From: Cetorhinus maximus
Lineage: Eukaryota
Direction of reading: 5' to 3'
NCBI RefSeq assembly: GCF_964194155.1
Contig: NC_135892.1
Span: 29,140,001 to 29,204,000 of the forward strand
Length of the DNA: 64,000 nt
Each line of letters opens with the position of its first letter. Position 1 is the first letter of the stretch. The notes beneath the pieces were generated by a model that was given only the letters and a program-made list of their open reading frames with translations, was not told where the DNA came from and made no database searches. The translations under genes were made by a program, and so were the position numbers. Positions 1-64,000 of this stretch are shown one piece after another.

Positions 1-737
1 GGTTAGGGGAGGAGAGTCTTCAAAGCAAAAGCCTCATCTGCAACTGGTAAAAAGATCGCTACGATGAATAGTGGCTGAATTTTGCATGGGGGCAGGGTTC
101 CATCCCCCTGGAGTAAATATCAGGGGTTCCCGCTTGGCTGGCTTGCCTCACAGCAATTTATTTTTTATAGTTTTTATTTAAATAATAAGTATGGATGACA
201 GCAGCTGAATAATTGGCTCAGAGGAGTCAGTGAGACTGACAGCATTAAGTGGATGAATTAATATGTAATGATCTGAATCACTGAAGCTCCTTACACTAAT
301 GACCATGAGTGCAATTTTCCTGCATTAATTATTAAATAGGAGGGGAACATAATCCAATTCCCATGAATTGTTAGGCTTAGCAAACTTTTCATGGCTTTTT
401 CCAAGCACTTGTTGTTCATACACAAATGTGCAGAAAACAGCCCAGCTCAAAATGAAAAATCATGGACCAGAACTCCGAGGAGTGGAGGCACAGTCAGATT
501 GACACTCTGCTCCTTTGCAGTTACCTTGTCGGGGGCTGCACATTTCGCACACGACCTTCCGACTCAGGGCAGGTAAAGTAAGTGGAATGCAGCGGATTCC
601 CCAAGGCCTTCAGTGCAGGGTAGCAATGTCAGAGGAAAGGTAGCCATGCCCCCTTTTTACAGCACTAACTGTTGTAAAGCAGGTAAGTTTTAAGGTCCAG
701 CCACATTGAGAAGCCAGGGAGAAATTAATGTGTAAGG

Positions 738-1062
738 TAAGTGGGTAGGGGTGGGGTGGGGAGTGTTGGGTGGTTCCTTGGGGAGGGGTGTGGGAGGGGT
801 CAGGCGGTATGTCAGGGTGGGTCGGGTGGTCATTTGGGGCTTTAGGATAGGGGGGTTGGATGGTCAGCCAGGGAGCGTCGGGCGGTTAGTTGGGAGGCTG
901 GTTTGGGTCGGGGGCGTTCGGGTGGTCAGTCAAGGGATTGGGGTGAGAGGGTCGGGGTGGGTTAGGTGGTTAGTTGGTCAGGATGGGTTAGGTGGTCAGC
1001 TGGGGGTGATGGTTAGTCAGGGGGTTGGGGTTTGTCAGGAGTGAGTGGGGTAATCAGGGGGT
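738..1062 (+). repeat. G/T-rich low-complexity tract (gggtcggggtggttag-like units)
   Basis: Direct inspection; gives the spurious Gly/Val-rich ORF 751..1044. Confidence 0.8.
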
Positions 1063-1124
1063 CCTGAGGGAGAACAGCAGATTTGTACTCCATGAAGCCA
1101 CTGCCACTTTCCGGCGTGGTGCTA

Positions 1125-3699
1125 CCCTAGTAATCTGTTAACAGATTGTTGGGCTGCTGTGACACCAGCAAGCCCCTTCGCAAAATGTAATGTGCAGCCA
1201 TGATAGCAGAAATATGATTTAATGTTAGAAAGCTGACCTTTTATGACAGCACTTTGAGCTTCCACTGCAGCATTCAGAAATTGGGTAGTTGCTGCTTGTG
1301 TTGCAATTGAAGTTTTGACATGGGCCATCAGATCCTGTAACTTTGTTGGGTCCACAATGTGCGAATGGAGCTGGCCATTACATTCATACTGGAAAAGATG
1401 GACCCAAACTCTGCACAAAAGAGCCCTGTGCCAGTTTGGTGCTGGACTCTTGATGTCCTTTTACGTTAACCATAGGCTTTCAAACAGGCTTCCAAATGCT
1501 TCAAGCATCTTGTTGTACGTACCCATCGGCATTCACCTGTAGGCTGTCCCATCAAAGTCATCATCTAAATTCTCAGCAGCAGAACCCATCTGCTAAATTG
1601 CTTTCTGGAAAGCTGGCACCTGCACTGTCCTTGCCCCCTGCCCTGACTGCAGCACACTCATGCTGATGTCTCACCAAGCGCAGATCCCACTCCTAATCTA
1701 ATCCTCTAAAATACACACAGTCAGTATCTGAGCTGATGGTTGAGAGTGTGAAATCAAATGATGGTTTTATGTCTTCGTCATTATTCTCTCAGTGTTCCTC
1801 CAATGCTGTAGGGTTTCTGAAAAGAAAAAGGCACAAGGGTAAGGTTGTGTCAGGAAGGGAATAAAAGTAAATGATTCATTCTTAAACCACCTGCAGCGTG
1901 TAATTCAGAACAGATTGAGGGATGAGAGGGAAGTGGGATGTGAGAAGGACAATTAAGTAAGAGGTTACCAGCATCTTCAATGGTTTCAGCTCCACCATTG
2001 GCCACAAGGTCAGCAATGGCTATTCCAATTACAGCCATCACCATGGACAGGATGTTTGCTGTGGTCTTAGGGACCCCGCCACCAGACTCCAATGGGCGTC
2101 AGAAGCCAGCACTGTGTGGGAAACAATCACTCAAGGTGATTTTTCCCAAAGTGGACAATCAATGGCCAGAGGGTGAGCTTGTCATTCACTGAAGGACAAC
2201 AGGCAGTTGTCAAAGCAGGACAGCCAATCAGAAGCCTTCCAGATTGAAAGCAGTAGCAGGTTGCCATGGCAGCTAAGTGAGGGACAGGGCAATTCAAAAT
2301 GGAGGCTTCCTCCCCAACTGCTTTAAATTTAAACCAAAAAGTGGCCTTTGCATTTGGGGCACCCATACTGTGGTGGGGGGGAGAGCCCCTTCTACAGGAC
2401 AGCCTGCAGCTACTGCTGCACCCAGGCAGGCAGGTAGTAAGGGCCTGTAAGCCTGCCTGGAGTGTTGGTCCATGGGCAGCTACTGAGAGATCGCCTCCAG
2501 GCAGCTAAAATGTCCCCCAACAACTCCAGGAATCTGGAGACCAACCGGAAAATCCCAGTCAACCTCCATTTACAGGCCTTAATAAGCCTTTAACTGGGCC
2601 AATTGGCTACCCACTGCTTGCTGACGCCCCGCCTTCCCCCCCCCCAACATCCAGCCTCAGGAAAATGGCCTGAGGTCGAGATGGAGCCTTGAACTGGCAC
2701 GCAGGCTGGTGGCGCAAAATTCCACGCCCATGCACCCCCACTCCTGGCCCCAATGGGAGTTTAAAATCTAGCCCCATCTTTTGCATGGGGTTAGGCTATG
2801 CAGGTGCACCTGTTCCCTTCCAGTTAGCACCTGCCCCTCCAATTTTGCTTTACCTTGTCTTGCAAGAGAGGGGGAAGTGTGTCAGTGAGTACCATGCAAT
2901 CTGTTTGACTAATCTGGCTGTCATGGCTAAATAATTGGCAGTGTCTGCAAGCTGTGAGATGTGGATATGAAGCTTGCAGCATTGCTAAGTATGTGAGGGT
3001 AAACTGAAGCTATGTATGTTAGGTTGAATACTGACTGATAGAAATTGTTGGTAGGTAAATGATGGGGGTGTGATGAGTTGAATAATGGCTGTGGCTAGTA
3101 GTGCAGTTAGTAGGAGATGGCATTTGAAGATGCATTCACTGATCTTGACCATTCATGAGGTCATTGAACTTCTTGCGGCATTACATCCAGGTCTTTGGGG
3201 CTTGACTCTTGGTATTCATCTCCATGGCTATCTGCTCCCACTGCCCTTTTCACCATGTGTCTCGAGGGCCTTCTGTCCACCTACAGATACAGGACATCTC
3301 CCCTCTTCAACAACTCCTCTACCAAGGCCTCCAGTGTAGTGAATGAAAAGCTTGAAGCTCACTCTCTCCTACGTTCTGTCATTCCTCACCTTTTCCCAGG
3401 ACAGGTTAACTTCCTGCATGAGTCCCACAACCTGCTGAAGTTACAATGCACCTCCCTTTAAGAGATGCAGGCTAGCTTTAAGCAGTGAAGGTTAGCTTAA
3501 CATGACACTCAAAAGTAACAATTTTGAGCCCCCTGGTACTGTGTGAAGCCAGTGAACAATGCGGTTAGCATTGGTTACATGTGCAATTCATTATAATAAA
3601 ACAAAGATGGCTTGATGTCTTGCATTTCAATTAACGGCTGCAGGTTAATCACACATTGCGATCCCTGCACCCATTTTTGAGGCTATCCAATTCCACCCT
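1125..3699 (-). mobile_element. Harbinger fragment, copy D (Myb/SANT gene side, related to copy C)
   Basis: Minus-strand exon from 3382 reads MTERRRE*ASSFSFTTLEALVEELLKRGDVLY...CRKKFNDL. Exon/intron sequence is colinear with 29900-31590. Terminus aattccaccc near 3699. Confidence 0.7.
2045..2774. mobile_element. Harbinger-type MITE inserted in copy D
   Basis: Ends ggacaggatgttt / aaaatctagccc with 3-bp TSD CAT. The flanks rejoin colinear with copy C. Confidence 0.75.
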
Positions 3700-4029
3700 G
3701 TCTATCTTTTAAGAAGTGAAAAAAAAGCAATTTTCATTACCCTAACTGAAAGGCACATGGAAGAGATGAAGATGCAGTAACTCAAGTCACTGCTGCAAGA
3801 GAATCAGAGACTGTGCGCACTGAAGGAGACAGATGCAGAGTGGAATCATCAACAAAATGCTGGATAGGTGATGACAGAGGGATGTCATTAGTAATAGCAG
3901 AGAGGACAGAGAGCCTGAGTTAATCGAAAATGAGTCAGAGGATGAACCATCAACTGCAGCACAGAGTGTGATTTGTAAGGAAAGCATTATCCATAAACAG
4001 TTCAAGTGAGGGACCATTTCTTGGCCTGT

Positions 4030-4185
4030 GAAGCAGCAGACTGTCAAAAGCCTTGGAGTTCTCCAAGGCAATGATAATTGATTCACCAAAGTTTTGGAAA
4101 TGTGTAACGTAGGCAGCAAGATGGCCAGAGAAACTGCCATCCTGAGAGCCAACCCAGTAAGCATGAATTGGGTCAATACTTGCAG
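4030..4185 (-). pseudogene. Highly decayed non-LTR reverse transcriptase fragment
   Basis: ORF 3950..4213 contains SFSGHLAAYVTH...GESIIIALENSKAFD, resembling the RT region STGDLLAYVT...GES..VALDISKAFD of Jockey/CR1-group LINEs. Confidence 0.5.
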
Positions 4186-4923
4186 TTTGGGAGCTAACAG
4201 CAACTTTCATCATTTTAAAAAGTGTTGATGTAAAAGCAATGCAGAATCTTCAGAAGAGATATGGTGAACTTGAACAAATTTCTAAAGAAAAGGTAGGGCA
4301 TTGGGACATTCTTATGGAGATCAGAAGTGTGAACGAGAGCTGGCTGTACTACTACGCAGGTGATCCTTATTAATGAAAGATGCTGGAATCTATTTTCAGC
4401 TTGCTGCCCTGCTGTAAAATTGGGGTTGTGGACCAGGCGCCCAGTAGAGAAGACTCCTAATTTCCAAATTTTCTATTATCAGTGAAAATTGAGCAATTTT
4501 TATGATGGGCAGCACCAAGTCCTGTAGCCTTTAACCCTTCATGTGTCTGTGGGCTGCTGCCAAGCAGGTCTCTTTTATATAGGCCTTCTTTCTGGAAGGC
4601 AGGCCTCAGGTGAGAGTAGGAACTCATGGAGCACTAAGCCATGCCAACTTACTTTCATTTGCCTGTAGTTGAGCAGTGCAGTCAGCTCCCATTAGGGGTG
4701 GAGGAAAGTTGTGCGAGCATTTTTTAAGAATGAGAATTAGATAGTAGAATGTCTTGCCCCATTGTCCTCCTTCAGCCATCCTGGAACTGTTTGAAAATAG
4801 GAGGGAAATCCAGTTCCCAACCCCACAAGTTGCAGTTTCTGTCTGGCTTTGTTATCAATCAGTCTCTATAAAGTACCCTTCTCACACTCAAGTGAACAGG
4901 CATACATGTGCAAACACACACAC

Positions 4924-6176
4924 ACAAAAATTTTTACCTCAGTTAAATTTCCAAGGAGATTTCCCTGTTTCTTGACCATACCTTTGGCAGAAACCTCAAT
5001 TGATTTCCACTGAATTCCTGCCCAGTTGTGGTGGGGCTGAGCTGGAGAAGATCCAAGGAAATTTACTTGCCATGCCTCTTAAATTCTACATTTTTATGCA
5101 GACTGTCAGATTGTTCATTTGTGGTTTTACTGCTGTGTTGTAAGAAAGTCAGGTTTGCCTTGTGAAGGAGATATAATGGGATTGCATGTGCTGATGATTG
5201 GTGACTGCCACCTTGACCTCAGTGTAAAGTGATTGTGCCAGTTGTTTGTGGAGAACACCCTCAGGCATTGAGTGCTGTATTTCCATCTGCTGATGTAGTT
5301 CCCAAGAGAACACCAGTGAAAGCTTTCTACTGGGGACCAGCATTTCATCAGGTTTTTCAGAAAGCTCCAGGCTCCATCATCCCACTGCCTTTCATTCAAA
5401 GCTCTTTAGGTGGCAATGTCATATTTGGGCAATCCAAGAAGTTTGAGAGCAGGCTTTGCACCCTTTCTCTAAATGCTAGTTATGAAAAATAATCACAAAT
5501 CCTTTATCAAAGGTATTTTTGTGTTTCGTATGTTCCCTTTTCTCTAAGCCTGATAGAAGCCTTTAAAATTATGAAGGGTATGATAGGTAGGGATATTTCC
5601 ACTTGTGACGGAGTCCAAAACTAAGGGCCATAAATATAAGATACTCACTAATAAATCCAATAAGGAATTCAGGAGAAACTTACTTCCCTACAGAGGGTGG
5701 TAAACCTGGTGAATGAAAGGCAGTGGGATGATGGAGCCTGGAGCTTTCTGAAAAACCTGATGAAATGCTGGTCCCCAGTAGAAAGGTTTCACTGGTGTTC
5801 TCTTGGGAACTACATCAGCAGATGGAAATACAGCACTCAATGCCTGAGGGTGTTCTCCACAAACGACTGGCACAATCACTTGACACTGAGGTCAAGGTGG
5901 CAGTCACCAATCATCAGCACATGCAGTCCCATTATATCTCCTTCACAAGGCAAACCTGACTTTCTTACAACACAGCAACAAAACCACAAATGAACAGTCT
6001 GCATAAAAATGTAGAATTTAAGAGACATGGCGAATAAATTTCCTTGGAACTTCTCCAGCTCGGCCCCACCACAACCTGGCAGGAATTCAGTGGAAATCTA
6101 TTGAGGTTTCTGCCAAAGGTATGGTAGAGAAACAGGGAAAGCTCCTTGGAAATTTAACCCAAGTAAAAATTTTTGT
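4924..6176. repeat. Long inverted duplication (arms 4924-5398 and 5710-6176)
   Basis: The arms are near-identical reverse complements; mirrored ORFs 5127..5399(-)/5697..5993(+) and 5229..5492(+)/5688..5879(-) translate almost identically. Spacer ~310 bp. Confidence 0.95.
5550..5709 (+). mobile_element. CR1-type LINE ORF2 C-terminal fragment
   Basis: Decayed translation IEAFKIMKG...FPLV..SKTKGHKYKI..NKSNKEFRRN..QRVVN, typical of the CR1 ORF2 end. Confidence 0.7.
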
Positions 6177-6654
6177 CAATCATCACAGTTCTAATTTTTT
6201 TTTAAATGAAATATCACATCCCACAAAATGGGTGATTTTGTTTGAGCTAACACCTTTTATCCTCAGCATCCAAATGTTTGGGCCGTGTAGTATGCGCGAG
6301 TGTGTGTGTGAGGTCCTCCGGCTTTAATAGTTGTCTGGAAATTGCTAGAGGTCGCGCTCATTATCAAAAGGCCATTTCTTTCACTAGCCTGAGCCTGAAT
6401 TATGTGTCCTTCATTCCCCTGCTTCCTTTGGACTAAAAAAGGGATCCTCCAGCTTAAGGCATTGTGATCATTGAAATTATTGTTGGTCCACTCCTTTTAA
6501 CCTGCTGCCATTTTAATGCTGCAGCAACAGCACTACGTGTTCCTGTCCCTTGTCTCTAAGAACAAGGCTCCCTGTAGGGATTGCTAACAACATATGGGAG
6601 CACAGCCTAAATATTTAATGGCTGTCTAGCACCAAAATTTGTTGGGGTAATGAC

Positions 6655-7362
6655 AACAGCAGCAACAACTTATATTTATATAGCGCCTTTAAAGTAAAAA
6701 AACGTTTAGGAGTATCTGAAAGAAGGAAAGTGAGATAGATGGAGAAGTTTGGGGAGGGAATACCAAAACGTAGGGCAGACAGCTGAAGGCACAGCCAGCA
6801 AAGATGGAACAATTAAAATTGGGGATACTCTGGAGACCAGAATTAGAGGAGAGCAGATATCTTGGAGGGTTGTGAGACTGGATGAGATTAAAGAGATAGG
6901 GAAGGGTGGAGCTTTGGGGCTGTGGATGAATTTGAAAACGGGGTTTTTAAATCAAGGCACTGGGAGCCAGTGTAGGTCGGCAAGCGCTGGGTTGATGGGT
7001 GAACAGGATTTGATGCAAATTTGGACACAGGGAACCCTTAGTTTTGGATGACTTCAAGTTTACAGAGGATAGAACGTGGGAGGCTGACCAGGAGAGCATT
7101 AAAATAGTCAAGTCCAGAGGTAACAATGGCTTAAGTAAGAGTTTCAGCAGCAGACAAACGGGGGCAGGGGTGGAGTCAGGCAATATGACAGAGTTGGAAA
7201 TAGATGTTCATGGTTTCTTGATGCAGATATGTGGTTGGAAGCTCATACCAAAGTTAAATATGACACCAAAGTTGCAAACTGTCCGGTTCAGCTTCAGACA
7301 GTTGCCACCGGGAGGGGGATGAGGGGGTTGGTTGTGGAGTATGTGACAGGGACCAAGACAAT
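6655..7362 (-). mobile_element. L2-type LINE 3' fragment
   Basis: Starts with the reverse complement of the tail aaaggcgctatataaat..aagttgttg; decayed VTSGLDYFNALL-like C-terminal ORF2 motif. Confidence 0.75.
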
Positions 7363-7781
7363 GGGCAGGAGTCGGGATAGCCCCAATTTTTTGGTCATGG
7401 TTTGATTGTGATTCATATCCTGCCCATGTGTGTTCAAATCAAAGTGGGAAACATGCAAAATTCTTGTACGCACCTCATCTGAACGACTGTGGCACTCGTT
7501 TGTATGCTTTTAGCTATGTTTTCTGCTCCTGAATGCAGCCAGTGAGCTAAACACACATCAGGAGGCCCCAGCAGTATTGTTTACAGACAAGGTGGTACAG
7601 GCAGCTTGTGCTTCTCAAAGACAGGTCGGCGCTTGCCGACTTATACTGGCTCCCAGTGCCTTGATTTAAAAACCCCATTTTCTAATTCATCCACAGCCCC
7701 AAAGCTCCACCCTTCCCTATCTCTTTAATCTCATCCAGCCTCACAACCCTCCAAGATATCTGCTCTCCTGTAATTCTGGCC
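6837..7781. repeat. Second local inverted duplication (arms ~6837-6987 and ~7629-7781) of part of an L2 fragment
   Basis: 7629-7781 is the reverse complement of 6837-6987, including copy-specific stretches (ggtggagctttggggctgtggatg; tcaaggcactgggagccag). Confidence 0.85.
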
Positions 7782-7999
7782 TTCAAGGGAAGCTACACAA
7801 AAAGATTGCTGCAATGTAAATGCTTGCAATACCAGGCCAGAGGGAGAGATTCACAGTGATAGATGTAGAGCTGGAGGTATGAGTGGTGCGGTTGGTCAGA
7901 AGAGACACCATGGTTCTTCATGGTGTCACGACGATGGGAAATGATGACTGAGTGAGATCTACCTATAACTTCACCAGCCAACCAAAGACATATTGATAA

Positions 8000-9482
8000 A
8001 AACAAAATAAAAACAGAAATACCTGGAAAAACTCAGCAGGTCTGGCAGCATCGGCGGAGAAGAACAAAGTTGACGTTTCGAGTCCTCACGACCCTTCAAC
8101 AGAACTAAGTAAAAATAGGAGAGGGGTGAAATATAAGCTGGTTTAAGGTGAGGAGAGAGAAGTGGGTGAGGGGGCGGTGGTTGTAGGGACAAGCAAGCAG
8201 TGATAGGAGCAGATAGTCAAAAGATGTCACAGACAGAAGACTAAGAGGTGTTGAAGGTGGTGATATTATCTAAAAGAATGTGCTAATTAAGAATGGATGG
8301 CAGGACACGCAAGGTACAGATAGCTCTAGTGGGGGTGGGGTGAAATAAGACTAAAAGGTCATAAAAGGTATAGATTTAAAAATAATGGAAATAGGTGGGA
8401 AAAGAAAAATCTATATAAATTATTGGAAAAAACAAAAGGGAGGGGGAAGAAACGGAAAGGGGGTGGGGATGGAGGAGGGAGTTCAAGATCTAAAGTTGTT
8501 GAACTCAATATTCAGTCCGGAAGGCTGTAAAGTGCCTAGTCGGAAGATGAGTTGCTGTTCCTCCAGTTTGTGTTGAGCTTCACTGGAACAATGCAGCAAG
8601 CCAAGGACAGACATGTGGGCAAGAGAGCAGGGTGGAGTGTTAGAATGGCAAGTGACAGGGAGGTCTGGGTCATTCTTGCGGACAGACCGAAGGTGTTCTG
8701 CAAAGCGGTCGCCCAGTCTGCGTTTGGTCTCTCCAATGTAGAGGAGACCGCATTGGGACCAACGAATGCAGTAGACTAAGTTGGGGGAAATGCAAGTGAA
8801 ATGCTGCTTCACTTGAAAGGAGTGTTTGGGCCCTTGGATGGTGAGGAGAGAGGAAGTGAAGGGGCAGGTGTTACATATTTTGTGTATGCATGGGGAGGTG
8901 CCGTAGGTGGGGGTTGAGGAGTAGGGAGTGATGGAGGAGTGGACCAGGGTGTCATGGACGGAATGATCCCTACGGAATACCGCCATGGGGGGTGAAGGGA
9001 AGATGTGTTTGGTGGTGGCATCATGCTGGAGTTGGTGGAAATGGCGGAGGATGATCCTTTGAATGCGGAGGCTGGTGGGGTGATAAGTGAGGACAAGGGG
9101 GACCCTATCATGTCTCTGGGAGGGAGGAGAAGGCGTGAGGGCGGATGCGCGGGAGATGGGCCGGACACGGTTGAGGGCCCTGTCAACGACCGTGGGTGGA
9201 AAACCTCGGTTAAGGAAGAAGGAGGACATGTCAGAGGAACTGTTTTTGAAGGTAGCATCATCAGAATAGATGCGACGGAGGCGAAGGAACTGAGAGAATG
9301 GGATGGAGTCCTTACAGGAAGCAGGGTGTGAGGAGCTGTAGTCGAGGTAGCTGTGGGAGTCGGTAGGCTTGTAATGGATATTGGTGGACAGCCTATCACC
9401 AGAAATTGAGACAGGGAGGTCAAGGAAGGGAAGGGAAGTGTCAGAGATGGACCATGTGAAAATGATGGAGGGGTGGAGATTG
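8000..9482 (-). mobile_element. 5'-truncated Penelope-like element (RT C-terminus, GIY-YIG endonuclease, terminal repeat region)
   Basis: ORF 8483..9229 contains NLVYCIRWSQCGLLYIGETKRRLGDRFAEH (GIY-YIG) preceded by RVPLVLTYHP. The terminal region at 8000-8110 carries a hammerhead-like motif. Confidence 0.9.
8068..8106 (-). ncRNA. Minimal type I hammerhead ribozyme motif of the Penelope-like element
   Basis: Minus strand AGTT-CTGTTGA-AGGGTC-GTGAG-GACTC-GAAA-CGTC-AACT: stem I AGTT/AACT, stem II GGGTC/GACTC, GAAA box, palindromic ACGT stem III, GTC cleavage triplet. The core is CTGTTGA rather than CTGANGA. Confidence 0.65.
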
Positions 9483-9483
9483 G

Positions 9484-10483
9484 ATGAATTGCTTAAAGAG
9501 GACCTTTTTTTTTAAACAAATACAAGAAGGCACTGACCAAAGATGGATACCAACAGTCACCTGATGTCTAGTATTATAAGTGACCACTTGTCTGGAAAGT
9601 TCCAATGTGGATTGCACTGCAGACTTGTTCTGAGATGTTGCATGGAATTTCACACCTCAGGGGTATCAAGGTCCACGTCAAACAGGGGCTCTTGAAAGGA
9701 AGACATTAAAAATGCAAAGTGCTAGACTTTTAATCCACTGTAATTTGGTCAAGACAATAGAAACTGCTACCCAGCCAGTTACATCCCACAAGACACTCAA
9801 ATCCCCTTGTGGAGGATGAAATAAGCCCATATCCTGGTAGTTTCCACCGTCTCAAAATGTGTCAAGAGGTTTGTTAGATGAAAGATCCAAAAACTGTGAG
9901 TACTTGGTCTACAGCAATGACTGCGAGATATGTTAATTGAATGCCTCCCTGGAGATATACAAACAGGATGTTTAAGAAATGGTTTTGCAAAGCTAGAAAT
10001 CATTGAAGTCACCTGGAAAGGAACTGCTGAAAAAAGCAGTAAGGAATCTCTCTCTCTCTCTCTGAAGCTAAGAATGTCTCCGGCAAAGTGCAGTACGTGA
10101 ACTTCAATTCGACTCCAGGATTTTAAAGGAAACCTCACCTTAAATGGCTGCAACATTCAACAATCCACACCTCATGGACAAGCAAAAGGACTTAATCATA
10201 TATTCTTTTAACTTTTGTTTGGAATTTAACTTACTTACTTCTGATATCTGCGTGTGTGTGTCATCAAGTCTTTGTTACATTTTTCTTGGGTTTAGTAACT
10301 AATAACCTTACTCATTTTTTGACTCAAGAAAACCTGGTTTGACTGGCTCCTTATTAACAAATAAATACATTTGGATTGGGGAAGGCGTTCATGGGAAAAT
10401 AAATTTTTAAAAACCCTTTGTTGCGACCAACCGAGGGGACTGAAATAAAGGGGAACCAATTCACTCCTCAACCGGTCGTAACA
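9484..10483 (+). mobile_element. Possible LTR-like remnant
   Basis: About 1 kb non-coding segment with (CT)n and (TG)n tracts and AATAAA near the end, terminating ...ggtcgtaaCA. The 5' TG end and TSD were not found. Confidence 0.35.
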
Positions 10484-10711
10484 ATGGGGTCTCAGGAATA
10501 TTGATATGTTGGGATTGATAATGAGGGCTCTGGATAGAGTGATTACAGAGCACAAGTTAAACAAGTTCTAATGGCAGAAATAGCTCAATAGATGGCTTGC
10601 TGAAGGGCAAGCTTAGGCCCTGAGTTCTGGTGAAGAGAACAGAGACGTTAGAGCCAATCTTTTAAAGGAAAGATCTGCTAGATTCATCTGCAATTGCATG
10701 AGGCATTGGTC

Positions 10712-11095
10712 TTTTTCGTCTTTGTTCTTTTATGGGATGTGGCTGTCACCAGCAAAGCCTGTATTTGTTGCCCATCCCTGATTGCCCTTGAACTGAGGGC
10801 AGTTAAGAGTCAACCACGTTACTGTGGGTCTGGATTCACATGTAGACTAGACGAGGTAAGGAAGGCAGATTTCCTTCCTAAAGGACATAAGTGAACCAGG
10901 TGGGGTTTTTACAACAATCGTTGATAGTTAGCATAATTATCTTTACTGAGACTAACTTTATATCCCATATTTATTAATTGAATATAAATTCCACCAGCTG
11001 CCCTGATGAAATTTTAACCCATGTCCCCAGGGCATTAGGCTAGGCCCCTGAATCAGTGGTCCAGTGATATCATCACTACGACACCATCTCCTTCT
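10712..11095 (-). mobile_element. HE1-type tRNA-derived SINE
   Basis: Diagnostic core aagagtcaaccac..tgtgggtctgga.tcacatgtag...gcagatttccttcc.taaagg, repeated in several copies. Confidence 0.8.
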
Positions 11096-11207
11096 CTAAG
11101 AGCTGTTCCGCCATGTTGGAAAGTATGAAGGATTGCATTTCCAGGTTGTGTGGGTTTCTGCCGCAACATATCAACAATCTGCCATCTCCTGCAGAATTTG
11201 AGACCAC

Positions 11208-11910
11208 AGCCAGAATTTTTAGGATGGCAGGGTTTCCCTTCCAGCCATCCAAAGAGTCAGCAGAGAACACATCCCCGCCAATACAGCCTGCCCCGCAGCA
11301 ATGTGAAGCTCCAACAAGCAATAATTGGCTAGAGATGGGACTTCCGCCCCTCACTCGGGAGGAAGTCCCACTTCAGAGAGCTGTTGGCCAATCTGACTGG
11401 CTGGCAGCTCTCTAGTCTCTGTACGGCCAGATGCTGCAGTGGGTAGGTCTGGAACTTCATGGAGTCCCCGGAACCTAAGTCCCGGACATCCAGGACCAGG
11501 TAAGTGTGGGTGTCTCAGGGCATGGTGGGGAGGTGAGGCCCAGGGGAATGGGCAGGGGTGGGGAGGGAAGGTAGAGAGGCTGCGGGAGGGGAAAGGACGT
11601 GCAGGGGCCGGACCTTCTTGGGGGGATGCCCGATGTTAAAAGGGAGCTGCTAATGGAGGCAGCCCCCTCCCTTTCCCATCCAAGGTCTGAACACGGTTCA
11701 TTATCGGGCTTCCTCCTGACCCTGAACCCTTCCCACCAGCCTGAAAATTGAGGCTGAGTGGGAAACAGCCCTTAAGTGGTCAATAATTGGCCGCTTAAGA
11801 GCCTCAATTGAGGCAAGTGCAGGCAGGCCAGCCTAGGCCTCTCCCATCGAAGCATAAAATTGTGGAGAGGTCGGGGCGGGGTGCCCCACCTCCATTGCCA
11901 CCATAGTTTG
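11208..11910. mobile_element. GC-rich Harbinger-type MITE (degenerate)
   Basis: Begins gccagaatttt and shares the ccttaag...aattgg subterminal motif with other MITEs in the window. Right end is not defined. Confidence 0.45.
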
Positions 11911-12937
11911 AACCTCACATAAGGAGCCTATGGCACCAGTTGCAGAATTCCTCAGGAATACTTATACTTCAGGAATGCAGTTTGTACGCTTCACCCTCTT
12001 CTCTGCGAGACAAGTTAGAGGAGAGTACAGATGATGGCCTCAGTTACATCAAAGATGATCTGCAGTCTGTTCCCCCATAGATGAATGGGAGTGATGAGCT
12101 CCAGATTCATGGCAATGTGAACAGCATATGTTTCACTGCCTCAGGCTGATATTCTGCTCCATTGTTGCCCCCTCAGCCAATACCTGGATAATGCCAGCTG
12201 GAGGTTTCCCAGAAGTAGCCACTGGTCTACAATATGGAGCCTGATCTCTTATAGGTTGTTGACCAAAAACGTCTCAATAGTCCTTATCTGCGTTAGCCTT
12301 CCACTTCACATGTTGAAGCTAAAGTGGGCTTCATAGGAGCACTAGATTGGGAAAGAATTTATTTAAGGAGTGTCTATGAGCTAACACCTGGGTGATTATT
12401 TTGTTTTATGGCATTTGTGTATGCCATTAAATTTTAATACCATTTGGAATTATTAAGTTGTCTTCAAAGTTTTTCTCTAGTCGCTGTTGAATTAAAATTG
12501 GAGCTAGGCCAGCGCAATATTTATAGAAGCTCCAAAATTCCTTGGTTTTTAGGGGTGAAAAGCTATCATTACTTGAGCCAGTGAGTGTGTAACTTGAGGG
12601 GTGACTGTGTCCCCGCTCCATTTCACTCCTTGTGAAATTCTGTGTTTTGGGTATAGTTGTCCAATGATGCTGTGTTGGAGTCAGGAGGCAGAGTTGAAAT
12701 TTAAATATTGCCTTTTGTAAATAGCGTCTCCTCCAAGAGACAGAAGGGATGACACCAGCATTATATTACACAATAATTAAATCTTCCTTAGTGAAGAATA
12801 AAAATGCACCAGTATCTCACTCATAAAGTTGAGGGTTCTTTTCCTTCCCATGTTGGGAGTATTCATTTTGTAAATTAGTGTTTGATTTTAGTTTGGAATT
12901 TTATAATTCATCTAGATCAATCAGTAGAAGATATATT

Positions 12938-13315
12938 CAGTGTGACAAACTCTGGCCGAACAAAAACAAGGGACACTTTGCTATGGGAGCGCTGGCAAGA
13001 CCTTGAGCGTGACGGGGAAGCTAGTGCTGGCAAGGCCCTGAAAGCGGGGGGTGGCAGGGTGGCGGTGGGGGAGGGGGCTGGGGGGGATTTCCTCTGCAGT
13101 CACACAATCTGCCCAAATCTGCTAATGCCAGCTCCGTAAAAAACCCTGCAGACACCCGCTGGAAAGCCCTGAACAAAAGTCAATGCATGCGCAGACTCAA
13201 AGCCAGCAGAGACAGAAGGAATCCGGAACATAACATGTCCCAGGAAGGCCTGACCCAGGACAAAAGACCAATTTACTGGACAGCCCCAGAAAATCCGGGG
13301 TAGTTGGTCACCCTG
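12938..13315. mobile_element. hAT (Tip100-like) MITE
   Basis: TIRs cagtgtgacaaact / agttggtcaccctg (12/14) and an 8-bp TSD gatatatt / gatacatt (7/8). Confidence 0.8.
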
Positions 13316-14445
13316 GATACATTGATAATGTAACTTGTTTTGCTTTAATTTTGATGTACATTATTCTAGTCTGACTGACTTTTCTTTCCCATTTTGTTTA
13401 TGCTTTGCTGGCTGGGCATTATCTTTCAGCACATGAGGTATTTTATTTAGGGAAATAGTTTGGGCACGCATCCATCCATCTGAGCCTAAGAAAAGCCCCA
13501 TGCGGTTACTTCGCCATTTAATATTCCAGGCAGAAGTAGTTTAAGATCTTCAAATGGAGGCACTAACGCTAATGCAACCTAAGAACATTAACGTTACTGG
13601 GGCACTTAGTTCTGTCTGAACACAGTCTGATTGCTAATCTGGCACTGTCTGTTGGACAGATTATGCAAAATTAAACAAGGCACTCCAGTCTGATAGGAGG
13701 AGATAATGTCTTCTGAGAAATACAGCTACTAGCTCTCCAAAATAACAAATTGTATGTGCTCATGTGTCTTTAATGATGTCACTCTCCAACAAGATTCAAA
13801 CACTCCTTATGTTTCTGTACTATAGAGATTAATAAATACTTGGGAGTAGGTAAATAGAGAGTAATTGGTGGTTTATAATGAGTGCATGCAGAGTAATGTA
13901 TCTTTGACAGTAATTATTATAGATAGTAATCAATGAGACATAGGCATCAACTTGTGTGCAACATTAGAGAAGCAGTGTTGAGATGTTGTTGAACCCAGCA
14001 TCCTCAATAGTATGGTAATAAGCACATAGCTATCCCTGTGGGTGGCAAGTCTGTGTTCATAGAACATTAATGATGTTGTATTGCAGACTTCAAGCAATGC
14101 CCCTATTCTCATCTTAAGATGCGGCCACCTTCTTTGATTTATTTCCATATAGATCCTCTTTTTGCCTGAACCAAGTCCAGCTCCTATTCAAGGAGACTCC
14201 ATGCAAGCTCATCCTGACTTACTTTATTCTAAAGCATCAATTGTAGCAATTCATGTGGCCCTTATTACTGTGTGTCATTATTCTTTCCACTTAGACATGG
14301 CAGATATTCTACTGTACACCGTATAAGCCAGAAAATCACAGATAGTATTAATTCAGCATTGCCTCCCTTTGGCCAGGACAAAAGAAAGAAACTCCACCGA
14401 AATTTTTTCTTACATACCAGTTAGTCAGATCCCAAGCACTTCTTA

Positions 14446-15010
14446 GGGCAGAATCTTTGGCTCGGCGAGCGGGGACAGGGCCTGCTCGCCGAGGCATAAA
14501 ATGACGCGAGGTGACATCGGGTGTGCGTCCTGACGTCACCACGCGTTATTTAGATTTTCAGTTCGGTGGGCACGAACCTCATCCACGGGCGGGATGAGGT
14601 CTCACGAATGACTTCAAATTTTGAGAAAAAATTTTATTAAAATTAATGCACATGTCCCAGCTCATGTGACAGTTTCACATGAGGGGACATGTCATAAAAA
14701 TTTTTTACAACACTTTATCACACTGTTTAAACTTAAAACTAATCTCCCTGAGGCACCTCTGTGCCTCAGGGAGGTTTCTGTGCTCCTAAGCGCACTCCTG
14801 ACTCAGGTAACCACCCCACCCACACCCACCCACCCCACCGCTGCCCGCACAGGGAGCGCTCAGCACTTCCGGGCATGCGTTCCGCTGGGCGGGCCTTAAT
14901 TGGACCACCCACGTAGAATGGCGGTGCCCAGCCGATCGGGGGCGCCAATCGGCTCTGCACCTGCCCCCGCACAACCTCCTCCCCCACCAAGTTGGGAGAA
15001 AATTTTACCC
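14446..15010. mobile_element. Harbinger MITE (family of copies A/B)
   Basis: Ends gggcagaatcttt / aaaattttaccc, flanked by tta/ata. Internal blocks aaaatgacgcg, acatgtcccagctcatgtgac and ggccttaattgg are shared with sister copies. Confidence 0.8.
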
Positions 15011-15278
15011 ATAAGCCTTGTTGTGCAAATAAGGGCCCAAATTTTACCGCCTGCCAGGTGGTGGGAAGAGAAGCTGGGCAGTGCAGTAAAATAGCAGGGA
15101 GCTATGTCTGGATGGCTCCCCGGCATCGGGCAACTTTCCCGGTGACAGGCAGGAGGTGGGTCAGGGTATGGACCAGCTACCTGCTCCACAAAGACAGACA
15201 ACCAATTTACATAATTAAGACCCCTATTAGGGCCCCTTAAGCAGGGCTGCCAGCAGCCCAGTGGGGCGTCAGAGCCAT

Positions 15279-15952
15279 GGCAGAATTTTCTGCTCGTTGG
15301 GCGGGCATGCGCCCGACCTGAACAAGCGTAAAATGACGTGTGATGATGTCATTGTGCACTCATGCGATATTTCAGTCGGCGGGCGCAGGCAGGAGTCAGC
15401 AGTGCGCCCGCCGACAATTAACAGGTCTATTAAGTCCATTAAAGTTCTAACTGAATTAAATTTTTCACTGCCCGTCCAACCTTACGGTTGGCGAGCAGGT
15501 AAAAAGGCCAAGCAGCCTTTGGATTTTTTGCGAATCCTCATCCACTGGCGGGATGGGATTTCGATCCATCATTAAAAAAGATATTAAAAAGTTTCAAACT
15601 AGTTTCTAACATGTCCCTGCTCATGTGACAGGGTCACATGAGGGGACATGCTTTTAACATTTTTAAATTCTTCTTTATTTTTCAAAATCTTCACCTCCCT
15701 GCGGCAGCTCTCTGACTCAGGGAGCTTTTCCTGTGCGCGCCTGCATGCTTCCACGAACTTGCACGCTCGCCCTCCTCCCCTCGCCCCCCCCCCCACCCCA
15801 CACTCCCACACAGGCAGCGCTGAGCGCTGCAGCACCGTTTCACGCTGGGTGGGCATTAATTGGCTCGCCAGCAGGAAATTGCGGTGGAGCCCCTTCCCGA
15901 TTGCTCCTGCTTGTCTCCGCTGAGCCCACCCGGTGATGGGAAAATCCTGGCC
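15279..15952. mobile_element. Harbinger MITE (family of copies A/B)
   Basis: Ends ggcagaattttc / gaaaatcctggcc with TSD CAT. Confidence 0.85.
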
Positions 15953-16833
15953 CATGTTTTCCACATTACAACAGTGACTACTCTTAAAAAGTAATTGATT
16001 TATTGATCTGTAATGCGCTTTGGGATATCTTGAGGCCATGAAGGCACTACAGAAATGCAACTCTATCAACCATCCGACAGGAAGTTGGGGCTGATGCTTA
16101 TTGCTGAAACAGAGTTGAGAGAGCTTTACTTCGAAATTGTCCCATGCTGAGAAAGAATGGCTGCCTGACCTGACCTTCACCTTAAAAAAATCACCCAAAA
16201 AAGTCCGTTTTAAAAATTAAAATCATCTGAGTGGCATGATAGGATCTGAAAAAGGAATGTAATTCGCAGTCTCATTATGCTGTTCCGCTTGTTAAGTTCC
16301 CAAGATTTCTAAGACCTCTCTTCAGCAGCCTTTCTTTAGTTCTTGGTGAGTGAATGAATCAACAGGTTTGCGAATTTACAATCGAGTGATTTACAATCAA
16401 CTTGGCTTTCTCTTGCTTTCTGAATTCTTTTGTAAAGAAACAAGCACCATTTATATATAATTCTTCTGGAGGACCTGTTTTTGAGTGCAGCAATTTAACC
16501 ACTCCATTTGCTATGTATTAAGCAGGTGACTTAATTTGGATGCAGACCATTGTTCAAACTGAAGCTTTCCTTCAGCTAGTTCCATGGAAAGAATTTATTA
16601 TTTGAATTCACTGTTGCTCAGTTTGTTTATCACAGTTGCTTACTCTTGTACAGGACAAGGATTTTTCTTCGTAGTGAGTTATAGGAAACTATTATGCAAC
16701 CAAGTGAGGTTTCCACTCCCAATTTCATCCATGGCTTAGTTGTTAATCCTCTTGCCTCTGACTCTAGTAAACTGTGGGTTAAAGTCTCATTCTGGAGATT
16801 TCAGAACAAAATCTAGTGTAGTACTGAAGGAGT

Positions 16834-17172
16834 TTTTTTGATTCGTTCATGGTATGTGGGCATTACTGGCAAGGCCAATATTTTTTCCTATCCCTAATTG
16901 TCCTTGAGAGCAATTAAGAGTCAACCACATTGCTGTGGGTCTGGAGTCACATGTGGGTCAGAACAGGTAAGGATGGCAGATTTCCTTCCCTAAAGGACAT
17001 CAGTGAGACAGATGGGCTTTTATGACAATTGACGATAGTTCCGTGGTCACCATTACTGAGGCTACTTTTCAATGCAAGATTATTTTTAGTTGGATTTGAA
17101 TTCCATCATGTCATTAGCCTGAGTCACTGAATTACTAGTCCAATGTCATTACCATTATGCCACCATCTCCCC
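16834..17172 (-). mobile_element. HE1-type SINE nested in a Deu-type SINE
   Basis: Same HE1 core; head accattatgccaccatctccc. Confidence 0.8.
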
Positions 17173-17256
17173 ACTAAACTGCTGCACTGTCAGAGGACTT
17201 GGCTGAGATATTAAACTGTGGCCCTGTCTGCCCCTTCATGGGATGTAGAAGATTTC

Positions 17257-17583
17257 TTTTTATTTGTTCATGAGATGTGGGCAGCGGTGGCTAGGCCAGC
17301 ATTAATTGCCCTTGTTCAGAGGGCATTTTTAAGAGTCAACCACATTTTTGTGGGTCTGGAGTCACATGTAGGCCAGACCAGTTGAGGGCAGCAGATTTCC
17401 TTCCCTAAAGGGCATTAGTGAACCAGATGGGTTTTTATGACAATAGACTTTTAATTCCAGATATTTATTGAATTCAAATTCCACTATTTGCTGTGGCGGG
17501 ATTCAAACCCAGGTCCCCAGAGCATTACCCTGGGTCTCTGGATTACCAGTCCATTGGCAATACCACTACACCACCACTTCCCC
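17257..17583 (-). mobile_element. HE1-type SINE nested in the same Deu-type SINE
   Basis: Same core; B-box complement gggattcaaaccc; head accactacaccaccacttccc. Confidence 0.8.
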
Positions 17584-17904
17584 TTTGAAGAAAAGCATTG
17601 GAGATCCCCCAATATTTACCCTTCAATTAATATCACTAAATCTGATCGTCTGGTCACAATCACGTTGCTATAACATGGAACCTTGTTGTGCACAAATTGG
17701 GTGCCAATTTTCTTACATTACAGTGCCAATACTTCAAAAATGTACTTCATTAACTGTAATTTGCTTTGGAACATCCTGAGGTTGTGATAGGCTTTATATA
17801 AATACAAGCTTTTCTTCGTCCTTTCATGGATATATTTAAAATTGTCATTTCCTTGGCTGCGCATTTTTGTTTTAAGAAACGTTCACTTGGTTACTTTATA
17901 TGGA

Positions 17905-18010
17905 GCTAAGGCAGCTGATTGGAGTTGAGGTACAGATCAATCATGATCTAATTGAATGGTGGAGCATGCATGAAAGGTTGAATGGCCTACTCCACTTTCT
18001 ATGTTCATAA
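17905..18010 (+). mobile_element. CR1-type LINE 3' tail
   Basis: gatc..catgatctaattgaatggtggagca...gaatggcctactcc..ttctatgttc tail motif. Confidence 0.6.
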
Positions 18011-18293
18011 GAAATTATATCAATATCAAGTGGAAGGGGTTGAAATGACTTGGGGAAGTTGTACTGCACAGGAGGAGGAAGCTGAAACAACCAGAGACAT
18101 CCGTAAAAAAAAAAATTTGTGATGTTTGAATAAGTAGAACAAGTTCCAGGATGGGAATAATTGGTTGGAAGTAACATAATATGCCTGTAAGGATAGTGTG
18201 TCCCCTCATCAGCAAGGAAGGACAACATTTGATCGTATGTATGACCTTGATGTTGGTGATACTGGTCCCATTTTAAAACTAATCATTCATTAG

Positions 18294-18853
18294 GGGCAGA
18301 ATACTCCAACTTTTAACCTGGGGTGGAGAATAGTGTGCAGGGGCTGATGCAGGAGGAAATCCGTTCAGCATTTACTGCCTGGCATTCAAGTACATCGACT
18401 GGGGAGAGGGAGGTAAGCCCAGGACAAGGGAGGCCCAAGCTTCTCTTGCAAGGCCAGGAGGAGCACTCCTGTTCCAAATATAATTTAAGAAATAAAAGTG
18501 GCCTGGCTTCTTCTGACCTCGAACTCGCCCACTGCAAGGTTTTCTTGGGAGGCTCAGGACTGGGTGGGCCTTTGCCAGTCTTCAGTTAAAACAGTGTGCG
18601 TGTCCAGATGATAACGTTGGAACATGTCCCTGATATTGTAATTAGGTCCCCACTTGCCTGTGGCCGACATCTGCTCTGAAGCAAAAATATTGCTAATGCA
18701 AATTGCACCCCAAGTGAGAATGGTGGAATAGATTTCCGCATCCGATTTTAATCCTCCCTCTTCCACTCCCTTCGCCACCACCCCCACCCTCCCAAAACAC
18801 ACACTATTCCTGCCAGGAAGGCAAGGTTAACTTTGAGGCTCAAAATTCAGGTC
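18294..18853. mobile_element. Degenerate Harbinger-type MITE
   Basis: gggcagaat... start, ...aaaattcaggtc end, and a GC-richer interior. Confidence 0.35.
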
Positions 18854-20209
18854 AATCAAGTTCCTATCCCTAATAATTACTATTGCACTTAGTTTGAGTG
18901 TAGCAGTAATCTTTTGAAATGATATATTTGATAGGGCTATGTATCACCAGAGCTTAGCCTGGTGTGGGAGATTGTTTTTCCCTTTGTTTATGTAGCTATA
19001 ACAGTTAGACTAATTCCCTTTGGTCTTCCTCCTCTCAAAGACAATTGTATTGATGGATTTTAGTATCATCACAATGCCAGACAGGCCTCCCCTTTCCACA
19101 GGAGGATATTAGACGATGAGCTGTCTATATTAAGAAATCCATACTGAAACAGGAGTGGGTTCAGCCACAGTGATTTAAATGGAGTACATCAACCTTTATA
19201 GCAGGCACCGGATATAATTTATCAGTAAATAGAAACCTCCAGGCCACTGTACATTTAACTGCTACAAGGCATTAATTTTCCTTTGCAGATTGCTTACTAA
19301 GAGGAGCAATCTAATTTCAATGAACCCTTGCATATAGTTTTATTAGGTAGTTATTTATTTTTAACACTGAATCTAATGCTTGTGGCGAATGCTGCCTGCT
19401 GTCTGGAAAGTTAGTGGTGGCACCATTGTATGGATTTGTTAGGTTCCCATTCAGTGAGGCGATTTGTCAAAGTCTAAGCACTGTATCTAGCCCTGAAAAG
19501 CTGAAAGTGCCTTTGATGAATGACTGGGCTGGCAGTGCATTAGCAGTTCACGCATATCTATTGCCTTTGTGACATCTACAAATGGTTTGTAGATTCATTT
19601 TAAAGGAGAACTCAACCTTTCCTCAAGAGATGGGCTTTGTGATTAAAGGTCAGCCACCTTTACCTTTAAAAATTGCCAGTTCTAGTCTCAAAATATTTCA
19701 GAGGATCTCTAACATATTTAGTGCTTTTCTTTTTGCAAATATTGCATTTTCTACTGTATTCTTTTGTGTTGCACAATATATAATATTTAGAAAATTGATT
19801 CATTCAGGTACATTTCATGTCTAGCATATTTTTAAAAATATTTTTGAGGAAGAATTCCAGTGTTTCTCCCAAACTGTAGGCAAACTCAAAATGGACCTTT
19901 CTACAAATGTTTAGTATAAGTGGGAAGAGGGGTAGATGTGGATAGAAAATGATCTGGTGAAACAAGTAAAAATCACACCAGAATATAAAAGCTGCTAACT
20001 TTCTAAAGTGACGGACTAACATTAAAGTGATTCCCTTTATACCTGCAGATGTGATGATTTTTGTAATTGACTGGGAGATTCCTATTTCATTCAGTTATGT
20101 GTTTCCGTACACTGTCCCAGGCATCCAAGGTTAAAGGGACTTTTGTGTTTTTTAATGTGCCATACAATACACTTTACTCGGATTGTAAGTTGAAGAATTT
20201 CCAAACGTC

Positions 20210-20592
20210 AGCAGTTGTGGTAACACCCTTCCCTGATTGAGAAGGTTGTTTGTTCAAGCCCCATTCTAGTAACTTGAGCACGTAATAGGTATTGTCTTTT
20301 GAATATGATACTAAACCAAGGTCCTGTCTACCTTCTCAGATAATGCAAGAGATCTTGTGGTGCGATTCAAAGAAGAGCAGAGGAGTTTTCCTCGGTGTTC
20401 TGGCCAATACTTATCCCTCAGTCAGCATCACTTAAACAGATTATCGGACCATTGTTTATGGGACATTGCTGGGTGCAGACTGGCTGCCATATTTCCCTGT
20501 GTTGCAACATTACAGCCAATCAAGTACTTTTGAAGTGTAGTAAAGCACTTTGGGATGTGTTGTGAAAGATGCAATGTGAATGCAAATCTCCC
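20210..20592 (+). mobile_element. Deu-domain SINE
   Basis: Colinear with 29140-29552 (gttcaagcccc..., aaaccaaggtcctgtct..., tggccaatacttatccctca..., aaagcactttgggatg). Confidence 0.7.
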
Positions 20593-22328
20593 TTTTTGCT
20601 AAGGTACCTTGTGGATCTCTTTACCATGTTTGCAAACCAGAGAATTTACAAACCAAGGTATTGATTTTGATGAAATCAGAAATTTTCTCAGGAACATGTT
20701 ACACAAGATCAAAAGGTTCAACTTTGTTATATCATGCCAAGGAAGACCTGGATGTAAAATATAAGACTATTAGGTTATTATGGAGTTTGTTTAATATGTA
20801 TTTCAATGTGAGAGGGATAATTTCTTTGGGAGAAAGTTTTGATAAAACTCAAGAGAAGGAGTAGAGTCAATAAGGATGTGTTTTATAGAAATAACTGGCT
20901 CATTGAACTGAATGGTCTTTTCTCATTCTGTGCTTTATGTTTTTATAGTCTGGACTCATCAACAATGAAGAAAGTTCCAAAATAAATTGAGTGATGTAAG
21001 GTGATTTGTAGTCAATCATAAGAAAGAGCTTCCTTATCCCCAGAATGACATATCAGTGAAAGACCAATAGTAAATGTAAAAGAGGTTTCTCCAGCGTTCA
21101 GACTCTTCATTCAACCATGTTTTCATAAGTCTACTTCGGGCAGAAGGAAATCATAAAGAACCTATTCAGTAGTTTGAGATGTATTAATTGAAGTCACAGG
21201 GTCCCTAAGAACCACAGACATTCCTTCAATTTGGAAAAAAGTAGTGTCCATTCCCAAATCATAAGCCCAATAATCTCCGTAGATCATAGACTTCAACAGA
21301 AAGAAACTGGGCAAGATGTAAAACAAGCTGCTGATTCACCTGTTTTACACTATCGCACAAATTAAAATCTATACCATAGTCTACAATTAAAAAATCTTTG
21401 TGTTTCACTGATGCTCAAAATCCTTTCTCAATGTGAAGAAGTCATCTGTGTGAGTCTCTTGACGAATTGTCTGCTGCACTATTTTATGAAGTTGTAGATT
21501 TTTAAGACTGAGGCTCCTAACACTAATGTCCTGTGATACTCATGTACAAACACCAAACACATTCATTGAAAATTCTTCTCTCTGCTACTTTAATGGATCT
21601 GTGAACCCAATTTTTTAAATGAGTTAATAACTGCCAAAGTATCAGGAGAAGAATTTGCTGCAAAAACATTGGGAGAAGAATTTGTGAGGTGTTTTAAGTG
21701 TCTGTATGCTGGTATCACAGTGTAACCTAAGGACCCTGATCTCCCTTCATACTTACGCCTTGTCTGATAGCCCCACCCCACCCCCACAAAAAAATGTTTT
21801 ACTTTGATATCTCCAATTTTACTTAAAAGTCCACTTGCTTTGAAGGTCAAACTAACATCAAAAAGGACTTAGACTGATATTAGGAAAGGATTTCTAAATG
21901 TGTGCTGTCTTGTTTAAATTTACTGCACCACAATTAAAGACAGTTTCTTTCCCTTTTAGCCCTGCATACGTTACAGGATATTTGGCAGCTGTCATAAATC
22001 ACATCTACACTTAATCTTCTTGCACTTTTTCTGGCCATAAATATTTAATTAAAGACAATGGCAGTATCGGTAGAGGACTTTAAAAATGAGTTTTGTGAAG
22101 ATAGCATTATAGGTTATATCATCCCTTGGTAACAAAGATAAACTGTGTGTAGTAAGAGAACTGTGCATAAACACCTCCAAGGTCATTAACTCCCCGTAGT
22201 GACTTGTAATGTCTTTATAAAATGCCACGTTGATGGTGTGACTTTGAAGAAACTATTTATTTTACCATGTTAAGCCATTACAGCTCCAAAGCAGACAATT
22301 CCACTTTATCATCGACTTGATCGTCTTT

Positions 22329-23100
22329 ACAACAACAACAAAATTTGCATTTATATAGCACTTTTAATATAGTAAACCATCCCAAGAGGCTTCACGGGAG
22401 AGTTACCAGACAAATAATTGCCAACAAGCCACATAAATATTAGGACAAGTAGTCAAAAGTTTGGTTAAAGAGGTAAATTTTAAGGAGCATGGAAAAGGAC
22501 AAAGAAGGTTTAGGGAAGGAATTTCAGAGTTTAGGGCCCAAGCAGTTGAAGGCACACCCACCAATGACAGAAGGATGGAAATTGGGGATCCGCAAGAGGT
22601 CAGATTGGAGGAGCACGGAGACCTCGGAGGATTGTCGGGCTGATGAAGGTTACTGATATAGGAAGGCGGGGCTATGGAGGCATTTGAACACAAAGATAAT
22701 AAATTAGAAAGTTAGGATATGGACAACAAAGTTTTAGAGGGTGTAAGTTTAAGGAGGATGCAGGTTGGGAGGTCAGCCAGGAAGTCATTGGAATAACCCT
22801 GTCCAGAGGTAATGAAGGCATGGATGAAGGTTTTACCAGCAGTTAAACTGAGGCAGAGGTGGAGGCAGGCAATGACATAGAAGAGAAAGTAGGTAGTCCT
22901 GGTAATTGAGAGGATATGAGTTGCAAGCTCAGGTTAAAATCATATAGGATACTGAATTGCAAACTGTCCAGTTCAGGCTCAGGAAGGGGAACGGAGGTTT
23001 GTGGTGGGGACCAAAGGCAATGGCTTCAATCTTCCCAATATTTAATTGGGGAAAATCTCTGCTCATCCGACATTGGCTGCCGGACAAGCAACATGACAAA
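22329..23100 (-). mobile_element. L2-type LINE 3' fragment
   Basis: acaacaacaaca..ttgcatttatatagcac tail; colinear with 6655-7362. Confidence 0.75.
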
Positions 23101-23332
23101 TCGGGGCATACTTACTGCCTCTTTAAGTCATTCAGAAGCAAGCACAGTGCATCACACATTCCGAGACACATACATGTGTCAGCACTTCCGTTGGTAGTTT
23201 TGGTACATTAGATTAAATTATGTCAGATTTTTACTTTGCAACAGAACAGGTAATCTGCAATAACAATGCTTTCAAAAGCTCCCCTGAGGCCTCAGTTGGT
23301 AAGTGCACTTCCCACCATGGAAATAAACCATA

Positions 23333-26300
23333 GGGGAAAATTTTCCCCCTGTTGGGGTGGCTGTGCGGGGGTGGGCACGGACCCGATCATCACTCGCAAT
23401 CAGGTCCACACCGCCATTTTACGCGGGTGGGCCAATTAAGGCCCGCCAAGCACACTTCACGACATGTTGGCATTGGTCATTTAGCCCAGCAGGTTGGCTT
23501 ACCCCCTGCTGCCCCCGCCCGCCACCCCCCAAGTCCGAGTATCGTGACTGCATTGAATCATTGACGGCATGTGTCCTTTGCTGGGTGGGCCAGCAGATAT
23601 TGCCCATGCCGAGGGCAGCCTGAGAAGATGGTGAAGAGATAGGATTTGCCCCCGCAGCATCTGTTACACTGAGTCCCACATGACTGGTTTGGGGGGAACC
23701 TGGAGGAGCTGCACTTAGGCGCAGTGTTAGAACTCCAGGACATGTCCTAGCCAGGGTGATGAGATGGTGGGAGGGGAGCTTCAAGGTGGTGTGGCAATGA
23801 ACCATCTGCTGCCTTCTGCGCTCCACATGCTTGCGCCTCCTTGCTATGGAAGAATAGACCGTGTGGTGCCTAATGTGATGTAGGCAGCATGTGTTCAAGG
23901 GAGGTGTGGGGGAGTGGGGAGCAGGCCTAGCATCTTTGTGTTTGTTCAGCAGCAGCGGGGTGAGGAGGCTCCGGAGCCTTGATATGTCCCACTCTGGTTG
24001 GGGTGGGCCTTGCGTGAAGAGAGTCCATGTGCAATTTGCACTAATCAATGCTCATCTCTCATTTTCAGGAGAAGAATGCTCATAACGCGGGAGAGCGTGC
24101 GAGGACTGGCGGCGCCCAGGCGCAGATTGCCATTCTTAGCTGGTTCAAGAAGGAGGCCCTGGATTTGGAGAGGCGCCATGCGCCCAGGTCCACTGGTGTC
24201 AGTGAGGCTGGGGTGCCACGGCAAGGTATTTATGCCCAATAGTGAGGTCAACATTGTTCTCCCAACAACCATAGCAGTGCTGAATGTTAAATGATTTAAT
24301 TTTGCAACATGGCTTGACTATTGCTTATGGAAGGATGAGCGCATAATGATCCGGGGGACAGTGGTGCACTTTGTCATCGTCTCCACGTTAACTGATCCAC
24401 TGTCCTTGTTCTTCCTTTCAGCATCAGCAGAGCAGGGCCAGGAGGAGGGGCAGCAGAGGGCCCCCTCTCACGCCTGAGGGGCCTGAAGTCTCACCAGCGT
24501 CACACTATTTCTGTGAGGCAGGCACCAGTGCAGATACTAGCACCTCGGTGGGAATTAGAACATCGGCTAGTGTCCCGGGGCACAGTGGTGACAGCACTTC
24601 ACAGTCGCTGGAATAGCTGGCAGAGACAGAGAGTGCCCATGGCGCCAGCAGTTGGAGGATTTCAGGGGACCAGGCACATGTTCAGTCGGTGCCTGATGAT
24701 GTGCCTCTGGAGTCGTCCAAGACGCAGCAGGTGCAGGAAATGCGGCCGGGTGTGCGGGAGCATCTGGGGGCGATACATGAGGCTATGCTTGGATTAGTCT
24801 CCATGGTGGAGAAGTCTACGCGGACAATCGCCGAAGCAATGAGCCACATGTCCGAGCGCCATGCATCCTCCATGGAGAGAGCGGCAACTCTCATGGGGAA
24901 GCTCCTCCAGGGAACCCGTCAGGGCTTTGTGGGGATGCGCTCTGACCAGCAAACCCTCATATCGGCATTGACCTCAGATTGTCAGTGCCAGTGTGGGAGA
25001 TGGTCTGGGCATCAAGTTTCCCAGCTCGGTGCCCACCCATCCAAGGTGAGCAGGGAATTCTGAAGCGACATCATGTTGGCACAGCAGCTGCCTGTTGTCT
25101 CTGCGGGCACCTCTCAGGGCGCTCCAGATGAGGGTGGCACCTCCTCCGCCCCTTTCCCAGTAACCATGGCATCCGGTGAGGCTGCGACGACTGGGGAGGT
25201 GCCAGCTGTGGAATTGGCAGCTCCCTCCCATAGGCTCCACGCTCCAGAGGACGACCGCCAAGGTCATCGAGGCCAACAGGACAGCAAAGTGAGCAGGCTG
25301 TCTCAGATGCCACTCCGAGCGATGGGGCAGCACCAAGACGCATCATCCGGAAATGAAAACATAAGGCACCTTAGGCACACCACGGGTTTTTCACTGGTGC
25401 TTTTTTGTTAGCCCGAGATGAGGCCCTTATGATTTCTTCTGATTTGTAACACGTGAGCCACCTTCTGAGGTGATAGCCCTTGTCACCCAGCAGCCACCCC
25501 TCAAGCCAGGCTGGAGCACTGAAAAGCCCCGGCACCTGAGAGTGTCTGAGGATGTAAGCGTCGTGGGAGCTGCCTGGATACCTTGCACAGACTTGTAAAG
25601 TCAGCATCCTGTGATCACAAAATATCTGCACGTTCCTGGAGTGGAATCCCTTCCTGTTGACAAAGGCACCGGGCTCACCTGCTGGCGCCTTGATGGCCAC
25701 ATGTGCGCAGTCTATAGCACCCTAGACGCGGGGGAAATCAGCAATCGCTGTGAAGCCTCAGGGTCACTGTGTCTGGCTTGCCTGGTCGCAGCGGAAGTGG
25801 ATGAATGTCAGTGCACAGCTGAACAGAGCATCTGTAACCTGCTTGACACAAGTGTGGACTGCTGACTGGGAGACACCGCAAAGTTCACCCACCGAGCCCT
25901 GGAAGGAAACAGAGGCATAGACGTTGAGGGCAGCTGTGACCTTCAGAGCCACTGGCATGGGGTGTCCACCCACACAGTTAGCGGAGATCTCAGGCCCAAT
26001 CATCTGACAGATATAATTGACTGCCTCCTTTGAGTGACGGAGCCTCCTTTGGCACTGCTTCTCAGACATATTGAGGTAGCTGCTTCGCCGCCTGTATACA
26101 CTGGCAGCAGGATATTGGCATCTTTTGCGCCCCTTCCGCCTTGGTCTATCTCTTGGCCCTGCGCCCCTTGTGCCTGCGCCTGACCTCCCAAAGGTGGCTG
26201 CCCTGGAGGCTGAATGTGCACTCATGCCCTCCTCCCCCTTCTAGCCCTCCCTTTCTCCTCAGCGAAGCTACCTCTGTTGGACAGTTCAGTTCCCATTCCC

Positions 26301-26770
26301 AGGATAAGGGAAGGCTTCCTGAAACCTGCGGACCCAGAAAAGATTCCTCACTGCAGAGTGCTGGCCTGAAGGTTAAGAATCCAGACAAAGCAGTGGGAAT
26401 GCGTTTTGAAGCACTGCAGATCACACAGGCAAGTTTCAATAACTTTGAAAAATATATACTTGACAGGGCACACTCGCGACCCCAGTGAACCCTCTTATCC
26501 CGCCCGTGGATGAGATTTATACAAATCTCTCCTACCCACCTGCCCGTTGCACCCGTGCGCTGACCCGAAGATTCCACCGGTGTCGAAAAGTCGGCGTCGA
26601 TTGGTGAGTCAAGGGCCTTAAGTGACCTGTTAATTAATGGCGGGCGCGCAGCGGATATCATCGCGCACCCGCCCAACGAAATATCGTGATGGCGCGCAGT
26701 GACGTCGGGACGCTCGCCTGACATCATCGCGCGTCATTTTACCCACTAATTCAGAGGGAAAAATACTACC
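23333..26770 (-). mobile_element. Decayed PIF/Harbinger DNA transposon, copy A (transposase on minus strand, Myb/SANT-type gene on plus strand, convergent)
   Basis: Contains a HARBI1-like transposase remnant and a spliced Myb-type gene remnant (exon 24069-24225 EKNAHNAGERARTGG, next exon from 24422). Both subterminal regions match the MITEs at 14446, 15279, 41085 and 46661. Confidence 0.85.
25450..26296 (-). pseudogene. Harbinger DDE transposase pseudogene (copy A), C-terminally deleted
   Basis: Motifs [28 protein letters not shown] and WLLGDKGY, with in-frame stops and frameshifts. Ends after RRWLT. Confidence 0.9.
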
Positions 26771-27599
26771 TGTTTCATCTTGAATTCAGAGTCTAGATGG
26801 GGTTTCTTTAGGGTTTACCTGTTACCCCAAGAATGCTACTTTAGTCTGTAATTCGTAAAATCCTTTCTTGTTTATTTACAGTTATATACATCTCTACATG
26901 AGGTTGCACTTCAGCTTTCCACTAGATCTCAATTTTTTAATCATGTGACACAGCATCATATTTACATCAGTTATTACATCGGTCAGGTGCTCCTGATGAT
27001 AACCCTTTAATCTACCCGACACATTGAGCCGAGGAAATCAGTGGAAAAAAAGCCCAAGTCTACTGGACCCCATGGAACAGTATCCCAGCTGGCGTCAACA
27101 TCCTCAGGATGAGGGGAACATATTAGCAGAAGAGAATATATGCAAAGCCTCATCCCTTTCAAATTTATTTTTCACGTTTCAATCATCCAAAATGTGCACG
27201 ATCTACGCCTATATAAGTACATGTATCGGTATTAGGATATTATATGAATAGCAAATGATGATTTGCATATGCATATTGAGTTAATTCGAAAATAGGCTTT
27301 TCCCCTTTGACTCCTAACCATAAATTCCATCTTTACAAAACTAGGAGAGGAGAATTAATATGTTAATTAGGCAGCATTTTAATAGGTCATGATAATTACA
27401 ATACTGTTAAAATCCCCCTAAATCTCTTAAGTGCTGCCTTTATGAAATTTGGAGAGTGAAGATGATCAAGTATATAGTAAATTATGAAAAGTAAGTTAAC
27501 AATTCTAAATAAATTGTAACTAATTATGATCATATTTTTAGCAGTGCCCAGTGGAACAGAAAAACATTCCTAAGTACCTGTTACCCAGATGAGCACTGC

Positions 27600-30500
27600 T
27601 GAAGGCCTATCAGATTTATCCAATGAGTGGCTGACCTATGTAAATGACAAATGGCCGGGTAGCCTCTTGAGTTTCAGCTTCAATGGCAGAGGCCACACTT
27701 TGGGTCAGAACGGAACCAATCGCTCTCTTACCATCCAGCATCCCTGTTGGAGTGCGTGTGTTCAAGTGTGAGTGAGGACAGGAGCTAGCTCAGTTGAATA
27801 CAGCATGACTTGGAGAATGAGCAGAGGGTCTAAAGAGCAGGACAGGCAGCTGTAAGAGGAAGGAGGGAGGGAAAGACTCAGCAGGAGAACACATCTGTCC
27901 AGATCATTCATGGAGCATTTCTCCTACTTGAACCTCAGTAAGGAACAATGTGTCAAATATCTGCACTTCCACAGAGAGATCTTCACTGAAATCTGCCACC
28001 TGCAGTGATCACAACTGCAACCTTAAAGCAGGGCAAGGACTACATTGCCAGTGATTGTGAAGGTGATTGTGACCATGATTTTTTATGTATTTGGCTTCTT
28101 CTAGGCTGGAATTGGAGGTCTTTGCAACATCTCACAATTTGCCATCCACTGTTGCATAATGAAGATCACTGATCCTTTCCATTCATTGAGAACTAATTTT
28201 TTATTTCATTCTCACTTACCAGAGAGAAACATGCTGAGCAAGAACATGGTTTTTCTAAGATTGCAGACTTCCCCATGCTGCAGGGTACTATTGACTGCTT
28301 GCACATCACTTTGTGGGCACTGCCTGTCAACTCTGTGCTATACTGCACCAAGCTGGTATCCAGCTGGTGTGTGACTATAGGCAGAGAATCATGCAGGTCA
28401 ATGCCTGGTATCCTGACAGCAATTATGATGCCTTTGTTCTGTGATAGTCCACTATATCAGCTGCACTTGAGCTACCATAGCAAACCAAAGGACATCTACT
28501 GGGCCACAGGAGCTATTTGCTGACCACATGGTTGATCACTCTGGTGCACAATCACACACAGGTGAACAGCATACATACAATGAAAGCCATGGTGCCACTG
28601 AAAAATATGATAAAGCAGACCATTGGTGTGCTGAAATAACACTTCCACTGCCTGGGCTACTGTGGAGGAATCCTGCCGTACTCAGCACAGCGCATGTCAA
28701 GGTTTGTCATGATCTGCTGCATGCCGCACAACCTCTCCACCATGAGGGCACAGCCCTTACCAGCAGCTATACAGTAAGCTGCTCAGGACCAGAAGCATGA
28801 GGAGGAGGAGGAGAAGCAAAAGGATGAAGGCAACCTAGACACCTCTTTCTGCCTGGGTTGTTCATGAAGAACTCATCCAAGTGCAATACCTGTAATCCTG
28901 ACCAAATTCCCCATTCACCAACAATCCTACACCTTACCTTCCCTGTGTCACTGACCTTCAAAGCATCTGAATGGCCACAATGTGAAATTAAAAGCCACCA
29001 CAAAATAAATATTCCATACCAAATTTATAAGTAATGTCATTCGATGTTGCATCCAAAAATCAACCTTGTGCATTCCCTTACTCTCTGTCTTGTGTGTGCC
29101 TTTTCCTGTCCTACTGTTGGCTGTAACAGTAACAGTGTCAGCTGTGGCTCAGTGGCCAGCATTCTTGCCTGACTCAGCAGGTCATGAATTAAAGTCTTAC
29201 TCCAGAGACTAGAGCAAAAAATCTAGGCTGACACTATTGTACTAAGGGAGTGCTGCAATGTCAGATGTGCCTTTCTTCAGATGAGTTTGTTAAACCAAGT
29301 CCCTATCTGCTCTTGCAGGTGATCACATAAGATCCCATGGTACTATACCACAGAATATTTATTAATATTAATCTCCCAATCAACATCACTAAAACAGGTT
29401 ATATGGTTATTATTATATTGTTGCTTTCAGGAGCTTGTGTACAAGTTGGCTGCCATGATTCCTACATTACAACAGTGACTACACTTCAAAAGTATTTCTT
29501 TGGCTATGCTTTGGAGTAATGAAACGCGCTATAGAAATGAAAGCCCTTCTTTATAGTGGTCCTACTCCATTGCCTGCAGCATGACTTGTGGAAGATTGCT
29601 GAATTCCAATGTAGGAGACCTTGGAGATGCAGATGGCCTTGGAGGATGACCTCAAGCAATTTTAGACCTCAAAGGCCCAGTTGTGGACTGCACCATCTTG
29701 GCATGAACATCAGCGTGGGCTGGCTGGCTGACAGGCAATAACAAAGGGTCTGGCAGAGTGGCAGGAGTGGAATGTCGAATGCTGTCCTCCTGAGAGAAAA
29801 CAGCAGGTTCATGCTCCACCAAGCCATTGCCAGCCCATCCCCCACCCCCACTCCCCCCAAGGGTTAGCACCTCACTAATGCTAGTAATCAGTTGGAGAAC
29901 AGTTTGCTGGACTGCTGTGACACCCTGCAAGCCCCTTTCCACATTAATTCACAACCACCTTTCTAGAGGAAGTTGCTTGTGCTGAGAAACTGACCATAAG
30001 GCAGGATCCACAAGTGTGCTGAAGGAATTGGATACTTTTTCCATGCTTGAAAGAATGAACTCCAAGCTCTGAAAAAAAACCGCATGCCAAGTTAGTGCTA
30101 GACTCCTCTGTGCCCTTTGACATTGAGCACAGGCTTTCTGGCAAGCTTCCCAATGCACCAAGCATTTTGTAATGTATATCCATCAGCATTTTTCTGTATG
30201 TTGCCCCATCAAAATGTTCAACTGAGTCCCCTGCAGCAGAACCCTTGTGCAACTTCTGGTTGCTTGCACTGTCCTTCCCCTCTACCCTGGCTGCAGACCA
30301 CTCGTGCCCAATGTCTCACCGACTGCAGTCCCTGCCTGTATGCTATTCTCTAAAGTGTGGCACAGTGCCAGTAACTGAGTTGGTGGCTGGAAGTGACAGT
30401 TGCTGTGCCTTCTTCATCACTGCCTTTTTGCTCCTCTTCCAGTGTCTAGTTGCACCTGTTGGGTCTCTAAAAGGAGAAAGACACAAGGGTAATGTTGTGG

Positions 30501-31593
30501 TATGGTGGCAAAAGTAAGAGGTGCATGCTTGTACCATCTGCAGCTTGTAAATCAGAAAACAGTGTGGGATGAGGAGGAGGTGGGATGTAAGAAGAGGATT
30601 AGGTGTGAGAATACCATCACCTTTGATGGCTTCAGCACCTTCCCTGGCCATGGTCTCAGCAAAGATCATCCTAATGATGGCCAGTACCATCTCCTGCATA
30701 GGATCAGGACATGCCAGTTTACCTGTCCCATTCCAATTAGCTCCTGCTGCCTCTGGTCATGTGCTACCTTGACGTGCAGAAGAGAGGGAAGTGTGTCAGC
30801 GAGTGTTGTGCAATTTGTTTGGCTGATGTGGGTGTCATTGTTGAAAAGTTGGCAGTGTGTGCACATTGTGGGATGTGGGTGTGATGCTTTAGCCAGTGCT
30901 TGTCGTGGGCACGGTATAGTAACTGAATGTTAGGTATGAGTCCTGATTGGTAGAGATTATTAGTAGAAAAGTGATGGTGGTGTAATGAACTAAGCAGTAT
31001 CTGAGGCCCATGGTGTAGTTGTTTGGATGTGGCATTTGAAGATGCATTCACTGACCTTGACCACTCATGTAAGGTCACTGATCTTCTTGCTGCAATTCAT
31101 CTAGGTACTCAAAGCTTGGCATTGACCTCCACAGCTACCTGCTCCCTCTGCCTTCTGAGCATGTGTTTGGAGGGTCACCTGAACCCCTGCAGATACTGAC
31201 ATCTCTCCTGCTGCATGACTCCTCCTCCAAGGCCTCCATCGCAGCATCTGAAAACCTTGGAACCAACTCTTCCACATTGTGCCATTCTTATGTCTTCCCC
31301 AGGGAAAAATCAGTTAGAGAACAACTTCCAGCATCTGCTCCTGCCACCTTGCACCTCCCCTTAAAGAGACACAGACTGTCTTTATGCATTGAATGCTTAG
31401 CTTTAAATGGTTGTAGCCAGTAAAGATTGTGGGGCCCCGCTGAGGCATGGTTAGCACTAGCTGCACATTGCAATCACGTTAATCAACAGGCAACACAAAG
31501 TTGGGCATGCTGCCTACATCACATTGAACAGCATGGCTTAATCGCACAGCACAGTCCTTGTGTCAAATTTCAGGGGCAATGGAATTTGGCCCC
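27600..31593 (+). mobile_element. Older decayed Harbinger transposon, copy C (second family)
   Basis: Plus-strand transposase remnant (ADFPMLQGTIDCLHI near 28262, YNESHG near 28575). Minus-strand Myb/SANT gene starts at 31285 with MAQCGRELVPRFSDAAMEALEEE. Right terminus resembles aatttggccc; left boundary is uncertain. Confidence 0.7.
29140..29552 (+). mobile_element. Deu-domain SINE inserted in Harbinger copy C
   Basis: A-box tggctcagtgg; core gggagtgctgcaatgtcaga; tail cctacattacaacagtgactacacttcaaaagta...gcgctatagaaatg. Confidence 0.8.
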
Positions 31594-31599
31594 CGTACT

Positions 31600-31948
31600 C
31601 TTCGACTACACATGTGGCATGTTCTTTGATCTCTTCTGTTCTATAACCTCTCCCTTCCCTAACTCTGTAACCTACACCAGCCCTACAACCCTCCAAGATC
31701 CCTGCGCTCCTCTTATCCTGGCCTCTTGTGCATTCCCAATTTCCATTGCTCCACCATTGCTAGGTGTACCTTCAGCTGCATAAGCCCTAAGCTCTAGAAT
31801 CCCCTCCCTAAACTTCTCCAGCTCTCTACCTCCATTCCTTTAAGACACTCCTTATGGCCATCTGTCCTAATAGCACCTATGTAATGCTTGTATAAGTGTC
31901 TAGGAATACTTTACTATCTTAGCAACAATATATAAATGCAAGTTGCTA
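31600..31948 (+). mobile_element. L2-type LINE 3' fragment
   Basis: Reverse complement of the same family, ending tatataaatgcaagttg. Confidence 0.6.
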
Positions 31949-32389
31949 TTCCTCATATACCAGTTTGTACCATATTCCACACTGATTCTGTGATCTATCC
32001 TTTTTGACATTCTTCTTTCCATGTGGGATATGTTTCTGGATAAATTTCTCAAAAACATCCTTCTTTATATTGTTTGGCTGGCTGGCCTGAGGAGGTACAT
32101 TGACAGCCTGTTATCAGATAGTTGCCAGTCAGTCAGACAGCCTCACTGTCAGTCAAACAGCCTTTTATAACAAATAAGCAAAAGTGTTCAAAGGGAATTT
32201 AAAACAGAACACAATAGTTAATGCCTCTGATTTTTCTCCAGAGTTGTTTGCAGCAGTGATCTCAGCACTTCATTTTCAGGCCACTCCCAGGCAATGCTGG
32301 AGAGTCTCGGGGGGTCGGTGGGGGTGCGGTAGGGAATAAGGCTGTCTTAGTTATGAGAAGGGGGCTACGAAGGGACAGCAATGGGTTGA

Positions 32390-32590
32390 AATTCTTCAGT
32401 GGACCTGCTCTTCTTCAAAATAATGCCTTGAGATCTTTTACACCCACAAGAGTGCAAAAGTGCACCCAAAATACTGCACCTCCAACAGTGCAGCACTCCT
32501 CCAACGCTGTACTGGAGAATCAGATTCAATTTTGTACTCAAATCTCTGCAGTGGACCTTGACTAAGAGGTGGGAATGCTGTCATTCAGCA
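32390..32590 (-). mobile_element. Deu-domain SINE fragment
   Basis: gcacctccaacagtgcagcactcctcc core complement. Confidence 0.5.
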
Positions 32591-34971
32591 TGGCTTTTTG
32601 TCATGTTTAAGCAGTCTCACACCTGTTGCAAGCAGGTGGGTTTCTTTCCACTTACAGGCCCGCCTGAAAATTTCATCAGGCTGGCTTTGGGTATCAATCA
32701 GGTGGCCGAAATCCCCCCACCCTTCCAACCATTCATTCTTCAGGCACAAAGCAGGTTGCCAACATTTGAAAACTGCCCCCAAATGCCCAAGTCTGCATTT
32801 AAATATCCTTGGGGGATTGAGAGCTTGTGTTACTGTTTTCACCATCCTCTAGTTTTGTTTGAACGGTAATATGTGAGCTCCCCCAGGTGGTTTAGTTAAC
32901 AAATGAGTTACTTGGTGTGGATCTGAACCAGGCCAGAAGATTCCAGCTTCAATTCCAATCTTTTGCTGCTTTAGCTAATCCCAAGCAGGGGAGAAGGAAT
33001 GATGTTACAACTGGCTAAAGCAACCCTAGGCTAAACAGGGTTTGTGAGGGTGGAAGCTATTCAGAGTTCTTATACCCGAAAATTCCCTGCTGGTAAGTGT
33101 GTCTGGATGGTAAACATTTCAAGATTATCTTCGAGCCCTTGAATAATTAAAGATTAATCTCCACGTCACTGAGCAGCTCTGGAGAAAAATCAAAGGGGCT
33201 TTAAAAGTTGTGGGTTTTTTTTCATTTTCTTCGAACCTTTTTATTAATTGATTGTAAAAATATTGTGGGTGGGTTTAAAAAAAGACTATTTGATTTGCAA
33301 TCAAGAATCATACAATCAGTTTCTGAGAGCTGTTCACTTTCCAGCTGGCATGGGAATGTTGTGCCCTGTGAGGGTAGTTTTGTGGGGTGACCAATGGCTG
33401 GGTTGTGGGAGCTGGAGGTTAAGGCGATGAAACATCCAAGAATACATCCAACCAGTTTTGGGTCCAGGTATAATTTCTCCATGGTGGAATTGTTTGCCGG
33501 CAGTCATTGCTTGGGTCCATTTGGACCAAGTATTGAAGGGCTGCCCTCTTGTGGGATCATACCCACTCCCAGAAATATTTGACAGAGCAAGGAAAGAATA
33601 CTGAGGGCAGGGAAACAGTAAAATGTCAACTTAAGTGACACAATGCAAATGACAAATACAAGCTAAACACTGCTCAACAGGAATTCAGTAAAAGAAAAAT
33701 AATAACAACTGAGTGATTATCATGGAAACCAACATCCCCTCTGGTTTCAGAACAGCCAGAATTGCATGTTTCGCTTCATGTTTCTGTATCGTCAAAAAGG
33801 GAACAGGTGTCTCTATAGAGAACTGATTCCTAATGACATGAAAGTGTTCAAGTGTGTGTGAATGAGGGAGGAAGCCTTATAAAAATGGAATACCTTAAAT
33901 AAAAATAACCATAAATCGACTGCATAGAAAATGTTTAAGGGACTTATGATTACAGCCAACAGCAGTTGCCATTGACACTACATAATTGGGCTAAATCTGG
34001 AAGGCTTGAAAGAGTGCCAGAAAGAGTGAACTAAAAGATCATTGATCACTGAAGGCTGTTAAGAATAAATAGCAGAGAGATTCTGACATCAGGCCCAAGT
34101 ACACACAGACACACATAAAACTAACATTAACTCATTCCTGCTCTGATAGACAAAGTTCTAGAAAGTGAAATGGCAGCAGCCAATACAATATCACATCAAC
34201 ATGAATGCTTTTTGGGCTTAATGACAATATACTAAAGAAAATCAGTTAACAAAATAAAACATGGCTGAGAAAGGTGGGAGGAGACATTAACTGGTGCTGG
34301 CAATCCAGTGGCACAGTGAGGGAGCAGAGCAAGATTCCTTATCCCCTGAAATGATTTGTTCAGATCCACCCATTTGGCGCATATACTATTTGTTGACTTC
34401 TACTTGCCCTATCAACTGAGGAAACCAAAATGCCTGTCTTCCATACCCTATCAATGAGGAAGGGGCTGGGGGTGGGGAAGGGACAGGCACATATCAGGGG
34501 AAGCAAAATGGGAATCCAGTGAGAGAAATGCAAAATGTACTGTGAATGGCAGGAGCTGAAAATACATCGCGACTGTTTGCATGCAGGGCAGAAATTTTTA
34601 CGTAGGCAGTTTAATTTGGAATTGTTGGCATTTAAGCATTACCAAAAATAGGAAGTAAAGTTTCCTTTCAGGAAACACGCATAATAAACAAGCCCCTTAA
34701 TCAATTACAGATTCATATTGGTATGGAAATAGGCTATCTCTTTTTTTTTGTAAAAATATACTTTATTCATAAAAAATCTTCAATCACATTCCAAACCATT
34801 TCAAAAACAACATTACAAGGGTACAATCCAGGTTAAACTTTTACAAAATGTATCACCAGGTGCATCAGTACAAACAATATTACAATCATTTACAGCCTTT
34901 CATTTTGATCTGTACAGCCCGAGGGGCTCTAAACAGTTCCCAGTCTCTCGGTGCGCTGTGGTAGAAAGGTC

Positions 34972-37900
34972 TTAGACAGCGACCCTTCCCCATTGCGCCT
35001 TTGCGGCAGCTGCCCCAAGCTTTAGTGCGTCCCTCAGCACGTAGTCCTGGACTTTGGATTGTGCCAGTCCGCAACAATCGGTCGGGGACAACTCTTTGTG
35101 CTGGAAGACCAACAAGTTTCGGGCAGACCAAAGCGCGTCTTTCACCGAGTTGATGATCCTCCAGCTGCAGTCGATGTTTGTCTCGGTGTGTGTCCCTGGG
35201 AACAGCCCGTAGAGCACAGAGTCCTGTGTCACAGAACTGCTCGGGATGAACCTCGACAGCAACCACTGCATCTCTCTCCAGACTTTCTTTGCAAAGGCAC
35301 AATCCACAAGGAGGTGAACAACGGTCTCTTCCCCACCACAGCCACCTCGAGGGCAACGTGCAGAGGGGGTGAGACTCCTGGCGTGTAGGAAGGATCTGAC
35401 GGGGAGGGCCTTTCTCACCACCAGCCAAGCTACGTCTTGGTGCTTGTTGGAAAGTTCTGGCGATGAGGCATTCTGCCAAATGACTTTGACAGTCTGCTCG
35501 GGGAACCATCCCACAGGGTCCACCCTCTCCTTTTCCCTCAGGGCCTCTAGGACGTTACGTGCTGACCACTGCCTGATGGACTTGTGGTCAAAGGTGTTTT
35601 TCTGCATAAATTTTTCCACCAGGGACAGGTGGTACGGCGCGGTCCAACTACTTGGAGCGTTCCGCGGCAGCGTGGCCAGACCCATCCTTCGCAACACCGG
35701 GGACAGGTAGAACCTCAGCACGTAGTGACACTTGGTGTTTGCGTACTGAGGGTCTACGCACCGCTTGATGCAGCCACACACAAAGGTGGCCATCAGTATG
35801 AGGGCGATGTTGGGCACGTTTTTTCCCCCTTTATCTAGAGGCTTGTACATCGCGTCCCTGCAGACACGATCCATTTTCGACCTCCAGATAAAGCGGAAGA
35901 TGGCTCGAGTGATCGCCGTCGCGCAGGAGTGTGGAATGGGCCAGACCTGCGCCACGTACAGCAACAGCGAGAGTACCTCACACCTGATGACCAGGTTCTT
36001 ACCCGCAATGGAGAGGGAGCGTCGCTCCCACATGCCCAGTTTCCTTTTCACCATAGCCACTCGCTCCTTCCAGTTTCTAACGCATGCCCCGGTCCCTCCG
36101 AACCATATCCCCAGCACCTTCAGGCCGTCAGCCCTGACAGTGAAGGGGACAAAGGATCGGTCAGCCCAGTTCCCAAAGAACATGGCCTCGCTCTTCCCAC
36201 GATTTACCTTGGCTCCCGAGGCCAGTTCGAACTGGTCGCAGACGTGCATCAGTCTGCGCACCGACAGCGGATCCGAGCAGAAGACGGCGACGTCGTCCAT
36301 GTACAGGGAGGCTTTTACCTGAGTGCCTCCACTGCCTGGGATCGTCACTCCTCTTATGCCCGGATCCTTCCTGATGGACTCGGCAAAGGGTTCTATGCAG
36401 CACACGAAAAGGACAGGCGAGAGAGGACAGCCCTGCCTGACTCCAGATTTAATCGGAAAGCTATCTGTTTCCCACCCATTGATTGAGACTGCGCTACTGA
36501 TGTTAGTGTAGAGCAGTTGGATCCAATTTCGAATTCCCTCCCCAAACCCCATTTTGGAGAGCACATCCCCCATGTAGGTGTGCGATATTCTGTCAAAGGC
36601 CTTCTCCTGATCCAAGCTGATGAGGCAGGTATCCACACCCCTGTCCTGTACATAGGCAATCGTATCCCTGAGCAGCGCCAGGCTGTCAGAGATCTTCCTG
36701 CCTGGCACAGAGCAGGTCTGGTCAGGGTGAATCACCAATTCCAGAGCGGATTTGACCCGGTTGGCGATGACCTTGGACAGAATCTTATAGTCCACATTCA
36801 ACAGTGAAATGGGTCGCCAATTTCTAATTTCCTCCCTTTCCCCCTTGTGCTTGTAGATGAGGGTGATGATGCCTTTCCTCATGGATTCTGACATGCTGCC
36901 GGCCAGGAGCATACTCTCGTACACTTCTAGCAGGTCTGGGCCGATCAAGTCCCACAGAGCCGAATACAACTCCGCCGGCAGGCCGTCGCTTCCGGGGGTT
37001 TTACTCTTCTCGAAGGACTCGAGGGCCTTAGTCAGTTCGTCAGGAGTTAGCGGTTTGTCTAGGCTCTCCCGCGTACTGTGGTCTAAGACCTCCGTGATAG
37101 AGGACAGGAAGGACTGGGAGGCCGTGCTGTCCGTGGGCTTCACGTCATACAGACCGGCATAAAAGGATTTGCTGATCCTCAGAATGTCGGACCGTGATGA
37201 CTTTACTGAGCCGTCTTCTTCCTTCAGGCTGCTGATCACAGAGCGCTCTCTGTGTACCTTTTGGAAGAAGAAACGTGAGCACGTCTCATCCTGCTCCACG
37301 GAGCGGACTCTGGAACGGAAGATGATCTTGGAGGCCTCCGAGGCAAAGTGCGAGGCTTGCTGGCCCTTCACCTCTTGGAGCTCCTCCTTGACATCGACCC
37401 CCATCGACTGCAGCCGGAGCAGATTCTGCATCTTTTCCTGGAGTCGGGACATTTCCCTCTGTTCCTTTCTAGCTTTCTGGGTGCCTTTGCGGATGAAAAA
37501 CCTCTTGATGCTTCCCTTGATCACTTCCCACCAGTGTGTCAGGGACTCAAAGAGGGGTTTCACGGTTCTCCAACCTTTGTAATCCCTCTTGAGCTCCTCA
37601 ATGTTCTCTGGGGTCAGCAGTTGCACATTTAGCTTCCATGCCCCCCTGCCCACCCTCAGGTCTTCCTCCAAGTGGCAGTCCGCCAGTAGGAGGCAGTGGT
37701 CAGAGAAGAACACCGGCTTGACCTCGGTGGATCTGACTGTGAATGCACGGGACACAAACAGGAAGTCTATCCTGGAACGAATGGACCCGTCTGGCCGCGA
37801 CCAGGTGTATCTACGCTGCGCTCCGTCTGCAGGGTTGCTGAAGACGTCGTGCAGCTTGGCATCCTTAACTGTTTCCATCAGGGATCTGGACGTAGCGTCC

Positions 37901-38379
37901 AATCTGCTTCCGGCCCTGCCGGATCGTCCAGCCGCATCGATGATGCAGTTGAAGTCCCCGCCCAGAATGACCGGCCTGGAGGTCGCCAGCAGCAGTGGGA
38001 GCTGCTGAAAAACCTCCAGCCGCTCAGCCCCTTGTGCCGGGCCGTACACGTTAATTAACCGGAGTGGAGCGTTCTTGTACATTACGTCTGCTACCAGGAG
38101 TCGCCCGCCCACCACCTCCTTGACCTCGGAGACGGTGAAGTTGCCTCCCCGCAGCAGAATACCCAGGCCGGAGGAACGAGAGTCGTTTCCGCCCGACCAG
38201 ATCGATGGCCCGTGGGACCACCATCGTGACCATTGCCTGTAGGAGCTGAGGTGCGGTATCGCACACTCCTGCAGAAACAACAGGTCAGCTTTGACCTTGG
38301 CTAGGTAGTCCAAGGTCGCAACACATCGCGTAGTAGATTTAATGCTACGCACATTTATGGATACAATCTTTAAACCCAT
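34972..38379 (-). CDS. Tx1-type ORF2: APE endonuclease, reverse transcriptase and C-terminal zinc-binding domain (1135 aa)
   Basis: APE motifs SINVRS, LQE, NVYGP, GGDFN, YTW, RIDF, SDH. RT motifs KTPGSDG, NWRPISLLNVDYKILSK, LDQEKAFDRISH, GVRQGCPLSP, YMDD. C-terminal CPRGGCGGEETVVHLLVDC. Confidence 0.96.
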   Translation of the reverse strand: MGLKIVSINVRSIKSTTRCVATLDYLAKVKADLLFLQECAIPHLSSYRQWSRWWSHGPSIWSGGNDSRSSGLGILLRGGNFTVSEVKEVVGGRLLVADVMYKNAPLRLINVYGPAQGAERLEVFQQLPLLLATSRPVILGGDFNCIIDAAGRSGRAGSRLDATSRSLMETVKDAKLHDVFSNPADGAQRRYTWSRPDGSIRSRIDFLFVSRAFTVRSTEVKPVFFSDHCLLLADCHLEEDLRVGRGAWKLNVQLLTPENIEELKRDYKGWRTVKPLFESLTHWWEVIKGSIKRFFIRKGTQKARKEQREMSRLQEKMQNLLRLQSMGVDVKEELQEVKGQQASHFASEASKIIFRSRVRSVEQDETCSRFFFQKVHRERSVISSLKEEDGSVKSSRSDILRISKSFYAGLYDVKPTDSTASQSFLSSITEVLDHSTRESLDKPLTPDELTKALESFEKSKTPGSDGLPAELYSALWDLIGPDLLEVYESMLLAGSMSESMRKGIITLIYKHKGEREEIRNWRPISLLNVDYKILSKVIANRVKSALELVIHPDQTCSVPGRKISDSLALLRDTIAYVQDRGVDTCLISLDQEKAFDRISHTYMGDVLSKMGFGEGIRNWIQLLYTNISSAVSINGWETDSFPIKSGVRQGCPLSPVLFVCCIEPFAESIRKDPGIRGVTIPGSGGTQVKASLYMDDVAVFCSDPLSVRRLMHVCDQFELASGAKVNRGKSEAMFFGNWADRSFVPFTVRADGLKVLGIWFGGTGACVRNWKERVAMVKRKLGMWERRSLSIAGKNLVIRCEVLSLLLYVAQVWPIPHSCATAITRAIFRFIWRSKMDRVCRDAMYKPLDKGGKNVPNIALILMATFVCGCIKRCVDPQYANTKCHYVLRFYLSPVLRRMGLATLPRNAPSSWTAPYHLSLVEKFMQKNTFDHKSIRQWSARNVLEALREKERVDPVGWFPEQTVKVIWQNASSPELSNKHQDVAWLVVRKALPVRSFLHARSLTPSARCPRGGCGGEETVVHLLVDCAFAKKVWREMQWLLSRFIPSSSVTQDSVLYGLFPGTHTETNIDCSWRIINSVKDALWSARNLLVFQHKELSPTDCCGLAQSKVQDYVLRDALKLGAAAAKAQWGRVAV

Positions 38380-38389
38380 TTTAAAGCAT

Positions 38390-39949
38390 TTATTCTCCTA
38401 CCAAACCCACTGTCTCTGAGAGTCCCAGACCTTTAGTCTGCTCCTTCATACCCGTAGTGAGCTCAAATTCCTTCACTTTGGATGGGCTGAGGTAGATCTC
38501 CTTGGCCGTGTTCTGCTCCAGTGGCATCTGGAGGTTCACGTAGTGAGCGGGTTTTGAGATGACCTTTGCTGGAGAAGCTTCTCCAAAACTCACCCCCTCT
38601 GGGGGGTTGCTGTTCCCGGCTTCCTGGAGCTGGGGTGCGATGATTGCCTCACTGCTCCCAGATTCCAGGGGCTGTGGTGCACTGGCCTCCTCAGGTTGCA
38701 GGCAAAGTTGGGGTGCGCTGGTCTCCTTGTTGTCTCCAATTTTCTGGAGCTCGGGTGTCTCGTCCTCCAACGCCCTGGAGCTTTGCCGCCTCTTCTGTCG
38801 GTGCCGCTCTGGCACTTCATCATCCGAAGAGCTGCTGCCCTTGTCATCCGTGTCGGATGGGAGACGCCTCTTGCCGCTTCTCTGGGAAACGCCTTTGCTT
38901 CTTCTTCGCTCCCTCTTACTTTTCTTGTTCTTCACCGTCCGCCACTCCCCCTGCTGCTTTTCCACTGCTGCCTCCTCCTCCATTGATTCGCTGTCCTGAG
39001 GGCTGGAAGGTTCAGGGGGTAGTGCTGTTGATTGGCTCTCTGTTGCCTCAATCTCTTTCTCCACCTTGTCTCTCTCTGTGTCCTCCTTTGTCCCGTTGAG
39101 CTCCCTGGGGGCCTTGGTGGTTGGAGTGACACGGAACCTTTCTTCTGCTTCCCCCTGGTCGGCTTTGGCTGCCTGTGCGTAAGTACGGCAGCGTTTGGGG
39201 CAGGTCCTGTAGAGGTGACTTGCCTCGCCACACAGGTTGCAGCACTTGGCCTGTTTGCAGTCTTTTGTCTGGTGCCCTTCCTGTTTGCAGATCTTGCAGA
39301 GGGAGGCGCTGCAGTTGGCCGCCACATGGCCAGCCTTGCCGCATGAGCGACAATGCTTGGGTTGCCCAGCGTAGACCAGGTAGCCCCGGTTTCCCCCGAT
39401 TGCGAAACTGGAAGGAGGGTGGAAAATGGCTCCCTTACCATCGGTCTTTAGCGTGACCTTAAACAGGCGTTTGCCTGTCCAGATCCCCAAGTCGTCTCGA
39501 ATCTCGGTGCCGCTCCCCACCTTATCGAAGTACCTGGTGAGGAAGGTGACCACGTCGGCGACAGGGACGAAGGGGTTGTACACATGCACCATCACCTCAC
39601 GTTCCCGTTGCAACGGCAGAGAAAAGTGCGGCTCCGCCGTCAGGATCTTCATCTCCGGCAGGTCTCTCTTCTCCTCGAACACCCTCAGGAGCCGGACGCA
39701 GTCTGCCACTCGCTTGAAAGTCACGTCAAAATAACCACCTTTGCGGGAGTCGTGCAGGGTGAAGATCTCCGTAGCTTGGAAGCCGCACGCCTTCAACAGG
39801 ATCCTCCTGGTGAAGAAGCCCCGATCCATAGGTGATCCTCCTTCGCTGTGGTTCACCGTGACTCGGACGGTGATAGGTAACCCACGGTATAGATTTGGAT
39901 TGCGATTGGTTATCGCCCTTCCATCCCGACCTTGCCATGGCAGGACCAT
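38390..39949 (-). CDS. Tx1-type ORF1: Gag-like nucleic-acid-binding protein with three CCHC zinc knuckles (ZCCHC3-like architecture)
   Basis: Three CX2CX4HX4C knuckles (CRSCGKAGHVAANC, CKICKQEGHQTKDC, CNLCGEASHLYRTC) and a basic/acidic low-complexity C-terminus. The first in-frame ATG (ACCATGG) is at 39949; the track's TTG start at 39982 lies inside the U2 fragment. Confidence 0.9.
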   Translation of the reverse strand: MVLPWQGRDGRAITNRNPNLYRGLPITVRVTVNHSEGGSPMDRGFFTRRILLKACGFQATEIFTLHDSRKGGYFDVTFKRVADCVRLLRVFEEKRDLPEMKILTAEPHFSLPLQREREVMVHVYNPFVPVADVVTFLTRYFDKVGSGTEIRDDLGIWTGKRLFKVTLKTDGKGAIFHPPSSFAIGGNRGYLVYAGQPKHCRSCGKAGHVAANCSASLCKICKQEGHQTKDCKQAKCCNLCGEASHLYRTCPKRCRTYAQAAKADQGEAEERFRVTPTTKAPRELNGTKEDTERDKVEKEIEATESQSTALPPEPSSPQDSESMEEEAAVEKQQGEWRTVKNKKSKRERRRSKGVSQRSGKRRLPSDTDDKGSSSSDDEVPERHRQKRRQSSRALEDETPELQKIGDNKETSAPQLCLQPEEASAPQPLESGSSEAIIAPQLQEAGNSNPPEGVSFGEASPAKVISKPAHYVNLQMPLEQNTAKEIYLSPSKVKEFELTTGMKEQTKGLGLSETVGLVGE

Positions 39950-39964
39950 GGTGTCGCCCCTGCA

Positions 39965-39998
39965 ACACTTGATCTTAGCCAAAAGGCCGAGAAGCGAT
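39965..39998 (-). pseudogene. U2 snRNA 5' fragment (nt 1-34) forming the head of the Tx1 element
   Basis: Minus strand reads ATCGCTTCTCGGCCTTTTGGCTAAGATCAAGTGT, identical to the recalled vertebrate U2 5' end starting at +1. The rest of U2 is not present at the element's 3' junction. Confidence 0.95.
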
Positions 39999-40155
39999 CT
40001 ATCTCATTGTTATTTTATTACTGTATGCGGTACTTTGCTATGTGCAGATTGGCTGCCATGTCTCCAACATCACAACAGTGGCTACACTTCAAAAGCACTT
40101 CACTGGCTGTAAGCAATTTGGGAAGTCCTGAAGTCATGAGAGGCGGGATAGATAT
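39999..40155 (+). mobile_element. Deu-domain SINE 3' fragment forming the insertion site of the Tx1 element
   Basis: ctatctcattgttattttattactgtatgcgg...ggctgccatgtctccaacatcacaacagtggctacacttcaaaag matches the SINE copy at 53965-54110. Confidence 0.7.
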
Positions 40156-40944
40156 ATTTTTTAAAAATAAAATAAAATGCTGACAATTTTAAATAAAAAC
40201 ATAAAAAGCTAGAAATGCACCTCAGGGCAAATTGCACCTGAAATAATAATCTTTTCTGCTTTTTCAATTGCTGATTGATTACTTTGCATTTTCTGCATTA
40301 TTACAAATTGGATAACCCGATTAAATCCATATCAACGCATTCAAATATTGTGCTTGCACTTAAGTCTTGACATCAGTGCATGACATACTGAGAGATGCAA
40401 AAGACCAAAACCTTATTTGGTGCATTCAGTACTCCAAACCTTCTGCTATCAGAGCAATTTGGGAACCTCAAACAGTCTTAATTGCAAGTCAGTCACAGAG
40501 AAATGAAACAGTTGTTAATCGAGTCTTAACAAACATGTCTGATTTTAAATCAACAATTACAGTGATTACCGTACAGACCCATTAATTAGTCAGGTGTGTT
40601 TCTGTATTATGTGCATAACATCCAAAACCTCCTAGCAATTCTAAGTAACTACTCTAGAATATTCAAACATCTGTGCATATAAACTAATCTCTCTGAACTA
40701 CAAAGGACAGTTAAGAATGTGATTCCTAAGTGATTGCGTTTTGTGTTTCTAGCAGGTTGGATATGAATGCCCTTGCCTGTTAAAGTTGCCTCAGGAGAAC
40801 CTTACTGTGTTAACAAGATCCAATTTGTCAACATTTTATCAATGGATGCTTTGACCCTTTTTATTCATCATCCTGGCCTTGCTTTTCTTTCCTCTAGTTT
40901 AATTGCCCCATTTGTAATGTTAGGCTGTTCCACAAATACCAGTA

Positions 40945-42050
40945 AAGAAAAGGAAGATTTGCATATATATAGCACCTTTCATGATCTCAGAACATTCCAA
41001 AGCACTTTACAGCCAGTGACATACGTTGCAATGTAGAAAATGTGGAAGCCAATCTGTGCACAGCAAGGTCCCTAAAGAGATAATGGCCTGAGTTTTTCCT
41101 GCATCGGGCGGGCTCAGCAGGAGCAGTCGCAGAGCTGACCGCCACCCACAATCGGCTCCATGCTGCCATTTTATTCAGGCGAGCCAATTAAGGCCCGCCC
41201 AGCGTAAAATGTGAGCGGTAGCGCTCAGCACTACCTGTATGGACGGGGGGCAGGAGGGAGAATCGGGACCAGCGCTGTTTCACGCATGCGTGCGAAAGAG
41301 CGCTTCAATCTCCCGGAGCTGCCTCAGGGAGATTGAAGTGCTTTTGAAATAAATAAATGGAATAAAAATTTAATTAAACATGTCCCCTCATGTGACTGTG
41401 TCACATGAGATGGGACATATTTTGATATTTCAGAATTTTTAAAAATTTAATTAATAAAAGCTTGAGGAAGCCTCATTCTGCTCGTGGATGAGGTTTCCTA
41501 AAAAATGTAAAGGCTGCTTGGCCTTTTCGCCTGCCTGTCAACCGTAAGGTTGGACGGGCAATGTAAAGTTGACCTTAACTACTTCCTTAATGGCCTTAAT
41601 AGGCCTCTTAAATATCAGTGGGTGAGCAGCTGACACTGGCATGCACCCACTGAGCAAAACATCGCGAGACAGCGCGATGATGCCGGAACGCATGCCCAAC
41701 TTCACCACACGTCATTTTATGTGCCGGCATGTCGGGCCACTCCCCGCACACCAACTGAAAAATCCTGCCCAATGTGATAATGATCAGATGATCTGTCTTT
41801 TTAGTGATATTAGTTGGGGGATAAATAATCGCAGGACAACAAGGATAACTCCCCTGCTCTTCTTAGAAACACTGCCATTGGAGCTTTTGTGTCCATCTGA
41901 GAGGTCAGATGGGGCATTTGTTTAACATCTCATCTGAAAGGCAGCACTCTGACAGTGCAATGCTCCCTCAGCACTGCACTGAAATGTCAGCCTAAATCTT
42001 GTGCTCAAGCCCTTGAAGTGGGATTTGGACCAACAACTTTCCAAATCCAA
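40945..42050 (-). mobile_element. Deu-domain SINE interrupted by MITE 41085-41770
   Basis: Tail complement ttgcatatatatagcacctttcatgatctcag; core complement gacagtgcaatgctccctcagcactgcactg. Confidence 0.8.
41085..41770. mobile_element. Harbinger MITE (family of copies A/B) inserted in a Deu-type SINE
   Basis: Ends ggcctgagttttt / aaaaatcctgccc with TSD AAT. The SINE sequence resumes exactly across the insertion. Confidence 0.88.
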
Positions 42051-42119
42051 GACCACAGTTGATATAGTAATTATGTTTAATTTGCAAAATGTTACAAGGT
42101 GCTTTACAGGTACAGGAGC

Positions 42120-43372
42120 ATAGCAGCTACGTTACTGGACTGGTAATCCAACAAGTTTAAATTAATGATCAGGAGACATTGGCCTGGATTTTCATGAAGA
42201 CCCCCAGGACCTTCCAAAATGACCAGACCTTTAAAAATTAAAAAAAATACTTCCCTGTTTCTGTGAAAGTTGAAAAAAATCTATTCAATAGCTATTTGTT
42301 GATATAACCCTAAATGCTATAATTATAACATTATTTCCACATATCATAATCATAGTTGGGGGGGGGGGGGGTTGTGGTGGTTATAAGTTCAAAGTTTGAT
42401 TGATAGCTCAAAGAGGTTTTTAAATGATTAGATGTTTTTAATGTGGGGTTACAAATACAAATATTTGGTTTTATATCGGATTAAGAACTTGAGGAGATTT
42501 AAATATATTAAATGGGTTTTCATGATGCAAGATTTTTTATATAGTGAAGTCTGTAATAGATATTTAGTATTTTATTTCATTTCAGCATGGTTCATGAGGT
42601 CGGCCTATGGTGGATACTGGGTGAGCTGCTAAGGAGATGTAAGGGTAAAGCGTGATAGGTGAGGGTCATGACTTGGCATGGATTGGCACTGTTGGCATAG
42701 GGGCTGTAAGGGGCAATGGGAATGAGTGGGGGCATAGGTTGGCATGGAGTGTATGAGAAGCCATTGAGGGTGGGTGGGGCATGTGTGAGTATGAGTTGGC
42801 ATGGATGGGCATGGGATGTGGGTGGGGAATGAGGTGTAAAGGGGTGAGGACTGGAGAGCCTAATCTTTAAGGAAACAGCTGGGACCAAGTTCCAGAGAAC
42901 TGAGGCGGGCCTTTTAAACAGCCCGCCCCAGCACTTGGCAGCCCCTTTGGCCACCTCTGATCTGCATTGAGGAGGAAGTGGGCCTGATTCCATCCCATGC
43001 CACCCCCCCCCCCACTCCCCGCACCCCCCCACCGCCCCCACCCTGCCCCACGGCCTCCCAAACCCGGAGCATATTTTCCTGAGGTGTGCGTGCCAAGTCA
43101 AGAAATTTGCACACTCCCACTATCCTGCTCGGGAGCAAACTTCCAGACCATTGAGTTCAATCCCCATGACAACAGGAAAATTTAATTAATTAAATAAATC
43201 TGCAATAAAAGAATCTCAGATTAGTAATAGTTACCACAGAACTATTGGATTGTCATAAAAATCCATCTTGCTCAATTATGTCCTGCAGGGAAGGAAATCT
43301 GCCATCCTTTCCTGGTCTGGCCTACATGTGACTCTTATTTGCCCTCTGAAATGACCAGCAAGCCACTCAATT
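42120..43372 (+). mobile_element. HE1-type SINE interrupted by a MITE
   Basis: gttactggactggtaatcca ...[MITE]... gagttcaatccc ... gggaaggaaatctgccatcctt..ctggtctggcctacatgtgactc. Confidence 0.7.
42181..43149. mobile_element. Harbinger-type MITE (different internal family) inserted in an HE1-type SINE
   Basis: Ends ggcctggatttt / aaacttccagacc with TSD ATT. Internal ggcatgg-rich tract. Confidence 0.75.
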
Positions 43373-43957
43373 ACAACAAACTGATTAGAAAAACAATAAG
43401 AATAAATCCAGTTAGACTACCTGTCACTAAATTAGCCACCGGATATGACAAAGGCACACCCAGCAAAGTCCTCCTTACTATCATGTGGGGACTTGTGCCA
43501 TTATTAGGAGAGCTGTCCCACAGAGTAACCAAGCAATAGTCCGACATAGTCATATCAACAAAATCATACCTTTCCACCAATATCCCAGACTCCCTTGTCT
43601 CATTGCCATCCCTTGTCCCACAGGTAAGATAGACCCACCAGAGGTGGTAGCACTGTGGTATATATTAAAGAGCAAGTGGCCCTAGGAGTTCTCATCATTG
43701 ACTGTGGACCTCATGAAGTCTCATGGTGGCAGGCAGAGGCAAGAAGTCTTCCTGCAGATTGCCATGTACCACCCTCACACATTTGATGAATGAGTACTCC
43801 ACCCTGGAGGAGGAGGGCAGCATTTGACTGAGTTTGGCATCGTGGAGGAAAATTGAAGTCAGTGAGAATCGGGGGGAAACTCTCCATTAGCTAGAGCCAT
43901 ACCTAGTACAAAGGAAGATGATTGTTGGTGGCCAATCTTCTCAGCTTCAACATTCAC

Positions 43958-46400
43958 GCGATATTTTGCTCGGTTGGAGTGGCACCCGCCATAAATTAAG
44001 TGACTACTTAAGACCCTTAACAGTCGAATTGACTGTGCTTTTTCCTTGCCCGTGCGATTTTCTGCTCATTGCACGGGCAAATGGGCAAGCGGCCAGCTGA
44101 CATTTTCACAAACCTCATCCAAGGGTGGGATAAAAAGGGTCAGCATCATTGCCAGTGTGAGTAGTGAGGAGTTTTGGAGATAGTTTGCTGTTGGTTGCTT
44201 ATTGGTACTTGACAGCTTCATCTCTGTTTGGGGCCTCATTCTTAGCATTTCCAGGCTTCATTTCAGGACTCATTGCTGTCTGCCAGGCCCCCAGAGTATT
44301 CAGACCATGTGGACCCTTCCAGGTATCAGACAGCCTTCCCTTACCCTGGTAATGGGGATTGTGGACTCTGCTGGAGGCATCTCCTCTGAGGAGGAAGAGA
44401 GGGGCAGAAGGGAGAGGAGGCCAGATGTCTCAATGCAGCTTCCAGGGGAGGGACCTGTGAGAGGAGAGGCGCAGGCACAAAGGACGCAGGGCCAGCAAGA
44501 AATGAAAGGCGGAAGGGGCCAGGGTTTACAGGCGGCGATGCAGCTACCTCAGTATGCCCGAGGTGCAATGTCGAAGGAGGGTCCGCCTTTCAAGGGAGAA
44601 CGTGACCTCCATTTGCCAAATGATTGGGCCTGAGATCAGCTCCGACTGTGTGGGTGGACACCCTATGCCAGTGGCTCTGATGGTCACTGGTTCTTTCCAG
44701 GTGTCAGTGGGGGAGCTGTGTGGAGTCTCCCAGTTAGCTGTCCACAGTTGCTTCAAGCTGGTGACAGAAGCTCTGTTCAGACGGGTACTGACCTTTATTC
44801 TTTACCGTACGGACGAGGCCAGCTAGGCTGAGTGAGCCAGAGGTTTTGCAGCGGTCGCTGCCTTCCCCCGCGTCCAGGGTGCAATAGACTGCACACATGT
44901 GGCCATCAAGGTGCCAGCAGATGAGCCGGGTGCCTTCGTCAACAGGAAGGGCTTACACTCCATGAACGTGCAGATAGTGTGTCATCACAAGATGCAGATT
45001 CTACAAGTCTGTGCAAGGTACCCTGGCAGCTCCCATGACACTTACATTCTCAGGCACTCCCAGGTGCTGAGGCTCTTCAGTGTTCCGGCCCGACTGGATG
45101 GATGGCTGCTGAGTGATAAAGGCTGTCCTTTGAAGAGGTGGCTCATGACGCCTCTCCACCACCCAAGAACAGAGGCTGGAAGCGTTACAATACGAGTCAT
45201 GCCTCCAAAAGAGTGGTGGTAGAGAGGACCATAGGTCTTCTCAAGATGCGCTTCCGATGCCTGGACCGTTCAAGGGGTGCACTGCAGAACCCCCCAGAGT
45301 GGGTGTCACTGATAGTGGTTGCAGGCTGCACTCTCCACAGTCTGGCACTGGAAAGGGGGACCCACTGGAGGAAGAGGATCTTGAGGCAGCTGCACAGGAC
45401 ACAGATGATGAGTCCAGTAGTGGGTCAGAAGAGGAGCACAGTGAGGAGAACGCTGAGGGCATGGAGGCAGACCTCGGTAACCTGCAAGGAGGTAGGAACA
45501 CCAGAGATGCCTTGATCCAACGCTCCTTCAGCTAGATTATCAAAGATCAGCTTCAAACGCCTCCTTCAGCTGCCGCCTCCATCTCGGATGTCTGAAAGGG
45601 CACTTTCATTTGAACACAAAGAACACTCAGTGCTTGTGCAATAAAGTTCAGAGCCATCTTCACCCAGCATTACATACTGGCGTTCCCCGCAACAATGAAA
45701 TAAAAAAGTGAAGCATACACAGGCCATGAAGACAAAAACACAATTTATGTCATTTTCACAATTCAATAATGTTAACAGAAAGGTTTCTGGTATTCAACAC
45801 GGGACCAGTATACATAAAGTTGACAAAAATGAACATAAAATCACCCATGAGCTATACCTCTTGTGCTCATGGTGCCTTTAACTTATGTTTGTAAGTGCTA
45901 CATCTAAGTGCTCCCAAATTGGCACTGACCAGTGGCTCATCCATCTCCCACACTGACACTGACCACCTGAGGTCAGTGCTTGTGTATGGGCTTGCAGGTC
46001 CAAGGGCAACCTCAGGAACCATTGATTCTGTCCCTGGAGCTCTGTCTCCATGAGAGTCGCCATTCTCTCAATGGAGGAGGCAGTGTGCTCGGCCGTGACA
46101 GTCAACACAGTGCTCATGCTTCGCCTGGACTCCTCCATCACGGAGATCATGGCATGCAGACCCTCATGGATCTCCGCCAGATGCTCCCATACATCTCACT
46201 GGACATCCAGCATCTGCCTCCTAATGGATGACCCCAGAGGCTCATATCAGCCTTTGACTGAGCATCGTCCTGGTCTACAGCAGTCCTCCGACTGCCGTCG
46301 CCCTGGGCACTCTCTGCCTCCGCTTGCACCTCAAATGATTGTGAAGTGCCCTCACCAATGTGCACCGATATACTAGCCGCCGCTCTAATGCCCACCGGTG
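43958..46400 (+). mobile_element. Decayed PIF/Harbinger transposon, copy B (same family as A, opposite orientation)
   Basis: 43958-44145 matches the reverse complement of copy A's transposase-side subterminal region. Transposase at 44352-45535; last-exon remnant of the Myb-type gene on minus at ~45878-46400 (AEHTASSIERMATLM versus copy A SERHASSMERAATLM). Confidence 0.85.
44352..45535 (+). pseudogene. Harbinger DDE transposase pseudogene (copy B), nearly full length
   Basis: [62 protein letters not shown] and an acidic tail. Broken by stops and frameshifts across ORFs 44554, 44899, 45138 and 45257. Confidence 0.92.
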
Positions 46401-46660
46401 GTCCTCTGGTGAGGGCGAAGATTTATTCAACTGCATAAGTTGTGAGGTGTGCTCAAGTTTGTTGGTCCTCAGGGAACCCAGAAGACTTGGGGCAGTGAAT
46501 CTTCAGGAAGGTGGAATCTAGTGCAAGGACACTTGCAGTTATTAGAGCTGGCATGCACAGTGATAGCAATGGTCAGCAATGGCCTGAAACTTAGCTGTTG
46601 TCTTTATTGTGAATGGTTGGCATGTATGCAGGTCAGAGGTCATTTAATCATGTATTTCAT

Positions 46661-47323
46661 GGCCTGGATTTTTCCTATGGCGGGCGGGGGCGGGCGCGGA
46701 GCCAATCACCGTCCCCGATCGACTGCACACCACCATTAAGCGGGTGGGCCAATTAAGGCCCGCCCAGCATAATACGCATTCCATAGCGCTCAGTGCTACC
46801 TGTGCAGGCTGGGCGAGGAGGAAGAGTCGGGGCCAGCGCTCTTTCACACATGCACGCAAAGGAGCGCTTCAATATCTCTGAGGCACAGAGCTGCCTCAGG
46901 GAGATTGAATGAATATGACAGTAATTAAAGAATCGGTTTAAAAATTTATTCAAACACGTACAGTCACATGAATTGGGACATGTTTGTAAAGGTGGGTAAA
47001 TTTATTTATTTATTTTATAAAAGCTTCAGGAAACCTCATCCCACCCATGGATGAGGTTTCCTGAAAAATACGAATGCCGCTTGGGCTTTTTGCCAGCCTG
47101 CCAACCTTAAGATTGGACGGATAGATTTCTTAACTAGTTTAATTCATTTCTCAATGACCTTAATAGGCCCTTAATCATTTCAGCGGTCGTGCAGCCGACT
47201 CCGGCGCGTGCCTGCCGAACGAAATATCACGATGACTTCGGGGGACACACCTGACATCATCGCGCGTCATTTTACGCGTCAGCATGTCAGGCCCGCCCCC
47301 GCACGCAGACCCCATGAATTCCC
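46661..47323. mobile_element. Harbinger MITE (family of copies A/B)
   Basis: Begins ggcctggattttt and is colinear with 41085-41770. Right TIR is degenerate. Confidence 0.8.
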
Positions 47324-48459
47324 TACAAGTACTGCTGGAGTTTATAACATTCAACAGACCACTGCGGGCAGTAACTTTTACGGTGTATGGGATCATCTTT
47401 CAATGTAAAGCATACATGTTTAAGTGAGCAAATTAGCATTTGGAATCAAATGTCACCTATCCACCTTTTTTGTTGAGTACCTTTGTACTCAATGCAACAG
47501 GTGTACCATGGTTCTCTGCTTTAATATTTTAGATTTCTTTTTCCAAGTTTGAGCTATCAGTTCTTACTAATGCTGTGTTTTGGGACTACATGGGGTTTAT
47601 TTTTGCTCACAGTGCCCTCCAAGGTGGGCACCACTAAATGCATTCCTTGCTGTTAATGAGTGGCTGTGCCCACGATTGTGCATCCTGTAGATAGCACCCA
47701 TTGCAGCCACGGTGGAGGGAGTGGAAATTTAAGGTGTTGGTTGGGCTGTGGATCAAGTGGACTACTTTGTCCTGGATGGTGCTGACTGACACATATCAGG
47801 CTGAAATCACTGTAAGCCATGTTTTTGCTGAGGGGCTCTTCATTTCACTGAAGTTGGTAGTGCGGTACCTTGGAAGAAAGCATGCAAAAGTTGGAGGGGA
47901 ACAAAAAGTAATTGGTAAAATCCTTACCTTGGCTGCAACGGGCTAATGCATATCAGGGAAAATAATTTGCAGTCTTGATTGTGTCTTTTGGTGAATTGTA
48001 ATGATGTTTAATAACATTCTGAGTTAAATATCCCATTGTGATGGACCTTTTCACAGACAGCAGATACTACAAAGTGTAGTATTATGATATATAGTGATTA
48101 AATTACTGTCAATGGAATAAGATTGAAGATGGCTCCGTACACTTTCTTTGTTGAGAGCTTAGCATAAAGTAATAGCTGATCATCGTCACGGCAACTGGAA
48201 GTCACAGTACAATCTTGTCCCTGTTTTCCTGTGCTACGCATTTTATGGATAGGAACTGGAAGTGTGCCAAAGATCAGTCTAAAGTCCCAAAAGCCTGACC
48301 TGCCGAATCAATTATTTACTACTATTGTCATTCATTTTGCTTTGAAAACATAACATATTTTGATGTTTGCAACTCCGATAACCAAACATGGCTCTGTATA
48401 TTTGCATACATTTCCAGTTTTCAGATGATAATCAATATCACTAACATGTTCCCAGTGTT

Positions 48460-48770
48460 GACTACACTGCGTATTACTATTGACATGACTGCATCTTAAA
48501 GACAGTGAGATGACACACACACACCACTATTTTGAAGAAGAGCATGGGAGTTCTTCCCAAAACCCTGGCCAACAGTTATCCATCAACAACACCTCAAACC
48601 AGATGATCTGCTCATTTATTTCAGTGCTATTTGTGGGAGCTTGCTGTGCTCAAATTGACTGCTGCATTTCCTACATTACAGCAGTGACTACACTCCAGAG
48701 AACTTCACTGACTGTGAAGTGCTTTCGGGTATCCTGGCGTTGTGAAAGGTGCGTTATAAATGCAAACTCG
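48460..48770 (+). mobile_element. Deu-domain SINE (3' part)
   Basis: cactattttgaagaagagca...tttgtgggagcttgctgtg...tgtgaaaggtgcgttataaatgcaa. Confidence 0.7.
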
Positions 48771-48970
48771 TATGTTAATGAAGACAGATATTTTTTCTTG
48801 TAAGTTATTGTGATATTGATCACCTCAGTTTCAGAACCATTTTCAAAATTCAATTATTTTAAAATGAATTCTCATTTAACATCACAATCTTTTTATACGT
48901 TCAATGGTACCAATATAATCTGATTCCAAAGAAAAGAAACTTCTAATAATTGGAATTTCTTTTGCAGATT

Positions 48971-49043
48971 CAATTGTCTTGCACTGTTTTTCAAGGTTGG
49001 CATGATACACATGCCAACCTTGAAAAACAGTGCAAGACAATTG
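48971..49043. repeat. Perfect palindrome: 34-bp stem, 5-nt loop
   Basis: caattgtcttgcactgtttttcaaggttggcatg-ataca-catgccaaccttgaaaaacagtgcaagacaattg. Confidence 0.97.
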
Positions 49044-49512
49044 GCATTTTAAAAATGCCTACACAAGATAGTAGGAAAACCTGACAAACCTAAAGAAGCT
49101 CTGAATATAGGCCTATGATGTGTATTTACATTGTACAGACTGATATAGAATTTTAGAAAAAGCTTTTTAAAATGTTTCTTTAAAAAAAAGCTTACACAGC
49201 CTCCAAAACAGCTGATAGCTCAGAAGCAGCCCTGATGTGAAAACAGGTGGTTAACTGGGGACTTTGTAATTTAAGAAACCTACATTCCTTCACTTGTATT
49301 AAAAGGAAAAACAATACAAGGAGATGAAAGTCTGAAGGGAAATACACAGGCACAGAATTTCCCCTGGAAATTAATTTTGCATTAGATGTCAGCCCAATAG
49401 TTAATATGGCCCACATCATTCTTTTTATGTTTTAGAGCTACTGGTACTAGTGCTGCTGTTTTAAATCAGATGACTGCCAAGCGGCATTTATAGTGAGCAA
49501 GGAGAAATCTTG

Positions 49513-50122
49513 GGCCCAGGTTTTTGTCCCCGGGTCAGGCGCGTAGAATCGTGAAATTTCCCAGCTCGGCAAACACGACCTTTAAAAACGTCTGCTTGCC
49601 CCTCAAATTTTCAGTTGGTGGTGGGTTGCGGGCTGAAATAGGAGTGCCGGGCAGGTGCAACCGGAATGGGTGCAGAGGCTGCCAAGTGCGGAGGTGGGCT
49701 GGAGCAAGGCCTGCTGCTCCGCTCCGGATTATTACTAAATAATAAAAAAAACAGCCCTCACCCTTCATCCCCCTCAAAACCCTCCCCCCAACACACCCTG
49801 TGCCCCATCCATGCCAACCCATGCCCCTCTACCCACCCCCCATGGCCCCTCATACCCACAATGCCAACTCACTTTGTCTCCTTGGACACTTTCTGGAGAA
49901 TTTTGACAGGAGTTCAAAAATTGAAAGTCAGTGGAGGCAGCTGGTGATTTAAATGGCCAGCTGCCTCCATGATTTGTGCATGTGCGAACTCCAGCCCGAC
50001 TCCTGTCCTGCCCCCGCAAAGATGCAGAATGCTGGGTTCAGAAGCAGGACTTAGAAATTTTGGTCATTTCCAGGATTTTCGCCATGACAGAGAGCCTCTC
50101 TGTTGTGGTGAAAATCTGGGCC
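49513..50122. mobile_element. Harbinger-type MITE related to 42181-43149 (opposite orientation)
   Basis: Ends ggcccaggtttt / aaaatctgggcc, flanked by ttg/tta. Internal ccatgcc-rich tract. Confidence 0.72.
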
Positions 50123-50419
50123 TTAGGCCTAGACTGTCTCAGCCTCACAATTAAATATAAATTTAAAAAACACGGTCAACATATGTAGCTATTAAGGAAT
50201 GTAACAAAACATGATAAAAGGTAAATACTGCGGGTGCTGGAGATTGTGAAACTAAACAGAAAATGCTCAAAATATTCAGCAGGCCAGGCAGCATCAGTGG
50301 GGACAGAATCAGACCAGATATTTCAAGTAAAGGCCTGTCTTCAAAATTTAACAATAAAACTCATTGGATTCTGATTGAAGAACAATCTCCTTGACAATAT
50401 AAAAGAATTCAAGAAGATA

Positions 50420-50855
50420 GCTAAGGAAAAGAAATCAGATAGGTTTTAGGCCGTGTACTAAAGGAGGAAAGCAAGGTAGAGAGATGGAAAGGTGCAGGGA
50501 GGGTGTTCCAAAACTTGGGGCCTAAGCAACTGAGGGTGCAGCTGCCAATAGTGAAGCAAATAAAATCGGTGATGCTCAAGAGGGCAGAATTAGAGGAGCT
50601 CAGATATCTCAGAAGATTGTGGGGGCTGGAGGAGATCACAGAGATAAGGAGGGGCCAAGCCATGGAAGAATTTGAAAACAAGGATGAGAATTATAAAATC
50701 AAGATGTTGCTTGAAACAGTGAGCACAGGGGAGATAGCGTAAAGGCACTCGGCACAAATTATGACATGGACGACAGAGTTTTGGATGACTTCAAGTTTAG
50801 GGCGGGTAGAATGTGGGAGACCTGCATTGAAGTAGTCAAATCTCTCAATGAGGAC
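50420..50855 (-). mobile_element. L2-type LINE fragment
   Basis: ORF 50691..50921 contains FDYFNAGLPHSTRPKLEVIQNS, an L2 ORF2 C-terminal motif; colinear with the other L2 copies. Confidence 0.7.
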
Positions 50856-51756
50856 TAATATTTTACTCCTGATGTAAGTCATTGTGATATTAAACATATA
50901 GGTTTTCAAAACCATTTTCAAAACTCAAGTATGAACAATCAATAAAAGGGGAGAATACTCCCCTGTACATTACTGTTTGTCTAGCATCAGAAAATAAGAT
51001 TATTTTCCCTTTTGTTTGTCTTAAATGATGAGCTTTCTTTGGAGCTTATGAGAGACTATGGAGTATTGAAAGGACACTGCATGATATTAGTAATGAAAGT
51101 GTTAACATATTGCATAGCACCATTTCTATCCACATCAGAGTGAACAGGTCCTTCTGTTCCTCCATTTTGGAATGAGTGCCACACTAATAATCCCCCAGGC
51201 TAGAATCCGAGCAGTTCATAATTCACAGCTTCAAAAGCTAAATTGATTTGAAAATTGTCTCAATCATATGGAACTGCAAAGCTATCTATACCTCTCACTG
51301 CATTTACCTCAAGTATTGTGAACGATGTGCTATGGCATTTACTCTAAACTAAATTGTGCATTAAAGCATTTGAATTTCTTTATAAAATTAGAGAAGAAGA
51401 AGCATCAGTTCACATCAATATTGTCTAAATCTGTACATTACAAAAACACGGAGGGATTTTTAACCCATCCCAATCAATGAGACCGGGTTGGGGGTGTGCA
51501 TTTAAAATGGAGCATTCAGCCTTGTCCACTCCCTTCTCACTGGCCACCATATTAATGATTACTGCCAATGACTAAGATGCCTGCCAGAAGCAGATGGAAA
51601 TCACATAAATTCATGCAAGTTGAGTTCCAGCTATGTCACCAGGACCCTGAGCGGAGAGGTTCAGATGGCTTTCCAACCAGTGTGAAAGCCGGTCAATAAC
51701 TGTAACAGAGATGAAGATACCTGCTAAGGTATGCTGAACTCTGTACTTTATAGATG

Positions 51757-52333
51757 AAAGCAAAATACTGTGGATGCTGGAAATCTGAAATAAGAACAGA
51801 AAATGCTGGTAAAACTCTGCAGGTCTGGCAGCATCCAAGAGGAGATGGTGGTGTAGTGGTAATGTCACTAGATGACTAATCCACAGGCCCAGGTGAGTTT
51901 TTTGGGGACATGGGTTCAAATCCCACCATGGCAGCTGGTGGAATTTAAATTCAGCAAAATAAAACCTGGAATTAAATGCTAATCTCAGTGATTATAATAA
52001 CCACAAAACTATCTTTGACTGTTGTAAAAACCCACCTAGTTCACTAATGCCCTTTAGGGAAGGAAATCTGCTATCCTTACCTGGTCTGGCCTACATGTGA
52101 CTCCACAGCAATGTGCCTGACTCTTAACTGCCCTCTGAAATGGCTGAGCAAGCCATTCAGTTCAAGAGCATTTAGGGATGGGCAGCAAATGAGTTAACAC
52201 TTTGAGCCCATATGACTCTTCTTCAGAGCTGAAAAGAGTCTGACAAATCATGTGGACTCAAAACATTAACTTCTCTCTCCACAGATGCTGCCAAACCTGC
52301 TGAGTTTTACCAGCATTTTCTGTTTTTATTTCT
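51757..52333. mobile_element. Penelope-derived non-coding element with inverted termini, interrupted by an HE1-type SINE
   Basis: Left aacagaaaatgctggtaaaactctgcaggtctggcagcatc and right gatgctgccaaacctgctgagttttaccagcattttctgttttt are inverted copies matching the Penelope terminus at 8010-8052. Confidence 0.7.
51840..52190 (+). mobile_element. HE1-type SINE
   Basis: A box tggtgtagtgg, B box ggttcaaatcc, HE1 core, and tail tagggatgggca. Confidence 0.85.
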
Positions 52334-52671
52334 GTACTTTATAGTACTCCTTCAGGTCCCACAAAGAAAATTCTGGCCTACTCCTACCCTAGACTTCCCT
52401 CGCACTTCGCGCCCCCCCCCACCCCCCACCTCCCTATAACTTAACCACCTGGTGACCAGTCCTTCCTTTGGTCTCCTAGCTGCCCAACCATCTTCTTCTG
52501 CCTCTAACAATCTACTATTTTCTGTCCATTTATGGTAGACAGATATGCATGCTGGTCCTGAAATCTAGGCCTATAAGTACATTTTCCATTCGCTCCATTT
52601 CCCCCTGGGAGTTATCAAAGTCTTCGAATTTGCCACGTTGTTTCAGAATATCTCTTAAATGGTGATGTTCT

Positions 52672-53085
52672 AAAACAGCAACCTGCATTTAGACAGCACT
52701 TCAATGTAGTAAAATGGCTCAAGGCAACTCACAGAAGCATCATCAGAGAATATTTGCCATTGAGTCACATAAAGAGATATAGGCCAGGATTTTTCGATCC
52801 CACCTGTGGCAGGAAACATCACGGACAGGACAGAAAATTTGGAGAGGCAGCCAAAAGCCCATTCACTTTCGGCGGGAATTTCTGGTCGAATCCCGGCCAT
52901 AAGGACTATGACCAAAAGCTTGATTAATGAGGTAGGTTTTAAGCAGTGTTGTGCAAGAGGATAGAGGTAGAGAGGCATAGAATTTTAGGAAGGAAATGCT
53001 AGAGCTTAGGGCCCACGCAGCTGCAGGCATGACCATCAATGATGTTGCAAAAGAAATCAGTGATGCACAAGAGGCCAAAGCCAAA
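52672..53085 (-). mobile_element. L2-type LINE 3' end (interrupted by a mini-MITE)
   Basis: aacagcaacctgcattta tail; colinear with 22329-22600. Confidence 0.65.
52782..52898. mobile_element. 117-bp Harbinger-type mini-MITE inserted in an L2 fragment
   Basis: Ends ggccaggatt / aatcccggcc with TSD ATA. Confidence 0.75.
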
Positions 53086-53824
53086 GAATTCTCTTGCTAA
53101 AGCATTGGTGCACACATAAATGAAGCACTGAAGTGCCTAAATACTTGCTTGAAAAAGATGGCCTGTAGCATAGATGTTCAGCTTTGGACAGTACAATATG
53201 CATGAATAGTGTATGAAGACGCATTACGATTTTTCAAAATGGCAACAAAATGATTTTAGTTTTGGTTCAGATTCAATTGTAGCAAGCTTCTTGATAAAAG
53301 TGGCACTTAGGAGATTAAGAGAGAAATGTCTCACGGTGCTATTGATCACTTATAAAGTGGAACACTGCATGAGAAAGCACATCAAGTTCTTGGCAAGCTT
53401 TACAGACAGCATCACATAGATTACTGCCTGAAAGTTGAGACTGTGCTCACTGATATATTGCTGAGCTACAGAAATTGGTTTCAAGTGTCATTTGCAGGTC
53501 TCAGAATGCATGAGGACTAGACTATATCAAGCACATGATCAACTCAGGGCACTGCTCTATTGTTGAGGGTGGCTGAGAAAAATGGAAGAGAATATCGGGG
53601 AGTGAATGGAGTGTGAAACCATGCTGCTGATTCACTATGAGCCTGTTATACACTGGCATAGACGAATTTCACCCCCATGTTTTCTCCTGTAGTTAGCATA
53701 TCCAATATGCAGTTTACCCTGCCCACCTTGCTGGTCTGTACAAGTGATGAAGGTTGATGTCTGAAGTATATTCTTCCTGTCATGCCCAGTATTTCCAGAT
53801 TATATACATGCGCCTATCTTCTAT

Positions 53825-54130
53825 TTACAATGAGTCAGCTGAGATCCGCTCTGCTCTCACGAATGGATATAAAAGATTCCATGGCACAATTTCAAAAAAG
53901 AACAAGGGAATTAGCCACAGTATCTTGGCCAATACTTATCCCTCAATCCACATCACTAAAAAATCAGATTATCTCATCATTATCACATTGCTGTTTGTGG
54001 GAGCTTCCTGTGCAAAAATTGACCACCTTGTTTCCTACAACAATGACGACACTTCAAAAGTACTTAATTAGCTGTAAAGTGGTTTGTGACATCCTGAGTT
54101 CATGAAAGGCACTATAAAAATGCTTATCTA
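53825..54130 (+). mobile_element. Deu-domain SINE (3' part)
   Basis: tggccaatacttatccctcaa...cagattatctcatcattatcacattgctgtttgtgggagctt...catgaaaggcactataaaaatgc. Confidence 0.7.
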
Positions 54131-54634
54131 CTTTTGTTTATTAGTACAATATTTCTCCACCTCCACTGCCCTTCCAGTAATTTAATGAAATCTTCCAACT
54201 TATAGTCAGACAATGGTCAATCATATAAAAAGATACATCATAGGTGTGATTTCCACTGTAATTTGAAGGAATTCTGATAATCAGTATTTGAAATTCTTGA
54301 GATCCCACAGAAAAAAGTAGTGGAGTGGTCTTTCTGGACTTTATGGACTTAAGAATTAAGTCCAGTTCATGGGATCTCTTGGACAAAAGACATTCAGCAA
54401 CCCTTTCTTCAATCAAATATTACAAAGAATTGTGGTTACTAATCAATTTCCTGTGACATTGTCCATGGAGAGCCCAAGAAAGAAAGAACTTGCATGTATA
54501 TAGCCCTATTCATGACCTCAGGATGTGCCAAAGTGATTAGACTAGGTATAATCTTTGAGTGAACTGCAGTTAGAGGCCCAGGGACATTTCAGCCAAGGCA
54601 TGTAACTTAATTCAATGTCCATTTCTAAGTCCTA

Positions 54635-55804
54635 TGTTATGGCGTGGCAGATTTGGAAAACTTGGAAGACCGTTCCTTCACTGTCACTAGATCAAAACTC
54701 TGGAACTCCCTTCCTAATAGCACTGTGGGTGTGCCTACACCACATGGACTGCAGCGGTTCAAGAAGGCAGCTCACCACCACCTTCTCAAGGGCAACTAGG
54801 GATGGGCAATAAATGCTGGCCCAGCCAGCAAAGCCTACATCCCATGAATGAATTAAAAAAAGAGGTGAGCCAAGTGAACCAAATCCACCAGGGAAACTTG
54901 GCCACACTATCAAAATGGATTTGCAATTTGTATTTATTACAAGAAAATTTGTGCACTGAATTCAGAAGTAGTGAGCCCACTAACAACTTTAGAGATTTTA
55001 AAAATTAACTCAAACCATTTATTAATGAAAGAAAAGAATTCAAACATAGGCATAAGACCACAGTTACTTGATATTATAGCAAATCCTAAAATTCCCAATT
55101 AACCTGACTCCCAACTACACACCCCCTTTAAGGCAACAGTCCATAATAGATTTTAAATTTAAATAGGAAATCCAGCAAGGTTACCACACACACCCACTCG
55201 ACAGTGGAATTCCAAAGGCTTTTTAACACAACTTTAATTACTGGACACAGCAGACTCCTGCAAAAGTGGCTAGAGGCTTCTTCCAAGTCTATTTTACACA
55301 GTGTACTTGGCCACATCCACATAAGCTTCCATCCTTCTTTATATATGTTTCTCTTTATTTGATGTGTAAAATCCCATTATTCCACATGTCTTTGGAAACT
55401 TACTTTTCCCATAATATAAAAATCTTTCATGTTGTCAGTATGGTCAGTACCTCTGGGAAAAATAAACACACTGCTTGGCCTTGCTTACCTTGTTGGTGGT
55501 AAACATCCTACCCTCCCTTTGAAAATCAAATGACCCCTTCACTTATTTAAAAATGCAAATTTCCTTCACACCTTACCTACTGACCCTTCTACTCTAGCTC
55601 ACTCATTAGCATTTCACATACCCTTTTTACACCTGTCTCTTCTGATAATTTCAACCTTACAGTCTATCTGACTCTAATTCAATTAGATCTGTCACACAGA
55701 CAGAACCATTCACACTCACAACCGTAAACCCACCTTACAATATCCCACAATACTGTTATGAAAAATATGATAGTTTCATAACAATTATAAATTAACTCGT
55801 AACA
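54635..55804 (-). mobile_element. Possible solo-LTR-like element (with a HER1-type LINE end inserted)
   Basis: TGTTATG at 54635, and ...CATAACA (55783) or ...CGTAACA (55804) at the other end. No convincing TSD. Confidence 0.3.
54672..54861 (+). mobile_element. HER1-type (CR1 group) LINE 3' end
   Basis: tggaactcccttcctaatagcactgtggg...gcagctcaccaccaccttctcaagggcaactagggatgggcaataaatgctggcc...tgaatgaattaaaaaaa; the tail is shared with the HE1-type SINEs. Confidence 0.75.
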
Positions 55805-57229
55805 AAAAAAAATACTATGCAACTTTGCCACATGGCATTACCAGCAGCATGGCCAGGACCCCGTTACTAATAGGGTGCAATTATAGTGTTTTCACTACAA
55901 GGAGCCGACTTTAACTTTCCAAAATTGGCAGTAATGGCCTCAAATTGAATAAGGTAAACTTACTTCCACATCAGCGCTGATTTTTGCAAGTTAAAATCAA
56001 CCCCTAATTGTGCAAATGATGTAATTGTAAGGGGCATAATCTGTGCTTACAAGGACAATGACCCAAAGGCCCAGGACCGTGGCAGACATTCTCCATGCTT
56101 GAAAATCCCACTTCTCTGGCTTTGGTGGGACCCACCATATGGCTGAAGGCTGCTATACCTGGTGAAATAAGGAATTCTAACCTCTAGAAGGGCACAACTC
56201 CCACACCAAGAGGGGAAGGAGAGTGTGCATTCAAAGAAGTGGCTCTAATTCCCCAAAAATAAACCCATTTTTAAAAAAATTTATAAGACAGGCTTACAAT
56301 TTTGAAATAGGACTGTTCATATCATAAATACATCCTTCAGTAAATAATAAGTATTTTAGTGCTCTGAACTGCCTGAGTAAAGTGTTCAAATGGGAATGAA
56401 ATGATGCAGAAAGACCTTAAACAATCCTGAGTACATTTCCTAGACAGTCAAGATATCTGCTGCTCTTACTGCCACCTAATGTCTGAAAAGGGCACCTATT
56501 GGAATCTCCGTGTTTGTGCTCTGACTTGATAGAAGGGCAATTTCCATGCAGCGCACAGATTTTTAAATTATCTTCATGCTTGGGGGCACATTTACATTGC
56601 CACATGTCCATCCACCTGTCCATGAATATTAATTTGTCAGCTCAGCAACTTAAAAATGCTTCACTGAATGCCAAACTTCATCTCAATGAACAACTCAGTG
56701 ACATCAGTCTCACCCATTAATCTCTCTCCCCTTCTTTTGAGAACAGGCTTTTAGGAAAATGTAGTTGTGTCTGCATGTTGGCCAAAGAGTCTGACAGTTA
56801 ATTTTGGAACCTAACTTACTTTACAAACATTCTGAAGGAACCTTGTGTGTCAAAAGGATGAAATGGGCTCCTTCTGCAGATAGCTGACCCTTGGAATATT
56901 GCAGTGATGACTTTAACCCAATATTGAACGTATTTATCCAAAGAAAGTTGTTATATATTTTACACTTTATGTAATTATTTTTATACACTTTAACATTCAC
57001 CACTCAAATTAGTGACCATCAGGTTCACGAAACTTGAATTCATTAACAGTAAGTACAAAAAAATTGGTCAGTCACATGTTGCCTGAAATGATGCTGTTTG
57101 CATTCTTTTCAATCACTGAAGTTAACATTTGACCGCAGCAGTACTCAAAAATGCCTTTACTATAACAAAACATTGTAGAAAATGCAAAAGTTTATTTTAC
57201 AAACCTACCACCTGATCTGGTCTGACCCA

Positions 57230-57772
57230 ACCTGATTCCTGATTCCAAAACCCACTCCCATTTTAACCCTAACAAACCCATTTCTTATATCACTCCCCCA
57301 ACTTCCACACCCAATATCAACTCTCATAATCCCAATCCCAATACCAACCCTCCCAAACCCATTCCAAATATCAAAACCCCCAAACCCACTCCCAATCCCA
57401 CTCCCAAACCAACACGCAATCCCATTCCCAAGCCCACTCCCAAGCCTTAACCCTAACTCATTCTCAAACTAACTTGCAATCCCATTTCCAAGCCCACCCC
57501 TAATCCCACTCCCTAACCTAGTTGTGACCCTACTCCCAAACCCACTCATGAAGTTAATCCCAAACTCATTCCCAATCCCTCTCCCAATATCAATCCCCCT
57601 AACCCCACTCCCAATACCAATCCTCCCATTCCCACTTTCAATCCCACTCCTAATATCAACACTCCCAAACCCATTCCCAACATCAACCGTCCTCACCCAA
57701 CACCCAATTATCAGCCATCCCAATCCCACTCTCAATATCAACACTCCCCACTCAATAGTCAATATCAAATTC
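57230..57772 (+). repeat. C/A-rich degenerate tandem repeat (cccact/cccaat/cccatt hexamer-like units)
   Basis: About 540 bp almost devoid of G on the plus strand, giving spurious Pro/Ile- and Gly/Ile-rich ORFs. Confidence 0.85.
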
Positions 57773-58010
57773 CCAGAATTGGCGCATCTTAGAGATCCTG
57801 GAGGCTGGTGGGGTCAGAGGAGCTTACAATGATAGTGAAGGTTGACTACATGGAAATATTTGAAAACAAGGATGAGAATTTTAAAATTGTGGTGTAGCCA
57901 GACCAGATGCCAGTATGGGTCAGCGACTACATGTGTGATGGGTGGACATGACTTGGTGCAAATTAGAATTTGGGTAGCAGAGTTCCAAATGAACTCAAGT
58001 TTGTGTACAG
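57770..58010 (-). mobile_element. L2-type LINE fragment just upstream of the PRKN exon
   Basis: tttgaaaacaaggatgagaattttaaaatt block shared with the other L2 copies. Confidence 0.6.
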
Positions 58011-58196
58011 CTCGAACAAAAGACAGTTAATTCACTTTTTGAATTGTACTAGCCTAGGAGTATACAACAGCTGAGCCACAGAACAGTATTCATGGAACAA
58101 TGAAACACTTAGGGTATAGAGTTAACTGTTTATCCACCTTGCAGCTTTCCAACTACTTTCATATCATTCATACTCTTTAAATTCATACTCTTTCAG

Positions 58197-58283
58197 TTTG
58201 TTTTCTGCCGTGAGTGCAAGGAAGAGTACCATGAGGAGGAGTGTAATGGCCTCCACATTAGAGAAACAGCTGTGAACCAGCAG
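58197..58283 (+). CDS. PRKN: Parkin RBR E3 ubiquitin ligase, internal coding exon (equivalent to human exon 10; IBR C-terminal half plus linker)
   Basis: Pyrimidine-rich acceptor (tcatactctttcag|TTT) and canonical donor (CAG|gtaaga). 87 nt, phase 0/0, translating to FVFCRECKEEYHEEECNGLHIRETAVNQQ versus recalled human exon 10 [28 protein letters not shown]. The C-x2-C-x4-H-x3-C zinc ligands are conserved. Absent from the ORF track because it is an internal exon. Confidence 0.93.
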
Positions 58284-58767
58284 GTAAGAGAGTGAATTCT
58301 CAGAAAGGCAGCACCTTCAAATGATTTTTGGTGCTGCAATTGCAAACTGTTAGTTAGAATTTTGCTCTGAAAGAAAATAACTATGCTTCTGTCTTGTGCA
58401 TATGCTATCTTTAAGTATGATGGCTATATTTGTGAAATAGGGTTCCATATTTTCTCAAGCCATGGTTTACAGTGGGAATTGATGGATATGATGAGAATGT
58501 GCAGGTTCATCTATCAAAAAGGGACAAATAGATTTTTCCTGTTTCTAAAGAATTTTATGCATTTATTTCAGTCCTGACATATGTGTAGAAAAATAACAAA
58601 TGGCACAGCGTAGGTTACAAAACTATAAATACAATCAGGGAGATCAAATGATGTTGTAAAGCTGCATGAGCATTTCTTGAATGGTTTATATGCATCATCT
58701 GAACTCTAAGCTCAGATTTTACCCTTGAAGTATTTCATGGTGGTCATTATTAACTCTTATGGAATGA

Positions 58768-60535
58768 TACAACATATAAGGAGGCCATTCAGACAATCAT
58801 GCTGGCTCTTTGAAAGAATTAACCAATTAGTCCCACCCCACTGCTCTTTCCTCATTGCCCTACAATTTTCTCCTTTTCAAGTATAATCCAATTCTCCTTT
58901 GAAAGTTACTAAAGGGTGGAATCGTCCCAGATATACACTAAGTGCGGTAGCAGATGGATAAATCGATGGCGGCTTCTCACATTGTTTCGTCCCAAACCAG
59001 CCACATTAATTATGCATTCCCAGGAATCACACTGTTTTGACAGTGGGTGGGCCCCAAATAACCCACCACGCCATCACCTGCTGCTTTGTCATGCTGGGCA
59101 CCACATTTAAAGTAGATATGCACACACACCCCTCAGTGTTTCCAGCCCAGGACTGCTCAAATAAGACATGGCCCTGAAAGGTAAGAAGACTGCAGCCCCC
59201 AGGTTTAGTGACCCATCCTTCTTGTGCCTTTTGGACACTGTGGAGACCCGCCGTGATGTCCTCTACCCCCCACTCTGGCTGCAGGAGGAGCAGCAACATT
59301 ACCACTCAGCTTGGTAGGCGATGGCAATGGTGATCAGTGCCAATGATGCACAGAAGAGGTTGGCCATCCAATGCAGATAGAAGATGAATGATCTCCTCCA
59401 TGCCACCAAGGTAAGGCAACCATCTCATCACTCCAAACTCACACACTCAAGCCCATCACACATTCACTGGCATCTCATTCACTGCCAGCTCAAGGGACAC
59501 TTGACTCTGACCACTTGACCACTGACTCTTTTACACACACCCTCACATCACCATCTGGCGTCATCTGTTCTGGAGACTGCTTCCTCAGCCCTCACCATCT
59601 TGAGGCCACTTGCACAGATCAACCTGTGCCCCCACACAAACCCCTTCCTCAGTACAGCCCTCACCCTGCAGCCTCTTCTCTCACCTGAGGCCACTTCTCC
59701 CCCTACCCCAAGCAAGCCCTAGCCCTGTATCCATACAAAGCCTTATGGCTGATCTGGTAGGTAGAGACCTGCCCATGAGACCCCTAAAAGTGCTGTGGTG
59801 CTGTCTGTGAAACTTGGCGCTGATGACTGTGGTGCTGCCCAAAGCAAGATAGGCAAACCATCCTCGAAGTCCCTAGCGAAGTGCAGCTCGCCAGGTGCAT
59901 GGCATTTATTTGCAGTTGTGAAACACATGCCAACATGGGCAGACAATCCAGTGGTGGTAGGGGATGATTCCGGCAGGCTGGCCGTATAAGGATATGCCGA
60001 TGTATTATAATGAGGTTCCCGATGATTGATGGCAGGAAATGTTGCCTGCCATCGACAGGCTGAGCGGACAATCGCAAACTGGCTTCTAAACGTGGTGAAA
60101 CTGATTTTTGGCCTTCTCGCCATATTGTCCACTCACGCTGTCGAACACGCCCAATGCCAGTGGACACGGATGGTTCCACCCAATGAATCAGCTTCCAGCA
60201 CCCTTTCAGGGACTGCATTCTAGATCACAATATCTCACTGCATTAAAAAATTCTCATAATTTTGTCCCTAGATTTTTTGCCAATGTAAATCCATGCCCTT
60301 TGTAGGTCACCACCCTCCTGCCAGTGAAAACATTTTCCCCTTACCTACTCGATCAAAGCCCCTCTATTATATCTCCCCTCTGCTGTAAGGATCAACAATC
60401 CCAACTTCTCTGTCTTCTCCATGTAACTGAGGCCCCTCATTTCCAATACCATTCTGTTAACTCTCCTTTGCACCATCTCCAAGGCATTGGCAGCCTTCCT
60501 CTAAATTGTGGTGCCCAGAATTGGGCACCAATTCT
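58768..60535 (-). mobile_element. CR1-type LINE 3' fragment split by Harbinger copy E
   Basis: aggaggccattcag tail motif; the sequence gaaagttact|..|tgaatcagcttccagcaccctttcagg continues across the insertion. Confidence 0.55.
58914..60181 (+). mobile_element. Non-autonomous Harbinger deletion derivative, copy E, retaining Myb/SANT exon 1
   Basis: TIRs GGGTGGAATCGTCC / GGATGGTTCCACCC (12/14). Exon 59168-59410 reads MALKGKKTAAPRFSD...QCR*KMNDLL followed by gtaagg. Interrupts a CR1-like 3' fragment. Confidence 0.8.
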
Positions 60536-61598
60536 ATGAGCAGACCACACCATCCTGGAGGATTACTGGTTATCTGAACTTAATCAATTGGCACACCTCT
60601 TTTTGATGTATAGATCTCCCAAATGCCATTCAGTATTCTTGTTCTGCAGCTCTCCAATCACGGTTTTCCATGTTGTTGGTGTTCACATTTTCATCCCATA
60701 GGTTATGGTAAATAGACATAGCACAGCCATCTTGAAGATTCAACTTATTGTTCTCACTTAGCATCTTCCTCTAGGTTTTTCCATTCTCCCTTGAAACATG
60801 AATTCATTCCTGAATTTGCACAGTGCCAAATGTCTAAATTTCTGTCACACATTCCAACACTCATATTTCTCTGTGTGGTTGTCATAAATCACGATTTTTT
60901 AACCATTTTTCTTGCAGACTGGATTTGGGAATGAGTTATGCTTAAAACAAAAGCAAAATAAATTTGCACGGGCTTAAAAAGCCGCAGGTACAGGATGCTG
61001 ACCTTGATGTAGTTAATAATCCAGGCATTGAAGAGAACTACACAATGAGACCATGGACATGAAGTATTTATCGTCTTGTCTCATATGGTGACAAGTATTC
61101 CTGTCCTTTGTGGTAAGGACAACTCCATTCATGCTGGACATGGCATGAAGTGTTTTCTCTTGGTAAAAAAAAGTAGCTAGTTTGCTAGCAGGCCTGCTGG
61201 CAAATTTCTACATTTAATTAAGAAAAAGCATGTTTGGGAGCCAGGGGTCAGTTTTCACTTCTGGCTGACCATCTAACCAAATAAACCATCCACTTGCCGA
61301 AAGAGTGCAGTTTCCATTTTGAGGCATTGCAGCCATTCATATCAGACCGGAGCATCAAAAGGGGGTCCTGATGCAGCTTACTGAGTTAAGGATAACCTTT
61401 GTCAACCTGCCTTCATGGTGTACAGCAGGAGAGATTAAAATTACAAAGGGGCTGTCCCAGGCAGAAGCGGCTTCTGGTCCCCCAAAAAATGTGAAAGTTA
61501 CCAATGCTGGGGTTATTGGGCTTTATCATCAGTGGAACTAATCCAACGTGGCACGCACTGACACCATTTCCAACTTAAAACAGGGGTCGTGATCCTAC

Positions 61599-64000
61599 AG
61601 GCGGAATCGTCCCAGATTTGTGCTAAGTGCGATAGTGAAAAAGTCATTTTACCCGCCGGTGGCAGTGGTGGGCTTTCGCACCATATCGTCCCATTCCTGG
61701 TGCATCCGGTCTCATTAATAATGCATTCACGGAAACACTCCGGATCTCTGGCGGGAGGGCTCGGATTTTCCCGTCACACCATGACCTCAGCGTTTCCTCA
61801 CTCCGGACACCATATCTAAAGTGCATCAGAGTGCATGCCTACTTCCTGGCCAGGATTTTACAGCCCCTCCCGCCCAATGGGATATTACAGTCCAGCTGAA
61901 CTGAATGGAGATTTAAATGGCTCGTCACATCCTCCAGGGGAAAGCACGTTGTGGCGGGGCCGTAAAATCCTGGCCCATGTCTTCAGACCAGGGCTGTTCC
62001 AGGCGACAGATGGTCCCAAAAGCAAAGAAGATGGCAGCCCCCAAGTTTAGTGGCGCCTTTCTGGGGGCACCTGCTGAATGCAGTGGAAGGCCACCATGAT
62101 GTCTTCTACCCCTGCTCTGGCCACAGGAGGTCCACCAGAGTCACCAATCTGGCCTGGGAGGCAGGTGGCAGCAGCAGCCAGCGCCATTGGAGCACACAGC
62201 CATCATGTGGAGGAAGAGGATGAATGCCCTCATCCATTCTGCCAGGGTAAGTCAACAACCTCATCACTCTCAACTCACACACTTCCAAATCCATCTCACA
62301 TCCACAGGGATCTCACACCTCAAGGGTCAACACCGCTAATTCTCACACACATCCTCACATCTCCATCAGACTCATACCTTCTGGAGGTCGCATCTTCATC
62401 CCACCCACTCACCATAGAAACATTCCACGTAGTTCCAAGCCTCCTGCTCACACTCTCTCCATCTGTTTTCATGCAGGAGAAGCTGGCTCACAACAACAGG
62501 GAGAGGTCCCAGACCAGGGGTGGATTGGCCCACATTAGGCCCCTCACTCCCTTTGAGGAGTGTGCCATCGCGCTGACTGGTGAGGACATGGACCGTGCCT
62601 GCAGCGAAGGTGAGGTCAGTGGCGAACACCCACATGAGGATCCTGCACCACATCATCCCTCTCTCAAAGCAACTGTGCGAGCTCTCTCTCTCTCTCTCCT
62701 GCTTTTGACTCTGCTGCCAAGCACTCATTATCTCTACTTTGGTTCACAGGGAGCTCTGCCAAGCGACCGACACCTTCAGCCAGCCAGTCCCTCAGCTCCA
62801 TCCAGGTCCTCATCTCCAGCAAAAAGGATACCTCCTCCGTTAAAGAGCTGGAAATAAGCAGCCTGGAAGACCCATCATAGCGCTCACCCACACCCTCCAC
62901 CAGTGCAGAGACATACCGCCTCAGTGGGACCTGGACCTAGAACAGCTTAGGTTCACAAACTGGTGGTCACCACACAGACGCGTGTCTGCAGCAGGAGGAG
63001 GCAGGTTCAGCCAAGCTCCCTGATTCTGGGGAAGAGGCATCTGTGAGGGCTGAGTCAGATGACAAGCCTCTGGATTTGGCCTTCCAACTCAACGTGGAGA
63101 GTCTTCAGGAGGCGGGGGAACATTATGCAGAGCTGTTGGAAACCCTCAACAGAGTGGCATGTGGGTTGGAGGAGTGCGTCCACCTGCTCTCTGATGAAGT
63201 GGTGCCCATATGTGCACATTTAGAAGTCTCCATGGGAAGGATGGCGGATACCATGGAGACCCTGGTCCAGCTTAACTCAGAGATGCATGCAGACCTGCTC
63301 TCCATCACGGTAGCCATGGATGAGTTCCTGCAGTGACAACATGAGAGGGAAACTGGGCACCTCGGTGTCCCTCCAGTTGTTCCTTCCCCTCAAGCAGTCA
63401 GACCAAGGCCCCTGGGCATCCGGTTGGTGGAGGAGTGGCAGCTAGACACCCCGGGTCATCCACTCAGGAATCTCAGAGGCTGTCAGCTCCCTCTGAGCCC
63501 CCTTTGCCTGTGACCCCCCCTCAACCTTGTCCTCTGTCACCACAAAGGGAGCAGCTGGCTTACAGGAGGACAGCCAAAGCAAGCCGGGGCCCTCAAGGCC
63601 TCTGATCTCCAGAGGATACATGCCTAAGCCATCAGCGGCAACAGGGCCAACCATTGCACAGGCTGTCTCCACCCCTGCTGCCGATGTCAGGGCAGCGCCT
63701 AGAAGAAGAGGTAGGCCTAGAAATGTTATTTGGGTCACAAGTGGTTGCACGGGTGAACATATTTCATCACTTTATGATCTGAAAATGTACTTACTTTCAC
63801 TGAATGATGTGTAATGGTGTCTTTCAGCTTCATTGACAGGCTGCGAGAGTCCTCCCACTGCATTCCACCAACCCCCACCCCCACCCAACTAGCAGATCAA
63901 CTGCACTCAGCTGGACCACGAGTGATTCTGGAGGGAGAGGTGTGTGTGTGTGTGGCCGGGCCTTTTGGAGCCCCTTGGAAACATTCTCCCACGCACACAG
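61599..64000 (+). mobile_element. Harbinger element, copy F (family of E), with a three-exon Myb/SANT gene remnant; probably continues past the window
   Basis: Starts aggcggaatcgtcccagat like copy E. Exon 1 at 62010-62246 (MVPKAKKMAAPKFS), exon 2 from 62477 (EKLAHNNRERSQTRGG), exon 3 from ~62750. Frameshifted. Confidence 0.8.
61848..61975. mobile_element. 128-bp Harbinger-type mini-MITE nested in copy F
   Basis: 20-bp TIRs ggccaggattttacagcccc / ggggccgtaaaatcctggcc (19/20), flanked by cct/cat. Confidence 0.85.

What the first reader, a model, noticed from the sequence alone, without database searches (positions are those of the whole stretch)
34734..40005. Intact Tx1 LINE with an exact U2 snRNA 5' head (nt 1-34), inserted with a TSD at a non-U2 site
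Seen: the minus-strand element starts at U2 +1 (ATCGCTTCTCGGCCTTTTGGCTAAGATCAAGTGT) and runs through intact ORF1 and ORF2 to AATAAA and an A9 tail. The 7-bp TSD CTATCTC encloses the U2 piece, so U2 head and LINE were inserted as one unit. The flanks are an old SINE remnant: the rest of U2 is absent from the 3' junction and the upstream flank is SINE sequence, not a U2 promoter. Known: Keno elements (Tx1 clade) and Utopia elements insert into U2 genes near this position, and snRNA-headed SINEs (SINEU) exist. Inference: a master copy inside a U2 gene is transcribed from the U2 promoter as a U2-LINE chimera and can retrotranspose to non-U2 targets. Alternatively, the family has permanently captured the U2 head as its 5' UTR. 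Either would be an autonomous snRNA-headed LINE with relaxed target specificity. The first ORF1 ATG is only 50 nt from the 5' end, leaving little room for an internal promoter and favouring reliance on a borrowed snRNA promoter.
Basis: partly seen in the sequence, partly recalled or inferred. Interest (0 to 1): 0.88.

Follow-up and report, generated by a model that had tools for sequence, protein, structure and literature searches.

The report
Shark LINE borrowing the U2 promoter
This is one of hundreds of young, mostly intact copies of a known U2-targeting jumping gene (Keno type), likely in a shark; the copies start with the first 34–37 bases of the U2 spliceosomal RNA, likely because they are transcribed from source copies that sit inside U2 genes and use the U2 promoter.

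Summary
Observation confirmed, except that only the upstream flank is an old repeat. The element is a young Keno-type Tx1 LINE and not a one-off chimera. 98 of the first 100 listed 5' ends carry at least 10 nt of U2 head. 787 family tails run into U2 nt 39, the Keno site. 19 copies sit directly behind a real U2 promoter; the 12 read in full are intact and show all four head variants found in dispersed copies. Extra bases before U2 +1 end in G in 11 of 13 copies, a cap signature. Dispersed copies, including close relatives of the window copy, carry 3'-transduced U2 pieces inside their TSD. 129 marked heads without a promoter have no match on C1–C28. Best reading: U2-resident sources are transcribed from the U2 promoter and seed copies genome-wide. 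Open point: no promoter-driven source of the window's sublineage is in this assembly, and no RNA was examined. U2-headed Tx1 families are published for crocodilians, and the scan noted a dead copy in another cartilaginous fish. New variant of a known kind.

The parts
39999..40005 (-). 5' copy of the 7-bp target-site duplication (or 6 bp plus an untemplated G)
39965..39998 (-). U2 snRNA nt 1-34 head (junction type A, U2 allele T)
39950..39964 (-). 15 nt of element-specific leader before the first ATG
38390..39949 (-). ORF1, 519 aa: two ZCCHC3-type RNA-binding domains and zinc knuckles; carries the 3-nt deletion of sublineage II
34972..38379 (-). ORF2, 1135 aa: AP-type endonuclease, reverse transcriptase (YMDD at 693), zf-RVT
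34750..34971 (-). 3' UTR with AATAAA at 34767-34762
34741..34749 (-). A9 tail
34734..34740 (-). 3' copy of the target-site duplication
40010..40144 (.). old dispersed repeat fragment in the upstream flank (host sequence, not part of the element)

Best explanation
The element is a young Keno-type Tx1 LINE whose source copies lie inside U2 snRNA genes directly behind the U2 promoter and are likely transcribed from it as a capped U2(1-34/37)-LINE RNA, which likely inserts both back into U2 and at loosely U2-like sites genome-wide, as in this window. Shown in DNA: the family's 3' ends join U2 at nt 38/39; intact copies sit behind the U2 promoter; dispersed copies begin at or just inside U2 +1, have TSDs enclosing the head, often an extra G, and sometimes 3'-transduced U2 pieces. 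Inferred: Pol II starts at U2 +1, reads 5.3 kb, and uses the element's poly(A) signal or one further on; ORF1 and ORF2 are translated; ORF2p nicks and primes reverse transcription. At a U2 gene the cDNA head would anneal to the upstream U2 arm and rebuild a promoter-backed source (junction A; junction B by a short microhomology slip). At other sites the head is simply copied, giving a protein-intact but likely promoterless dead-end copy. U2-array turnover would replace old sources, which would explain why the older sublineage II has none left in this assembly.
For: 19 loci with promoter + head + body; 12 of 12 read in full have both ORFs open and are followed by U2 nt 39 onward, and include all four head types AT, AC, BT, BC. 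The same four types occur among dispersed copies. 787 tail-U2 junctions, 755 of them on C29 or later contigs. Of 126 dispersed copies, 122 have at least 10 nt of head and 53 start at +1; none of the 53 shares more than 4 nt with the U2 upstream sequence. With a marker that holds no head bases, 72 of 76 have the head. Extra bases before +1 end in G in 11 of 13 (binomial p 1.1e-5) against 0 of 6 in head-truncated copies; an untemplated G is linked to cap copying in L1 (PMC9341517). 3' transduction: in 9 of 19 mapped dispersed composites a non-U2 TSD encloses element + U2 piece + downstream piece, plus L178. Six of the 9 are 5'-truncated with no U2 upstream, so they are not insertions into U2 pseudogenes, and all six are closer to the window copy than to the two promoter loci compared (L382: 10 vs 26-27 mismatches; L386: 6 vs 16-17). 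Natural control: 129 heads with a marker change at U2 nt 25, none on C1-C28; those inspected lie in tandem U2 units without a promoter.
Against: No copy of the window's sublineage II lies behind either U2 promoter type (0 matches; none among 19). The window copy differs by 38-42 substitutions from the 12 promoter loci, yet has 0 private substitutions, so it looks recent. Sublineage II heads are nearly uniform (61 of 75 type AT), as a captured head would be. Two dispersed composites (L101, L104) share one junction, so a dispersed copy could have been a parent. The control copies may be silenced, recently amplified, or disabled by the nt-25 change. The cap G shows a capped start at U2 +1 but not which promoter made it. 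No RNA evidence was obtained. 32 of the 132 sublineage-II marker matches were not listed and 4 listed C30 ones were not fetched.
Confidence: 0.84

Rival explanations
1. Sublineage II, which includes the window copy, has captured the U2 head for good. Dispersed copies are transcribed on their own from an internal or neighbouring promoter and no longer need a U2 gene.
For: No promoter-backed sublineage-II copy in the assembly; uniform heads, 61 of 75 AT; window copy with 0 private substitutions; 108 of 126 dispersed copies have both ORFs intact.
Against: Close relatives of the window copy carry 3'-transduced U2 pieces with many different junctions. Sublineage-II bodies occur inserted in U2 units on C29/C30 (20 of 20 fetched). 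Marked promoterless heads have no dispersed match. Sublineage II is older on average (median 5 vs 2 private substitutions, p about 1e-5), which fits lost sources. Only 15 element-specific bases precede the ATG.
Confidence: 0.09
2. The head is added anew at each insertion by a template switch from the LINE RNA to U2 snRNA, as in U6/L1 chimeras.
For: The enzyme does make small-RNA chimeras: a full U6 and two tRNAs are fused to truncated copies. Copies are highly mosaic (1617 of 2278 column pairs fail the four-gamete test). Mature U2 is capped (established knowledge), so a cap G would also result.
Against: Heads are nearly universal (98 of 100) and use only two U2 breakpoints, the same two found at the promoter loci. 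The U6 and tRNA chimeras join at internal, truncated positions. A switch guided by a head already on the RNA cannot be told apart but presupposes the best explanation.
Confidence: 0.04
3. The junction is an assembly artefact or chance similarity.
Against: The same junction occurs at over 120 loci with different flanks and their own TSDs; 34 of 34 bases match the genome's U2.
Confidence: 0.01

Closest known systems
Keno (U2-specific Tx1-clade LINE; Kojima & Fujiwara 2004, not held; described in PMC4494074, PMC4640811, PMC6136364)
   Same: AP-endonuclease Tx1-type LINE; 3' junction at U2 nt 38/39 with the published flank.
   Different: Keno is described as U2-specific. This family also has many dispersed insertions carrying the U2 5' end, with only a weak site preference.
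Crocodilian Tx1-Mar families with snRNA heads (Tx1-11_Crp U2 head; Tx1-2_Crp, Tx1-2B_Crp, Tx1-4_AMi U1 head; PMC4494074)
   Same: Keno-related Tx1 LINEs outside U2 genes that begin with snRNA sequence.
   Different: Those are old (85-87% to consensus), prefer Mariner-N4 or LTR elements, and the passages read report no U2-resident source. Here copies are about 99% alike, still target U2, and promoter-backed sources are visible.
SINEU (PMC4494074)
   Same: snRNA-derived head, poly(A) tail, tandem copies sharing a TSD; how they are transcribed is left as an open question.
   Different: SINEU is short and non-coding, and its heads were attributed to template switching.
Utopia (PMC4640811)
   Same: Same U2 site; reptile families show weak specificity.
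   Different: Restriction-like endonuclease; no U2 head on dispersed copies in the parts read.
R2 in 28S rDNA (cited in PMC4494074)
   Same: Depends on co-transcription with its target gene.
   Different: Pol I co-transcript processed by a ribozyme. Here the host RNA's 5' end itself appears to stay on the template.

Membership tests
Keno (Tx1 clade) | AP-type endonuclease + RT in ORF2, separate ORF1 with zinc knuckles | tested here: met
Keno (Tx1 clade) | 3' junction at U2 nt 38/39 (family level) | tested here: met
   787 junctions; 12 of 12 promoter loci; published flank in PMC6136364
Keno (Tx1 clade) | Insertion restricted to U2 genes | tested here: not met
   Window copy and 99 of the first 100 listed 5' ends are not followed by U2; hence filed as a Keno-type variant, not a strict Keno
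Keno (Tx1 clade) | RT clusters with named Keno families | not tested
   No named Keno protein among 47 homologues; genomic context of the homologues could not be fetched
Tx1-Mar with snRNA head | snRNA-derived 5' end on copies outside snRNA genes | tested here: met
   122 of 126
Tx1-Mar with snRNA head | Preference for Mariner-N4-type transposons | tested here: inconclusive
   18 flanks fall in four shared repeat clusters of unidentified type; most flanks are unique
Utopia | Restriction-like endonuclease | tested here: not met
   Exo_endo_phos domain at the ORF2 N-terminus
SINEU | Short, non-coding, non-autonomous | tested here: not met
   5.26 kb with two open ORFs
U6/L1-type template-switch chimera | Rare, independent junctions at variable positions | tested here: not met
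   Head on 98 of 100, two fixed junctions
U2-promoter co-transcript model | Capped, polyadenylated U2-LINE RNA made from U2 loci | not testable with these tools
   No RNA holder listed; only DNA signatures are available

The most novel reading that the evidence does not exclude
The window's sublineage has escaped the U2 genes: a 34-nt U2 head plus the start of ORF1 works as a self-sufficient Pol II promoter, making it a fully autonomous snRNA-headed LINE caught in the step from Keno to the crocodilian-type Tx1-Mar/SINEU state, with new hot spots in other repeats.
Probability: 0.09. Interest if true: 0.85.

Novelty: new variant of a known kind. Interest (0 to 1): 0.6.

Why it matters
How snRNA-headed retroelements are transcribed and how they get their heads was left open for SINEU and the old crocodilian Tx1 families (PMC4494074). 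This family is young enough that sources, head alleles, cap signature and transductions can all be read, and it offers a second route to such heads besides template switching: co-transcription from the target gene's promoter. If right, about 20 U2-resident loci feed a genome-wide population of intact but likely silent copies, and an snRNA promoter makes a 5.3-kb polyadenylated, translated RNA. Each step is directly testable with gonadal RNA. It also shows heavy parasitism of U2 arrays (787 interrupted junctions).

Tried and rejected
Sequencing runs: no RNA holder listed; this is no evidence on expression. Read-level checks of the junction and the empty site remain undone. Kojima & Fujiwara 2004 is not held. 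Strong U2-like consensus at off-target sites: rejected; only a weak match at -4..+1 (mean 4.82 of 14 bases vs 2.9-4.55 for shifted controls, 67 sites), and the A at -1 is partly due to how sites were aligned. C29/C30 tandem arrays as sources of dispersed copies: not supported. Insertion into dispersed U2 pseudogenes as the cause of tail-U2 junctions on large contigs: excluded for six truncated composites, still possible for headed ones such as L377 and L390. The lineage labels printed were unreliable and were not used; mismatch counts were. Clean parent-offspring tracing failed because copies are mosaics. Rows dropped: 5 of 101 (no usable full body), 3 of 129 (truncated inside the first 60 nt of the body), 1 of 20 (L385, not mapped). 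Literature searches found no paper on U2-promoter transcription of Keno or on a shark U2-headed LINE; Repbase Reports, subscription papers and supplements were not seen and may describe this.

Full report
Observation. On the minus strand the element runs from U2 nt 1-34 (39998-39965) through a 15-nt leader, ORF1 (519 aa), ORF2 (1135 aa), AATAAA and A9, with a 7-bp duplication outside the head and after the tail. Pfam finds two ZCCHC3-type RNA-binding domains and a weak zinc knuckle in ORF1, and AP endonuclease, RT and zf-RVT in ORF2. The head is identical to this genome's U2 genes. Only the upstream flank is a recognisable old repeat. The best full-length homologues are amphibian proteins at 46%; fragments at 72-76% lie in Heterodontus and Scyliorhinus proteins, so the host is likely a shark.

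The head is a family trait. A 37-base 5' pattern holding only two head bases has 260 exact matches. Of the first 100 listed (C1-C15), 98 have at least 10 nt of U2 head, 40 start at +1, and 1 is followed directly by U2. In the wider set of 126 dispersed copies, 122 have the head, 53 start at +1, 89 of 121 with a 3' end have a TSD (5-35 bp, most often 15-16), and 108 have both ORFs intact. With a marker inside ORF1 and no head bases, 72 of 76 carry the head; the other 4 are truncated. Heads come in two junctions (U2 1-34, or 1-37 plus two bases) and two U2 alleles, and all four combinations occur.

The family targets U2 at the Keno site. 787 tails run into U2 nt 39 onward, 32 on C1-C25 and 755 on C29 or later; a different tail pattern gives 1683 matches genome-wide, so the two counts cannot be divided. 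The flank equals the published Keno target (PMC6136364, passages; PMC4640811). Off-target sites share only a weak likeness to it.

Sources exist. 12 copies sit exactly behind the upstream sequence of intact U2 genes; a DNA search raises this to 19. All 12 read in full have open ORFs (520 and 1135 aa), are followed by U2 nt 39 onward, and include all four head types. The 47 dispersed lineage-I bodies are a median of 16 substitutions from the nearest of these.

Signatures of the RNA. No dispersed copy starting at +1 shares more than 4 nt with the U2 upstream sequence. Where bases lie between the TSD and +1, the last is G in 11 of 13, against 0 of 6 in copies truncated within the head; the other 28 +1 copies with a TSD are uninformative. 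An untemplated G is linked to cap copying in L1 (PMC9341517, passages). Of the 32 tail-U2 junctions on large contigs, 30 were mapped: most read tail, U2 nt 38-5x, a truncated copy, poly(A), then non-U2 DNA, the arrangement seen downstream of several U2-resident copies. For 19 of 20 fetched in full, a non-U2 TSD encloses the whole composite in 9; six of these are 5'-truncated with no U2 upstream, so they are 3' transductions from U2-resident sources. L178 adds a full-length case with a 22-bp TSD.

A natural control. Tandem U2 units without a promoter on C29/C30 are filled with the element, many with a marker change at U2 nt 25. That head has 129 matches; the list is in contig order and starts at C29, so none lies on C1-C28. 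A head without the upstream promoter has left no dispersed progeny, with the caveats of silencing, recent amplification, or an effect of the marker change.

The loose end. The window copy belongs to sublineage II (3-nt deletion in ORF1; 132 marker matches). None sits behind a U2 promoter in this assembly; 20 of 20 fetched C29/C30 copies are in promoterless units. The window copy is 38-42 substitutions from the promoter loci but has no private substitution. This keeps the captured-head rival alive. Against it, sublineage II is older on average (5 vs 2 private substitutions), and the six truncated transductions are all closer to the window copy than to the two promoter loci compared. Lost, unassembled or population-level sources are the simpler reading.

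Mechanism. Shown: target site, promoter-backed intact copies, shared head alleles, TSDs enclosing heads, extra G, transductions. Inferred: Pol II initiation at U2 +1, read-through and polyadenylation, translation, annealing of the cDNA head at U2 targets, and silence of dispersed copies. No RNA was examined (one search listed no RNA holder).

Comparison. It works like Keno and meets its domain and target-site features, but not strict specificity; RT clustering with named Keno was not tested. Kojima 2015 (PMC4494074, main text read; supplements not seen) already reports Keno-related crocodilian Tx1 families with U2 or U1 heads, attributes such heads to template switching, and leaves transcription open. 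PMC4640811 was read in parts 1-2 of 5 plus passages. PMC5035012, PMC13188248 and PMC5753468 were seen as passages and added nothing direct. Searches found no report of U2-promoter transcription of Keno; Repbase Reports and subscription papers are outside the library.

Verdict. Real, and a new variant of a known kind. The value lies in a young family in which the borrowed-promoter route to snRNA heads can be read from DNA and tested with RNA. Interest 0.6.

Noticed in passing
L151, L153, L165, L193, L207, L215, L234, L281-L283, L295: A young SINE-like element of about 150 bp with variable tails sits with TSDs at the same sites as the LINE, including the U2 site; likely a non-autonomous partner. 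Rfam gave no hit on it in L153 or L282.
   Followed up: partly
L154:1558-1664; L140:1404-1475; L102:1563-1653: A full U6 snRNA and two tRNAs fused 5' to truncated copies of this LINE: template-switch-type chimeras.
   Followed up: partly
G000 C29:4.23-5.16 Mb, C30:5.45-5.48 Mb (L313-L332): Tandem arrays of about 5.5 kb: promoterless U2 + 105-nt flank units, nearly all interrupted by the LINE.
   Followed up: yes
20 of 126 dispersed copies (e.g. L176, L198, L234-L236): Copies lie head to tail with another copy, sharing one TSD, suggesting repeated insertion at the same site.
   Followed up: partly
L186, L193, L206, L227, L233, L247, L257, L350, L367; L183, L228, L251; L203, L225; L185, L211, L262: Recurrent insertion into a few other repeat families, a possible secondary target as in crocodilian Tx1-Mar. 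Repeats not identified.
   Followed up: no
L282-L286, L291: U2 genes with an intact promoter, U2 nt 1 to about 42-53, then a truncated LINE or the SINE-like element; these could also be transcribed as chimeras.
   Followed up: no
L152; L281 (C159): Older copies (90-92% identity) also carry the U2 head, one of them behind a U2 promoter, so the arrangement is long-standing.
   Followed up: partly
L051, L054, L045: Processed-looking U2 copies, some with 3' flank and a poly(A) tail.
   Followed up: no
window 48963-49052: Near-perfect 90-bp palindrome that hits several miRNA models below their cut-offs; likely a small inverted-repeat element.
   Followed up: no
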